Below, piece by piece: positions 1 through 57,528 of a DNA stretch of 57,528 bases. Each line of letters opens with the position of its first letter. The stretch's first letter is position 1. The notes below the pieces were generated by a model. That model was not told the DNA's origin. It saw only the letters and a program-made list of their open reading frames with translations, and did not search any database. The position numbers and the translations under genes were made by a program. Location of the stretch: positions 1 through 57,528 of IMG/VR virus record IMGVR_UViG_3300027746_000023; one strand, 5' to 3'. The DNA comes from a virus (Duplodnaviria > Caudoviricetes).

Positions 1-343
1 CGACGCTGAAGGATGCTGCGCTTACTTGCTCCCCGATTCGGTTCAGCTCGGCGCTGAGTTCACCCACTCGGGAGAGGTCGATCGAGAACATAAAAGCGTC
101 GATGGCTTCATCCGATTTGCCTGTGTGAACGGCGCGCAAGACGTCGGCAATCGGCGCGCTTTGTAGCCAAGCGACGGCGGCGAGGTTGCGCATCTGGTCG
201 GCCTCGGAAAGCGTCCCATCGATGGTAATCCCAAGGCGCTGCATGAGGTGGAATGAGCCAATACTGAATGGCCGCATTTTTAGCCCGGCGACCTCAAGCG
301 TGTCGGGGCTGAGAAACATGTAGTCGGATTTTGGGTCGATCAT
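1..343 (-). CDS. Tail assembly chaperone (partial, cut by window edge)
   Basis: Near-identical to the 5' part of 38613-38999. Confidence 0.75.
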   Translation of the reverse strand, partial: MIDPKSDYMFLSPDTLEVAGLKMRPFSIGSFHLMQRLGITIDGTLSEADQMRNLAAVAWLQSAPIADVLRAVHTGKSDEAIDAFMFSIDLSRVGELSAELNRIGEQVSAASFSV

Positions 344-840
344 TTGAGGTAGGAGAGGAGTTTTGCTTTTTTGTCCTGAGGAAGCTCGGCGGGGATCGTG
401 ACCATGCGGTTGCCACGTCGGAGCACGGCGGCAGGAGTCATGGTGCGGATCTTGTCGCGCAGCTCGGAGAGGTGGCGGGCGCTCCACCGCATAAACGCAA
501 TCGGATGGTGTGAGTGCTCGAGGCACCACTGCTCGCTTTCGTAGCGGCTGCGGAATTCTTCAAAGTCAATTTCTTCGCGGCCTTCGGCGGTGACAAAAAG
601 CCCCTTGCTTGAGCCGTCGATGAACCACTCAATTTTGCGAAGTGGGCCTTTTTCCGTTTGCTCGACAGTGTCTCTGAATCCGCCAGTTTGAATGAGCCGA
701 AAGCCGCTCGTGAGCGCGTCGGCAATGAGCCGGGTGTTTGCTGCGTTGAGCGGGTTATTGCCGTATCGAATGCGTCCGTCGGCGTTTTTCTCACCGATGC
801 AAAACTCGGTGATGTAGTGGTAGCTGTCTCCTGATTTCAT
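340..840 (-). CDS. Conserved hypothetical protein in tail operon
   Basis: 166 aa; close homolog at 38996-39496 with mostly synonymous changes. Confidence 0.8.
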   Translation of the reverse strand: MKSGDSYHYITEFCIGEKNADGRIRYGNNPLNAANTRLIADALTSGFRLIQTGGFRDTVEQTEKGPLRKIEWFIDGSSKGLFVTAEGREEIDFEEFRSRYESEQWCLEHSHHPIAFMRWSARHLSELRDKIRTMTPAAVLRRGNRMVTIPAELPQDKKAKLLSYLK

Positions 841-891
841 AATGTGATCGGTAAGCAGACGACCGGTCTGCGAGCGGGCGCGGTAGCGCGG

Positions 892-1212
892 TTAGGTAGC
901 TGATGGGTAGCCCTCGCCGGAATATTCCCACGATTCCCAGTCGTCGTTATTTGTCTGGTTTTTCACGGAATTGATGATGACCTTGCCGGAAACAGCCGTT
1001 GGCTTGCCTGTGCCAGTGTCGTTGAGTGACACTGGGCACGAGATGCCTTTACCGGAGACAGTGAAGGAAAATTTCGGGTCGTAAACGGCCGCTTTGGAAA
1101 ATTTGCCCGCCTTGTCCACAAGGATGGCGACCTCGCCTTGGGAAGTGACTTCCACACTTTGCGCGGTGGCTGTCGTGACTTGCGAAATTCCGATAGTAGT
1201 TGGTGCGGCCAT
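892..1212 (-). CDS. Small putative tail tube-like protein 2
   Basis: 106 aa, rich in T/S/V/G; position upstream of chaperone; homolog 39548-39868. Confidence 0.55.
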   Translation of the reverse strand: MAAPTTIGISQVTTATAQSVEVTSQGEVAILVDKAGKFSKAAVYDPKFSFTVSGKGISCPVSLNDTGTGKPTAVSGKVIINSVKNQTNNDDWESWEYSGEGYPSAT

Positions 1213-1214
1213 GG

Positions 1215-1523
1215 TCAGTTTGAGGCGAATTGTTGATAGGTTACTTCATAATCTGGGAAGTCCTCAGCGGACTCGGAGAACTTAGCGGAGGTAATGACGG
1301 CGGTGGCAGTGACGTTTGCATTTGCAGTCACGGCTGGCGCGTAGGTACCCTTACCCTTAATCACTGTCTCCGTGGTCTTGACGCCTTTGAGCACGGCGAT
1401 TTTTGTGACGCCTGTCGTGTCGCGCACCGTAGCGATCTCGACGGACTCGGTTTTTGTCGTTTCCTGCACATACCCGGATGCCGGATCGGTGACGCCAAAA
1501 AGATCAATAGTTGCAAATGCCAT
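1215..1523 (-). CDS. Small putative tail tube-like protein 1
   Basis: Start MAFATIDLFGV as in homolog 39872-40180; T/V-rich. Confidence 0.55.
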   Translation of the reverse strand: MAFATIDLFGVTDPASGYVQETTKTESVEIATVRDTTGVTKIAVLKGVKTTETVIKGKGTYAPAVTANANVTATAVITSAKFSESAEDFPDYEVTYQQFASN

Positions 1524-1524
1524 G

Positions 1525-1683
1525 TTATTCTTCGGTGGTGGTGGGTGCGGCTGGGATGACCAGCGTGAAATAAATTTCCTTCTTCGTGCCGCCTTCGACT
1601 GGCACAGAGCCGATGCCTGCAAAGGCTCCGGCGGCGTTTGCCTCTTCGACAAGGGCGGTGAGTTTTTCGAGAAGCTCGCTCAT
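1525..1683 (-). CDS. 52-aa hypothetical protein (MSELLEKLTALVEEANAAG)
   Basis: Below ORF-track cutoff; conserved at 40183-40338; preceded by TTTGACA. Confidence 0.65.
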   Translation of the reverse strand: MSELLEKLTALVEEANAAGAFAGIGSVPVEGGTKKEIYFTLVIPAAPTTTEE

Positions 1684-1700
1684 TTGCCTTGTTTTAGTTG

Positions 1701-2099
1701 TCAAATTTCTCGGACACCGATGACGATATCCACCGTTGTGTGCAGGCGGTCAGTCTCGCGCGACTCCGACCAACTTGTGAGATGCCGCCCGCTGAAAACA
1801 AGCGTGGATGGAAAAAAATCGGAGACACCTGAGAGGTTAGCAGCAGCGCGAAGCGAGGCAGCAAGCGAGCGGTGCGTCTCCAGCGAATCCTCAATCACGG
1901 CAGGCGTGGAAAGCGTGATCTGCAAAGTGGCCCTGTAAAGCCCGGCAACAGGGCTGTCCGCGTTATCGCACGCCACGACGATGACCGGCATGTCTCCGGG
2001 GATTTCTCTCTCATCGCTGCTAGTGTGAATGCCTACGCCACCTAGTTCGGGAATGTCGTGCAGGTAATTCGCAACCGAATTTTGGATTTCAATAGTCAT
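1701..2099 (-). CDS. Putative tail terminator protein
   Basis: 132 aa; synteny; homolog 40356-40754. Confidence 0.6.
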   Translation of the reverse strand: MTIEIQNSVANYLHDIPELGGVGIHTSSDEREIPGDMPVIVVACDNADSPVAGLYRATLQITLSTPAVIEDSLETHRSLAASLRAAANLSGVSDFFPSTLVFSGRHLTSWSESRETDRLHTTVDIVIGVREI

Positions 2100-2419
2100 A
2101 AAGTTGAGCCAGGTACAATCGTGGCGACATGCTCAAACGGTGTGCCGGTCTGCTCGCGCAGGGTGGCTACGGTGTAGGTCTTGCCATCGATCAAAATCTG
2201 CTCGCCACGCCGGGGAGCGGATTGCAATGAAGAGGCCAGAAAGCGCGCGGTGAACTCGCCGCCCTGCCGCAGGCCGCCGGTCTCAAGATCAAGACCGATG
2301 GCGATGGCGGACAGGCCGACCTTGATCGACTGCCCGCGAAAGGTTGCTGGCTTGCCAAGGAGCGTATTGCGCGCGGTGGCGGCGAGGTTTTCGAGGTGGT
2401 CTTTTTGCGCGGGCGACAT
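2096..2419 (-). CDS. Head-tail joining protein (lambda FII-like)
   Basis: 107 aa; PRRGEQILIDGKTYTV motif; synteny. Confidence 0.7.
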   Translation of the reverse strand: MSPAQKDHLENLAATARNTLLGKPATFRGQSIKVGLSAIAIGLDLETGGLRQGGEFTARFLASSLQSAPRRGEQILIDGKTYTVATLREQTGTPFEHVATIVPGSTL

Positions 2420-2435
2420 GCCTGTGCAAGGGTGT

Positions 2436-2475
2436 CAAAAGCAGAACGCCCACCGGATTAGGTCCGGCGGGCGTT
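2436..2475 (-). terminator. Hairpin/terminator after capsid genes of phage A
   Basis: Inverted repeat AACGCCCACCGGA/TCCGGCGGGCGTT then CTGCTTTT on minus; equivalent at ~41100-41135. Confidence 0.55.
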
Positions 2476-2505
2476 GATGCCAGGAGGCGCAGAGAGCGCA
2501 GCGGG

Positions 2506-2751
2506 TTAGTTTTTCTTTTTGGGCTTTGGCGAGTCTTCTTGCACTTCAACAGGCGCGGGTGCGGCGGATGGCTTCTTCGCGTGGCGCTTGAGAGTATCGT
2601 TAAGCGATACAACGAGCGTCTCGTCTGCGGTGAATTCGCCGGCGACTTGCTTGGCCTTGAAGTCTGCGAGCTGCTCGCCGAGCGGGACGCTTGGCAGGTG
2701 CTTGACCTGCCAAGTGTCGCCGGTGCGAGTGAGCGTGATTGCGAGGCGCAT
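2506..2751 (-). CDS. Hypothetical protein after major capsid gene
   Basis: 81 aa, in operon. Confidence 0.65.
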   Translation of the reverse strand: MRLAITLTRTGDTWQVKHLPSVPLGEQLADFKAKQVAGEFTADETLVVSLNDTLKRHAKKPSAAPAPVEVQEDSPKPKKKN

Positions 2752-2756
2752 GTGGC

Positions 2757-3662
2757 TTAGGCCGAGACGATGCGTTTGAGGGCGGCGGCGTGGCCGAGGG
2801 CGAAGCCGTAGTTGACCTCGATGACTGATTTGTCGGTGTCGGTGTCAGGATCGCCCCATGCACGGTATTCGATGGTCAGGTTGGTCTCTGGGTCAGTTAC
2901 AACTTCGTAAGCGCTCAGTGTTTTAAGCACGCGCTCGCTTGGCTGAATAGGCGAGAATGCGACCAGGAGTGCTTCTGGCAGTGCAACCATACCGACGAGG
3001 TTTTGGCTGTTGCCAGGGATCAAGTTGGTTCCGATGACATCGAAACCGGCGATCTGTGGGAGGCGTCCGTTCTGGATGGCGGATGCGCTTCCGACTGCGG
3101 CAGCGTTTTTGATGCCAGCGTCCTTGAGAAGTGCGCCTTCATAAGCGTTGTCGAGGATCATAAGGCGGCTGGATTTTGGCCACTTGGCCTGATCAAGCGC
3201 AGTCTTGATGTTGATCATGTCATCGCTGTCGAACGCAGAGGCTGCGCCGGTGTGGATCGGTGCTCCGTAGTTGGCGAGGGTCACGACCGAGAGGATGTCG
3301 CGAAGGATGTCCTCGGCGAGTTTGCGGCCTTTCAAGAAGCCTAACTGTTCAGGATTGAAGTAAGGCTGGCGGGCGGCTTCTGCACTAGTAAAGCTGAAAG
3401 GTTGATACTTGCGCTTATTGATAGTGATGTCGCGGCTGTTAATCGCGTTTGTGTCGCCGAAGTTATAGGTTCCGTTGAAGTCGCTCGTCGCGTCGGTGGC
3501 GAGAGGATAAAACTGAACAGATACTTTGTCGGTGCCTTGGAGCGGAACGCTGTTAAAGACAGTCGAGAAGGAGTTGATGGGAAGAAGGGATTCGCGCAGG
3601 GCGACGAGCGCGCTGTCGAGAACCACATTCAGTTTCAGTTCGGATGAGATGGTGGTGGCCAT
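2757..3662 (-). CDS. Major capsid protein, phage A
   Basis: 301 aa after protease/scaffold; capsid-like IAGFDV and EVNYG motifs. Confidence 0.85.
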   Translation of the reverse strand: MATTISSELKLNVVLDSALVALRESLLPINSFSTVFNSVPLQGTDKVSVQFYPLATDATSDFNGTYNFGDTNAINSRDITINKRKYQPFSFTSAEAARQPYFNPEQLGFLKGRKLAEDILRDILSVVTLANYGAPIHTGAASAFDSDDMINIKTALDQAKWPKSSRLMILDNAYEGALLKDAGIKNAAAVGSASAIQNGRLPQIAGFDVIGTNLIPGNSQNLVGMVALPEALLVAFSPIQPSERVLKTLSAYEVVTDPETNLTIEYRAWGDPDTDTDKSVIEVNYGFALGHAAALKRIVSA

Positions 3663-3704
3663 GGTGTTTTTTTAGGTGAGCAGTTGGATTCGGGTTTTCG
3701 TGAT

Positions 3705-4838
3705 TTATTGCGGTGTCAAATTTTTGGCCGCGATTTCGAGCGCCTTGCGGTTTGCGCGGAAGATGCGTGTCTTCTCTGCGCCTGTGGCGTTACGCCATTG
3801 TTCAAGGATGTTCTCTGCGTTCTGAGTTGGCAGGACTTCGGGGGTTTCGCGGGCGGCTGAGAGGCCGAGGCTGCGCTCGAGGCGGTCGAGTGATTCGCGC
3901 TCCACGGCGATTTCGCTGCGGAGGAATTCGATATTTGCGCTGGCTTCTTTGAGTCCGGCCACGGCTGCATCGCGCTCGGCGATGACGGCGTTGTATTTGG
4001 CGAGGATGGCATCAGCGGCGGCGAGTTTTGCCTGTGGCTCGGCGGGAGCTTCGACAACTTCGGGCGCGGGAGCTTCGACGGTCTCGGTTTCGACGACCTC
4101 TGTTTTATTGGTCGTTTCGACCATTGTCTCGGCAGGAGCGGATTCGCTCACGACGGTGGCGGTGATGATCTCAGCGGCTTCTTCAGCGACTTCGGCTGAG
4201 TAGGTGATGACTTCTGTTTGGTTCATAGAGCTTGATGCCTTTGCGAATTTGTCAAAACGAGCCCGGAGCATTTCGGGGGTTGCGGTGGCTGCTGCGGCAA
4301 CGCCTTCTTCGATGGCGTCGGCGAATCCAAGGGCCACGGCTTCGACTGCATCGAGCCAGGTTTCTTCGTCCATCATTTTGGCGATCTCTTCGGCATCCAT
4401 GCCGGTCTTGCGCACGTAGGCGTTGACGAGAGTGCTCTTGAGCTTGTCGAGAAGGTCGGCTTCTTTGCGGAGGTCTTTGCTCTCGCCCATGGAGACGGTC
4501 CAAGGATTATGAATCATCAAGAGTGCATTATCGGCGATAAAGACCGGCGAACCGGACATTGCCACTACGCTCGCCATGGACGCAGCCAAGGCATCGATGT
4601 GGACGGTCAGACCGCCTTCGTGCCTGCGTAACGAATTATATATCGCAGTCCCTTCAATGACACTTCCGCCCGGAGAATTGATGCGGAGGTGGATGTGTTG
4701 GCCTGAGAGTTTGCCGAGGTTAGAGAGGAATTCTTTGCTGCCTGCGCCAAAAGCACCGATCTCGTCGTAGAGAGTGACGGTGGTTTCGTTGTTGCCGGTT
4801 TGTTCCAAAGCATAAAATTTCGGGGTGGGTGTGGTCAT
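3705..4838 (-). CDS. ClpP-like head maturation protease with C-terminal scaffold
   Basis: LRINSPGGSV, LAASMASV, MIHNPW, ETWLDAVEAVALGFAD; acidic coiled-coil tail. Confidence 0.92.
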   Translation of the reverse strand: MTTPTPKFYALEQTGNNETTVTLYDEIGAFGAGSKEFLSNLGKLSGQHIHLRINSPGGSVIEGTAIYNSLRRHEGGLTVHIDALAASMASVVAMSGSPVFIADNALLMIHNPWTVSMGESKDLRKEADLLDKLKSTLVNAYVRKTGMDAEEIAKMMDEETWLDAVEAVALGFADAIEEGVAAAATATPEMLRARFDKFAKASSSMNQTEVITYSAEVAEEAAEIITATVVSESAPAETMVETTNKTEVVETETVEAPAPEVVEAPAEPQAKLAAADAILAKYNAVIAERDAAVAGLKEASANIEFLRSEIAVERESLDRLERSLGLSAARETPEVLPTQNAENILEQWRNATGAEKTRIFRANRKALEIAAKNLTPQ

Positions 4839-6316
4839 GGTTGTGGCGTGGGTGTGGTGATTTCTTGCGGGGATGAGGGATCGACCGACGCTGTGTCGGG
4901 CGTGTGGAGCTTGTTCGGGAAGACCTCTTCAATCTCTAGGCCGAGGGCTTCGCATTTCTGTTTGCGGCGGACGTAGGTCTGAATGACATCCTCCTCCTCC
5001 TCCTCCGCGCGGAGTCCCTGCATGTTGTAAAAGCGCGTGGGCGAAAGATGCCCCTTGTCGAGTTGCTCGCTGTAGGCGCGGGCATCGCGGCCGCTGTCCA
5101 CGGTGATCTTGCGCGGGGCAAGCCATTCGTGGCGCCACCAGTCGTCACCGGGGTAATCCAATCGCCCGGCTTGGATCTCATGCCAGAGCCAGTATTTGTA
5201 GAAAGGGCGGCAAAACTGATCGATGACCATCTGCTGAAGCCGCTCGAGGAAGTTCTGTGTGACTTCCAAAACGGCGCGTTGCTCGGTGCCTGCCAATCCG
5301 ACATTCACCATCATGGCTTCTGGCGGCAAACCGATGGCGAAGGCGACATCCGATCGGAGGGCGCGCATCACGGCTTCGTAGGTCTGGCCAGGGATGTCGT
5401 TCTTAAAGGCTTCCAGCTTTTCGCCTGGCTTGAGGCGGGGAAGGAGGATGCCGTTCGGAAGGTCGGTGGTCTGGAGGTCGCCGACTTCGTTGGTGGTGGA
5501 TTTCAGTCCAGCACCGAGGCCGATCTTGGCGACTTCGGTGCTGGTCACCATGTAGCCAATCTGCGCACCTGCCTTGTATGCGCCTTTGACGAAGCCGTTT
5601 ATTTCCGAAATGTCGCGCAGGTGGGAGACTGCGGAGTGAAGCCACGAGACGCCGCGAGGCTGTCCGTGCCGGCGGATGTGCCGCATGTGCAGCACTTGGT
5701 CGGCGGATATATCTTTGCCGCCGATCGTGTAGGCTGCGGGCGCGCCGAATTGATCGAGGCGCACGCCGTCGTGCGTGAAGTCGTCTGTGTTGCCAAAGCT
5801 GGCAGATCCGCCGATGGCTTCGCCGCCGATGAAGCGCACACGGGCGGCATCTTCCTTTGTCTTTAAAAATTGCGCGAAGAAGTCGCCGTCGATGGCGACC
5901 TGTCTGAGAATGAGAGATTGCGCGGTGTAAAAATTAACCTGTGCGCCAGCATCAAAGGCCCATGCCTCGGCGCAGTTTCGATCCTCGAAATACTGATCGA
6001 CTTTCTTGTTCCACGCGGCGTTTGCTGTCTTCGGCTGAACCACAATGCCGGTGCCGATGGCGCGTTGTGCCAAGTGCTCAACGATGTATGTGGCCTGCGG
6101 CGCGTTGTTGTAGAGCCAGCGCGAGAGGCGCAGGATTTCCATGCGCGTGTAGGCCGTGAGTTCGCGCTTGGGGTCGGTGGTCGGCACCCATACAAGGCCG
6201 CGATTTAGCGAGGGTTGCGCGGCTTCAAATGCCGCTGCTTTGGCGTCGAGCTTGCGCGGGCGACCAGCTCCGGGGCGAGTTCCGCCCCAACTTGATTTTT
6301 TGATTTTTGACGGCAC
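4835..6316 (-). CDS. Portal protein, lambda family
   Basis: 493 aa; DGDFF, QPRGVSW, LKPGEK motifs. Confidence 0.9.
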   Translation of the reverse strand: MPSKIKKSSWGGTRPGAGRPRKLDAKAAAFEAAQPSLNRGLVWVPTTDPKRELTAYTRMEILRLSRWLYNNAPQATYIVEHLAQRAIGTGIVVQPKTANAAWNKKVDQYFEDRNCAEAWAFDAGAQVNFYTAQSLILRQVAIDGDFFAQFLKTKEDAARVRFIGGEAIGGSASFGNTDDFTHDGVRLDQFGAPAAYTIGGKDISADQVLHMRHIRRHGQPRGVSWLHSAVSHLRDISEINGFVKGAYKAGAQIGYMVTSTEVAKIGLGAGLKSTTNEVGDLQTTDLPNGILLPRLKPGEKLEAFKNDIPGQTYEAVMRALRSDVAFAIGLPPEAMMVNVGLAGTEQRAVLEVTQNFLERLQQMVIDQFCRPFYKYWLWHEIQAGRLDYPGDDWWRHEWLAPRKITVDSGRDARAYSEQLDKGHLSPTRFYNMQGLRAEEEEEDVIQTYVRRKQKCEALGLEIEEVFPNKLHTPDTASVDPSSPQEITTPTPQP

Positions 6317-6331
6317 GCCACTGGCGGCGTG

Positions 6332-6607
6332 TCAAACGGCGGTGCCGTATCGGGAGCGGTCGGCGATGGCGAAAAGCTGGCGCCCGTTCGGGCCTTCGCT
6401 CAGGATGTCTTCGACTGCCTGGAGCAAGAGCCACTTTGGGAAACTGATCTGCCCACCTGTGCCGGTGCCGTCGGATGACAGAGAGGTGATGACGACTTCC
6501 TCGGTGGCGCTGGCGAAGGTGGCGAGCGCCAGGGCTTCAAGTTCCTGCGTTGTCTTGGTGCGGCGCAGGTAGCTTTTAACGCCGGAGATTTTGTCGAGGT
6601 CGGTCAC
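6332..6607 (-). CDS. Head completion/adaptor protein (gpW position)
   Basis: 91 aa between terminase and portal; homolog 44980-45261. Confidence 0.6.
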   Translation of the reverse strand: MTDLDKISGVKSYLRRTKTTQELEALALATFASATEEVVITSLSSDGTGTGGQISFPKWLLLQAVEDILSEGPNGRQLFAIADRSRYGTAV

Positions 6608-6635
6608 GCCTCGGCGGGCGTGTCAAAATGGAAAT

Positions 6636-6765
6636 GCAGGAACGGTGTGCACTTCCTTTTCAAGCGTGGGCTTTCGGGAGTCTTGGGTCATAAATGACCG
6701 CCCATCCCACCGTCGTCAGTGTGCTTCTGCGAGAGGCCGCTTCGGTCGTATGTCCGCCTGCCTGC
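6636..6765 (-). ncRNA. Candidate structured ncRNA
   Basis: GC-rich intergenic stretch starting 13 nt after TTTGACT; ends GCAGG/CCTGC can pair; internal hairpin GGTCAT-TT-ATGACC. Confidence 0.35.
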
Positions 6766-6880
6766 GTGGTGGCGGGCGAGTCAAAGTTTAGAATCTGTCG
6801 AGTTGTTCAAGCGTGGCTTAAGTTCGCTCGGCACTTTCTAAACATGAAAGAAATATTAGTGCTTTTTTCTTTCTAAACTT

Positions 6881-7038
6881 GTTGAAAAAACGACCCTGTT
6901 TTTTCAACGATACCCGATGAGATATACGGCAACGAAGATATACTTTGTTTATACCGGATGAGGTATAAGTCATAAAAATTGACTTAAAAAATTGTATGCG
7001 TTTTTCTGACGAAACATCAATTTCGTGACGCCACGAAA
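6881..7038. repeat. Chain of different short inverted repeats
   Basis: Six abutting palindromes, e.g. GTTGAAAAAAC-N6-GTTTTTTCAAC, TATACC-N6-GGTATA, AAGTCA-N7-TGACTT. Confidence 0.75.
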
Positions 7039-7074
7039 ATGGTCGGCATCATATCGGCGACTCCACCGAATTGC

Positions 7075-7287
7075 TCAGAACATACCGAAGATTTTGCGAA
7101 GATCGTCCACGGATTTTGAGTCGTTTACCGGCGCGTGTTCGGATTCGTCTTCGCCTTCGTGAAAGGCAAAATCCCATGTTTGGTCAAAGAGCTTCCGCAG
7201 GCCGCGCGCGCTCATCGTGATGTTGCCGTCGCCCGCGAAGCTGGGATTTTTTGCGACATAGATTTTCCAGAGTTGGGATTTTTTCAC
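7075..7287 (-). CDS. Hypothetical protein
   Basis: 70 aa directly after terminase. Confidence 0.65.
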   Translation of the reverse strand: MKKSQLWKIYVAKNPSFAGDGNITMSARGLRKLFDQTWDFAFHEGEDESEHAPVNDSKSVDDLRKIFGMF

Positions 7288-7290
7288 AGG

Positions 7291-8994
7291 TCAGTTTTTT
7301 AAGATGTGCCAGGCGACATGGCAGAGTTTTACGGCGTCCATGTAGTGATCCTGCGCGACGGATTTCCACACGAACTCTTGCCCGGTGGCGGTCTTGCGGG
7401 GCACGAGGCGCTGGCCGCTCATGCCTCGCAGGAAGTCCTCGGTCGTGTCGCGCGGGATGGCGAGCGGGGGCTTGGCGTTTCGGATGCGGTCGATGAAGAG
7501 TTCCGTTTTGATGGCGTGGTCCACGAAGGTGTAGAGCACGACGCCGGGGAAATCGTCGATGACGGTGCGCCCGATGCGGCTGCCGAAGGTTGCGCCAGAG
7601 CCTTTGGCGGCGTGGAAGAATCCACCGGAGTTCTGGCAGGCTGTGTAAACTCGGAAGGTGGCGTAACCGGAATCCAGCATGCCGCACTCGGGGCGGACTT
7701 CCTGCCCGCTGGGTGTGCGGTAGATGCGGCGGGGCGAGTCGGCGAGGAGATCCTCGATGGTGAGCGTGGTGCCGTAGTCGAGCACGAAGCTCTGGCCGTT
7801 GGCGTCGAAGGCCACCGTGGTCCAGTGCTGTTTGTCCTGACCGATGTCGGCGCAGGTGACGATGTGCGCTGGCTCGATGGGGCAGGTGCCGCGCGTGTAG
7901 TCGCCGCGCAGGCTGAGGATGCTAGCGTCGCCGATGCTGGTCTCGACCTGTTCCCACGGCATGGCCATGGTGCTGTTGGTGAAATCTTGCAGTCCGTTAA
8001 GCGTGTCCTTGTCGCGGAGGAATTTCACCGCGAGCGCGCCGAAAGTGCAGGAGCGCCACGGCGCGTAGAGGGAGTTCAGGTGGAAGCTGCGAAAGCCTCG
8101 CTGTGCGCTGGGGTTTGTGGCTTGCCACTTGCCGTCTTGGAGGGCTTCGATTTTCTGGCCGTCGTTCCACTCGCCTTGGCATCGCTGGCAAATGTAGCGC
8201 GCGGATTCCTCGACTCGCGCCATGTTCCACTTGCCGGCCACTTTCGCCTCGGTGTCCCACTTGACCTGCTCCCACAAAAGCTCGATGCGCTCGTGGCAAT
8301 GCGGGCAGGCGAGCATGAATTTTTCCTGCGTGCCTTTCTGGTATTCCTGCCAGATCGCACCGTCCGGCGTGGTGGGTGTGCTGGTCTTGACGCGAAGCGC
8401 GCCGACGAAGGACTTGGTGCGGTTCTCTGCGAGGAAAAGCGCGGAGGTTTCTTGGTCGGTCTCGCGTGCGAATTTGTCCACCTCGTCCATGAGCAAGAGT
8501 CCGGCGGGGCGGCTGGCGAGGTTTGCCGGGGAGTTGCTGCCGACGAAGACGAGCGAGCACCGCGAAAAATGCTGCTCGAGGTTTTTGAATCGGTGCCGGT
8601 CCGCTGGCTTCTGAGCGGCGAGCGTGGCGCTGTCGTCGAAGAGCGGGAGCCAGCGCGTCTCGGAGAACGATCGCGCGAGGCCTTCGGTGGGCATGACCCA
8701 AACGACCGGCTGCGGCTTGTTCACGATCCGCCAGGCCGTGCCTGCTTGCACCATCGTGGTCTTGCCGGTCTGCGTCCCAAAGACGAGCACGAGGTCGGAG
8801 ACATCGACATCGCCGAAACACTCAAGCGGCTCGCGGAGGTAGGGCGTGAGGCGGGTCGAAAATGCTCCCGGCATCTGCGTCTGCCGCTCGCTCAAGATGA
8901 CCTCGTCAGCGCACCACTCAGTCACGGTGCGCCGGTCAATCGGCGCGTAGATCGAGCGCAGGTGTTCGCGTAGGGCTTCGGCGGCGGGGGTCAT
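7291..8994 (-). CDS. Terminase large subunit, lambda GpA family
   Basis: TPYLREP, GTQTGKT Walker A, LLMDEVDK, CPHC and CQRC, DHYMDA; likely start at 8994 overlaps the upstream stop. Confidence 0.95.
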   Translation of the reverse strand: MTPAAEALREHLRSIYAPIDRRTVTEWCADEVILSERQTQMPGAFSTRLTPYLREPLECFGDVDVSDLVLVFGTQTGKTTMVQAGTAWRIVNKPQPVVWVMPTEGLARSFSETRWLPLFDDSATLAAQKPADRHRFKNLEQHFSRCSLVFVGSNSPANLASRPAGLLLMDEVDKFARETDQETSALFLAENRTKSFVGALRVKTSTPTTPDGAIWQEYQKGTQEKFMLACPHCHERIELLWEQVKWDTEAKVAGKWNMARVEESARYICQRCQGEWNDGQKIEALQDGKWQATNPSAQRGFRSFHLNSLYAPWRSCTFGALAVKFLRDKDTLNGLQDFTNSTMAMPWEQVETSIGDASILSLRGDYTRGTCPIEPAHIVTCADIGQDKQHWTTVAFDANGQSFVLDYGTTLTIEDLLADSPRRIYRTPSGQEVRPECGMLDSGYATFRVYTACQNSGGFFHAAKGSGATFGSRIGRTVIDDFPGVVLYTFVDHAIKTELFIDRIRNAKPPLAIPRDTTEDFLRGMSGQRLVPRKTATGQEFVWKSVAQDHYMDAVKLCHVAWHILKN

Positions 8995-10337
8995 GCGAGG
9001 CGCTTGGGTTCTTTGCCGGTGGCGTCGGCCCAACGTTGGATCGCCACGGCGACATAGGCGGGGCTGATTTCGATGGCACGGCATTTGCGGCCAAGCTGCT
9101 CGCACGCCATGATGGTGGTGCCGGAGCCGCTGAAGGGTTCGTATGCGAGGCCGGGCCATGCCGATATAATAAAAGCCGGAAGCTGTGGAGGGAAAATGGC
9201 TGGATGGTCAATGTCGTGGCCGCCAGTCATTCTGTTTATCCTGACAATGGAATCTGGTATTTTGCTTGATTGAGCAGACGCGTCAGGAGAAGAAAATTTC
9301 CGACATATGCCGTCCTTTCCGCGCATTGTAGATGCTCCTGTTTTTCTTGCTTTTATGTTTTCCGGCTTTTTGTCCAGAACCTTTCCAGCCCTGATTGCCG
9401 ACTTGTTGAAGTGGAAAATGAATTCATGCGAAGGCGCAAACCTGCCATTCCAATCTCCTGGCAGTCCGAATCCCTGATCCCACACATACCAACCGAACCG
9501 ACGCCACCCTTTATCACGCATCCAATCAATCCACTTTTCCCAATACGGAATCCACTCGCCCTCGCTGTGAATCAAACCAAGATTCACAAGCACCTGCCCA
9601 GCTTCAGACATAGGCAGCGCACCAAAGACGCCGCGCATCAGTTCGTCCCAATCAGAAACTTTTTCCGTCGCGGCGTCGCGGTAGTCGCGCTGCTGTCCGT
9701 AGGGCGGTGACGTAAAACAAATGTCCGCGCGCTCGCCTTTCATCAGCGCGCCCACATCCTTCTCGCTCGTTGAATCCCCACACAGCAACCGATGCTCGCC
9801 CAACTCCCAAAGCTGGCCCGTCTCCACGCCCCACTTGGCGCGGAGTTCTTCGGCTTTGTCGATCTGTGCTTCGGCGTCGGCGTCTGATTTTTCAGGTTCG
9901 TCCTCCATATCGAGGTCGGCAAGGTCTTCAGCGCCGAACCCAATCGCTTCGAGGTCAACATCCAGTTCTCCAAGGTCCGCCAGCTCGAGCTTAAGCATTT
10001 CTTCATCCCACCCACCGCCGATCTCCGCGAGGCGGTTGTCGGCGAGGATGTAGGCTCGGCGCTGCGTGTCGGTGAGGTGGCCGAGGCGGATGCAGGGGAC
10101 GGACTCGAGGGCGAGGGATTGAGCGGCGAGCACGCGACCGTGACCGGCGATGATGCCATTGTCCTTGTCGATGAGGACGGGGTTGGTAAAGCCGAATTCT
10201 TTTATACTTCCGCACAACTTTGAGATTTGAGCGGCGTCGTGCTTTTTCGCGTTATTTTTATATGGCGCCAAATCCGAAGGCTTCAAATGCTCAACAACAA
10301 TATTTGACAACGTTTCTTTTTTTGTGTTTTCTTTCAT
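8991..10337 (-). CDS. ParB-like domain plus N4/N6 DNA methyltransferase
   Basis: IIAGHGRVLAA, YILADNR; HRLLCGDST, TSPPY, HPAIFP, EPFSGSGTT. Confidence 0.92.
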   Translation of the reverse strand: MKENTKKETLSNIVVEHLKPSDLAPYKNNAKKHDAAQISKLCGSIKEFGFTNPVLIDKDNGIIAGHGRVLAAQSLALESVPCIRLGHLTDTQRRAYILADNRLAEIGGGWDEEMLKLELADLGELDVDLEAIGFGAEDLADLDMEDEPEKSDADAEAQIDKAEELRAKWGVETGQLWELGEHRLLCGDSTSEKDVGALMKGERADICFTSPPYGQQRDYRDAATEKVSDWDELMRGVFGALPMSEAGQVLVNLGLIHSEGEWIPYWEKWIDWMRDKGWRRFGWYVWDQGFGLPGDWNGRFAPSHEFIFHFNKSAIRAGKVLDKKPENIKARKTGASTMRGKDGICRKFSSPDASAQSSKIPDSIVRINRMTGGHDIDHPAIFPPQLPAFIISAWPGLAYEPFSGSGTTIMACEQLGRKCRAIEISPAYVAVAIQRWADATGKEPKRLA

Positions 10338-10339
10338 AT

Positions 10340-11002
10340 ATGACAAATGGATTTTGTGAATGTGGGTGTGGTGGACAAGCCAATAAAGGAAAAAGGTTTA
10401 TTTCTGGTCACAACGGTAGAGGCAGAAGAAAAAAATATGCTGAGCATGAATGCAGAAATTGCGGCGGGATTTTTGCTACTCGGCCACATATTAAGCAGAG
10501 AGTTTTTTGCTCTATTGATTGTCGAGATGGGTTTAGAAAAAAACTCACTGGCAGCAAAAACCCGATGTATAACAGGGCCGAAATGCCATGCAAAAATTGC
10601 GGTAAGTCTATGCAAGTCACTTCCGCCTATTTGCAAGGAAAGAAGGTTGGCTATTGCTCTAAAGAATGCGGAAAAGAGGCATTCAAAAAAAAGCTGGCTA
10701 CAGTAAAACGAACAACTAACAGGAGTGGAAAGCAATCCGCAAGAATTAGAGACGGAGGCAAGTGTGTTATTTGTGGATTCTCCTTTGTCACGGCGGTTCA
10801 CCACATAATTCCAAAAAGGAACGGAGGAACAGATCGCGTTGAAAACCTTGTCACGCTTTGCCCGAATCATCATTACATGGTCCACGCGAACCTAATTCCT
10901 CTTGATGAAATTAAAATTTACGGAAAACCGTTTTCCTATCCAGAAGGGGAAGTTGTTTTGCTTCGGGAAACAGAGAGAAGCTCCGTGCGATTTAGGGGTT
11001 AG
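10340..11002 (+). CDS. HNH endonuclease with zinc-finger repeats
   Basis: CECGCG, repeated CxxC/CSxxC, RDGGKCVICG, VHHIIP, NLVTLCPNHH; low GC. Confidence 0.88.
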   Translation: MTNGFCECGCGGQANKGKRFISGHNGRGRRKKYAEHECRNCGGIFATRPHIKQRVFCSIDCRDGFRKKLTGSKNPMYNRAEMPCKNCGKSMQVTSAYLQGKKVGYCSKECGKEAFKKKLATVKRTTNRSGKQSARIRDGGKCVICGFSFVTAVHHIIPKRNGGTDRVENLVTLCPNHHYMVHANLIPLDEIKIYGKPFSYPEGEVVLLRETERSSVRFRG

Positions 11003-11007
11003 CATTT

Positions 11008-11670
11008 TCATATTGCTTTTCGGATGATGGTCGTGAGGTTGTCGGCCCACTCGGCGAGGGTGGCTTCGATGGTTTTCTGCGGTTGGCCGTGAAGCCGGGT
11101 GGCGAGGGTCTTGGGCATGACTTCGAGGAGCTGCTTGGCGGTGATGTGCGGGCGGCTCGTGATGTCGCGCGCTTCGTCGTAGAAGAGGGTGATGGCTTCC
11201 TGGCGTTGCCAGTCTTTGAAATCCTTCTCGGCCTTGATGCGGTTGTTCCGGCTGGCGATGTAGATTTGGTTCGCCTTGCGGATGTCTTCGACTGAGCCAC
11301 CGTTGCGCTTGCAGATGACGAGTTCGTTGTAGCCGACCTTCTCGGCAAGGCGGGCGCGGCGGAGGGATTGGCGGGGCGTGTTGTCCTCGTCGTCCGGCTC
11401 GGGTGCGCTGTCGTGAACCGGTTGTGGTGGAGGAACTGGCAGAGGCTCGGCAGGCTCTGACACTCTCGGAGGTTCGGCGACCTTTGGGAGTTTCGGCGGA
11501 GGTGGCGGTGTGCCGCGTTGCCCACGCTTGGCACGGGGCGGTGCGTTCGATTCACGCCACGCCTGGGCAGCGTCCACGGAGGTCGTGGGCATGCCTTTCT
11601 TGACGAGGCGCGATACGACCGACTTGTCGATGCTTAGTGCGTTGCTTAATTCCGTGATGCCCACGGACAA
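11008..11670 (-). CDS. Terminase small subunit (putative)
   Basis: N-terminal Nu1-like wHTH (ELSNALSIDKSVVSRLVKKGMP), Pro-rich linker, helical C-terminus. Confidence 0.75.
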   Translation of the reverse strand: MSVGITELSNALSIDKSVVSRLVKKGMPTTSVDAAQAWRESNAPPRAKRGQRGTPPPPPKLPKVAEPPRVSEPAEPLPVPPPQPVHDSAPEPDDEDNTPRQSLRRARLAEKVGYNELVICKRNGGSVEDIRKANQIYIASRNNRIKAEKDFKDWQRQEAITLFYDEARDITSRPHITAKQLLEVMPKTLATRLHGQPQKTIEATLAEWADNLTTIIRKAI

Positions 11671-11707
11671 TGCAACGATGTCAAACTATGCAACGCTCAG
11701 GAAAGCA

Positions 11708-11755
11708 ACGAGCGACTGGCAAACTGCTTGGTTTGCTTGGGGTTATAGGATTCCT
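11708..11755 (-). other. Candidate cos site, phage A
   Basis: ACGAGCGACTGGCAAACTGC-N21-GATTCCT upstream of terS; 17/20 match at 47677-47696. Confidence 0.5.
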
Positions 11756-11768
11756 ATGTGGGGGGGTA

Positions 11769-12701
11769 TTATGCAAAGCTGATCTGGTGAGTGGTTGTAA
11801 TCCTGTCGCCCTTTTTTCTGTTCTCTGTTTTGTAAAGGGGGCGCAGGTTTGTGAAGTGTGTTGCGATTAACTGTTGATCCATTCGTGAAAGATCAAAAGC
11901 AGATAAGGGAATGATGTGGTCTATCTCCCAGATAATACCATGATTGCTCCAACTCATTCCTGGTTTGAATTGCTTTTCGATATGTCTCTTGGCCTGCTCT
12001 ATTGTGCAGCCAAGATAGGCGCTTGTGTTGCGGGATTTGATCGTGCGTGACGCATTGCAAATACGGTAAACATGGTTTCGCAATTTGTTTTTGATTCGCA
12101 AAATGCTGTTCGGTTTAGATTTTTTCCATCGTTTTGCAGCGGCATCTCGACTGCGCTTTCTTTCTCTCTCAAGATTGTTTTGATAGTAAAGAGATTGGGT
12201 TGAAAGATCAGGGTTCTTCATCTTTGCAATGATGAGGAATGAGCACTTATCCCAATAGGTATCGACGACGCCTCCCCAGTTATCATTCCACCATTGCTCT
12301 CCCGCATCTCTTTGCGCCTTACCGTTTTTAATAGATGCCGCCTTTGTCGCTTGGGATTTTGATAGCGTTGGTAGTGCATTCTCTTTTCTGAATTGGCAAA
12401 TGGTCGCTCTATCCCTGTTGACCAAATCCCCTGACATCTTACCGGCCATGCCGATGATAGCGTGGCAGGTAGCGCATTTGCGCCACGGTGGGAGTTCTAC
12501 AAATGCTGGCTTTCCTTTTCTTGCCTTCCCAATCTGAATGACAGCGCAGTTATGAGAGCAATACTTTGCAGCGCTCCTTGGCTTGAATAGCACACCGCAG
12601 ACGGGGCATGGGGTTGGTTGGAGTCTGCTCCACTTACGGCGATGCGTAGGAAGCCCAGCAGATAGCTCGATTTGACACGAGCCTGTTGTCGTTGTTTGCA
12701 C
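11769..12701 (-). CDS. HNH-type endonuclease
   Basis: YLGCT, GMSWSNHG, WEIDHIIPLS, HFTNLRPL, ENRKK; N-terminal CPVCG..YCS. Confidence 0.85.
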   Translation of the reverse strand: MQTTTTGSCQIELSAGLPTHRRKWSRLQPTPCPVCGVLFKPRSAAKYCSHNCAVIQIGKARKGKPAFVELPPWRKCATCHAIIGMAGKMSGDLVNRDRATICQFRKENALPTLSKSQATKAASIKNGKAQRDAGEQWWNDNWGGVVDTYWDKCSFLIIAKMKNPDLSTQSLYYQNNLERERKRSRDAAAKRWKKSKPNSILRIKNKLRNHVYRICNASRTIKSRNTSAYLGCTIEQAKRHIEKQFKPGMSWSNHGIIWEIDHIIPLSAFDLSRMDQQLIATHFTNLRPLYKTENRKKGDRITTTHQISFA

Positions 12702-12795
12702 GACAACGGCCGGGTGTCAAATTGAGGAGTCATCTTAATTTGCTCCCGGCATTTTCTTTTTCAACTGCGACAATTTCAAAGTGCGACAATTCATT

Positions 12796-13122
12796 TCACT
12801 TTTTGCAAGGTTGTGTGGAGCGCCACCTTTTCAAAGTGTCGGCAATTCTTTCGGATGTTTCACTTAATGAAAAACTGTGAGAGCCAAGGCAGTGCGAGGC
12901 TATTACTGCTAGGTCGTGGGCGATCTTCCGCGCCTCGTCGCGCTCGCGCTCAGTTTTCACGCCTTTCTCAATAATGGAATTCCTCGTGGATTTTTCCGCT
13001 GCGAGTAATGCGGCCAGCTCGTCGCGTTCGCGCTCCAGCCGCTGCGCCACCACACGCAGCACTGGCGACCAGTTGCCACCGGCTGCGATGACAGCGGCAT
13101 CTGTCTCTGATGTGTCGCTCAT
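12796..13122 (-). CDS. Hypothetical coiled-coil protein
   Basis: ERERDE motif twice; coupled to upstream gene. Confidence 0.65.
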   Translation of the reverse strand: MSDTSETDAAVIAAGGNWSPVLRVVAQRLERERDELAALLAAEKSTRNSIIEKGVKTERERDEARKIAHDLAVIASHCLGSHSFSLSETSERIADTLKRWRSTQPCKK

Positions 13123-13550
13123 TGCTTGTTAAGTAGTTCCCTCACGCGCTTTGCCTCGCGCTCCATTGGCTCGAGGAGATCGAGAGCGCGGGTGAGTTTG
13201 TCCTTGTCCCATTGCTGGATCTCGTCCGACATCTTGCGCTGCCACAAGATAAACGATTGCGACAAGCCCTCGATGGTGACAATGGCCTTTGTCTTGTCGG
13301 CAGGGTTGAGGGCGGGCTTGGCTTCAGGGAAGACGAGGCCGAGTTTAAGCTCTAGTTGTGCTTCTGTGTCTGCTGTGAACTCAATTCCCCACCTGTCGTT
13401 GCTGTAGTCGCGGGATTGTTGAAGCCACTTGGATGCGGCGCGCTTACAGATCAGGATGTCTCTATGAATATGTTTCCATTCGTCTGTGGTGAGGTTTTCT
13501 GGTAAGTTCATCCCGGCGAGGGTGAACATGGCTTGGTCGATTAGTTGCAT
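13119..13550 (-). CDS. Conserved hypothetical protein
   Basis: Homologous to 52441-53133 (VTIEG, LLEPM). Confidence 0.7.
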   Translation of the reverse strand: MQLIDQAMFTLAGMNLPENLTTDEWKHIHRDILICKRAASKWLQQSRDYSNDRWGIEFTADTEAQLELKLGLVFPEAKPALNPADKTKAIVTIEGLSQSFILWQRKMSDEIQQWDKDKLTRALDLLEPMEREAKRVRELLNKQ

Positions 13551-14071
13551 GATGTTTTCGTGGTTTGTGTTTTCAGTTTTGCGATTGCCGCCGCTTTTGC
13601 GGCAGTAAATGGGTCAGTTGCCTTGGCGCGGAATGTCTCGCGGCTTGCTTGGGATTTGCGGAATTTGGTGCACTCGAACGAACTATCCTTGCCGCTCAGG
13701 ACATCGCGGACGCCTAGCGTGTAGTGCGAGAGAAGCGCGCGGGTGACGCCCAGCTCGCGGGCGACTTCCGCCTGGGAGCGTGCGCCGTTGAGTTGGTCAA
13801 GACCGGATGCAAATGCCAGAGCGTGAGCCATCGCTGGCAGGTTGCTCGCTTTGAGCAAAAGGCCGATGACCTTGCCGAGGATAAGCGCTTGGTTCTTTCG
13901 CACTTCATTTTCCACATGTAGCAGGACAAGGCGCGCGGCGTTCACGCTGATGCCCAGCGAGTCGGCCAATATCTCTTCGGGGCTATCGATTTCGTCGGCG
14001 ATGTCTGGCCAATAAACGCCGCCGTTCTTTTCGAAGAGGCGGGCTGCTTCTGCGGGTGAGGCTGAGATCAT
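13541..14071 (-). CDS. HTH protein, candidate late regulator
   Basis: SQAEVARELGVTRALLSHY; homolog 53979-54551. Confidence 0.7.
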   Translation of the reverse strand: MISASPAEAARLFEKNGGVYWPDIADEIDSPEEILADSLGISVNAARLVLLHVENEVRKNQALILGKVIGLLLKASNLPAMAHALAFASGLDQLNGARSQAEVARELGVTRALLSHYTLGVRDVLSGKDSSFECTKFRKSQASRETFRAKATDPFTAAKAAAIAKLKTQTTKTSCN

Positions 14072-14262
14072 GTGAGGTGTTCGCTGATTATGGTTTTGAG
14101 GTTGTTATATTTGGAAATCTTGTCGAATTCGTCGCCGTGGATTTCGTAGGTGGTCCAGGCGTGAGCGCACTTGTTGCACTCGCGGCGGCGGTAGGTGTGT
14201 TCGTTGTTTTGGCGGCTGTCTAGGACGTGGCTAGTGTTGTGGCATTTAGGGCAGGGTTTCAT
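14068..14262 (-). CDS. NrdR N-terminal-like zinc ribbon protein
   Basis: CPKC..VLDSR..RRRECNKC..WTTYE. Confidence 0.8.
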   Translation of the reverse strand: MKPCPKCHNTSHVLDSRQNNEHTYRRRECNKCAHAWTTYEIHGDEFDKISKYNNLKTIISEHLT

Positions 14263-14447
14263 TCGTCAAATTGGCTGGTCAGGTGGTAGTTGTTGCAAAC
14301 TGGGCAAAAATAGACGCGCAGCTTGCGGTTCTTGTTTCGCCTGGCGGTCAGCAGTATTTTCAGATTGCTCTTGGCGGCTTTGAATGTCTTGAACCGGCGC
14401 TTGGACCAGCACATTTTCCACGCGATGAATGGAGGGACGGCTGTCAT
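14259..14447 (-). CDS. Small zinc-binding protein
   Basis: RVYFCPVCNNYHLTS. Confidence 0.65.
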   Translation of the reverse strand: MTAVPPFIAWKMCWSKRRFKTFKAAKSNLKILLTARRNKNRKLRVYFCPVCNNYHLTSQFDE

Positions 14448-15709
14448 TTTGCCTCCTCAAATCTGGCGATATGTCCGTGCATTCTGACCGGAATCGCCTT
14501 GTCGCGTTCTCCGTTGCGGTTCTTGTCTATGCGTAACACCTTGCCTTCTTCGCCTTTGGCGATGATCCACACATGGTCGGCATGGTGGGAAATGGCGCGC
14601 GATTCGCGGAGTCGGCCTTCGTCGTTGAGTTGGGACGCCGTGCCGACGGCGATGTCGAGTTGCAGGGCCAAGCCTTTGAGCCTGCGGGTGATCTCCGAGA
14701 CATGCTGCTCGCGCGTCTCGTTCTTTCCGAGGGTGCGCAAGGCAATGAGCTGGATGTAATCGACGATGAGCAGGTCGAGTTGACCTTTGCCGTGTGCCTC
14801 GCGGGCAGAGGCTTCGATGGATTCCCAGTCGGCAAAGTCCGATTCGATGCGGAGATTAGTCCGTTTAAACGCCGCAAGCGCCTGGTGCATGCGGGCGAGG
14901 TCTTGCTGGAGTATGCCTTCGGCTGCCGTCTTCACGCGATGGCCCGTAAAGTTCGACAACATCCTGCCAAAGACCTGCTTCGCCGGCATCTCCAGGCTGA
15001 ATAGGAGCACATGCTTGAGCTTTTCCGCCGCATCGAGGGCCACCTGTTGCAGGATGATCGATTTGCCGCCACTTGTCTCGGCCGCTACAACGAAGAGTTC
15101 GCCGCGCTTAGGTCCGCCGCCGGTCAGGGCGTCCAGTGACGGCAGGCGCGTCGAGAATGCCTCGGGCGGCTCGGTGCGCTCGATCTCGGCGAGCCACTCG
15201 TCCATCGTTTCGGCCAGCGTCTTGCGCGGGCGGTCCACAAGGGCCGAGATTTCAGCCAGTTCGCCCGAGAGCGCGGATATGTCGCCTTGCATCGTTCTAA
15301 ACGACACAGCGGCCTTGCTGGCGCAATCTTGGGCCTTCCTGTATCGGGCAGCGGTCAGGAGTTGCTCACGATACCAGAGCGCGGTTTTCGGGTCACCGGT
15401 AGGGAACACGCTAAGGATCTCCATCAGCGCCTGCGGTCCGCCAGCCGCGTCAAGTGTCCCGGCTCTCTCCATTTCGGAAAGGATCGTGAGTGCGTTAGAT
15501 GGTCCGCCGGTCTCGTGGCAACGCTTGGCCGCGGCCAAGATGATTTTGTGGGATTCGGAGAAAAACAGGTCGTCAGGCCAAGTCGTCAGGTCGAGCGTGC
15601 TCAAGTGCTGAACGATGCAAGAGAGCACGACACGCTCTGCCGTGTCGTTTCTCGGGACCGCTGGCGGCATCTGGATGATTCCGGCTTTTTCGGGTGTATA
15701 TGTCGGCAT
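14444..15709 (-). CDS. dnaB: Replicative DNA helicase, DnaB-like
   Basis: AAETSGGKS, FSLEM, IVDYIQL, ASQLN, LRESRAI, KNRNGE. Confidence 0.92.
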   Translation of the reverse strand: MPTYTPEKAGIIQMPPAVPRNDTAERVVLSCIVQHLSTLDLTTWPDDLFFSESHKIILAAAKRCHETGGPSNALTILSEMERAGTLDAAGGPQALMEILSVFPTGDPKTALWYREQLLTAARYRKAQDCASKAAVSFRTMQGDISALSGELAEISALVDRPRKTLAETMDEWLAEIERTEPPEAFSTRLPSLDALTGGGPKRGELFVVAAETSGGKSIILQQVALDAAEKLKHVLLFSLEMPAKQVFGRMLSNFTGHRVKTAAEGILQQDLARMHQALAAFKRTNLRIESDFADWESIEASAREAHGKGQLDLLIVDYIQLIALRTLGKNETREQHVSEITRRLKGLALQLDIAVGTASQLNDEGRLRESRAISHHADHVWIIAKGEEGKVLRIDKNRNGERDKAIPVRMHGHIARFEEAK

Positions 15710-15715
15710 GATATT

Positions 15716-16174
15716 TTAGAGGCAGCGTTGTGGTTCGCGATTGGGAGTCGAAGACTCCCTATTATTCTTCTCTTCTCTGGTTACGGACTTGTTACGCTCT
15801 GAGCGTAACTTTTCCGTAACGGCATCGTGACCGCGTTTTTTGGCCATTCTTGCGCCTGCAAGCGCCCTATCTTTAGCGGTTTGGCTGTTGTGTCGGTCGA
15901 AGTTTGTGAACTCGATTTTGTCGCCTTTTATGCGAATCCATCCGCAAGTTGCCATCGCTTCGTCGAAGACTCCGCAGCCAGTAATTTCTCGGATGACACG
16001 CAGCGCCGTAACACTTGTTACGCCGTCAGCGTAACAATTCCGTGACGCCCACGCCCAAACTTTCAGAAGCTTCCCGACCACCGTGTCGATGTCCATTTTG
16101 GTCTGGTCAGCAATAGCCGCCACCTCGATCTTTTCGTGCAGGTGGTTTTCCACCTTTATCCATTCTCCAGCCAT
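15716..16174 (-). CDS. Replication initiator-like protein (short)
   Basis: MAGEWIKV, VVGKLLKVWAWA, NFDRHN..TAKDRA; upstream of helicase. Confidence 0.7.
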   Translation of the reverse strand: MAGEWIKVENHLHEKIEVAAIADQTKMDIDTVVGKLLKVWAWASRNCYADGVTSVTALRVIREITGCGVFDEAMATCGWIRIKGDKIEFTNFDRHNSQTAKDRALAGARMAKKRGHDAVTEKLRSERNKSVTREEKNNRESSTPNREPQRCL

Positions 16175-16177
16175 AAG

Positions 16178-16435
16178 TTATTTCATCCTCCTGCGTTCCC
16201 AGCGTTCCACCCTGCGTTCAAATTTCGTCCAGCGCATGTATTCCATGTCTGTCATAGCTCCGTCTTTGTGGAGCCAGTGCGCGAATGCCGATGCCTGCGT
16301 CGCCATGCTCCAGCCGGTTGTGTCAAGGTGGTGCCTGGACTCAAAGACCTCGCACGGCCATTGTTTGAGACGCTGCCGCCAATAGCGGTGCTTTTCCTCG
16401 TTTGGGAGTTTGCCAAAGAGATCGAGTTGAATCAT
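16178..16435 (-). CDS. Hypothetical protein
   Basis: 85 aa in operon. Confidence 0.6.
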   Translation of the reverse strand: MIQLDLFGKLPNEEKHRYWRQRLKQWPCEVFESRHHLDTTGWSMATQASAFAHWLHKDGAMTDMEYMRWTKFERRVERWERRRMK

Positions 16436-16854
16436 TTCAGCGCCTCCAGTCGCATTTTGTCCGCAGGCAGGCCGATGCCTGAGCAGTCTCCGAGTGCTTT
16501 GCAGAGATCGCGGTAAAAATTAGAGTTTAAGAATGCAATCGCGGTGCGTTGGTAGCGTTCGCGGTTGTTTTTGAGATTGTTCCGCAGGTAGTCGCGGTCG
16601 TTTTTCGCGTCGAGCACGGCTTGGCGGATCATGGCGCAGAGCAGCCGCCGGGTATACATGAGTTCGTTGTCTACTTGCTCGTCAGGTGAAATTTGTGGCA
16701 AATCGGGCATGCATATCTTCGCAGACTCTTCTTGCGGTTGCGGCGGGCGAGCCGCACTTCGGCGAGCTTGAGCGCGACCGTGCGCTCGCTGGGGTATGCC
16801 TTCTTTGATAGGCACATGTCCCATATTGTTTCTGGTGCGTATTCTCTCACTCAT
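16432..16854 (-). CDS. Hypothetical protein
   Basis: 140 aa; LLCAMIRQAVLDA; coupled starts and stops. Confidence 0.65.
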   Translation of the reverse strand: MSERIRTRNNMGHVPIKEGIPQRAHGRAQARRSAARPPQPQEESAKICMPDLPQISPDEQVDNELMYTRRLLCAMIRQAVLDAKNDRDYLRNNLKNNRERYQRTAIAFLNSNFYRDLCKALGDCSGIGLPADKMRLEALK

Positions 16855-17042
16855 TTCGTTTTCTTCCCATGGTGGGTCTCGATGTATTTGCGGACGCGCT
16901 CCATATCAGCCTCCGCCTGTTGACGTTCCTCCAGCGCGTAAGTGTGCTGGTAGGCAGGCAACGGCACGCCGCGCTCAAGCCTCGGGCCGATAGGGCAGGC
17001 GTTGGCGCAGATTGCTAGGCGGAGGGTGATTTCAGGGAGCAT
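16851..17042 (-). CDS. Hypothetical protein (MLPEITLRLAIC)
   Basis: Plausible coding part of ORF 16851-17420, downstream of the array. Confidence 0.55.
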   Translation of the reverse strand: MLPEITLRLAICANACPIGPRLERGVPLPAYQHTYALEERQQAEADMERVRKYIETHHGKKTK

Positions 17043-17083
17043 TCTTAGATATTGGTTTTTTGTGTTTTGTGATTTTTTGCATT

Positions 17084-17404
17084 GGTAAACTGCGGCACCC
17101 CGTAAGATGCCGTGTGTTTGCCATGCCCCGCCAAGCCGCGCCCCGCCTAGCCACGCCCCGCCGGGCCTGGCCGCGCCGCGCCGCGCCAAGGCAAACTTCT
17201 GCACCTCCAAAGAGATGCAGTGTGTTTGCCAAGCCTCGCCGCGCCATGCCTTGCCCCGCCGCGCCTTGCCATGCCTCGCCAAGCCGTGTCGAGCAAACTT
17301 CTGCACCTCCGAAGAGATGCAGTGTGTTTGCCATGCCGCGCCGTGCCTTGCCACGCCTCGCCTTGCCATGCCTCGCCGCGCCCCGCCGCGCCTCGCCGCG
17401 CCAT
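17084..17404 (-). ncRNA. Three-unit (GGC-NN)n plus hairpin array, putative guide RNAs (VIPR-like)
   Basis: 5-nt period tracts at 17330-17404, 17228-17292 and 17120-17189, each followed on minus by a GGCAAACACA..GTTT hairpin with compensatory changes. Confidence 0.85.
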
Positions 17405-17410
17405 GAAAAA

Positions 17411-25554: not shown

Positions 25555-26031
25555 CTAGGCGAGGATGTCTACTTTTTCGGCCACGCGCCGGCGTAGGCTG
25601 GCGAGCATTTCGGACTCGGTCATGCCGGTGGCCCATGGCGGGCGGAATTGGTAATGGGGTTTATCGACGATCTTTTTCCAGCGGCCGCCCCACTCGAGGC
25701 CGAGGCTTTCGCCAAGGGGGCCGAGTTCGTCGTAGAGCGGGTGGTCTTCGAGGTAGGCTTTGCCTTTGAAGACGCCGATGTCGACGGATAGACCGAAATT
25801 ATGATTTGAGTGGCCGGCACGGGCGTGGGTGACGATGCGGCCTGGCGTGCTCCTGCCTTGCGCGTAGATGGCGTCTTGCTCCGCGTAGGAACGGAGCGCT
25901 GAGATGATGCGCACATCGAGGCCGCGCGGCTGGGCGAGGTTCTTTGCCGCGCTGATGAAAGTAGCGACGCGCTTCTGGATGTCGGGATGGAGCGTGGCGA
26001 GGTTGCGCTCGCTGCGGTCATCGAGGGTCAT
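25555..26031 (-). CDS. Endolysin, M15 peptidase family
   Basis: LRSYAEQDAIYAQGR, SNHNFGLSVD, LEWGGRW, DKPHYQ. Confidence 0.92.
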   Translation of the reverse strand: MTLDDRSERNLATLHPDIQKRVATFISAAKNLAQPRGLDVRIISALRSYAEQDAIYAQGRSTPGRIVTHARAGHSNHNFGLSVDIGVFKGKAYLEDHPLYDELGPLGESLGLEWGGRWKKIVDKPHYQFRPPWATGMTESEMLASLRRRVAEKVDILA

Positions 26032-26435
26032 TTGGCGTTGACTCCTTTGATTTTTTCGAGGGTTCGGAGGGTGCCGAGGCCGAGCATTCCTAGGAGGGTT
26101 GTCATGAGCATTTCGGTCGGGAGTTCGACAACTGGAGCGGGCTGTTTTGTGATCAAAACATAGGTCCACGAAAAGAGCGGTTGTCCGAAACAGATCCACG
26201 CAAAAGCGAACCCGCAGGCCCATCCCACGAAAGGACGCCACCCCGAAACAAAGAGGGATGGATGGTTGGCTTCGGCTGTATTTGTTGCGGATTGCTGGGT
26301 GGCTTCTTGGGCTGCTATTTCCAGCACGCGGAGTTGCCAGGCTTCTTGTGCCTTTCGCTTCGCTTCGGTATCGGGAACGACCTTATCGAGTATCTCGAGG
26401 CCGGTCTTGACCATTGCTGGTATGTCCCAAGTCAT
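26028..26435 (-). CDS. Holin (3TM, GTA-type)
   Basis: FVSGWRPFVGW, GMLGLGTLRTLEK. Confidence 0.85.
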   Translation of the reverse strand: MTWDIPAMVKTGLEILDKVVPDTEAKRKAQEAWQLRVLEIAAQEATQQSATNTAEANHPSLFVSGWRPFVGWACGFAFAWICFGQPLFSWTYVLITKQPAPVVELPTEMLMTTLLGMLGLGTLRTLEKIKGVNAK

Positions 26436-26689
26436 CGGCGCTCGATGGCTCTCAGCCTGCCTTCGTGGTCCGCGAGGAGAATGTCGTGGCGCTTGTCGGT
26501 TTCGGCGTTGGTCTCCATGCGAATCAAGACGGCCTCAATTTTTTCAACGCGCCCGCTGAGTTTTTCGGAGGCTGCTTCAAACTCACTGCGGGACACGAAT
26601 TGGCTTTGCAAAATTATTACCACAAGTATCCCGATGGGAGTGACCCACCGGGATGCAATGTCCAGAGTTTTGGTGACGCTCTCGCTCAT
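26432..26689 (-). CDS. Membrane-anchored coiled-coil lysis-associated protein
   Basis: One TM helix then coiled coil, next to holin. Confidence 0.6.
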   Translation of the reverse strand: MSESVTKTLDIASRWVTPIGILVVIILQSQFVSRSEFEAASEKLSGRVEKIEAVLIRMETNAETDKRHDILLADHEGRLRAIERR

Positions 26690-27873
26690 TAGCTGTTCGC
26701 TTGGGCGATGAGGTTGCCGACGATGGCCGTGGTGGCCACATTGGCGAGGCGCTCGGTGTTGAGGGCGTCGGTCTTGGCTTTGACCGAATCGATCTTCGAC
26801 GCTTCGCTTGCGGCCATGCGGCTACTCACGGAGGCATCCAACTTCGTGGAGTTTGCGTCGATCTCCTGCCTGATCTGAATGGCTGTTGGTCCGCTCGATG
26901 TGGTGAGCGTGCGGGATGCGTGGCTCCATATGTCGCTTGGCGTGACGGATGCGGGCGCGTTGGTCAGATTGGTGACGGTCGCAAGCGTGCCGGATGGCGC
27001 GAGGCGGCTGCTCACCGAGGCATCAATGCGCCCGAGTTCTGTTGCGAGTTCTGTTCGCACAGCTCCGGCCACTGTTGATGCGGATGGAGCCGAAGATGTC
27101 GGGATGCTGTCGATCTTGCCGCCGGTGCGCTCAAGGTCGCTGCGGATCGCGGCAACAATGGCGACTTGATCCACATTGCTGTTGCCAATCGCTCCGACGA
27201 TGGCGTTGAGCACGGCTTGGCCGTCACCTTCGTTGAGTATTGATGACTCAACTGCGGTTGCAATGGCAGTGCGCTCGGCGCTGGTGAGTGAGTAACCTGT
27301 TTTGTCTGCTGCTGCCCAAACGGCAGAGGCGATGGCTGAAGCGCTGGCTGGTGTTGGAATCGAAATCGCTGAAATCGCGGCTTCGACGAGGCTTTGGTCA
27401 GCAGGATCGCTCGGCAGGTTGTCGGTTTTGCTCTTGATGGCCGCGATATCGGAGTTTGCTGGTGCGGTGTAGGCGCTGCCTGCAAGGCGGGTGCTTGTGG
27501 CAACGTCCACGCGGGCCAATTCTGTGGCCAATTCCGTTCTCACTTGGCTGGCTATCTGGCTCGGCGTAGGCACGGTTGGCGCGTTGGTCAATGTCGTGAC
27601 CGTTGCCACGGTGTCGCTTGCAGGGTTAAAGGTGCTTGCTGGCACTTCGGCGGTGCCGCTCCAAACAATGCTGCCGCTGCCGACATTGGCTCCAGATGCG
27701 AGGAAGGCGACTTGGTATGTTCCGGCTGCGCCAGTCATGTTGCCGCTGTAAAAACCTGTCGAGCCTGTTTCCGGGCAGGAGATGGCGGAGCCGACGGCGG
27801 CTCCGGCTTGGTAGCGTTGGGCGGTGACGGTGAGGCCGGTGGTGGCGAGGGCGATGTTAAGTTCGTTTGGCAT
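26689..27873 (-). CDS. Repeat-rich virion/fibre protein
   Basis: Repeated VRTELATEL, TLTNAP and KAKTD motifs. Confidence 0.7.
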   Translation of the reverse strand: MPNELNIALATTGLTVTAQRYQAGAAVGSAISCPETGSTGFYSGNMTGAAGTYQVAFLASGANVGSGSIVWSGTAEVPASTFNPASDTVATVTTLTNAPTVPTPSQIASQVRTELATELARVDVATSTRLAGSAYTAPANSDIAAIKSKTDNLPSDPADQSLVEAAISAISIPTPASASAIASAVWAAADKTGYSLTSAERTAIATAVESSILNEGDGQAVLNAIVGAIGNSNVDQVAIVAAIRSDLERTGGKIDSIPTSSAPSASTVAGAVRTELATELGRIDASVSSRLAPSGTLATVTNLTNAPASVTPSDIWSHASRTLTTSSGPTAIQIRQEIDANSTKLDASVSSRMAASEASKIDSVKAKTDALNTERLANVATTAIVGNLIAQANS

Positions 27874-27888
27874 ATTAGTCGTGTTTGG

Positions 27889-28125
27889 TTAGTTGGCTGG
27901 AATCCACTGGCGCTCTACGCGGTCGGCAAACCAGACGAGGTTTGGTTCCCAGTTGCCGTTTTCGGGTTGCTCGATTTTGACGAGGGGGACGATCTGCGGA
28001 TCGACCCAATCTTCCGGGCAAGGATAGGGGCGAATGGTATCGATGCGTGGTTCGTCGTTTGCGTCCAGCACGATGCTGGCGAGTTCCTTGCGTCCGTCTG
28101 CAAATATAAGTCCGTATGTTCTCAT
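27889..28125 (-). CDS. Hypothetical fibre-associated protein
   Basis: 78 aa in fibre cluster. Confidence 0.55.
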   Translation of the reverse strand: MRTYGLIFADGRKELASIVLDANDEPRIDTIRPYPCPEDWVDPQIVPLVKIEQPENGNWEPNLVWFADRVERQWIPAN

Positions 28126-28139
28126 GGTGTGGTTTTTGG

Positions 28140-29225
28140 TTAGTTTCCGAAGGCGATTTCGACGGCATCGACCGAGGCCACCCAGCGCCAGATTGTGGAC
28201 GCTGTGCCGGTTACGCTGACGATGAGGGCGTCTGACGCATCGCTCGCGGAGAGCGCGATGGATGTTCCAGCGGCGTTGTCTGTGCCGATGGTGACTGGCG
28301 CGTAAACCTCGCTTGTGGTGGCTGCAACATTCTTGAGCGCATACTGCCGCATGTAATGCGCGACTGCTCCTCCGGTGCTACTAATGCCACAGATGTTGAT
28401 TGTCAGAGCCAGAACCTTGCCAGACGGGATCGTGAGGCGGGTGCTGCTTCCGTCCAAAAAAAGCTCGACTGCGGAGTTCGTAGTAGTTTTGCAGCGAAGG
28501 ACAAACCTTGCGCGTTGGGCGTCGCCGCGAACTGCGAATTGACCCGCTGCATGGGATTGCATAGAATACCTGTCAGACAACGCCCTATATCCACCTAAAA
28601 TTGATGAAAGATTTCCTGTCGCTCTGTTATCATCTCCACAACCTATAAAAACAAAATCGTTCGACGCTTGATTATCTCTTCCTCCAACTACTGCGCTTGC
28701 TAAATTTGCAGCAATATTTAAAACTCCACTTCCAACAAACCCATAATCGCTGGAGCAAGTGTTTCCAACTCCTCCAGCAGCGCTTCCACCACCACATATA
28801 ACGGAATTTGAACCTGAAGCTAATGATTTAAATCCTCCACCAATGAAAGAGTTCACTCCGCTTGCTGTATTTCGATACCCTCCACAAATTACCGAGTATT
28901 GATTGCTGGCTACTTCCGTTGCAAGCGTGCGTGAAAGTTGTAAATCAACTGCATTTGCTCCCCTCGCATTCCCGCCGCTTGCTGCGCCATTTGGCTTCGG
29001 CCCTGCAATCAGCGCACCCGTGCCTTTCGGCGTGAGGACGAGCGCGGAGTTGGCCTGTGCAGAGTGCTGGTTCGTTATGGCAACATTTGCTTGAGTGGTT
29101 GTGCTAGCGTCGTCGATTACAATGTCGGAGTTTTGCAGTATGGTCCCACCCGTGCCGTCGGCGCGGAGGATGGCGTTGTCAACTGAGCCTGCGGTGAGCG
29201 AGCGAGGGAGTGCGTTTGCGATCAT
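28140..29225 (-). CDS. Tail fibre/adhesin with beta-helix-like repeats
   Basis: GGNARGANAVDLQ; repeated SVICGGxxNTAS units. Confidence 0.75.
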   Translation of the reverse strand: MIANALPRSLTAGSVDNAILRADGTGGTILQNSDIVIDDASTTTQANVAITNQHSAQANSALVLTPKGTGALIAGPKPNGAASGGNARGANAVDLQLSRTLATEVASNQYSVICGGYRNTASGVNSFIGGGFKSLASGSNSVICGGGSAAGGVGNTCSSDYGFVGSGVLNIAANLASAVVGGRDNQASNDFVFIGCGDDNRATGNLSSILGGYRALSDRYSMQSHAAGQFAVRGDAQRARFVLRCKTTTNSAVELFLDGSSTRLTIPSGKVLALTINICGISSTGGAVAHYMRQYALKNVAATTSEVYAPVTIGTDNAAGTSIALSASDASDALIVSVTGTASTIWRWVASVDAVEIAFGN

Positions 29226-29228
29226 GTT

Positions 29229-29609
29229 TTAGCTGTATGAAAGGGTTTCTTTGGAAGACCACGCGCCGGTGGCGCTGGATTCGGATGATGTTGTGCCTGC
29301 TGAAGTGAAGATGGTTCGGACGATCTCCCATCCTTCGGCGTCATAGACGCTGCCGGTGTTGGGAAATTCTGAATACAGGAGAAAGCCGAGGAAGGTGGAG
29401 GTGCCGTCGGCGGATAGGTCGAAGGCCCAGACGCGATCGGGGGCGTCTTTGGCTCCCGCGAGTTTGTAGACTTCGCCAGTGCTGGGGTTGCGCGAATAGA
29501 GCCGCCTGTCTGTGTGGTTCACACAAATTTCTCCAAGTGCCAGGTCTGAAGAGGCAGGCACTTTCGACGCTACGCTCGAGGATTTGGGCTTGATGATGGG
29601 ATTTGGCAT
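29229..29609 (-). CDS. Tail fibre N-terminal-domain protein
   Basis: KVPASSDLALGEICVNHTDRRLYS. Confidence 0.65.
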   Translation of the reverse strand: MPNPIIKPKSSSVASKVPASSDLALGEICVNHTDRRLYSRNPSTGEVYKLAGAKDAPDRVWAFDLSADGTSTFLGFLLYSEFPNTGSVYDAEGWEIVRTIFTSAGTTSSESSATGAWSSKETLSYS

Positions 29610-29695
29610 TGGCCTTTTTTATTCAGCGGATTTTTTAAACTCCCCCCGCTTGGCGAGGCGCTATGTAGCGCCCCGCCGGGGAGTAGTTGCGGTGC

Positions 29696-30613
29696 TTAGT
29701 AGGTGCCGCCGTCGATGACTGTCTCGAGCACGGAGATACGGCTTTCGTGGTCGGCCACGTCGCTCTCGAGTTCGGTCAAGCGGCTGGAGCTGCTGACGTT
29801 CTCGAGAGTGGTGATGCGGTTCGACAACGATGTGTCGCTGGTCGCACGGGCGGATTCCTCGTTCGCCACACGGGTGGTCAGTGTGGTGGTGGCTGCGGCT
29901 CTGGCAGTCTGCTCGCCGCTGATAGCTGTCTGGCGGTTTGTGACTTCGGCGCTGATTGCAGAAGCATTGCTAACGATATCCGCCTCTGCGGCAGAAACTC
30001 GTGTTGTGAGCGAGGTGGCCGCTGAAACGACACCATCGATTCGAAGGCCCAAAGCTGTGTCGTTGGCCCCACGGGTGCTGATCTCGGAAGCGAGGGCGGC
30101 GTTGTTGGAGGTTACATAACCTGCGAAGGCTTGATCGTTCGTGGCGTCGACCGAATTGATGAGCGAGACGATTTCCGCGAAAGAATCGGAATTTGCCCCT
30201 GCGGCTGACAGGATGGCGTCCACACGATTTTTCTCAGTGGTGATCTTTGCGTCCAACGCATTGTCACCGGACACGCGTGAGGATGCCTCGGCTGAAACAG
30301 CGGCGGCGCGGTCGAGAAGCTCTTGAGCGAGGTTGGCTGCGATGACGCCTTCATCGGCGGTGGCCCGTGAAATTTCCGAATTCAGATTTGTGGTGAGTGT
30401 CGAATCCGCGCTGGAACGCAGGAGTGCCTCGGCTGCTACGGCGTCAGAAACGAAGGTCTTCTTAGCGAAGACATGCTCGCCGCCGATTGGCAGGACGCCT
30501 TCGGCTGTGCCGATGAAAAAGGATTTGTTTGTCGTGTCGAATGCAACTTCGCCGACTTGAAGCGAGACCGGCGTGCCGGAACCGCGTTTGATTTTGAGGA
30601 TGGGATTGGCCAT
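29696..30613 (-). CDS. Coiled-coil fibre protein with Mtd_N-like start
   Basis: LKIKRG..LQVGEVAFDT; ExxxRxxAD repeats; IDGGTY end. Confidence 0.7.
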   Translation of the reverse strand: MANPILKIKRGSGTPVSLQVGEVAFDTTNKSFFIGTAEGVLPIGGEHVFAKKTFVSDAVAAEALLRSSADSTLTTNLNSEISRATADEGVIAANLAQELLDRAAAVSAEASSRVSGDNALDAKITTEKNRVDAILSAAGANSDSFAEIVSLINSVDATNDQAFAGYVTSNNAALASEISTRGANDTALGLRIDGVVSAATSLTTRVSAAEADIVSNASAISAEVTNRQTAISGEQTARAAATTTLTTRVANEESARATSDTSLSNRITTLENVSSSSRLTELESDVADHESRISVLETVIDGGTY

Positions 30614-30659
30614 TTTGTTTTAGGTGTTGGTTGTTTGGGTTACTCTGGGTGGGAGATTG

Positions 30660-30896
30660 TCAAAAAGTTCCAGCATCGATGACCGGCAGGAGGAGTGCGT
30701 AACTGCTCGCGGCTTCGCTCCACCGCCAAGGGAGGCCCGTATCGAGCGCGACGTAGAGGCGCTTCGTGCGGCCGGTGCTGGGAAAGGCAGAGCGGTTTGG
30801 ATACTCGACGATGGCGTTCGTCTCTTCGGGCAGGACGAGCGTGAAGTTCGAGAGATCGAGCTGCTGGGAAATGTTGGATTCGGTGATCGTCGTCAT
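30660..30896 (-). CDS. Small virion protein
   Basis: FPSTG..LYVALDTG; IDAGTF end. Confidence 0.6.
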   Translation of the reverse strand: MTTITESNISQQLDLSNFTLVLPEETNAIVEYPNRSAFPSTGRTKRLYVALDTGLPWRWSEAASSYALLLPVIDAGTF

Positions 30897-32518
30897 GCGT
30901 AGGCCAATGTCTCCCGGTTGAGCCACGATCCGGTGGCGGTGGCGGTGGCGAGCACTCGCCCGGCGGCGTTGAGCGTGGTGCGGCGGATAGTCCAGCTTGT
31001 GGCGGTTTCTGGCAGAGCTGGCGCGGCGGGGCGGTTCGCGTTTAGCAGGCGCCCGCTGTAGGTGGTGAGGCCGTTGGCGCTTTGGTCGAAGGCGTAGATG
31101 TAGAGCGTGGGGTCGATCGGGCGCTCAACGGTGCGGAGGCCGAGGGCGGTGAAAACGATCTGCTGTCCGGCGGATGGATAGTCGTCGAAGATGATCTTGC
31201 CGGTGGCAAAGTTGACCATGTAGTCGGTGCCGGGCGACTGCGTGACGCCGTTCAGCGACACGAGGACATGCGATGGGTCTGCACTGGCGAGGCCGCTTAC
31301 GGAGTAAGTGTCCGTCAATCCGTCCGCGATGTGGGTGGTCGTGACGATCGAGATGCCGGGCGCGCTGGCGATGATGTAGTCTGAGAGTCCCGTGATCGCT
31401 GTCGCTGGGTGGGTGTGAGCGGATGGCGCAAAGGTTGCGGGTTTGCCTGTGAGGCTCGACCAATCAACAGGGGGTGAGACTTCCACGACGGCAGAGGCAA
31501 AGTCGGTGATGTCGCTTGCCGTGTGCGTGTGGATGGTGTCGGCTTTGGAAAGCTCAACCCAAAGTTTGAATGCTGGCGATGCGGCGGGATCGAATTCGGC
31601 CCAGTAGCTGGTTCCTGGAGGATAGCCGGGATTTGGTTCGCCAGTGCGGATGTAGAGTGCGCCGCTGTAGCTTACAACTTGTCCTGGGAAGTAGTCTGCC
31701 CCGTTGTTGTAGGATCCTCGGTAATCGACGGGCTGTGGCTGGAGAGCGGTGTCGGCCTTGGCACCTTGGGCGGCTGTGGCCTTGCCGTTGATCTGGGTGT
31801 GGAGGCTACCGATGCTGGCGGCGGCTTCGGCGATCGAATCGAGCGCGGCAGGGTCCAGATTTGCAGCGAGGAAATCGATGCGCTGGCCGAGCGCGGTGTC
31901 TGCGGTTGCAAGGAAGGCGAGGTCGGCATTCAGGCCGGTGATCTCGCTCTTAAGGTGCGTGTGGGCCGATGGCGCAAAAGTGGCAGGCTTGTTGAGCACG
32001 CTGGCCCATGTGGGAGGAGGAGCGAGCACTGCAATGGCTTGCGCGGTCCGCAGCGGGGTCATCCACTTTTCGTTCGAGGTGCCTGCGGTGGCTTCGGCCT
32101 GGGTGGCCTTGCCGTCTGGCACGGCTGCGGGCGTGCCTTCCGTGCCGAGGATGACCGAGTTCTGGATCTCGATGCCGAGGGTCGCCGTGCGGGTTGCCTC
32201 GCCTGTTCGCGTGTAGCGCACTTCGAGGAGGGCATCGGCGCTGGCGGTGCTGCCGGGGAAGAGGTCTTCGACCGGCTGCGTGTAGAGATCGAGCGTGCCG
32301 CTGTCGGCGATGGCGAGGAAATTGGCGTCTGAAAATTTGCTCTTCAGCGCAACGCGGATGCTGGCGCCTGATGGCGTGGCGACTGCGGCTCCGCGCTGCA
32401 CGAAGATGACCTCCACCGGCATGATGTCGCGGCGCTTCAACACCAGCGTCGGCAGCGCGGCACTGCTGGCTGCGCTCTTGACGAAACGCCGGGTCGAGAT
32501 GTCGATGAAAAGTTTCAT
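30893..32518 (-). CDS. Tail fibre protein
   Basis: KPATFAPSAHTH repeats, YRGSYNNGADYFPGQVVSY module, LNGVTQSPGTDY. Confidence 0.8.
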   Translation of the reverse strand: MKLFIDISTRRFVKSAASSAALPTLVLKRRDIMPVEVIFVQRGAAVATPSGASIRVALKSKFSDANFLAIADSGTLDLYTQPVEDLFPGSTASADALLEVRYTRTGEATRTATLGIEIQNSVILGTEGTPAAVPDGKATQAEATAGTSNEKWMTPLRTAQAIAVLAPPPTWASVLNKPATFAPSAHTHLKSEITGLNADLAFLATADTALGQRIDFLAANLDPAALDSIAEAAASIGSLHTQINGKATAAQGAKADTALQPQPVDYRGSYNNGADYFPGQVVSYSGALYIRTGEPNPGYPPGTSYWAEFDPAASPAFKLWVELSKADTIHTHTASDITDFASAVVEVSPPVDWSSLTGKPATFAPSAHTHPATAITGLSDYIIASAPGISIVTTTHIADGLTDTYSVSGLASADPSHVLVSLNGVTQSPGTDYMVNFATGKIIFDDYPSAGQQIVFTALGLRTVERPIDPTLYIYAFDQSANGLTTYSGRLLNANRPAAPALPETATSWTIRRTTLNAAGRVLATATATGSWLNRETLAYA

Positions 32519-32552
32519 GCCGCTGCCTGCGGCAGGGTGTCAAATCACCGCA

Positions 32553-33008
32553 TCAGGAGCGGGACGGAGCGGGAAGGACGGGCTCCCACTTGCCGAGTGG
32601 ACAGCGCTCGGTGGCCATGCGGAGCTTTGCCCAAGTTGAGCATTTGCAAATGCGACATCGTCCTGTTCCACCCATTGCGGCGGCGTCCCACTCTGGACAG
32701 GCGTGGCAGGTGGCTTCGCGGGCGGCGAGCATTTCTGGCGGTGTGGTAGGTAGGCCGGAGGCGGTCCAGTTGACTACAGATTGGCCAAAGCTGCTGAGCT
32801 GATCCAAGAATGTGTTTTTTTCTGCGGTCCACTTTGGCTCTGGCAGGGGGCAGCTTAAATCTGGCTTTGCAATTTGGTTTGCGGTTTTGCAGGTGACATA
32901 GTCTTTGCAGCTTTTGCACGCCTGCAATCGGATTTGCATAGTGGCGCTCGAGGTTATAGCTCCCATCCTGTCTTGGGGTTGAGTGGCACATTCATTTTTC
33001 TTGCCCAC
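32553..33008 (-). CDS. Cys-rich hypothetical protein
   Basis: CHACP, CRICKC, CPLGKW. Confidence 0.65.
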   Translation of the reverse strand: MGKKNECATQPQDRMGAITSSATMQIRLQACKSCKDYVTCKTANQIAKPDLSCPLPEPKWTAEKNTFLDQLSSFGQSVVNWTASGLPTTPPEMLAAREATCHACPEWDAAAMGGTGRCRICKCSTWAKLRMATERCPLGKWEPVLPAPSRS

Positions 33009-34741
33009 TGCACATCGACTCCCGAAAGGGTGAACAAATTGTGAGTCGCTTGGTCTTCCTCAAAGACCTTGTATTCGATGCGCGTATTGCTCGATGGAGC
33101 TGAGATGTCGGTTGTTTGTTCTTTGTAGGTTTCTCCAGCGGCAAAATCGAATTTGAACTTTTCCTGAACCACTGACATTTCTCCGGTGAGCGTATTTGTG
33201 GTTCGTTTTCTCACCACGGCATCAAAACTTTGAGCATCTGAAAAAGCGTAAGGAATACTCAGGCTCACAAACAATTCGGCTGATTTTGTTTTGGAGATAT
33301 ACAGGTCGTGTTCCGTTGCGCTGTTTTCAAAATAGCCAGCTGAGTAGGTGGATTCGGAAGCCAGATATTCGTTTAGTTCCGACTGTAGAGTCCCGCTTGT
33401 GACTTCGTCGCTTAGGTTGACTTCGATCTTATGCTCGACATCTTGCCCGCCACACTTGATGACGGATTTCCAGACTCGTTTGGTTTCAGTCTCTTCGACT
33501 AATGGCGGGAGATTCATTTCGCTGGCGTATACTTCCCATCGATCTGGGAATTGCCTAAAAATAGGATAATAGGTTGGGCAGAAAACATTTTCAATAAAAC
33601 CAAATCGCTCGCTTTGAATTGCTAACAGTTGCCAATAAAGCGGCGAGTTAGCCGTAAAGGTATTGCCGTAATTCCTCGGATCGATGTTCAGCTCTGGGCA
33701 CCCTGCAAATTGCCCGGTCACTTCGGCTTTTTTAAAAAAACGAGGCGCGTTCGAAGATTGTGTAAAAGCGGGAAAGCCAAATTTTGTGATGCTGGCCGAT
33801 TTGTAGGACAACCCCACTGTGGCTGAAGCGCGCGCTGGCAGGCCGACCACATCGACAACCGTGTCGATTTCAGCAGGCACATCGATGAAGTATGTTTCTG
33901 AGCGTCCGTAAAGGACAAGAAAACCTTCTTCTGGTTCTCCTTCAGGAAAAGTAATTGATTCTTCAAAATCCTCGTAGGTTGTTTCGGGCTCGCCTACAAT
34001 CGCGCATTCCTCACGAGTGAAAACTCTGGTGCGCTGCCGCCACTTTACGATTACCGGACCGTCATTAGAGCAGTAACCGATGGGCCGTTCTACGACGATT
34101 CGGTATTGCATTTTTTGAGCCGACGCAGAGGCTTTGTTCGCTGAACGATTAAAATTAAACCCCGCGTCGTGGCATTGGAGTTCGTAGGTGGCTTCGTAGC
34201 AATGTTGCCCTCCGGGTATGGGAGGATTTGGCGCAAGTCTTACATACTCTACCTTGCGATTTTCACCAAATTCGATGGATTCAAAATCGCATACAGTGCT
34301 TTGAATCCGGCTTTCTACTGTTGAAAGAAGCTGCGCGGGTGTGTGCTCGTTGCTGAGTTGAATTGTGAAAGTCCATGTGCCTCCCTGTGGCGGAGCTTTT
34401 GCCGTGTAAGTCTGAGATGTTGGAGTTGTGACTATATCAAAACCGCCAAAGTTTACTGGAAGCCAGGGAGAAATATCACCTTCCGCCTCGGCTCCATCGC
34501 CATAGACTACTTTTACGCAACCGCTCTGAGGGTCGGTCGTTACATTTGTGTTTGCACCCCCAGAAGAAGAACTAAATGTTTTATTAAGGTAAAATTTCGC
34601 CGCACATCCTGTGGGTTGAAATTCTTGAAACCCATACATAACCGCCTCGGCGGAGATTATTTTTGTTTCAACTTCAAAAGCAAACCCCGGACAGCATTCG
34701 GCGCACGGCAGCGTGCGGTCAGGATCGTTGCATTCCGGCAT
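32954..34741 (-). CDS. Large tail-tip-region protein
   Basis: 595 aa, Cys-rich N-terminus (CAECC), lower GC. Confidence 0.65.
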   Translation of the reverse strand: MPECNDPDRTLPCAECCPGFAFEVETKIISAEAVMYGFQEFQPTGCAAKFYLNKTFSSSSGGANTNVTTDPQSGCVKVVYGDGAEAEGDISPWLPVNFGGFDIVTTPTSQTYTAKAPPQGGTWTFTIQLSNEHTPAQLLSTVESRIQSTVCDFESIEFGENRKVEYVRLAPNPPIPGGQHCYEATYELQCHDAGFNFNRSANKASASAQKMQYRIVVERPIGYCSNDGPVIVKWRQRTRVFTREECAIVGEPETTYEDFEESITFPEGEPEEGFLVLYGRSETYFIDVPAEIDTVVDVVGLPARASATVGLSYKSASITKFGFPAFTQSSNAPRFFKKAEVTGQFAGCPELNIDPRNYGNTFTANSPLYWQLLAIQSERFGFIENVFCPTYYPIFRQFPDRWEVYASEMNLPPLVEETETKRVWKSVIKCGGQDVEHKIEVNLSDEVTSGTLQSELNEYLASESTYSAGYFENSATEHDLYISKTKSAELFVSLSIPYAFSDAQSFDAVVRKRTTNTLTGEMSVVQEKFKFDFAAGETYKEQTTDISAPSSNTRIEYKVFEEDQATHNLFTLSGVDVQWARKMNVPLNPKTGWEL

Positions 34742-34744
34742 TTT

Positions 34745-35359
34745 TTAAGACTCTGTGGATGGAGCAAACCACGCCCACTGGCGAGATTGACTGGTGCAGT
34801 TGTAAGCGCCCATGACCATTGCTCCTGAGACATAGCCTCGAATCACCTGAAAAATCTGCGTGATTGCGTCATCCACTACCACCACATTTCCAATCGTGAG
34901 ATAGACTTTTGCAGGTCGCAAACCTGTTTCTGCTGCGGGGGTCGTGCCTTTTTTCACCACATGAGAAACCACGCTGGCATAGCCGCCGTCTTCGGAATAG
35001 GTCAATGTCGCCTCGGCGTAAAAGTTGCAAGATTCAGAGCAAACAAACTCTTCGTTGAGGTTGCCTTGTATCCTATTATTGATAATTCCTTGCCGAACTT
35101 TTACTTTTAACTTCTGATCCTCTGGCGCGCTACCTGTGCCGAGATATGGGCTGTTGTAAATTTGCCACGGGAATATGTTTTCCACAGTGCCGCCGCCTGC
35201 CAAGCGCTGGGGCTTTAGCGAGACCACCGTGCCATTGACCGTCTCGGTGAGTTTGATGCCGACGCCTGGGAGGACTCGAGCGCGTCGCACCGAGTCCATG
35301 GCCAAGTTCAGGTCAGCGGCTGCAAGCGGCGCGCCTTTTTGGAAAGTGGGAATAACCAT
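34745..35359 (-). CDS. Tail-tip-region protein
   Basis: 204 aa, synteny. Confidence 0.6.
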   Translation of the reverse strand: MVIPTFQKGAPLAAADLNLAMDSVRRARVLPGVGIKLTETVNGTVVSLKPQRLAGGGTVENIFPWQIYNSPYLGTGSAPEDQKLKVKVRQGIINNRIQGNLNEEFVCSESCNFYAEATLTYSEDGGYASVVSHVVKKGTTPAAETGLRPAKVYLTIGNVVVVDDAITQIFQVIRGYVSGAMVMGAYNCTSQSRQWAWFAPSTES

Positions 35360-35362
35360 TGC

Positions 35363-36007
35363 CTAAGTGCCGTAGATGTCGGCATTCCACCCGCCGGGGC
35401 CGGAGGAGATGTATTCGCGTGAGACTTCCCAGTTGTTATCTGCATCTGGCGAGGCATCAATGCCGGTCAAGAGCCAGTTTGATCCATCGCTTAAACCTGG
35501 TGCTCGTGCCGGATCTGAAATTTTCCCAAGCTCAGTGATGGTCGGTTCGCTCGTGCTGGCGTCTACCAATCGCAACGTGAGGCGCGGCTGAAGGTAATCC
35601 GTGAAGCCTTTTAAATAGAGTTCGATAAATTTTTGAAAGCCGGTGCTGTAAGTCGTGAGGGTTTGTGTGGCGATGTCGGTGCCTTCTTTCTGCCACTTAT
35701 CCCATGTCTTCCACTCGGAGTCTGTGACGGCCCATTTTCCGTTAGCTTGAAAATAGGGATGAGTAGCCAGTGGCTCCTGGGAGGCCGTGCCGGTGAGGGA
35801 GTAGGTATCGCCGACCGTGCTATCCACGATGTCGTATTGCAAAGTGGCACGTCCATCGGCCAAAGATTTTCGGACATTACGAATACTGCTGCCGGACGGC
35901 TTTGCAATCGCGTCTTCGGTCGTTGCGCCGATTTCTTCCAGCGTCACGGTGGTAACGCCTCGGTTGCGATTGTTTACGGTTTTTTCGCGGCGGGTTTCGA
36001 CGGCCAT
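35363..36007 (-). CDS. Putative distal tail protein
   Basis: 214 aa directly after tape measure; EPLATHPYF. Confidence 0.6.
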   Translation of the reverse strand: MAVETRREKTVNNRNRGVTTVTLEEIGATTEDAIAKPSGSSIRNVRKSLADGRATLQYDIVDSTVGDTYSLTGTASQEPLATHPYFQANGKWAVTDSEWKTWDKWQKEGTDIATQTLTTYSTGFQKFIELYLKGFTDYLQPRLTLRLVDASTSEPTITELGKISDPARAPGLSDGSNWLLTGIDASPDADNNWEVSREYISSGPGGWNADIYGT

Positions 36008-36010
36008 AGT

Positions 36011-37606
36011 TTAAGCGAGGACAGGGGTTGAGTTGCCGCCAATGCGAGCCGCAATCTGGCGGAGGAATTGGGTTTGCTTGCGCGTCTCATCGAGCAGCGC
36101 GGTGGGCGCACCGGCAATGCCGCCGCCACCACCGATCTTTGCCAGGCTGCTGGCAAAGAGTGGCTGATTGGAGGCTTGTTTACCTTGGTCGGCCTCCCCG
36201 CCAAAGTTGCCGAGTGCCGGGAGCTTGGTGCCTCCTGGTGTGTTAATAGCTGGCAGGGCGGCTTGGGCTTTGGTTTTGAGAGATTCCACGGTAGTCCCGA
36301 GGCGGGCAAAAGTTTCGTCCAGATTGGCCTGCACGCCGGAAACATCCACGGCACTACTGGCTCCGTCGAAACCTTGCTGGAATCCATTTCCTGCGGCGGC
36401 GAGTGTCGCGCCGATGCGTTGCTTGGCGGCGTCCATGAACGGCGTGAGCTTGTCGGCTCCAGAGGCGAGATTGGAGTCGGCGCTGCCTTGGAGAGATTGG
36501 CCAGCTCCTTTGATTGCCGCCATTGGTTTTTCAAGCATGCCGGCGAGGCCAGGGATTTTTGAAAACAGCGACAGAGCCTCGGCAATGATACCCAGTAGCT
36601 TTGCTCCAAACGCTTGAGCAGCGCCAATCAACGCATCCAGCATGCCCTTCCAGAAATCCGGCTTTGTCACGAAGCCAAACATTGTGACGGCATTCTGCAT
36701 CAACTCGGGCAGGAGCGCGCCGAGTGCAGCCATGATTCCTTGCAGGCTAGCCCAAAGGAAATTCACAGCATTCCCCAGCGAGATTTTTATCGAGTCGCCC
36801 ATGATCGACCAGATCGAGCCATCTGTCATGGCGGTGATAAACATGGCGGCTGCGCTCCCGATCTGCTGGCCAAGTGCGGTGAAGTCCATTTTGTTGAACT
36901 CTTCCACGAGCGGCAGGATCGCGGGGGCGATGGACTCTGCCATGCCGACAAAGACACCTTGGAGCTTGGTGCTGGCTCCATTGAGAAGATCGGAGACGCG
37001 GTCGAAAACAGCGGCATTTTTGTCCATGACGCCAGCCTGCGACCCGAGCGTGTCCGCAGCAGTTGCCAGCGCGCCAGAGTCGCCGAATAGCGTGAGCATC
37101 TTGCCTCCGCTTTTGCCGAAGATTTCCATGGCGGTGGCGGCTCGGGCTGTTGGGTTCTCAATGCCATTGATCGCTTCGCCGATCTTCTTGAAAGCCTCGT
37201 CAGGAGACATGCTGGAAAGTTCTTCAGCGGACAATCCCACACGAGCCAGGGCATCTGCTGCGGGACCGCTCCCACCAGCAGCATCAGCCAGCGCTTTTTG
37301 CATCTTGTTAATGGTCTTCCCCACTTCTCCAGCACCGATCCCCGCTTGGTCAAATGCGGTTTGCAGGAGCATGACTTTGCCAGTTGTCATGCCGGTCTGC
37401 CCCGCGATGTCGGAGAGAGCGCCGCCTAGATCGAGGGCTTTCTTCACGCCTACGGCAGCCACGCCCAGCGCGGCAAATGCGGCGGCACCCGCAGCGGCCA
37501 CGCCGACCATGGCGGGTTTGAGGGATGCGACGGATGTCTGAGCTTTTTTTATCGCGGTCTGAAGACCTGTATCCTTGGCTCCCAGTGTGACTGTTACGTC
37601 GGCCAT
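36011..37606 (-). CDS. Tape measure protein
   Basis: 531 aa, Ala/Gly-rich helical; AMEIFGKSG. Confidence 0.88.
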   Translation of the reverse strand: MADVTVTLGAKDTGLQTAIKKAQTSVASLKPAMVGVAAAGAAAFAALGVAAVGVKKALDLGGALSDIAGQTGMTTGKVMLLQTAFDQAGIGAGEVGKTINKMQKALADAAGGSGPAADALARVGLSAEELSSMSPDEAFKKIGEAINGIENPTARAATAMEIFGKSGGKMLTLFGDSGALATAADTLGSQAGVMDKNAAVFDRVSDLLNGASTKLQGVFVGMAESIAPAILPLVEEFNKMDFTALGQQIGSAAAMFITAMTDGSIWSIMGDSIKISLGNAVNFLWASLQGIMAALGALLPELMQNAVTMFGFVTKPDFWKGMLDALIGAAQAFGAKLLGIIAEALSLFSKIPGLAGMLEKPMAAIKGAGQSLQGSADSNLASGADKLTPFMDAAKQRIGATLAAAGNGFQQGFDGASSAVDVSGVQANLDETFARLGTTVESLKTKAQAALPAINTPGGTKLPALGNFGGEADQGKQASNQPLFASSLAKIGGGGGIAGAPTALLDETRKQTQFLRQIAARIGGNSTPVLA

Positions 37607-37607
37607 A

Positions 37608-38408
37608 TTATTGTTGGAGGCCCGCCTCCTTGGTTTTCTGCTTGCGAATTGCGTGGTTCATCATGCTGAAAAATTTTCGACGGGCGAGGTTGACCGCAAA
37701 GGATTGGCCGTTTCCGGAAAGAGTTTCTCGAGCGTAGCGGACGCCGTTTTTGAGTTTGATTTCCCAAGAAAAGCCTGTGGCTTTACGGTCGTTTATAGAC
37801 CCTTTTGCTTGTGCCATGTTTCGCCGCACCCACGCTGGAATGCCGCGCAATGGTTGGCGCGTATCGGCTTTGCATGCGGCAGCCGCAATGCCCCACCCTG
37901 CTTTTGCAAGACCGACTTTTTTTAGCGTTTCCTTTAGATATTTCCGATAGGCGGCTTGCTTGATAATTCCGCGATCCAGCATTTTGAGCGCTTTAGTCGT
38001 CCCGTCAGGAGAGCGGTTTTTTTTATGAAATGTTTTAGCTGACTCAGCGCTTGCAATCGTTTCCTGTGTGTCACGCGCCCATACGATGCTCGACTTTGTG
38101 TGGACAAGCACTTCGCGCCCTTCTTTGCCCATATTCATAACGGCCCGCCACCAAGCGGGATTTACGATTGTAAAAATACTACGAAGATTTCTTGTGATCT
38201 TTTTTTCACCTCGTTTTTTTGCTGCTACGTTAGCCCCTTTGGGCGCTGTGTTTTTTGCAAGTTCAACGGCGCAGAGCCGCCCGGCGTTATGGACAAGTTG
38301 GCGAACTTCCTTGCCCACGACTTGCTCGTATTTACGCATCTTGCTAAGCATCTTCGCGTCGTCGATTTTTATGGTGGGCGCTGGCATTTTATTCGTCGTC
38401 CTCGTCAA
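37608..38408 (-). CDS. Basic tail-completion/neck-like protein
   Basis: Lys/Arg-rich; KVGLAKAGW, IPAWVRR. Confidence 0.55.
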   Translation of the reverse strand: MTRTTNKMPAPTIKIDDAKMLSKMRKYEQVVGKEVRQLVHNAGRLCAVELAKNTAPKGANVAAKKRGEKKITRNLRSIFTIVNPAWWRAVMNMGKEGREVLVHTKSSIVWARDTQETIASAESAKTFHKKNRSPDGTTKALKMLDRGIIKQAAYRKYLKETLKKVGLAKAGWGIAAAACKADTRQPLRGIPAWVRRNMAQAKGSINDRKATGFSWEIKLKNGVRYARETLSGNGQSFAVNLARRKFFSMMNHAIRKQKTKEAGLQQ

Positions 38409-38589
38409 TAGTTGGCAGCGAAGTCAAAAGCGAGGCGAGGTCGTGCTCGGCCGGGGCGGAGGGCTTGACGGTCCAGACGCCATGCGCGCGCAGGGCGGCG
38501 TGTTGGTAGGCCAGCGCGCGGTGCAGTGGAAGTTCCCATAGTATGTAGTGTTCGGGCCATGCGGTTTCTCGGGCCAGGGTGAAGACCAT
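38389..38589 (-). CDS. Chaperone frameshift extension (gpT-like)
   Basis: Lies in the -1 frame of 38613-38999 after the slippery site. Confidence 0.7.
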   Translation of the reverse strand: MVFTLARETAWPEHYILWELPLHRALAYQHAALRAHGVWTVKPSAPAEHDLASLLTSLPTIDEDDE

Positions 38590-38612
38590 CGAGGCGGCCT
38601 GCCCTGGCTCAA

Positions 38613-38999
38613 TTAGTTTGGGGGGATGTTTTCCTCTTTCTCTCCGGGCTTGGATTCGACGCTGAAGGATGCTGCGCTTACTTGCTCCCCGATTCGGTTC
38701 AGCTCGGCGCTGAGTTCACCCACTCGGGAGAGGTCGATCGAGAACATAAAAGCGTCGATGGCTTCATCCGATTTGCCTGTGTGCACGGCGCGCAGGACGT
38801 CGGCAATCGGTGCGCTTTGTAGCCAAGCGACGGCGGCGAGGTTGCGCATCTGGTCGGCCTCGGAGAGCGTCCCATCGATGGTAATCCCAAGGCGCTGCAT
38901 GAGGTGGAATGAGCCAATACTGAATGGCCGCATTTTTAGCCCGGCGACCTCAAGCATGTCGGGGCTGAGAAACATATAGTCGGATTTTGGGTCGATCAT
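38613..38999 (-). CDS. Tail assembly chaperone (gpG-like)
   Basis: 128 aa ending C CCA AAC TAA. Confidence 0.75.
   Translation of the reverse strand: MIDPKSDYMFLSPDMLEVAGLKMRPFSIGSFHLMQRLGITIDGTLSEADQMRNLAAVAWLQSAPIADVLRAVHTGKSDEAIDAFMFSIDLSRVGELSAELNRIGEQVSAASFSVESKPGEKEENIPPN
38616..38622 (-). promoter_or_regulatory. -1 ribosomal slippery heptamer CCCAAAC
   Basis: X XXY YYZ in the correct phase just before the stop; -1 frame open into 38389-38589. Confidence 0.75.
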
Positions 39000-39496
39000 T
39001 TGAGGTAGGAGAGGAGTTTTTCTTTTTTGTCCTGGGGAAGCTCGGCGGGGATCGTGACCATGCGGTTGCCGCGTCGGAGCACGGCAGCGGGAGTCATGGC
39101 GCGAATCTTGTCACGCAGCTCGGAGAGGTGGCGGGCGCTCCACCGCATAAACGCAATCGGGTGGTGTGAGTGCTCGAGGCACCACTGCTCGCTCTCGTAG
39201 CGGCTGCGGAATTCTTCGAAGTCAATTTCCTCTCGGCCTTCTGCTGTCACAAAAAGCCCTTTGCTGGAGCCGTCGATAAACCACTCAACTTTGCGAAGCG
39301 GTCCCTTCTCCGTCTGTTCAACGGTGTCGCGGAATCCACCGGAGTCTACGAGCCGGAATCCGCTGGTGAGCGCGTCGGCAATGAGCCGGGTATTTGCCGC
39401 GTTGAGCGGGTTGTTGCCGTAGCGCACGCGGCCATCGGCGTTTTTTTCACCGAGGCAAAACTCGGTGATGTAGTGGTAGCTGTCTCCTGATTTCAT
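38996..39496 (-). CDS. Conserved hypothetical protein
   Basis: Homolog of 340-840. Confidence 0.8.
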   Translation of the reverse strand: MKSGDSYHYITEFCLGEKNADGRVRYGNNPLNAANTRLIADALTSGFRLVDSGGFRDTVEQTEKGPLRKVEWFIDGSSKGLFVTAEGREEIDFEEFRSRYESEQWCLEHSHHPIAFMRWSARHLSELRDKIRAMTPAAVLRRGNRMVTIPAELPQDKKEKLLSYLK

Positions 39497-39547
39497 AATG
39501 TGATCGGTAGGCAGACGGCCGGTCTGCGAGCGGGCGCTTGTGCGCGG

Positions 39548-39868
39548 TTAGGTAGCTGACGGGAAGGCTTCTCCCGAGTATTCCCAAGACTCCCAGTCGT
39601 CATTGTTCGTCTGGTTTTTGATTGAGTTGATGATGACTTTGCCCGTGACGCCGGAGGGTTTGCCAGTGCCTGCGGCATTTATTGATACAGGGCAGACCGC
39701 CCCCTTGCCGGACACGGTGAAAGAAAACTTGGGGTCGAATACGGCGGCTTTTGAGTATTTCCCTGCCTTGTCCACTAGGATCGAAACCTCGCCTTGTGAA
39801 GTGACTTCCACGCTTTGCGCAGTGGTGTGTGTAACTAAATTTATTCCGATTGCGGTTGGTGCGGCCAT
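39548..39868 (-). CDS. Small putative tail tube-like protein 2
   Basis: Homolog of 892-1212. Confidence 0.55.
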   Translation of the reverse strand: MAAPTAIGINLVTHTTAQSVEVTSQGEVSILVDKAGKYSKAAVFDPKFSFTVSGKGAVCPVSINAAGTGKPSGVTGKVIINSIKNQTNNDDWESWEYSGEAFPSAT

Positions 39869-39871
39869 AGG

Positions 39872-40180
39872 TCAGTTCGAGGCAAATTGTTGATAGGTGA
39901 CTTCGTAGTCAGGGAAATCCTCGGCGGATTCGGAGGTTTTTGCCGAGGTGATGACAGCTGTGCCGGTCACATTTGCATTAGCCGTAACGGCCGGAGCGTA
40001 GCTTCCCTTGCCCTTGATCACGATTTCTGTGGTGGTCACGCCTTTCAGCACGGCGAGTTTTGTCACGCCACTCGTATCACGCACGGTTGCAATCTCGGCA
40101 GATTCGGTTTTCGTCGTTTCTTGAACGAAACCCGAAGCCGGGTCTGTGACGCCAAAAAGATCAATCGTTGCAAAGGCCAT
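39872..40180 (-). CDS. Small putative tail tube-like protein 1
   Basis: Homolog of 1215-1523. Confidence 0.55.
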   Translation of the reverse strand: MAFATIDLFGVTDPASGFVQETTKTESAEIATVRDTSGVTKLAVLKGVTTTEIVIKGKGSYAPAVTANANVTGTAVITSAKTSESAEDFPDYEVTYQQFASN

Positions 40181-40182
40181 GG

Positions 40183-40338
40183 TTATTCGGTGGTGGTGGG
40201 TTCGGCTGGGACGACCAGCGTAAAATAAATTTCCTTCTTCGTGCCGCCTGCGACTGGCACAGAGCCGATGCTTGCAAAGGCTCCGGCAGCGTTTGCCTCT
40301 TCGACAAGGGCGGTGAGTTTTTCAAGAAGCTCGCTCAT
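40183..40338 (-). CDS. 51-aa hypothetical protein
   Basis: Homolog of 1525-1683. Confidence 0.65.
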   Translation of the reverse strand: MSELLEKLTALVEEANAAGAFASIGSVPVAGGTKKEIYFTLVVPAEPTTTE

Positions 40339-40355
40339 TTGCCTTGTTTCAGTTG

Positions 40356-40754
40356 TCAAATTTCTCGGACACCGATCACAATCTCGGCCGTCGTGTGCAG
40401 GCGGTCATTTTCCCTCGCCTCCGACCAACTTGTGAGATGCCGCCCGCTGAACGCGAGCGCTTGTGGAAAAAATGCCGAGACGCCCGAGAGGTTCGCACCA
40501 GCGCGAAGCGAGGCAGCAAGCGAGCGGTGCATTTCCAGCGAATCCTCAATGACGGCAGGCGTTGAAAGCGTGATCTGCACGGTGGCTCTGTAAAGGCCAG
40601 CAACAGTGCTGTTCGCGTTATCACACGAGACGACAACAACCGGCATGTCTCCGGGGATTTCTTTATCATCGGTGGCTGTGTGAATGGCTACGCCCTCCAA
40701 CTCGGGAAGGTCGTGCAGGTAATTTGCAACCGCATTTTGGATTTCAAGAGTCAT
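40356..40754 (-). CDS. Putative tail terminator protein
   Basis: Homolog of 1701-2099. Confidence 0.6.
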   Translation of the reverse strand: MTLEIQNAVANYLHDLPELEGVAIHTATDDKEIPGDMPVVVVSCDNANSTVAGLYRATVQITLSTPAVIEDSLEMHRSLAASLRAGANLSGVSAFFPQALAFSGRHLTSWSEARENDRLHTTAEIVIGVREI

Positions 40755-41074
40755 AGTGAGGAGCCTGGAACGATGGTGGTGACGAACTCAAACGGCGTGC
40801 CGGTCTGCTCGCGCACGGTGGCAATGGTGTAGGTCTTGCCATCGATCAAAAGCTGCTCGCCACGGCGGGGAGCGGATTGCACGGACGAGGCCAGAAAGCG
40901 TGCGGTGAATTCGCCGCCTTGGCGCAGGCCGCCGGTCTCGAGATCAAGACCGATGGCGATGGCGGACAGGCCGACGCGGATGCTCTGCCCGCGAAAGGTA
41001 GCAGGCTTGCCGAGGAGCGTATTGCGCGCCGTGGCAGCTAGGTTTTCGAGGTGGTCTTTTTGCGCAGGCGACAT
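40751..41074 (-). CDS. Head-tail joining protein (FII-like)
   Basis: Homolog of 2096-2419. Confidence 0.7.
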   Translation of the reverse strand: MSPAQKDHLENLAATARNTLLGKPATFRGQSIRVGLSAIAIGLDLETGGLRQGGEFTARFLASSVQSAPRRGEQLLIDGKTYTIATVREQTGTPFEFVTTIVPGSSL

Positions 41075-41155
41075 GCCTGTGCAGGGGTGTCAAAAGCAGA
41101 ACGCCCGACCGGAAAAGGCTAACCGGTCGGGCGTTTGCGGGTGCGGGATGCGGGA

Positions 41156-42007
41156 TTAGGCGGCTGGGACGATGAGGGACATCGTGCCGTCAGTGAGGCC
41201 AGCGGCGGCTCCGAACATCACTTCCAGGGATGCGATGAGCGAGCGAGTAGTTTTGTCGCTGTAGACATTGTAGGCCACGGTGAGGCCGATCTCGTCGAGA
41301 GTGACCGAGTCGGATATCATGTAGTCGTTATCCGCAAGAGCAGGAACGGCGGCGGCCATGACGAGCGCTTCGGGTGAGCAGGCGAACCCTTTGAGGTTAG
41401 CCTGGCCGCCGAATACGGTGGCGTAGTGAACCCCGTTCTCGAAGCCGTAAGCTCCATCACCGAGGTTCAGCGCTGTGGTGCTAGTCGGGATGAGATTCGA
41501 GTAGATGACGGGCGAGACCACGAGGCCTTTGCGCATGCTCTTGTGGACGGCTGCCCAGAGCTTGGGAAGAGCGCCAGAGTTTGCGTTGATGCCGGACTCG
41601 GCAGAGGTGACGGTGGCGGCGCCGAAATTGGCAACGGTCACAGGGGCAGTGGCGAGCAGCCAGATTTTGTCGGCAATGGCGTCGAGATTGATCTGGATGA
41701 GGCGCTCCAAGCGGTGTGCGGATTGGAGGTCGCTGTAGCTCAAACCAAATGGCTGATAAACATGGTCAAGAGTGACACTGGCTTTGCCGAGTGTCGTTCC
41801 GCCGATGCTGTTGAATGTGGTGGGGTTCACCGATGTGGCAGCAGTCGCAGAGGCAATGGCAACATGGACCGTGTCTTTTGGCTTCTTAACATCGGAGGAG
41901 AAATCCGAAGCGAAGAGGTTGAGAGCGCTGAGGCGCTTGCTAAGGATGGTTTTGGTTTGTGCGGAGATAGAATCCGCAACCAAGGATGAATCGAATGTAT
42001 TGGGCAT
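41156..42007 (-). CDS. Major capsid protein, phage B
   Basis: 283 aa after protease; distant similarity to 2757-3662 (YQPF, PEAL, EVxxG). Confidence 0.8.
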   Translation of the reverse strand: MPNTFDSSLVADSISAQTKTILSKRLSALNLFASDFSSDVKKPKDTVHVAIASATAATSVNPTTFNSIGGTTLGKASVTLDHVYQPFGLSYSDLQSAHRLERLIQINLDAIADKIWLLATAPVTVANFGAATVTSAESGINANSGALPKLWAAVHKSMRKGLVVSPVIYSNLIPTSTTALNLGDGAYGFENGVHYATVFGGQANLKGFACSPEALVMAAAVPALADNDYMISDSVTLDEIGLTVAYNVYSDKTTRSLIASLEVMFGAAAGLTDGTMSLIVPAA

Positions 42008-42049
42008 TTTGGTGGTGGTTTTGGTTGTTGGTGTCGGGTTCTCCTCGGC

Positions 42050-43135
42050 TTACGCTTTGGAAACTTTATTGCGGTGCGCCCAGATGGCGGCCTTGTGCTT
42101 GGCAAATAGGGTGGATGCGGCTTTGCGGTCGCCGGACTCGATGGCGGCGAGATACTCGGCCACGGGATCGGCGGCTTCTGGAGCGGCATTTTCGATGAGC
42201 GGGACGACGCGGGCGGGAGCCAAGCCGAGGCTGGCCTCAAGGCGGGCAAGGGCTTCGCGTTCGCGGGAAAGTTGGCCCTTGGCGGCGACGAGCTCGGCTC
42301 GGAGCGAGTCGCGCTCGGCGGAGATAGCGTTGTATTTTGCCAGGATGGAGTCGGCGGCGGCGAGTGCCACGGGAGCGGCAGGCTCTTCGGTGACGGGCTT
42401 TTGGGTTTCTTCCTCGCCGGCGGGTTGCTCAACGGGAGCGGATTCGCTCACGACGGTGGCCTCGGGGGTCTCGGTGAGCGCTGGCTCTTCGGCGATGATT
42501 TCGGGTTCGGATGGATTTTCCATTTGCAGGGCGCGGGCTGTCAAATCGGCGGGAGCGTTGCGATACTTCGCCAGGGCGCGGAAATTTGCGGAGGCTGCGA
42601 GAGCCATGCCGTCGGTGATCTCATCCACAAAACCGGCGGCCTGCGCCTGCTCGGCGGTGAACCAGGTCTCGGCATCCATCCACTGCTCAATGAGCGCTGG
42701 CTCTTGGCCGGACTTCGCGGCGTAGGCGTTCACCATGTTTTGCCGGATGCGGTCGAGAAGCTCGGCCTGCTTGCGCATCTCGGAGGAGTCGCCAACGGCG
42801 GATCCCCAGGGATTGTGAATCATGTAAAAACCATTTTCAGCCATTCTCACGGGGCTACCTGCCAGGCTGATGACCGTGGCCATACTGGCCGCAATGCCCT
42901 CGATCTGGACCTCTACATTTCCTCTCCGCTGGAGCGCTGTGAAGATGGCATTGCCGTCGAACACCTCTCCGCCAGGGCTGTGAATCTTGAGGAGTATGGA
43001 GTGGTCGGCAGGGACAGCTTGCAAATCGCCGATGAATTGCTTGGCAGAGACGCCAAACATTCCGATCTCATCGAAAATGGAGATTTCGGTTTGCTTGAGC
43101 GCAGGTTTGTAAGAAAGGGCATACCAGGAGTTCAC
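42050..43135 (-). CDS. ClpP-like head protease with scaffold, phage B
   Basis: IHSPGGEV, IAASMAT, MIHNPW, ETWFTAEQA. Confidence 0.92.
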   Translation of the reverse strand: MNSWYALSYKPALKQTEISIFDEIGMFGVSAKQFIGDLQAVPADHSILLKIHSPGGEVFDGNAIFTALQRRGNVEVQIEGIAASMATVISLAGSPVRMAENGFYMIHNPWGSAVGDSSEMRKQAELLDRIRQNMVNAYAAKSGQEPALIEQWMDAETWFTAEQAQAAGFVDEITDGMALAASANFRALAKYRNAPADLTARALQMENPSEPEIIAEEPALTETPEATVVSESAPVEQPAGEEETQKPVTEEPAAPVALAAADSILAKYNAISAERDSLRAELVAAKGQLSREREALARLEASLGLAPARVVPLIENAAPEAADPVAEYLAAIESGDRKAASTLFAKHKAAIWAHRNKVSKA

Positions 43136-43150
43136 GCCTCCGGTGGCATG

Positions 43151-43387
43151 TCAAAAGGCGGGGCTGGATTTTCCAAAGAAAAACGAGTCGGTGCCGAAGC
43201 GGTGCTTGGCGACCTGGTATCTCTGCTGAATCTCACGCCGCTCGGCGGTGCGGCTCCAGAAATAAGCCTCGGCGCGCTCCATGTCCGCGCCCAACCGCGC
43301 GCACCAGGCAGACTCACGCAACTCAAGGCAGCCAGCGGATGTCTGGAGGTGGATAGCTTTGCGACCTCTCGTCCTACGTATTTGCAT
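43151..43387 (-). CDS. Hypothetical protein
   Basis: 78 aa between portal and protease. Confidence 0.45.
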   Translation of the reverse strand: MQIRRTRGRKAIHLQTSAGCLELRESAWCARLGADMERAEAYFWSRTAERREIQQRYQVAKHRFGTDSFFFGKSSPAF

Positions 43388-43518
43388 ATTTGCGGTGGCG
43401 GATGTAGTCGGCCAAGTTGAGTTGCACGGGTGGCTCTGGCTTAGGCTGCGGAGCAGGCGGCACGCTGTAGAGTGGACGCCCGAGCTTGGCGCGCAGGGCG
43501 TTCAGAAACGGAAGGTGC

Positions 43519-44964
43519 TCAGACTTGGGCTGAAGTGCGGGCGACTTCATGCGAGGGGAAGACATCGGCGGGGTTGAGGCCAAGGGCTGCGCATTTCTCC
43601 TGGCGGCGGAGGTAGCCAGAGATGATGGCGTCTTCGGTTTCCACGGAATTGATGCCATGGATGTCGCAGTAGTATTCCCACGACATATAGCCACTATCGA
43701 GGAGTTGGGCATACAACCTGCCATCCCTGCCGTTATCGACGGTGATTTTCTTTGGAGCGCGGAAGGAGCAACGCCACCAATCGTCTCCTGGGTAAGGAAG
43801 TCGGCCCGACTGGATCTCGTGCCACACCCAGTATTTCCAAAACGGCCTGCAAAATTGATCGACGAGCATTTGCTGCAAGCGCTCAAGGAAATTCTGCGCA
43901 ATCTCCAAGATGCCTCGAAACTCGGTGCCTGCGGCTCCAGTCGTAAGCATGATAGCCTCGGGCGGAAGGCCGATGCCTCGAGCGATCTCGCCCATGATTG
44001 TATTGATGAAAGGCTCGAAGGAAGTTCCGGGGTGCTCGTTTTTGAAACTCTGAATGGATTCGCCGGGGCGGAGCTTGGGGATTAGTGTGCCGTTGTAAAG
44101 GGTCTCGGTGGTGATGTCCTGCGGGACAACATCACCACTTTGAAGGCTGGAGAGGCCGCCGCCGAGGCGGACGGCTTCATTGCTGGTGATGGCAAACGCA
44201 ATTTGAGCGCCTGCTTTGGCAGAGCCTTTTTCGTAGGCGAGATACTCCAGAAGATCGTGGCAATTCACGATGGCGTTATGCAACCATGAGACACCGCGTG
44301 GGTAGCCCGAGCGCCGCACATGTCGGAAGTGGAGTATATCGGAGGCGGGGACATCCTGGTATTTCCCGGCCGATCTGTCGGTGATGACGCGGTAAGAGAC
44401 CGGCGCTCCATATTTGTCGAGAAGCACGCCATCAAAGGCTCGCTCGCTGGAATCGGCTGTGGAGCCTACAGTTTCACCGCCAAGAAAACGAACGCGAGCA
44501 GCACCGGCATCCGTCTTCAGAAACTGCGCGAAGAAGTCGCCATCGACCGCAACCTGGCGAATGATGAGGCTCTGCGCGCCAAAGAAATTGACCTGTGCGG
44601 AGGAATCAAAAGACCACGCCTCGGCACAGGCGCGGTCCAGAAATGCGCGCTCGGCGAGGCGATTCCACTCGGCATTTGCTGTCGTAGGCTTCGGGCGAAT
44701 GCCGGTGCCGACCGCTCGCTGTGCCAAATGTTCGATGAGGTATGAAGCGACGCCGAGGTTGTTGTAAAGCCAGCGACTTTTTTTCAGCAACTCGATGCGA
44801 GTTTGCGGCGGGGCCTCGCGCTTGGGGTCCACGGTATTAAGGACGATGAGGCCGCGATTGCGGGAGAACTCAGCGGCTTCGTAAGCAGCGGCTTTTGGCC
44901 GACCTGCACCGGGGCGAGCGCCGCCGCGATTTGATTTGTTTGAATTTTTTTTGATTTGCGGCAC
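43519..44964 (-). CDS. Portal protein, lambda family, phage B
   Basis: Clear homolog of 4835-6316. Confidence 0.9.
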   Translation of the reverse strand: MPQIKKNSNKSNRGGARPGAGRPKAAAYEAAEFSRNRGLIVLNTVDPKREAPPQTRIELLKKSRWLYNNLGVASYLIEHLAQRAVGTGIRPKPTTANAEWNRLAERAFLDRACAEAWSFDSSAQVNFFGAQSLIIRQVAVDGDFFAQFLKTDAGAARVRFLGGETVGSTADSSERAFDGVLLDKYGAPVSYRVITDRSAGKYQDVPASDILHFRHVRRSGYPRGVSWLHNAIVNCHDLLEYLAYEKGSAKAGAQIAFAITSNEAVRLGGGLSSLQSGDVVPQDITTETLYNGTLIPKLRPGESIQSFKNEHPGTSFEPFINTIMGEIARGIGLPPEAIMLTTGAAGTEFRGILEIAQNFLERLQQMLVDQFCRPFWKYWVWHEIQSGRLPYPGDDWWRCSFRAPKKITVDNGRDGRLYAQLLDSGYMSWEYYCDIHGINSVETEDAIISGYLRRQEKCAALGLNPADVFPSHEVARTSAQV

Positions 44965-44979
44965 GCATGCTGTGGCGTG

Positions 44980-45261
44980 TCAAACAGGGGAGGCGTAGAG
45001 AGAGCGGTCCACAACAGCGCACAGGGAGCGCGGCGCGTTGCCTTCGGCATAGACCTCCATGATCACGGCGAGGCGGGCGGTCTTGGGAAGATCACTGACC
45101 TGCGCGCCGGTGCCGGTGCCATCTCCCGAAAGGCTGGTGATGATGGTTTCCTCGATGCCGGACTCCACCGCTGCGGCCATGGTAAGAAGCTCGGCCTTTG
45201 ATTTGCCGAGGGCTTTCAGATAGGCCTTGTAGCCTGCGCGTGCGGTGTCGGATGCGGTCAC
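44980..45261 (-). CDS. Head completion/adaptor protein
   Basis: Homolog of 6332-6607 (ITSLSxDGTGTG). Confidence 0.6.
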   Translation of the reverse strand: MTASDTARAGYKAYLKALGKSKAELLTMAAAVESGIEETIITSLSGDGTGTGAQVSDLPKTARLAVIMEVYAEGNAPRSLCAVVDRSLYASPV

Positions 45262-45288
45262 AAGCGGATCGACCTGTCAAAAGGGAGA

Positions 45289-46995
45289 CTATTTCAGAAC
45301 CCACCACGCAACTCCGTGGAGTTTCGAGCAGTCGCCGTAGTGATCTTCGGCGACTTTTTTCCAAAAGAATGGAGCAAGGCGAGAGTTTTTGTTTTGAAGG
45401 AGTTGTTGGCCACTATGGCCGGAGACGAAGTCTTGGCCAATGTCGGCAGGGAGGTGGAGCGGTGGGGGCATCTTTTTATTGATGCGCTCGAGGTAGAGCT
45501 CGAGCTTCGCGGTGTGGTCGATGTAGGTGACGAGGCGAAGGCCGGGGTAGCCGTTGATGGCGCTTTGGTTCCAAGTGCCGAAGGCGGCGGTGGAGCCTTT
45601 AGATGGAATGAAGAGGCCGCCGCTGCGGGAGCATATAGAGTAAACGCGCTCGGCACTCCATCCGGAGTCGATGAGGCCGAAGCTGGGGGTGAAGATTTTT
45701 TCGCCGAAGGCATAGCGGCGGGCCTCGAGGAACGCGGGGCTGATGAGATCCTCGATGGCGAGGACGGTGCCGTAGTCGATGACCCACGACTCGCCGCTCT
45801 GGATGCGGGCCTCGACGGTCCAGTGGGTCTGGCGTTCGCCGGGGTCGGCGCAAAGGGTAAGCACGAGTGGCTCGACGGGGAGCTCGCGGAGGCGGTAGTC
45901 GGGCGACCGAAGGGCGAGGATGGCGTCGTCTTTGACTGTTGCCGCGCGGTTTTCCCACGGCAGGCCGAGGAAGTTATTGTGGAAATCGTGTAGCCCTCCC
46001 GGGGTTTCTTTTTTCTGGAGGAAGATGCGGGCGAGATCGCCCCAGGAGATCTGTGGCGAGTAGAGCGCGGAGATGTGGCAGGAGATGTGGTCTGCGTGGG
46101 CGCGGGGATTTGAGGCGACCCACTCGCCACGGCGGATGATGTCGCTCTGCATGGACTGAGGCCAGCGGGCTTCGCATGACTCGCAAGCGTAGGTGGTATC
46201 GCGCTCGACCCCGGCGAGGTCCCACTGGGAGGCGAGATCGCGGTGATGCTCGGGCCACTTGAGTTGCTCAAATCGGAGGTGCTGCATGTGCAGACACTCG
46301 GGACATGGCACATAAAAGCGGTGCTGGCTCCCGGCAAGGAACTGCGTCCAGATCGCGCCGCTCTCGACGGTGGGTGTGGAGGTGAGGCAGGCCTTCGAGA
46401 CGCGACGGTAGAAATTCAAGCGCGCCATGGCGAGCTCGAGGGCCGGGGCCTCAAGGGAGGAGTCGTCTGGCCACTTGTCCACCTCATCGGCAAAGAGGTA
46501 GCGGATTGCGCGACTCGCCAAATTTCCCTCGGAACAGGCACCGACGAGTTTGATCGTGCACGTGGAGAAGTGCATCTCGGTCTTGCGGAAATCGTCATCG
46601 TTTGAAGGGAGCAGATGCTTGATAGCTTGGCAGGAGCGCAGGCGCGGATGGAGCTCGCGCTCAGACCAGGACTTGGCGTTTTCGTTGGTGCTGGTCACAT
46701 ACAAGATCGGGCCGGGGTCTTCGCTGATCGCCCACATGAGGCAGTTCGCCAACCAGGTGGTTCCTCCGACCTGAGCGGACTTCACAAAAGTGAGTTGCCG
46801 GATTTTCGTATCCGAGAACCACAAGTGGAGCTGCCGGAGATAAGGCGTGTAATCGGCATCGTAGCGACCAGGTCGTGGCGAGAAGCGCTTGTCGAGGTGG
46901 ACATTTTCTTGAGCCCACTCCAAAGCGGAGGGACGCCGACCGGGGTCCCAGATGCGGTCGAGCTGTTCTTGGAGCTCTTCAAGCAGAGAGGCCAT
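45289..46995 (-). CDS. Terminase large subunit, GpA family, phage B
   Basis: KSAQVGGT, FADEVDK, STPT, CPEC, DHYGDC. Confidence 0.95.
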   Translation of the reverse strand: MASLLEELQEQLDRIWDPGRRPSALEWAQENVHLDKRFSPRPGRYDADYTPYLRQLHLWFSDTKIRQLTFVKSAQVGGTTWLANCLMWAISEDPGPILYVTSTNENAKSWSERELHPRLRSCQAIKHLLPSNDDDFRKTEMHFSTCTIKLVGACSEGNLASRAIRYLFADEVDKWPDDSSLEAPALELAMARLNFYRRVSKACLTSTPTVESGAIWTQFLAGSQHRFYVPCPECLHMQHLRFEQLKWPEHHRDLASQWDLAGVERDTTYACESCEARWPQSMQSDIIRRGEWVASNPRAHADHISCHISALYSPQISWGDLARIFLQKKETPGGLHDFHNNFLGLPWENRAATVKDDAILALRSPDYRLRELPVEPLVLTLCADPGERQTHWTVEARIQSGESWVIDYGTVLAIEDLISPAFLEARRYAFGEKIFTPSFGLIDSGWSAERVYSICSRSGGLFIPSKGSTAAFGTWNQSAINGYPGLRLVTYIDHTAKLELYLERINKKMPPPLHLPADIGQDFVSGHSGQQLLQNKNSRLAPFFWKKVAEDHYGDCSKLHGVAWWVLK

Positions 46996-47578
46996 CCAGT
47001 CTTATGTCTTTCGCCGCGCGCATGATCTCATCGGTCTCGGCGCGGACCTTGGATGCAATGTCATCGCCCACTTGCGGCAGCAGGGAGAGCAGCCGGTCAG
47101 GTAAATTTGTGACGGCAGCCGCGATGGCCGCCGAGTATTGGATAACGAGCTGGATGGCAACCTTGCGAGGCACCATGTCTCCTGACTCCCGTTGGATCGA
47201 GGGCGCGTCCTTTTCCAACCGGCGCAACGCCTCGGCATGCTGGAGCCACATGCGCCTGAGCGCCATCTCCGCATCCAAGTCGCCGGTGAGCTTGGCAAGT
47301 TCGGCCCGCTCGCGCAGGTCGGCCGTGGCCTCCTTCATCTTCCGCACCTGGTTGTCGAGGGCCAATTCCTCATCCGTCCACTCTCGTGCCGGTGCCGAGG
47401 TAGCCTGGGCCGGTGCAGCCGCCCCCATTGGCACCATCCCGGCGACCGCTCTGGCAGCCAGAAATCCATTCCAGCGCGGATCCGCCGAGTCGCGCCACTT
47501 GCGCACGGCACGAGTTGTCACGCCGTGCTTCGCAGCACATGCCTTGATGAGGTCCGCTTGTTCCCTTCCGTGACGCAT
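46979..47578 (-). CDS. Terminase small subunit (putative), phage B
   Basis: N-terminal HTH (CAAKHGVTTRAVRKW), helical C-terminus, upstream of terL. Confidence 0.7.
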   Translation of the reverse strand: MRHGREQADLIKACAAKHGVTTRAVRKWRDSADPRWNGFLAARAVAGMVPMGAAAPAQATSAPAREWTDEELALDNQVRKMKEATADLRERAELAKLTGDLDAEMALRRMWLQHAEALRRLEKDAPSIQRESGDMVPRKVAIQLVIQYSAAIAAAVTNLPDRLLSLLPQVGDDIASKVRAETDEIMRAAKDIRLDGLSA

Positions 47579-47676
47579 AGGTGTTTACGGAACGGCAAAT
47601 TGTCAAACGGAACGGAAGCGGAACGGGTTCCGGTGTTCCGGTTCCGTATAGTTTCAAGAGCGTTCTCTCAAAAATT

Positions 47677-47723
47677 ACGAGCGACCGATAAACTGCAGAG
47701 TCGAACCCCGCAAAAAGATTCCT
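47677..47723 (-). other. Candidate cos site, phage B
   Basis: ACGAGCGACCGATAAACTGC-N20-GATTCCT upstream of terS. Confidence 0.5.
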
Positions 47724-47748
47724 TGCTTGCGGAACTTGGAGAACTCGA

Positions 47749-48001
47749 AGCGCAGGTGCGCAGGTAGAAAACTTTTCTTTCTGACGATACCCACACCCAT
47801 AAATAAAAAACTCAAAAGACCTATGCTACCTATGCCACCTTGCAGAACAGAAACGCACAAAACTCTTGGCAAACAACTTGTGAGCCAGCGAAAGAGACAA
47901 GGTCCTGCGTAGGTGCATAGGTCGCGTGCAATCTCTATCAAAAAGGGTGTGGGATGGGTGATGAAGAAGTGGAAGCGCGATGACCTGCGCATGACCTGTG
48001 C
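47749..48001. repeat. ACCTRYGC repeats in both orientations, candidate origin
   Basis: Paired copies near 47750, 47819, 47907 and 47983. Confidence 0.5.
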
Positions 48002-48003
48002 GG

Positions 48004-48035
48004 AAACAAAAAGGCCCGCCGAGCTGGCGGGCCTT
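48004..48035 (-). terminator. Rho-independent terminator
   Basis: AAGGCCCGCC-AGCTC-GGCGGGCCTT then T-run on minus. Confidence 0.8.
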
Positions 48036-48054
48036 GTGAGGTATGGAGTCGGGG

Positions 48055-49677
48055 TTAGTTAAGGACGGTGAGCGTGTAAAGGCGCTGGCGGTTCTTTCCC
48101 TGCTGGCCCCACTTGACCACACGGCCTGTAGGCAAAGTGAATTTCTTGCCGCCATACTGCTCGGCAAGCAGCTTACCAAACTTGCTCTTGGCCTTTGCCG
48201 TGAGCACATAATGGCGAGGCCCATCCTTCCCTTCACGCTCCTCTTTACCCTCGAGCATCCATGTGAATGAGTTGCAATCGAGGGCAGCCTGAACAACATC
48301 TTGGAATGCAAACTCGGCCACATCATCCACTCCTTTAGCCAACTCAGCCACCAGAGCCAGCATATCGGCGAGCTCTGAGTTGCCGGACTCCTCGACCGGA
48401 AGCGGCTCGATCGGATCTCCGAAACCAGCGAACTCCACCATTCCAGCAAATATTGCGCAGAATTGCTCATATCCACGCACCAGGCGATTAGCCTGTGGGC
48501 GGCCGGCCGCATCCCACTCCCTCACGATAGCCCACAAGGCAGCGAGAATTTGTCCTCGAACCTCTGGCTTCTCCAAGTGCTCATCTGAGATGACCTTTTC
48601 GATCTTGCGTGCCTGAGGATCCGATTCATCGGTCATCATCTTGCAATGCAGGAAACGTCGAGCGACGTCAACAGACACCTCGAGGTTGTTACCAGTCAGG
48701 AACACACTGGCGATCTTAGGCACTGCAAACTTCTGCTGGCTGTGCATTCGGCGGCCGCTCCATGTTGGAGCTGTGAGGAATGCGTTTAGAATCTGGCTTT
48801 TGAAAAAACCATTGCAGTCATCGAAGAGAATGTAAGGAGACCCAGCTAAGCTCTCAGTATCAAGAATCTTTCGCCATTCCTCCTCAGCCTGTGGCACCGG
48901 CTGCACATCGCAAGAGCCGATAGTCGTGATGATCGCCATTTGAGCCAGGAGAGTCTTGCCCGACCCCACCGAGTTTGAGCTGAACATAAAATTAAGCCGA
49001 CGCGCCGAAGGCCGCAACAGCGGAGCCGCATACAGCGCCAGCATCGCCGTCATCACGATAGCCTCATTCCTCGACCGGCCATCCGCCTTTCTGTCGCCAA
49101 AAGGGAACTCTTTCGTGAAATTCCGCAGGATCGTCTGCGCCTCATCGAGCGGCATATCCATCGCATACTCGACCCCGCTGTTTTGCGTGAATGTCTGAGC
49201 CTCGTGGTCGTATCCGTAGTCCAGTAACTCGATCCGGCCATCCTTTCTCTTCACCGGCTGCCGCACCGTGGCCACCCGCATCAGCTCCCGTTGTCTCGCC
49301 AAAAACTGGTCGCTCTCCAGAATCGTCGCGGCCGCCTCGACCGTCATAGTCTGTGGCTTCTTTTCAAAAACGTTCGGCTTCGGCATATCCCACTTGAAAG
49401 TCACCAGGTGATCCTCGCAGTATGTGCGGAATCGCCGTGCCGACATCTCTACCAATCGGCCATCCTGCGAGATAGTCATCGCCGAGCGCTGCCGAACGAA
49501 AACGCCATTGTTGCACAGCACCCCGCCGATCTCCCTCGCCATGTTCGAGATCACCGGCACGAGTTCAATAAAAGGCAACGCAGCCGCCTCAGTCTTTGTT
49601 TCGTTGTTGTCCTCTGGGGAAGGAACAATCCCATACTCAGCCAGTTTGCTGTTAATCGTGTCTGTCAGTTTGCTCAT
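48055..49677 (-). CDS. Primase-associated P-loop helicase
   Basis: SVGSGKTLLA Walker A, ILFDD Walker B, FLTGNN, DVARR. Confidence 0.8.
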   Translation of the reverse strand: MSKLTDTINSKLAEYGIVPSPEDNNETKTEAAALPFIELVPVISNMAREIGGVLCNNGVFVRQRSAMTISQDGRLVEMSARRFRTYCEDHLVTFKWDMPKPNVFEKKPQTMTVEAAATILESDQFLARQRELMRVATVRQPVKRKDGRIELLDYGYDHEAQTFTQNSGVEYAMDMPLDEAQTILRNFTKEFPFGDRKADGRSRNEAIVMTAMLALYAAPLLRPSARRLNFMFSSNSVGSGKTLLAQMAIITTIGSCDVQPVPQAEEEWRKILDTESLAGSPYILFDDCNGFFKSQILNAFLTAPTWSGRRMHSQQKFAVPKIASVFLTGNNLEVSVDVARRFLHCKMMTDESDPQARKIEKVISDEHLEKPEVRGQILAALWAIVREWDAAGRPQANRLVRGYEQFCAIFAGMVEFAGFGDPIEPLPVEESGNSELADMLALVAELAKGVDDVAEFAFQDVVQAALDCNSFTWMLEGKEEREGKDGPRHYVLTAKAKSKFGKLLAEQYGGKKFTLPTGRVVKWGQQGKNRQRLYTLTVLN

Positions 49678-50845
49678 TGCCTTTCAATTGCCTTTCCAGT
49701 TCGCCCGCCGCGTCATGCAGCCAAGCGTCAAATTTGCCGTAAAATCGGCACGCCTGTGCCGTCCTCGCCGTATCCGGTTGCGGATACTTCCCATCCCTGT
49801 CTGCGGAGGCTGAGACCCGCACGGCCTGCGCCCGCCAATTCCTCAACACATCCCGCCGAGGCATGATGTCCTCGAGCGTCAAATCCGGTGCCGATGGGGC
49901 AAAATACAGGAGCTTCTGCTCCTTCTCCCCTCGCCAGCACGCAGGCAGGCGAGTCAACCGCACCGCCGAGAGCGCGCCCGGATCCGCCCCAGTCACCACC
50001 AAATTCATGATCGAGCGCTTGGCCTCATCCCACTCCCGCTTCGTCGAGGCATTGACTCGCACCAGAGCATGCACCGAGCGACCCCCAGAAGTCGTAACTG
50101 CCGCGATGTTAGGCACGAGCCGAGCCAAAGCGCCCAGCCACAACCGCACCGGAGCCTCATCGCTCTCGAGCACCATCCATCGCCAGGACAACACCGACTC
50201 CGCCGACCGGCGCGACATCTTCCCCAGGCGAGGATTTGGGCGCAACTTCCCATCCACCGGTTGGGCAAGAAACCAAATCCCTTCCGACCCCCGAGTTGGA
50301 ATCTTCTCCACAGGCCAGACCGCTTGCCCCTGCGATTTATACTCTGAAAAAACTACCACACGCTCCCCAGCCGCCGAATTATAGAGACGAGCGAGAAAAT
50401 CCTCAGCCGACACCGTCGCCGGATCCACCTCAGAGCGATTGGCGAGCCAAGGAAGATCAACCGACTCAGCGAGAACTCCAGCCACTCGCCGCAGCGCCTC
50501 CACATCGAACTGGGGCTTCGGCCGTGGTTTACTTACCGGCCGCTGCTCCAAGCGCTGCCCATGCGGAGCCTCCGCCCCTTGAAGCAAATACCCATCCGCC
50601 CCTGGTCCATTAACAGCCGAGCGCAACTTGTGCTCCAATTCACCCGTAGTCCACTTGTTAGCATTCCCCTGGTTCCAATCCTCGAGGAGAGCCAGCGCAT
50701 CCGAATGGGGAAGCAGAAAGCCCTTCACAAGAGCCTTTGCGACCAGCAAAGTATGGGTGTGCCCACCAGATCCAGAAATCGCCGGACCAATCTTCGAGAC
50801 ATACCGGCGCGCCCGCTCCACAACCGGAATTTTTTCCTTGCTCAC
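49652..50845 (-). CDS. AEP/RepB-like primase
   Basis: AISGSGGH, VLESD, TSGGRSVHALVR, RLTRLP. Confidence 0.75.
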   Translation of the reverse strand: MSKEKIPVVERARRYVSKIGPAISGSGGHTHTLLVAKALVKGFLLPHSDALALLEDWNQGNANKWTTGELEHKLRSAVNGPGADGYLLQGAEAPHGQRLEQRPVSKPRPKPQFDVEALRRVAGVLAESVDLPWLANRSEVDPATVSAEDFLARLYNSAAGERVVVFSEYKSQGQAVWPVEKIPTRGSEGIWFLAQPVDGKLRPNPRLGKMSRRSAESVLSWRWMVLESDEAPVRLWLGALARLVPNIAAVTTSGGRSVHALVRVNASTKREWDEAKRSIMNLVVTGADPGALSAVRLTRLPACWRGEKEQKLLYFAPSAPDLTLEDIMPRRDVLRNWRAQAVRVSASADRDGKYPQPDTARTAQACRFYGKFDAWLHDAAGELERQLKGNEQTDRHD

Positions 50846-50901
50846 AGACTCCTCCCCGTGCAGGGTGACATCCGTTGCACACCGGCAACCTCAAAGAAAT
50901 T

Positions 50902-51067
50902 TGTGGGAGTCGTGTGGGAGTCTCCCGCAAGTGCTTCAAAATTAAGACATAAACTTGCCCTGTGGTGTAATGGTAAGAATCTCCAACCCGCGTAAATTGT
51001 TGATTTGCAGCAATAGACTGCATCATTTTGCAACATTTTTATAGACGCATGTGGGAGCATGTGGGAG
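50902..51067. other. attP of phage B with tRNA-Gln-like 5'-end core
   Basis: TGTGGGAG arms at 50902, 50913, 51050, 51060; TGCCCTGTGGTGTAATGGTAA at 50956-50976; IHF consensus at 50993-51005 on minus. Confidence 0.65.
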
Positions 51068-51076
51068 TTTGCCGAT

Positions 51077-52111
51077 ATGGCACACTTGGTTCGCAGCGAG
51101 AAAACGCGCTTTTGGGTTTTGAGGTATCGAGACCTTGATTCTGGGCAGTGGAAGGAGAGGTCGACGAAGTGCGATGCCGACGATGCGAAGGCGACCCGCA
51201 GAGCGCAGCGCATGGCTGAGGAGGAGTCGCGCCGAGAGGCGCAGGTCGCGCCGACGGAGAAGGGGGATTTTGTGGCTTGGGTTCCTGAGTTCATAGAGAG
51301 GCACTACACGAATAAGAGGTCAGTGAAGCGGTATCGGCTCGCCTGGGCGCGGATCGTTGAGTGGCAGAGATTGCGGCGGGTCAGGCATCCGGCCTCCGTC
51401 CGCTTTGAGCATGTGCAGGATTTTTTGGACTGGCGCACGGCACAGGGCGCTTCAAAGAATACCGCCAGACTCGAGATCAAGTTTTTCTCCAGCATCATGC
51501 AGGAGGCCATGCGCCGTGAGTTGACTGAGAAAAATCCCCTCGCCCTGGCGAAGGTTCCCCGCAAGGCGGCGAAGGTAAAAAAGGAGCTCACTTCCGAGGA
51601 TTTCATTGCCGCGCGCGCCGCATTCACCGAGCGCAGCGGCGCACCGTGGATGCTCACGGCCTTCGAGATCTGCTCGCATCTCGGCTGCCGATTCTCCGAG
51701 GCCGAGCTTGGCCGCGATGCCGTGGATTTTGAGAAAAAGATGGTCACTCTCGTGGACTCCAAACGAGACGATACCGACCCACGCAAACGCTTTTGCGTCC
51801 CATTGCCCGACACCCTCGCCACGCATCTCAAGGGCGTCTTCGACAAGCGCGACCGCACCACCCCTCCACTCGACAAAAGCGGAGAGCACAACCGCCAGTT
51901 TAATAAAACTCTCAAGGCAGCCACCGGAGCCACCTCCCATTCATTACGCGTCTCATTCATTACTCGATGTCACAGAGCTGGGCTCAGCGAGTCGCAAGCG
52001 ATGCGGTTGACAAACCACTCCACTCGCCTCGTCCACCTGATTTATTCGCGTCTGAATTTTGCGGATGCTCAGGCGGCTGCGGCATTGGTGCCCCCGCCTG
52101 GCGGGCTATAA
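51077..52111 (+). CDS. int: Tyrosine integrase, phage B
   Basis: LGCRFSEA, HSLRVSF, TNHS, IY. Confidence 0.9.
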   Translation: MAHLVRSEKTRFWVLRYRDLDSGQWKERSTKCDADDAKATRRAQRMAEEESRREAQVAPTEKGDFVAWVPEFIERHYTNKRSVKRYRLAWARIVEWQRLRRVRHPASVRFEHVQDFLDWRTAQGASKNTARLEIKFFSSIMQEAMRRELTEKNPLALAKVPRKAAKVKKELTSEDFIAARAAFTERSGAPWMLTAFEICSHLGCRFSEAELGRDAVDFEKKMVTLVDSKRDDTDPRKRFCVPLPDTLATHLKGVFDKRDRTTPPLDKSGEHNRQFNKTLKAATGATSHSLRVSFITRCHRAGLSESQAMRLTNHSTRLVHLIYSRLNFADAQAAAALVPPPGGL

Positions 52112-52250
52112 AATCCCGCACCCACCGCACCGTTGTCTTCCGACCGTAGAAGGGGCAACCTTTCGCCTTCATGTAGGCTATCTCCCGCAGAGAGAGCCCG
52201 ATCACCTCGGCGATCTCGCATGGAAAATAAAGTCGGTCTTGGTCCATCAT
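51984..52250 (-). CDS. Excisionase-like small DNA-binding protein
   Basis: EIAEVIGLS..KAKGCPF; convergent overlap with integrase. Confidence 0.55.
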   Translation of the reverse strand: MMDQDRLYFPCEIAEVIGLSLREIAYMKAKGCPFYGRKTTVRWVRDFIARQAGAPMPQPPEHPQNSDANKSGGRGEWSGLSTASLATR

Positions 52251-52444
52251 ACTTCCGGCGCCTCTGGGAATGGCATCCAATGCAGCACCGGCTCGGAGAT
52301 CGGATCGGCGGAAACGAAGCGCCACTGGCCCGCGTCGTGGAAGCCGGTCCAGACTTCCCCGCATTGCAGGTGAATGAGAACCGTCTGGTCATCATCCGGC
52401 AGGTCTTCATCGACACACCGCCATTGCATTTTGAGGAGGTTCAT
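52247..52444 (-). CDS. DUF551-like protein
   Basis: VLHWMPFPEAP. Confidence 0.75.
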   Translation of the reverse strand: MNLLKMQWRCVDEDLPDDDQTVLIHLQCGEVWTGFHDAGQWRFVSADPISEPVLHWMPFPEAPEV

Positions 52445-53133
52445 ACATGTCCCCCCTTCTCTAAAATTAGCACGCCGATGTCGGTGCGGATATTGGCCAT
52501 AGGCTCGAGGAGGTCGCGGACCATGCCGAGGCGGCGGGCGTCCCATTCGCCAGGGAATCCATCGTCCTCGCGCACCTTTTTGAGCCAGAGGTTGAATTGC
52601 ATGTGGACGCCCTCGATGGTCACGAGGCCCACGCTGCGGTCATTAGCGTTGAGGCGGAATTGGTCTTGTTGCAGGGGCTCACGCACCACTTCACCGGCCT
52701 TGATGGACATTTTCAGTTCCTTGGGCGTGAGATTTTCCTCTTCAGCGATCTTCAGCCACCGCTGGGCGGCCTCCTGCCATTCGGTGCGGGCTTTGCTCAG
52801 GCCGTCATCGGGCAGGGTCTTTGAGAGGGCGATGTGGTGCTCATCACTCAGAGTCTCACTGCGCATTTCCAGCGCCTCGAGGGCTTCTGAGGCCGCCAGG
52901 TCTTTGAACTCCAGTTGCAGGTGCCTGGAGAATTGATCCACCACGAGGTCGCCGAATTGCCGCCTGCCCTCCATGCGCCAGTCAGCCATCCACCGGAGCG
53001 AGGAGCCTCGGGCGGCGTGGACATAGCGGCCAATTTGCTCCCACTCGTGTTCGGTGGGAGTGCGGGTAAAGACAAGGGATCCTCTTGCAAATGTGCAAAG
53101 GCCGTCGGGTAGTGTGAGTTCGTTGTTGGTCAT
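52441..53133 (-). CDS. Conserved hypothetical protein
   Basis: Homolog of 13119-13550 with an internal insertion. Confidence 0.7.
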   Translation of the reverse strand: MTNNELTLPDGLCTFARGSLVFTRTPTEHEWEQIGRYVHAARGSSLRWMADWRMEGRRQFGDLVVDQFSRHLQLEFKDLAASEALEALEMRSETLSDEHHIALSKTLPDDGLSKARTEWQEAAQRWLKIAEEENLTPKELKMSIKAGEVVREPLQQDQFRLNANDRSVGLVTIEGVHMQFNLWLKKVREDDGFPGEWDARRLGMVRDLLEPMANIRTDIGVLILEKGGHV

Positions 53134-53978
53134 TTGATAAAAGCAATTTTTTCGCGGAAACCTTTGTTAATTTCTTCCAACATTCCTGTGCCCCACACGG
53201 TAGAGCCTCCAGATACAAAAAATGCCGAGGCTCGCTTTGCCGCATCAACAAGCCCTTTTGCCCCTATTTTCTTTATTTTTTGATAAATTCGTTTATCGTA
53301 AATCGTTTCAGAGGTATGGGTATGAATGTAATAAAGCCCGTCCAGAAGGATGTTTTGTATCGGCATGCTTTCACAGAGTTCAGCGGCCATGGATAAGACC
53401 TGTGAAAAAGCAACCCTATTCTCTGTGGCGCGTTTTATTGCCCAATCTAAGGCCTTTATCTCCTTAGGATTATTTGCAGTCGCTTTAGCTACTACGCCCA
53501 ATTCGTTAAATGTTTCTTGCACGAATCTTGCAATTTCATCGTCGGCAGCAAGAGCAGCGCGAAATTTATCGATGCTGGTGATCGGTTTGCGGCCGGTGTT
53601 TACATTTAAAAACCCCTTAGCTTCCTCTTGAACCGTGTAGGTATCAAAAACAAGACATGGGAGGCATTCTATGTCAGCTCTGCGCTTTGCCCCAAGCACC
53701 CGGTGCTGGCCATCGATGACCCAATATTGCCCTGCCCGGAGGCCAACAGTTATTGTTCCACAGGCAACCCATGACCAGTCTTGGGCTACCATTCTTACCT
53801 TATCCAAACTTACCTTTTCCCTCTGATATTCAGGAGAAATCAGTAACACGTTTTTATCGATAAGTAGATATTCCCCAGGCGAATCTTTGGTTGTCCACTT
53901 ATACCGCTCTACTTTTGATTGTTTTGATTGCCTTCCAAAGGAAAGCGCCATTTCTTCCGATTCATTTTTCGTTTTCAT
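53130..53978 (-). CDS. ParB/Srx-like domain protein
   Basis: EYQR, YWVIDGQHRV, EEAKGFLNVN; low GC. Confidence 0.75.
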   Translation of the reverse strand: MKTKNESEEMALSFGRQSKQSKVERYKWTTKDSPGEYLLIDKNVLLISPEYQREKVSLDKVRMVAQDWSWVACGTITVGLRAGQYWVIDGQHRVLGAKRRADIECLPCLVFDTYTVQEEAKGFLNVNTGRKPITSIDKFRAALAADDEIARFVQETFNELGVVAKATANNPKEIKALDWAIKRATENRVAFSQVLSMAAELCESMPIQNILLDGLYYIHTHTSETIYDKRIYQKIKKIGAKGLVDAAKRASAFFVSGGSTVWGTGMLEEINKGFREKIAFIK

Positions 53979-54551
53979 TTAAGCCTTTCGTTTTGCCCAC
54001 GAGGTTTTTGCTGCTTCGCGGTAGATCTCCCGTGAGCTGGAGGCCTTGCGAAATTTGAAGACATTGATTTTAAGGAGGTCAGCCCAAGTCGTGACGTAGT
54101 ATGAGATGAGCGCACGGGTTACGCCGAGTTCACGGGCGACTTCGGCTTGGGAGTGGGTGCCGTTGAGTTCGGCGAGCCCGGTCGCCAGGGCGAGGGCGCG
54201 CACCAGGGCGCGGAGGTTTTTGGTGGGTTTTATGAGAAAAGAGACAATGAGGTTGAGCTGCTCGGCTTTCGCCCAATCCACTTCGCGGGCCACGGCGAGT
54301 TGGTGCCATTCCAGCACGCGGGTCGCTTCCTCGAGGCCGAGGTTCAGATTTTCGGCCAGGATCCACTCGGGCTTGTCCACATCGAAGGCATCCGGGTCAG
54401 GGAAGCTTTCCAGATACTCATCCTCAACCGTGGGCAGCGCGGCGACCGGCGCGAGGGCGGCAGATACCTCCTCGCGCTTGAGCGGCTTGAGGCCGTCGAG
54501 CCAGTTTTTGAGAAGGGCTTCCTGCTCGAGTTCTTGTGCAGTGGGTTTCAT
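53979..54551 (-). CDS. HTH protein, candidate late regulator
   Basis: SQAEVARELGVTRALISYY; homolog 13541-14071. Confidence 0.7.
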   Translation of the reverse strand: MKPTAQELEQEALLKNWLDGLKPLKREEVSAALAPVAALPTVEDEYLESFPDPDAFDVDKPEWILAENLNLGLEEATRVLEWHQLAVAREVDWAKAEQLNLIVSFLIKPTKNLRALVRALALATGLAELNGTHSQAEVARELGVTRALISYYVTTWADLLKINVFKFRKASSSREIYREAAKTSWAKRKA

Positions 54552-55144
54552 TCTTTTTCTGTCGTGAGATGCCAATTCCGGCAGTGCGGGCACTTGTAGG
54601 GTTTTTGTTTCTTGTTCAGATTCTTTGCGATGTTTTGGGACTTTGCGACGGCGTCCGCGCGCAGCAGGAAGCGCAGCTTTCGAGACGGGCATCGTGGCAC
54701 CACTGGCAATCCCATATCCTCCGTGCTCTCTGTGTCCTCTGTGGTTAATCCCTGAGCTGCTTGCGCAACTCGGCACATGCCTGAGCAACTTCCTCCGGTG
54801 TGCACCACCTGTCTCCGGCGGGCGGCTGCGGGGGCCATGTTTCGCGTTTTGGCGGGGTGGATGGCCTGCGAGCGAGGCGGTCCACGGCGGCGAGGTGTCG
54901 GCGGGCGGCGGCGAGGTGGGCGGAGAGAGTCATAAAGTTTTCAGAGTTCAGTTTTCAGTGGGTGGCTGTGAGGTGGCGGCGGCCCAGCGGAGGGCCACGG
55001 TGGCTCTGAGGGCGTGGGCGAAGCACTCGTGGCAGAGGGGCCCGAGGTCGCGGTCTTGCAGATCGGCGAGGGCATGGCCGTCGCCATCTCCGCAGATCTT
55101 GCAGAGGGTGCCTTGCTGGCACTCGGGCAGGTCGATGAGGTGCA

Positions 55145-55294
55145 TTAGTCCTGGTCCTCCCATTCCTGCCAGCGGCGGCGGCGTTCTTGGTTGTCGCGTA
55201 TGTCGGAGCGCAGGCTCTCCCGCCCGAGATGGTAGCAGGCGATGCAGGAGCCCAGCGTGAGCGCGGCGATGCAGAGGGCGAGAGCGACGCTCAT
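55145..55294 (-). CDS. Small membrane protein
   Basis: Homolog of 21087-21236. Confidence 0.6.
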   Translation of the reverse strand: MSVALALCIAALTLGSCIACYHLGRESLRSDIRDNQERRRRWQEWEDQD

Positions 55295-55554
55295 TCTGTG
55301 ACCTCCAGCAGTGAGAATTTGGTGTGTGTTTTTCCAATCGGCCTGACCTCGGCCTTTTGCTCTAAGATGAAATAAGTCCCGCACGCATCGTCATTGCGAT
55401 CGGTGAGAGGCAAATCACTCGACAGCCACCAGCCTTTGAAGTCTCTAAGGATAAAACTCTCAGCGTCTTGCCATTTCTCAAACGGCCCGAAGACGAATTT
55501 TGTTTTAAGGGTTTCGCCTTGGGATTCCCTATCGATTACCCAAAACGCGCTCAT
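55291..55554 (-). CDS. Hypothetical protein
   Basis: Homolog of 21421-21675. Confidence 0.65.
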   Translation of the reverse strand: MSAFWVIDRESQGETLKTKFVFGPFEKWQDAESFILRDFKGWWLSSDLPLTDRNDDACGTYFILEQKAEVRPIGKTHTKFSLLEVTE

Positions 55555-56023
55555 CGGGCAAGCCTCCAAGTTGCCCAGGCGAGACCGACGAGCGGCAGCA
55601 TGGTGGTGAGGTATTGGATGAAATAGCCGATCGAGCGGCAGATTGATTGCGGGTCGTTTGGATCTATCATTGTTTTGCGGGTGTTATGTGGGTGGCTTGG
55701 ATGCCGTGGGTTTTGAAAAAAATGGTCTTGGCATCTCCGAAGCCGGCGGCCGTGATGATCGAGCGGATGCGGCCGCGCACGGGGTCGAGGCCCTCGCAGA
55801 GGTATGGTCGTGGGCGTTTCATACCGGCGTCGGCTGGTGGGTGGAGTTGGATTGGAGTTTGGCGACCAGGGAATCCTGACCGCGTGCCGTGAGGCAGGCC
55901 GCTGCCGCGTCACGCAGGGCGGCGTAGGCCTCCTCGAGCGAGGCATCCCACAGCACCGAGGCGTGCTCGGCGGCGTGGTCCGCATCGACGAAGATTTTTT
56001 GGAGATCGGCGATTTTCATTTGC

Positions 56024-56200
56024 TTAGGCGCGAGTGGAGACCAAGCCGTTGTCGCGGGCCTTTTCGGTATCGCGGGCGATGAGAAATTGGATATAGCTCG
56101 ATAGGCTGCGATGCTCTTGGGAAGCGCGTTCGCGGGCTTTCTCAAGCAACCAGGCTGGGATCGAAATCGACTTTTTGATCGTTGTGTTTTCGGTATTCAT
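56024..56200 (-). CDS. Ribbon-helix-helix protein (Cro position), phage B
   Basis: Read by hand: MNTENTTIKKSISIPAWLLEKARERASQEHRSLSSYIQFLIARD, 58 aa. Confidence 0.75.
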   Translation of the reverse strand: MNTENTTIKKSISIPAWLLEKARERASQEHRSLSSYIQFLIARDTEKARDNGLVSTRA

Positions 56201-56303
56201 TATTCCTACTTTTGCGCATTAGTAGGAATAATGCGGCATGGGGTCAATACCTTATTTCATCAAAAGTTGATTTTTTCTTACTTGGTGCGAAATATTCAGA
56301 AAT

Positions 56304-56687
56304 ATGCCAAAGAAAAAACCCGATTCAGAAAAAGCGAAAAAGGTGTCCGTATCTATTCCCAAGGCCGATTGGGAGCTTGTGGAAATGCGGTTGCTCGAGT
56401 GGAGATGCGGCCCGAGCGAATACATCCAGCGACTGATCCGCGACGATACTCAACCACTCTGGTTGGAAAAAAATGCGGCATCCATTTCTCCGTTAAAAAT
56501 AGCCGCCGAGACCCCGGAGAGCGTTGATCTGCCACAGGACAAAAATCAGGGAAAATACCAGACTGCCGCAGCGAAAAGGGCGGCAGAGCGTGCTGGTGTA
56601 AAGACTATCAGGCCATCGAAGAGTTCCGGTGGTTCGTCCTCAACTCCTACGACGGACCACTCCCTGAAAACTGGGTCGCAGAAGTGA
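56304..56687 (+). CDS. Ribbon-helix-helix repressor (CI position), phage B
   Basis: KKVSVSIPKADWELV..SEYIQRLIRDD. Confidence 0.7.
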   Translation: MPKKKPDSEKAKKVSVSIPKADWELVEMRLLEWRCGPSEYIQRLIRDDTQPLWLEKNAASISPLKIAAETPESVDLPQDKNQGKYQTAAAKRAAERAGVKTIRPSKSSGGSSSTPTTDHSLKTGSQK

Positions 56688-56724
56688 TCGACCTCACAGA
56701 ACAGATCCAGTAGAGAAAATCGCC

Positions 56725-56982
56725 ATGCACAATTACCATGTGGAGTTTTTTAAGACGCGGCTTTTTAGCGGCACTGTGGATGCAAAGAGGCTTGAAGATC
56801 GTTTGAATAAACTTGGACAAGAGGGATGGGTGCTGGAACGCACGATTCACGAGCGCAAACGCAGCTTCCTTTTATTTTCCAGAGAGGTGCACATTTTGAT
56901 TTTCCGGCATTACGAGGCTGGGACGGAGGCGGAGCTGTTGCGCCAACTCCTGCGAGCCTACGGCCACGAGCCCCTGGTGTAG
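56725..56982 (+). CDS. DUF4177-like protein
   Basis: LEDRLNKLGQEGWVL..LIFR. Confidence 0.7.
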   Translation: MHNYHVEFFKTRLFSGTVDAKRLEDRLNKLGQEGWVLERTIHERKRSFLLFSREVHILIFRHYEAGTEAELLRQLLRAYGHEPLV

Positions 56983-57074
56983 TAAAAAAACCTCGGGAGG
57001 CGCTGCTTCTATGCGGTTCCAGCGCTGTGGACTTGTTTGACCAGGCGAGACCCTCGCCCGCCGCATTGCCACGC

Positions 57075-57528
57075 TTAGGCGAGGATATCGATGCGGTCGG
57101 CCACGCGCTGGCGTAGGCTGGCGAGCATTTCGGACTCCGTCATGCCGGTGGCCCATGGCGGGTGGAATTGGTAGTGGGGTTTGTCCACGATCTTTTTCCA
57201 CCGGCCTCCCCACTCGAGGCCGAGGCTTTCGCCAAGGGGTCCAAGCTCGTCGTAGAGCGGGTGGTCTTCGAGGTAGGCTTTGCCTTTGAAGATTCCGATA
57301 TCGACGGATAGACCGAAATTGTGATTTGAGTGGCCAGCACGGGCGTGGGTGACGATGCGGCCTGGCGTGGTGCGGCCTTGGGCGTAGATGGCGTCCTGCT
57401 CTGCGTAGGAACGGAGCGCTGAGATGATGCGCACATCGAGGCCGCGCGGCTGGGCGAGGTTCTTTGCCGCGCTGATGAAAGTAGCGACGCGCTTCTGGAT
57501 GTCGGGATGGAGCGTGGCGAGGTTGCGC
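57075..57528 (-). CDS. M15 endolysin, second copy (partial, start beyond window)
   Basis: Near-identical to 25555-26008. Confidence 0.9.
   Translation of the reverse strand, partial: RNLATLHPDIQKRVATFISAAKNLAQPRGLDVRIISALRSYAEQDAIYAQGRTTPGRIVTHARAGHSNHNFGLSVDIGIFKGKAYLEDHPLYDELGPLGESLGLEWGGRWKKIVDKPHYQFHPPWATGMTESEMLASLRQRVADRIDILA

What the first reader, a model, noticed from the sequence alone, without database searches (positions are those of the whole stretch)
17084..17332. Covarying UNCG-type hairpins separate the guide units
Seen on minus: GCAAAC-ACA-CTGCATCTC-TTCG-GAGGTGCAG-AA-GTTTGC (17293-17332); the same with a TTTG loop (17191-17230); and GGCAAAC-ACA-CGGCATCT-TACG-GGGTGCCG-CA-GTTTACC (17084-17122). 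The third copy changes stem sequence but keeps pairing, uses G-U pairs and keeps a UNCG loop. This points to selection on RNA structure and fixes the transcribed strand as minus. Inference: the hairpins are processing or capping handles; with no Cas6 present, a host RNase or the RAMP itself would cut.
Basis: partly seen in the sequence, partly recalled or inferred. Interest (0 to 1): 0.7.

Follow-up and report, generated by a model that had tools for sequence, protein, structure and literature searches.

The report
Hairpin tails of phage VIPR guides
The three hairpins are the folded 3' ends of three guide RNAs of a phage VIPR system, a CRISPR-like DNA-silencing device first described in 2026, so this is a well-supported new example of a known kind.

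Summary
Three about 40-nt stem/internal-loop/stem hairpins lie on the minus strand at 17293-17332, 17191-17230 and 17084-17122. Each follows a tract of 15, 12 or 14 GGCNN units, and the array starts 8 nt after the stop of a 186-aa gene.

That gene encodes a Cas7-like RAMP. It is homologous to the Vipr protein of Escherichia phage SUSP1. The locus is therefore a VIPR system (bioRxiv 10.64898/2026.04.26.720920), and the hairpins correspond to the structured 3' "tail" of each vrRNA.

A covariance model built from relatives found 103 such hairpins in 30 of 66 sources:
- 97% of cells are paired, against 78% in shuffles and 36-44% with slid partners.
- 11 of 16 pairs show compensatory changes.
- There are 174 G-U cells against 4 A-C cells, which fixes the RNA strand.
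- The internal loop ACA/NA and its two flanking C-G pairs are essentially invariant.

The fold differs from the SUSP1 pseudoknot. How the array is cut stays open, and none of the three VIPR papers I searched by keyword addresses it. This scan has already read GGCNN arrays on other DNA as VIPR. Verdict: new member of a known kind, modest interest.

The parts
17745..18395 (-). ORF with a T5orf172/MUG113 domain (GIY-YIG-like). It lies directly upstream of vipr and overlaps it. Candidate accessory gene of this VIPR clade.
   Evidence: Pfam PF13455 E 4.6e-09 and PF10544 E 1.1e-07. A homologue lies immediately upstream of vipr in all loci of the 59-94% Vipr clade that reach that far. The ORF has no stop of its own before vipr in 16 of the 17 sequences printed (window + 16 loci; L089 gave no GEWF line).
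17411..17971 (-). vipr: 186-aa single-RRM RAMP (Cas7-like), the protein partner of the repeat RNA.
   Evidence: No Pfam family; phrog_4652 of unknown function. Profile hit to PDB 36pp_D 'SUSP1 Vipr protein', E 5.3e-05. hhalign against SUSP1 Vipr: probability 95%, E 4e-08, 56 columns. AlphaFold2 pLDDT 91.4. Best Foldseek matches are Csm3/Cas7 of type III and VII complexes, E 4e-06.
17410..17439 (-). Weak sigma-70-like site (TTGGCC-18-AATAAT) whose -10 element holds the vipr stop codon. A possible internal start of the array transcript.
   Evidence: 9 of 12 matches; 2 such sites were found in 3 kb against 1.4 +/- 1.1 in shuffles, so on its own it is not significant. The -10-like hexamer is TATAAT in L011 and L013 and AATGAT in L003-L009, 7-9 nt before the first GGC.
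17328..17402 (-). vrRNA 1 guide tract: 15 GGCNN units.
   Evidence: Tract scan; period-5 rows from Tandem Repeats Finder.
17293..17332 (-). Tail hairpin 1. Outer stem GCAAAC/GUUUGC, internal loop ACA/AA, 9-bp inner stem, loop UUCG. Its outer stem holds the last GGC.
   Evidence: Fold -20.3 kcal/mol, z -5.06. R1 62.8 bits, E 2.2e-14.
17226..17285 (-). vrRNA 2 guide tract: 12 GGCNN units, 7 nt after hairpin 1.
17191..17230 (-). Tail hairpin 2, the same as hairpin 1 with loop UUUG.
   Evidence: z -5.04. R1 59.3 bits, E 2.2e-13.
17118..17187 (-). vrRNA 3 guide tract: 14 GGCNN units, 2-3 nt after hairpin 2.
17084..17122 (-). Tail hairpin 3, the last of the array. Changed 8-bp inner stem with two G-U pairs, loop UACG, one C.A mismatch in the outer stem. 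It is followed by about 40 nt of A-rich sequence, not by a U run.
   Evidence: -14.3 kcal/mol, z -3.14. R1 54.8 bits, E 3.9e-12. No terminator-like site here.

Best explanation
The hairpins are the structured 3' tails of three VIPR guide RNAs (vrRNAs), transcribed from the minus strand just behind the vipr gene.

Proposed mechanism, by homology with the SUSP1 system:
1. One Vipr protomer binds each GGC of a tract, and the protomers build a helical filament that exposes the NN dinucleotides. These read double-stranded DNA with one base skipped per unit.
2. Each tract ends in a hairpin whose outer stem base-pairs the last GGC. The filament therefore stops there, and the guide register is fixed.
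3. The hairpin is a stable stem, mostly with a UNCG-type or GNRA loop. It caps the RNA 3' end and would shield it from 3'-to-5' exonucleases.
4. The invariant internal loop (ACA opposite NA, between two invariant C-G pairs) is the likely contact point for a protein.

What is shown here: the anatomy, the conservation of structure, the strand, and the homology of the protein.

What is inferred from the published SUSP1 work or from general knowledge: filament formation, capping, protection, and the role of the internal loop.

How the three units are cut apart is unknown.
For: Anatomy:
- Three tracts of 15, 12 and 14 GGCNN units are each followed by one hairpin. There is none before the first tract. 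The array starts 8 nt after the vipr stop.

The protein is a Vipr:
- PDB 36pp_D 'SUSP1 Vipr protein', E 5.3e-05.
- BLASTP against the SUSP1 ORF, E 1e-07.
- hhalign probability 95%.
- Cas7/Csm3 fold, from a model with pLDDT 91.4.
- Three SUSP1 residues that hold GGY (thumb R138, stacking W178, R179) align with R133, F174 and R175. All three are invariant in 53 relatives.

Linkage of hairpins to vipr:
- Of 24 IMG/VR loci with a Vipr relative, 12 carry 2-4 hairpin units of this kind right after vipr.
- Another 7 carry one unit with a longer inner stem in the same GGCAAACACA...CAGUUUUGC frame.
- Of 30 sources with R1 hits, 29 have a Vipr-like ORF directly upstream on the same strand, at 26-94% identity. 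The 30th is cut by a contig end.

Structure:
- 82 distinct hairpins; 97.0% of cells paired, against 78.0% in shuffles (0 of 500 reach it) and 36-44% with slid partners.
- 11 of 16 pairs changed on both sides; 226 such cells against 61 in shuffles.
- On the MAFFT alignment, which is not fitted to the model, 9 of 14 predicted pairs show double changes.

Strand:
- 174 G-U against 4 A-C cells, so 97.0% would be paired on this strand against 84.0% on the other.

The hairpin belongs to each unit and is not only a separator:
- The last unit of each array keeps it (31 of 90 distinct contexts are terminal).
- Single-unit loci keep it too (L015-L021).

Published parallel:
- vrRNAs are 9-16 YNNGG repeats followed by a conserved structured tail that caps the variable region.
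- In cryo-EM the SUSP1 tail caps the RNA 3' end.
Against: - There are no RNA data for this phage, so expression, the RNA ends and binding to Vipr are not shown.
- The fold is not that of the characterised tail. SUSP1 tails are H-type pseudoknots, and R1 finds nothing in the SUSP1 locus. The cap role is therefore carried over by position, not by likeness.
- Two of the five covariation measures do not stand out from shuffles: pairs with a double change 11 against 9.6 (87 of 500 shuffles reach it), and further pair types 33 against 29.8 (33 of 500).
- Alignment A3 was fitted to the model. 40 of its rows built the model. Most loci were fetched with a pattern that fixes GGCAAACACA. The invariance of the 5' half is therefore partly by ascertainment.
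- Copy 3 folds better on the plus strand by energy alone.
- Relatives at about 60% identity use a different tail on upstream arrays with the same Vipr. A strict tail-Vipr lock is therefore doubtful.
- No convincing DNA target of the three guides was found.
Confidence: 0.85

Rival explanations
1. The hairpins are above all cutting signals. The array transcript would be cleaved at the base of each hairpin, by a host RNase, by Vipr itself acting like Cas6, or by the adjacent T5orf172-type protein. Capping would then be secondary. This does not exclude the main reading.
For: - The units are packed tightly. In 37 of 59 internal junctions the next GGY tract starts 1-2 nt after the outer stem, so a cut must fall next to the hairpin.
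- The internal loop ACA/NA and its flanking C-G pairs are invariant while both stems vary, as expected for a recognition site.
- No Cas6-type gene is present.
- There is no ribozyme match, although published VIPR arrays of other types use hammerheads between vrRNAs.
Against: - The hairpin is kept on the last unit of arrays (31 of 90 contexts) and in single-unit loci, where no cut between units is needed.
- Nothing here shows a cleavage.
- In the window one linker is 7 nt, and in relatives linkers reach 22 nt.
- Vipr has no demonstrated nuclease activity in the passages I read.
Confidence: 0.3
2. The hairpins are intrinsic transcription terminators or attenuators that set the amounts of downstream early genes.
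For: - They are GC-rich stems with stable tetraloops.
- In the 60% clade the single hairpin has a 12-bp GC stem followed by CAGUUUUGC, which could terminate.
Against: - None of the three is followed by a U run. The terminator scan of 16000-19000 lists no site at 17084-17332.
- Two of the three are followed at once by another GGCNN tract.
- The fixed register with the repeat tract and the invariant internal loop are not terminator features.
Confidence: 0.03
3. The palindromes act as DNA: operator sites for a dimeric regulator, or iterons of the replication origin beside the replication genes.
For: - They lie in the replication/recombination module, between Sak4-like, exonuclease, replication initiator and DnaB genes.
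- They are three direct copies about 100 bp apart.
Against: - A strand-asymmetric pairing pattern (174 G-U against 4 A-C cells) is not expected of DNA palindromes.
- Stem sequences change freely while pairing is kept, whereas a protein-bound operator keeps its sequence.
- The element travels with vipr, not with the replication genes. L010-L013 and L014-L024 have other neighbours.
Confidence: 0.02
4. They are CRISPR-repeat mimics that soak up a host Cas6 or Cas complex (an RNA anti-CRISPR).
For: This is a stem-loop RNA on a phage. From memory only, the motif CACUGC...GCAG resembles a type I-F repeat; I did not test this.
Against: - Every copy sits in fixed register after a GGCNN tract and behind vipr.
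- The inner stem sequence is not conserved, whereas a mimic must copy one repeat.
- There is no Rfam CRISPR-repeat match.
Confidence: 0.02

Closest known systems
vrRNA 3' tail of type II VIPR systems (Escherichia phage SUSP1 clade). Sources: bioRxiv 10.64898/2026.04.26.720920, 10.64898/2026.04.26.720927 and 10.64898/2026.10.15.759431 (sections and passages read).
   Same: - One roughly 40-nt conserved structured element directly after each tract of GGY-NN pentamers.
- One element per guide, on the strand of the vipr gene.
- Arrays of several units next to vipr, encoded by a phage.
- The protein partner is a homologous single-RRM RAMP with the same G-loop.
   Different: - Fold: a stem/internal-loop/stem hairpin here, against an H-type pseudoknot in SUSP1. 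R1 finds nothing in the SUSP1 locus.
- Repeats are GGC here and mostly GGU in SUSP1.
- Vipr proteins align only over the last 45-56 residues, at 27-29% identity.
- The array follows vipr directly. The conserved neighbour is an upstream T5orf172-domain gene, not a downstream vap1.
- I could not see which of the seven published types this clade falls in. The figures are not held, and I did not open the supplements.
CRISPR repeat hairpins kept as the 3' handle of crRNAs after Cas6 cleavage (class 1 systems; established knowledge).
   Same: - A stable stem-loop marks the 3' end of each guide unit in a multi-guide transcript.
- The guide is bound by a RAMP filament of Cas7 fold.
   Different: - No Cas6-type gene is present.
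- The guide is a pentamer repeat read discontinuously, not a contiguous spacer.
- The unit is about 100-115 nt.
- There is no 8-nt 5' handle.
- The hairpin's inner stem sequence differs between units of one array.
Hammerhead-ribozyme-interspersed VIPR arrays (types I and V, per the legend of Fig. S19 in 10.64898/2026.04.26.720920).
   Same: A structured RNA lies between successive vrRNAs of an array.
   Different: No ribozyme family matches the region, at Rfam gathering scores or at E up to 10. The element is a simple two-stem hairpin.
3' stabiliser stem-loops of bacterial RNAs, such as REP or terminator hairpins that block PNPase and RNase II (established knowledge).
   Same: A GC-rich stem with a stable tetraloop at an RNA 3' end. 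42 of 82 loops are UNCG and 8 are GNRA.
   Different: - Fixed register with the repeat tract, with the last GGC inside the stem.
- Invariant asymmetric internal loop.
- No U run.

Membership tests
VIPR system (Vipr + vrRNA) | Vipr protein: a small single-RRM RAMP with a glycine-rich loop and a thumb. | tested here: met
   - Profile hit to PDB 36pp_D 'SUSP1 Vipr protein', E 5.3e-05.
- hhalign probability 95%, E 4e-08 over the thumb end, last helix and G-loop.
- AlphaFold2 model pLDDT 91.4, with best matches Csm3/Cas7.
- GGY-contact residues R138, W178 and R179 of SUSP1 align with the invariant R133, F174 and R175. D177 aligns with T173, which is not conserved in kind.
VIPR system (Vipr + vrRNA) | vrRNA guide: 9-16 tandem pentamers with fixed GGY and variable NN. 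| tested here: met
   Tracts of 15, 12 and 14 GGCNN units on the vipr strand. GGC is kept and NN varies in relatives.
VIPR system (Vipr + vrRNA) | A conserved structured 3' tail after each repeat tract. | tested here: met
   One hairpin after each tract. Structure conserved with covariation in 82 distinct relatives. The fold differs from the published SUSP1 pseudoknot.
VIPR system (Vipr + vrRNA) | Encoded mainly by phages and proviruses, in a minimal locus next to vipr. | tested here: met
   The window is an IMG/VR virus record. The neighbours are phage replication and recombination genes. The array starts 8 nt after vipr.
VIPR system (Vipr + vrRNA) | An accessory vap gene that is typical of the type. 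| tested here: inconclusive
   A T5orf172/MUG113-domain ORF is the only neighbour kept across the 59-94% Vipr clade. The words T5orf172, MUG113 and GIY do not occur in the discovery paper's main text. I did not open the vap tables and figures.
VIPR system (Vipr + vrRNA) | vrRNAs are expressed as roughly 100-nt RNAs and co-purify with Vipr. | not testable with these tools
   No RNA holder is listed for this stretch. The one run laid consists of contigs and cannot show RNA ends.
VIPR system (Vipr + vrRNA) | The NN dinucleotides match natural DNA targets under the 1-nt skip rule. | tested here: inconclusive
   - No match beyond shuffled guides in the window or in the loci held.
- Exact scans of IMG/VR with the ten 3'-most dinucleotides gave 0, 1 and 0 hits for the three guides, against 0 and 0 for two permuted controls.
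- The single hit (L092) is in frame in a 132-aa ORF, 20 of 22 bases. That contig shares no protein with this phage.
- Ten metagenome hits for guide 1 are unrelated genes.
CRISPR-Cas array with Cas6-processed repeats | A repeat-spacer array with contiguous spacers, plus a Cas6-family endoribonuclease. | tested here: not met
   The sequence between hairpins is a period-5 repeat, not a unique spacer. Four Cas6-type Pfam families (PF01881, PF10040, PF09618, PF08798) give no match in the record. There is no Rfam CRISPR repeat match.
Intrinsic (Rho-independent) terminator | A GC-rich stem-loop followed directly by a U run. | tested here: not met
   The scan lists no terminator-like site at 17084-17332. 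The flanks are GGCNN tracts or A-rich sequence.

The most novel reading that the evidence does not exclude
The invariant internal loop (C-ACA-C opposite G-NA-G) may be the recognition and cutting site of an activity encoded by the module itself. That activity would be either Vipr acting like Cas6, or the T5orf172/GIY-YIG-like protein whose gene always overlaps vipr. The array would then be self-processing. This clade would show a Cas6-like maturation step already present in the Vipr lineage, which the VIPR authors place before CRISPR. My evidence does not exclude this. The junctions are 1-2 nt in 37 of 59 cases, no Cas6 or ribozyme is present, and the loop is invariant over Vipr proteins of 26-94% identity.
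Probability: 0.12. Interest if true: 0.7.

Novelty: new member of a known kind. Interest (0 to 1): 0.3.

Why it matters
It places a metagenomic phage locus in the VIPR class, which is very young (2026 preprints). It also gives a covariation-backed model of a hairpin-type vrRNA tail that differs from the one solved tail, the SUSP1 pseudoknot.

The model (43 positions, 16 pairs) separates what varies from what never varies. Both stems and the loop vary. The ACA/NA internal loop and its two flanking C-G pairs do not. This points to a concrete site to mutate when asking how Vipr filaments are ended and how multi-guide transcripts are cut. My keyword searches of the main texts of the three VIPR papers found nothing on that question.

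The model can also be used to annotate guide boundaries, and so to read guide sequences in this clade.

Tried and rejected
Searches for known families and relatives
- Rfam, whole window at gathering scores: 0 matches. Region 16950-17500 at E up to 10: only two chance lncRNA rows. So no known RNA family and no ribozyme.
- blastn of 16400-18400 against 50,697 phage records: no match. tblastn of Vipr there: one record, Burkholderia phage vB_E436, 39% identity. Its 14-unit tract lies upstream of vipr and has no R1 hairpin.
- Genome contigs: only 3 loci, a Rhodoferax MAG at 61%, a Planctomycetota MAG and a Woesearchaeota MAG. The host is therefore not settled. R1 finds nothing in them.

RNA evidence
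- No RNA holder is listed.
- The one run offered (X1, wastewater, kept as contigs, probably DNA) was laid. 148 short contigs fit only the repeat region and two spots in vipr, and 99 of them are under 90% alike. They come from other GGCNN arrays and say nothing about RNA ends here.

Targets
- The three guides against the window and about 0.79 Mb of loci held: best 20/28, 17/22 and 18/26, within the range of shuffled guides.
- 112 distinct guides of relatives against all loci: 82 hits with at most 3 mismatches, against 96 for shuffled guides.
- IMG/VR exact scans with the ten 3'-most dinucleotides: 0, 1 and 0 hits. Two permuted controls of guide 2 gave 0 and 0.
- The one hit is L092 6889-6917, in frame in a 132-aa ORF (phrog_32639 E 4.6e-07; tail-fibre-assembly family only at E 0.0099), on a contig of 47% GC. 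No protein of that contig resembles any in the window. I keep it as a lead only.
- Metagenome scan with guide 1: 10 hits in unrelated genes, on contigs of 26-57% GC, matching 20-27 of 30 bases. Only L099 reaches 80%, on a contig of 26% GC.

Readings rejected
- Coding. ORFs 16851-17420 and 17032-17748 run through the array. They are by-products of a period-5 repeat, and the region is not kept as protein in relatives.
- Terminators, DNA operators or iterons, and CRISPR-repeat mimics: see the rival explanations.

Not done
- No structure comparison with the solved Vipr; the Foldseek PDB copy ends on 8 April 2026.
- P. fulva tails were not fetched.
- No R-scape.
- No protein complex job.
- I did not ask for supplementary files. 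Figures S9 and S16-S19 were seen as legends only. The type assignment and the published tail folds of other types may be there.
Full report
**The observation**

Each has four parts:
- a 6-7-bp outer stem (GCAAAC/GUUUGC);
- an asymmetric internal loop (ACA opposite AA or CA);
- an 8-9-bp inner stem;
- a four-base loop (UUCG, UUUG, UACG).

They fold at -20.3, -20.3 and -14.3 kcal/mol, with z-scores of -5.06, -5.04 and -3.14 against 200 shuffles each. No shuffle does as well.

Between the hairpins the sequence is not a unique spacer. It is a period-5 repeat: 15, 12 and 14 units of GGCNN at 17402-17328, 17285-17226 and 17187-17118. The first tract begins 8 nt after the stop codon of a 186-aa gene (17411-17971, minus). 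No hairpin precedes it, so there is one hairpin after each tract. The window holds no other such tract or hairpin.

- Loop 2 is not UNCG.
- Copy 3 has a C.A mismatch in its outer stem.
- Within the window only one pair changes on both sides.
- By energy alone, copy 3 folds better on the plus strand (-16.9 kcal/mol).

**The surroundings**

The window is an IMG/VR virus record of 57.5 kb. The element lies in a minus-strand replication/recombination module. In order, the module holds:
- a Sak4-like ATPase;
- a PD-(D/E)XK exonuclease;
- a T5orf172/MUG113-domain ORF;
- the 186-aa gene;
- the array;
- small ORFs;
- a replication initiator;
- a DnaB helicase.

The 186-aa protein has no Pfam family and only a PHROG of unknown function.

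**Relatives**

A scan of IMG/VR with the protein gave 24 loci at 59-94% identity. Their downstream regions fall into five groups:
- 12 loci carry 2-4 GGCNN-plus-hairpin units of the same kind directly after the gene.
- 7 loci carry one unit in the same GGCAAACACA...CAGUUUUGC frame, with a 12-bp GC-rich inner stem.
- 1 locus (L014) carries units with another tail.
- 1 locus is cut off by the contig end.
- 3 loci have only a terminator.

A pattern made of two GGCNN units plus the start of the tail fetched 61 further stretches.

From 40 distinct hairpins I made a MAFFT alignment (A2). RNAalifold predicted 14 pairs, and 9 of them show changes on both sides.

I then built a covariance model on that alignment with the full two-stem structure (R1, 43 positions, 16 pairs). 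I searched the window and 65 of the 87 loci held at that point. The 22 left out were second copies of the same contigs. The search found 103 hairpins at E up to 0.01, in 30 sources.

On the resulting alignment of 82 distinct rows:
- 97.0% of cells form a standard pair, against 78.0 +/- 0.7% when 3' partners are shuffled (0 of 500 reach it).
- Only 36-44% pair when partners are slid by 1-3 columns.
- 226 cells have changes on both sides, against 61 +/- 10 in shuffles.
- The covariation score is 0.592 against 0.231.
- Two count-type measures do not stand out: pairs with a double change, 11 against 9.6 (87 of 500 shuffles reach it), and further pair types, 33 against 29.8 (33 of 500).

Three caveats apply. 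The alignment is fitted to the model. Forty of its rows built the model. The fetching pattern fixes the 5' half of at least one tail per locus.

**Strand**

G-U cells number 174 and A-C cells 4. The same pairs would therefore be 97.0% intact on this strand and 84.0% intact on the other. The RNA strand is also the strand of the adjacent gene, and it has the GGY-NN orientation of published vrRNAs.

**What varies and what does not**

- Both stems change freely, including between units of one array.
- Loops are UNCG in 42 of 82 rows, other NNCG in 12, GNRA in 8, and other kinds in 20.
- The 5' side of the internal loop is ACA in 89 of 90 distinct contexts.
- The 3' side is CA (64), AA (16) or UA (10).
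- The two C-G pairs that flank the loop are invariant in 82 of 82 rows.
- The outer stem contains the last GGC of the tract.
- In 37 of 59 internal junctions the next tract starts 1-2 nt after the outer stem. The others have linkers of 4-22 nt.
- 31 of 90 contexts are the last unit of an array, and they keep the hairpin.

**Identification**

A profile of 53 relatives (A1) hits one PDB sequence, 36pp_D 'SUSP1 Vipr protein' (E 5.3e-05). A literature search led to four 2026 preprints on VIPR, Viral Interference Programmable Repeat systems.

I read the results, the discussion and two methods sections of the discovery paper (10.64898/2026.04.26.720920). I read passages of the other three. They report the following:
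- Vipr is a small RAMP encoded mainly by phages.
- vrRNAs are 9-16 YNNGG repeats followed by a conserved structured 'tail'. The tail is a pseudoknot in the SUSP1 clade and caps the RNA 3' end in the cryo-EM filament.
- One Vipr protomer binds each repeat.
- The NN dinucleotides read double-stranded DNA with one base skipped per unit.

I fetched SUSP1 (KT454805). Its locus shows GGU-rich tracts with pseudoknot tails.

Its Vipr aligns with the window's protein over the thumb end, the last helix and the G-loop:
- BLASTP E 1e-07.
- hhalign probability 95%, E 4e-08, 56 columns.

Three SUSP1 residues that hold GGY are R138, W178 and R179. They align with R133, F174 and R175, all invariant in A1. D177 aligns with T173.

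The AlphaFold2 model (pLDDT 91.4) matches Csm3/Cas7 subunits best (E 4e-06, TM about 0.5).

The locus is therefore a VIPR system, and the hairpins take the place of the vrRNA tail. R1 finds nothing in the SUSP1 locus or in the Burkholderia phage locus. The fold is thus a different solution for the same position.

**How it most likely works**

Shown here: three guide units of tract plus hairpin behind vipr, a structure under selection, the RNA strand, and homology of the protein.

Carried over from SUSP1: Vipr protomers polymerise on the GGC units and expose the NN bases.

Inferred:
- The hairpin ends the filament, because its outer stem locks the last GGC into a helix. That fixes the register of the guide.
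- The hairpin caps and protects the 3' end. Stable stem-loops block 3'-to-5' exonucleases (established knowledge).
- The invariant internal loop is where a protein touches the tail.

The hairpin is kept on terminal units and in single-unit loci. It therefore belongs to each mature guide and is not only a separator.

**What stays open**

How the transcript is cut is unknown.
- No Cas6-type family is found in the record.
- No ribozyme family matches.
- None of the keyword searches of the three VIPR papers' main texts returned anything on vrRNA maturation. The exceptions are figure legends on hammerhead-interspersed and staggered arrays.
- A weak promoter-like site, whose -10 element contains the vipr stop codon, lies 7-9 nt before the first GGC. 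The hexamer is TATAAT in two relatives. The first 5' end might therefore be a transcription start. The site is not significant on its own.

**Targets and expression**

Searches under the 1-nt skip rule gave no convincing target. One exact in-frame match of guide 2 in an unrelated IMG/VR contig (L092) is kept as a lead. No RNA data exist for this stretch.

**Novelty**

The kind is in print as preprints from April to October 2026. This scan has already read GGCNN arrays on other genomes as VIPR, one of them 'with simple hairpins separating the guides'.

Three things are added here:
- a covariation-backed model of a hairpin-type tail shared by Vipr proteins of 26-94% identity to this one;
- its invariant internal loop;
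- a conserved T5orf172-domain neighbour gene.

I file it as a new member of a known kind. I could not place the clade among the seven published types, because the figures are not held and I did not open the supplements.

Noticed in passing
window 17745-18395 (minus), and the same position in L003-L025 and L089: A T5orf172/MUG113-domain ORF is the one neighbour that stays directly upstream of vipr across the 59-94% Vipr clade, while all other neighbours change. In 16 of the 17 sequences printed (window + 16 loci; L089 gave no GEWF line) it has no stop before vipr and reads on for 224-260 nt inside vipr in another frame. The A7 run at the junction is kept only in the closest relatives. Possible explanations are overprinting, a shifted fusion, or a by-product of vipr conservation. 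I cannot tell which.
   Followed up: partly
L014-L024, about 300-900 nt upstream of vipr (for example L018 3-77 plus tail, L023 2382-2689): Relatives at about 60% identity carry further GGCNN arrays upstream of the T5orf172-vipr pair. These have a second kind of tail: GGCAAC.ACGAG, a covarying 5-bp stem, and a conserved 11-nt loop GGGCGG(N)AACA. One Vipr would then serve two kinds of tail.
   Followed up: no
window 17410-17439 (minus); L011 and L013 just after the vipr stop: The vipr stop codon sits inside a -10-like hexamer: AATAAT here, TATAAT in L011 and L013, AATGAT in L003-L009. It lies 7-9 nt before the first GGC, with a -35-like TTGGCC inside the conserved FGR codons. This could be an internal start for the array transcript.
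   Followed up: partly
L001 3877-3946 (Burkholderia phage vB_E436, PQ789831): The only cultured-phage relative (Vipr 39% identical) has a 14-unit GGY tract that ends about 25 nt before the vipr start codon. It has no hairpin of the R1 kind.
   Followed up: no
L092 6889-6917 (minus): [quoted passage not shown] The dinucleotide inside the tail stem also matches, and the 5'-most one does not. Two permuted controls gave no hit. It is a lead, not a target.
   Followed up: partly
window 17118-17402, run X1: A wastewater run holds well over a hundred different short contigs made of GGCNN-like repeats that fit this tract only loosely (99 of 148 are under 90% alike). Arrays of this kind appear to be common and diverse in that sample.
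   Followed up: no
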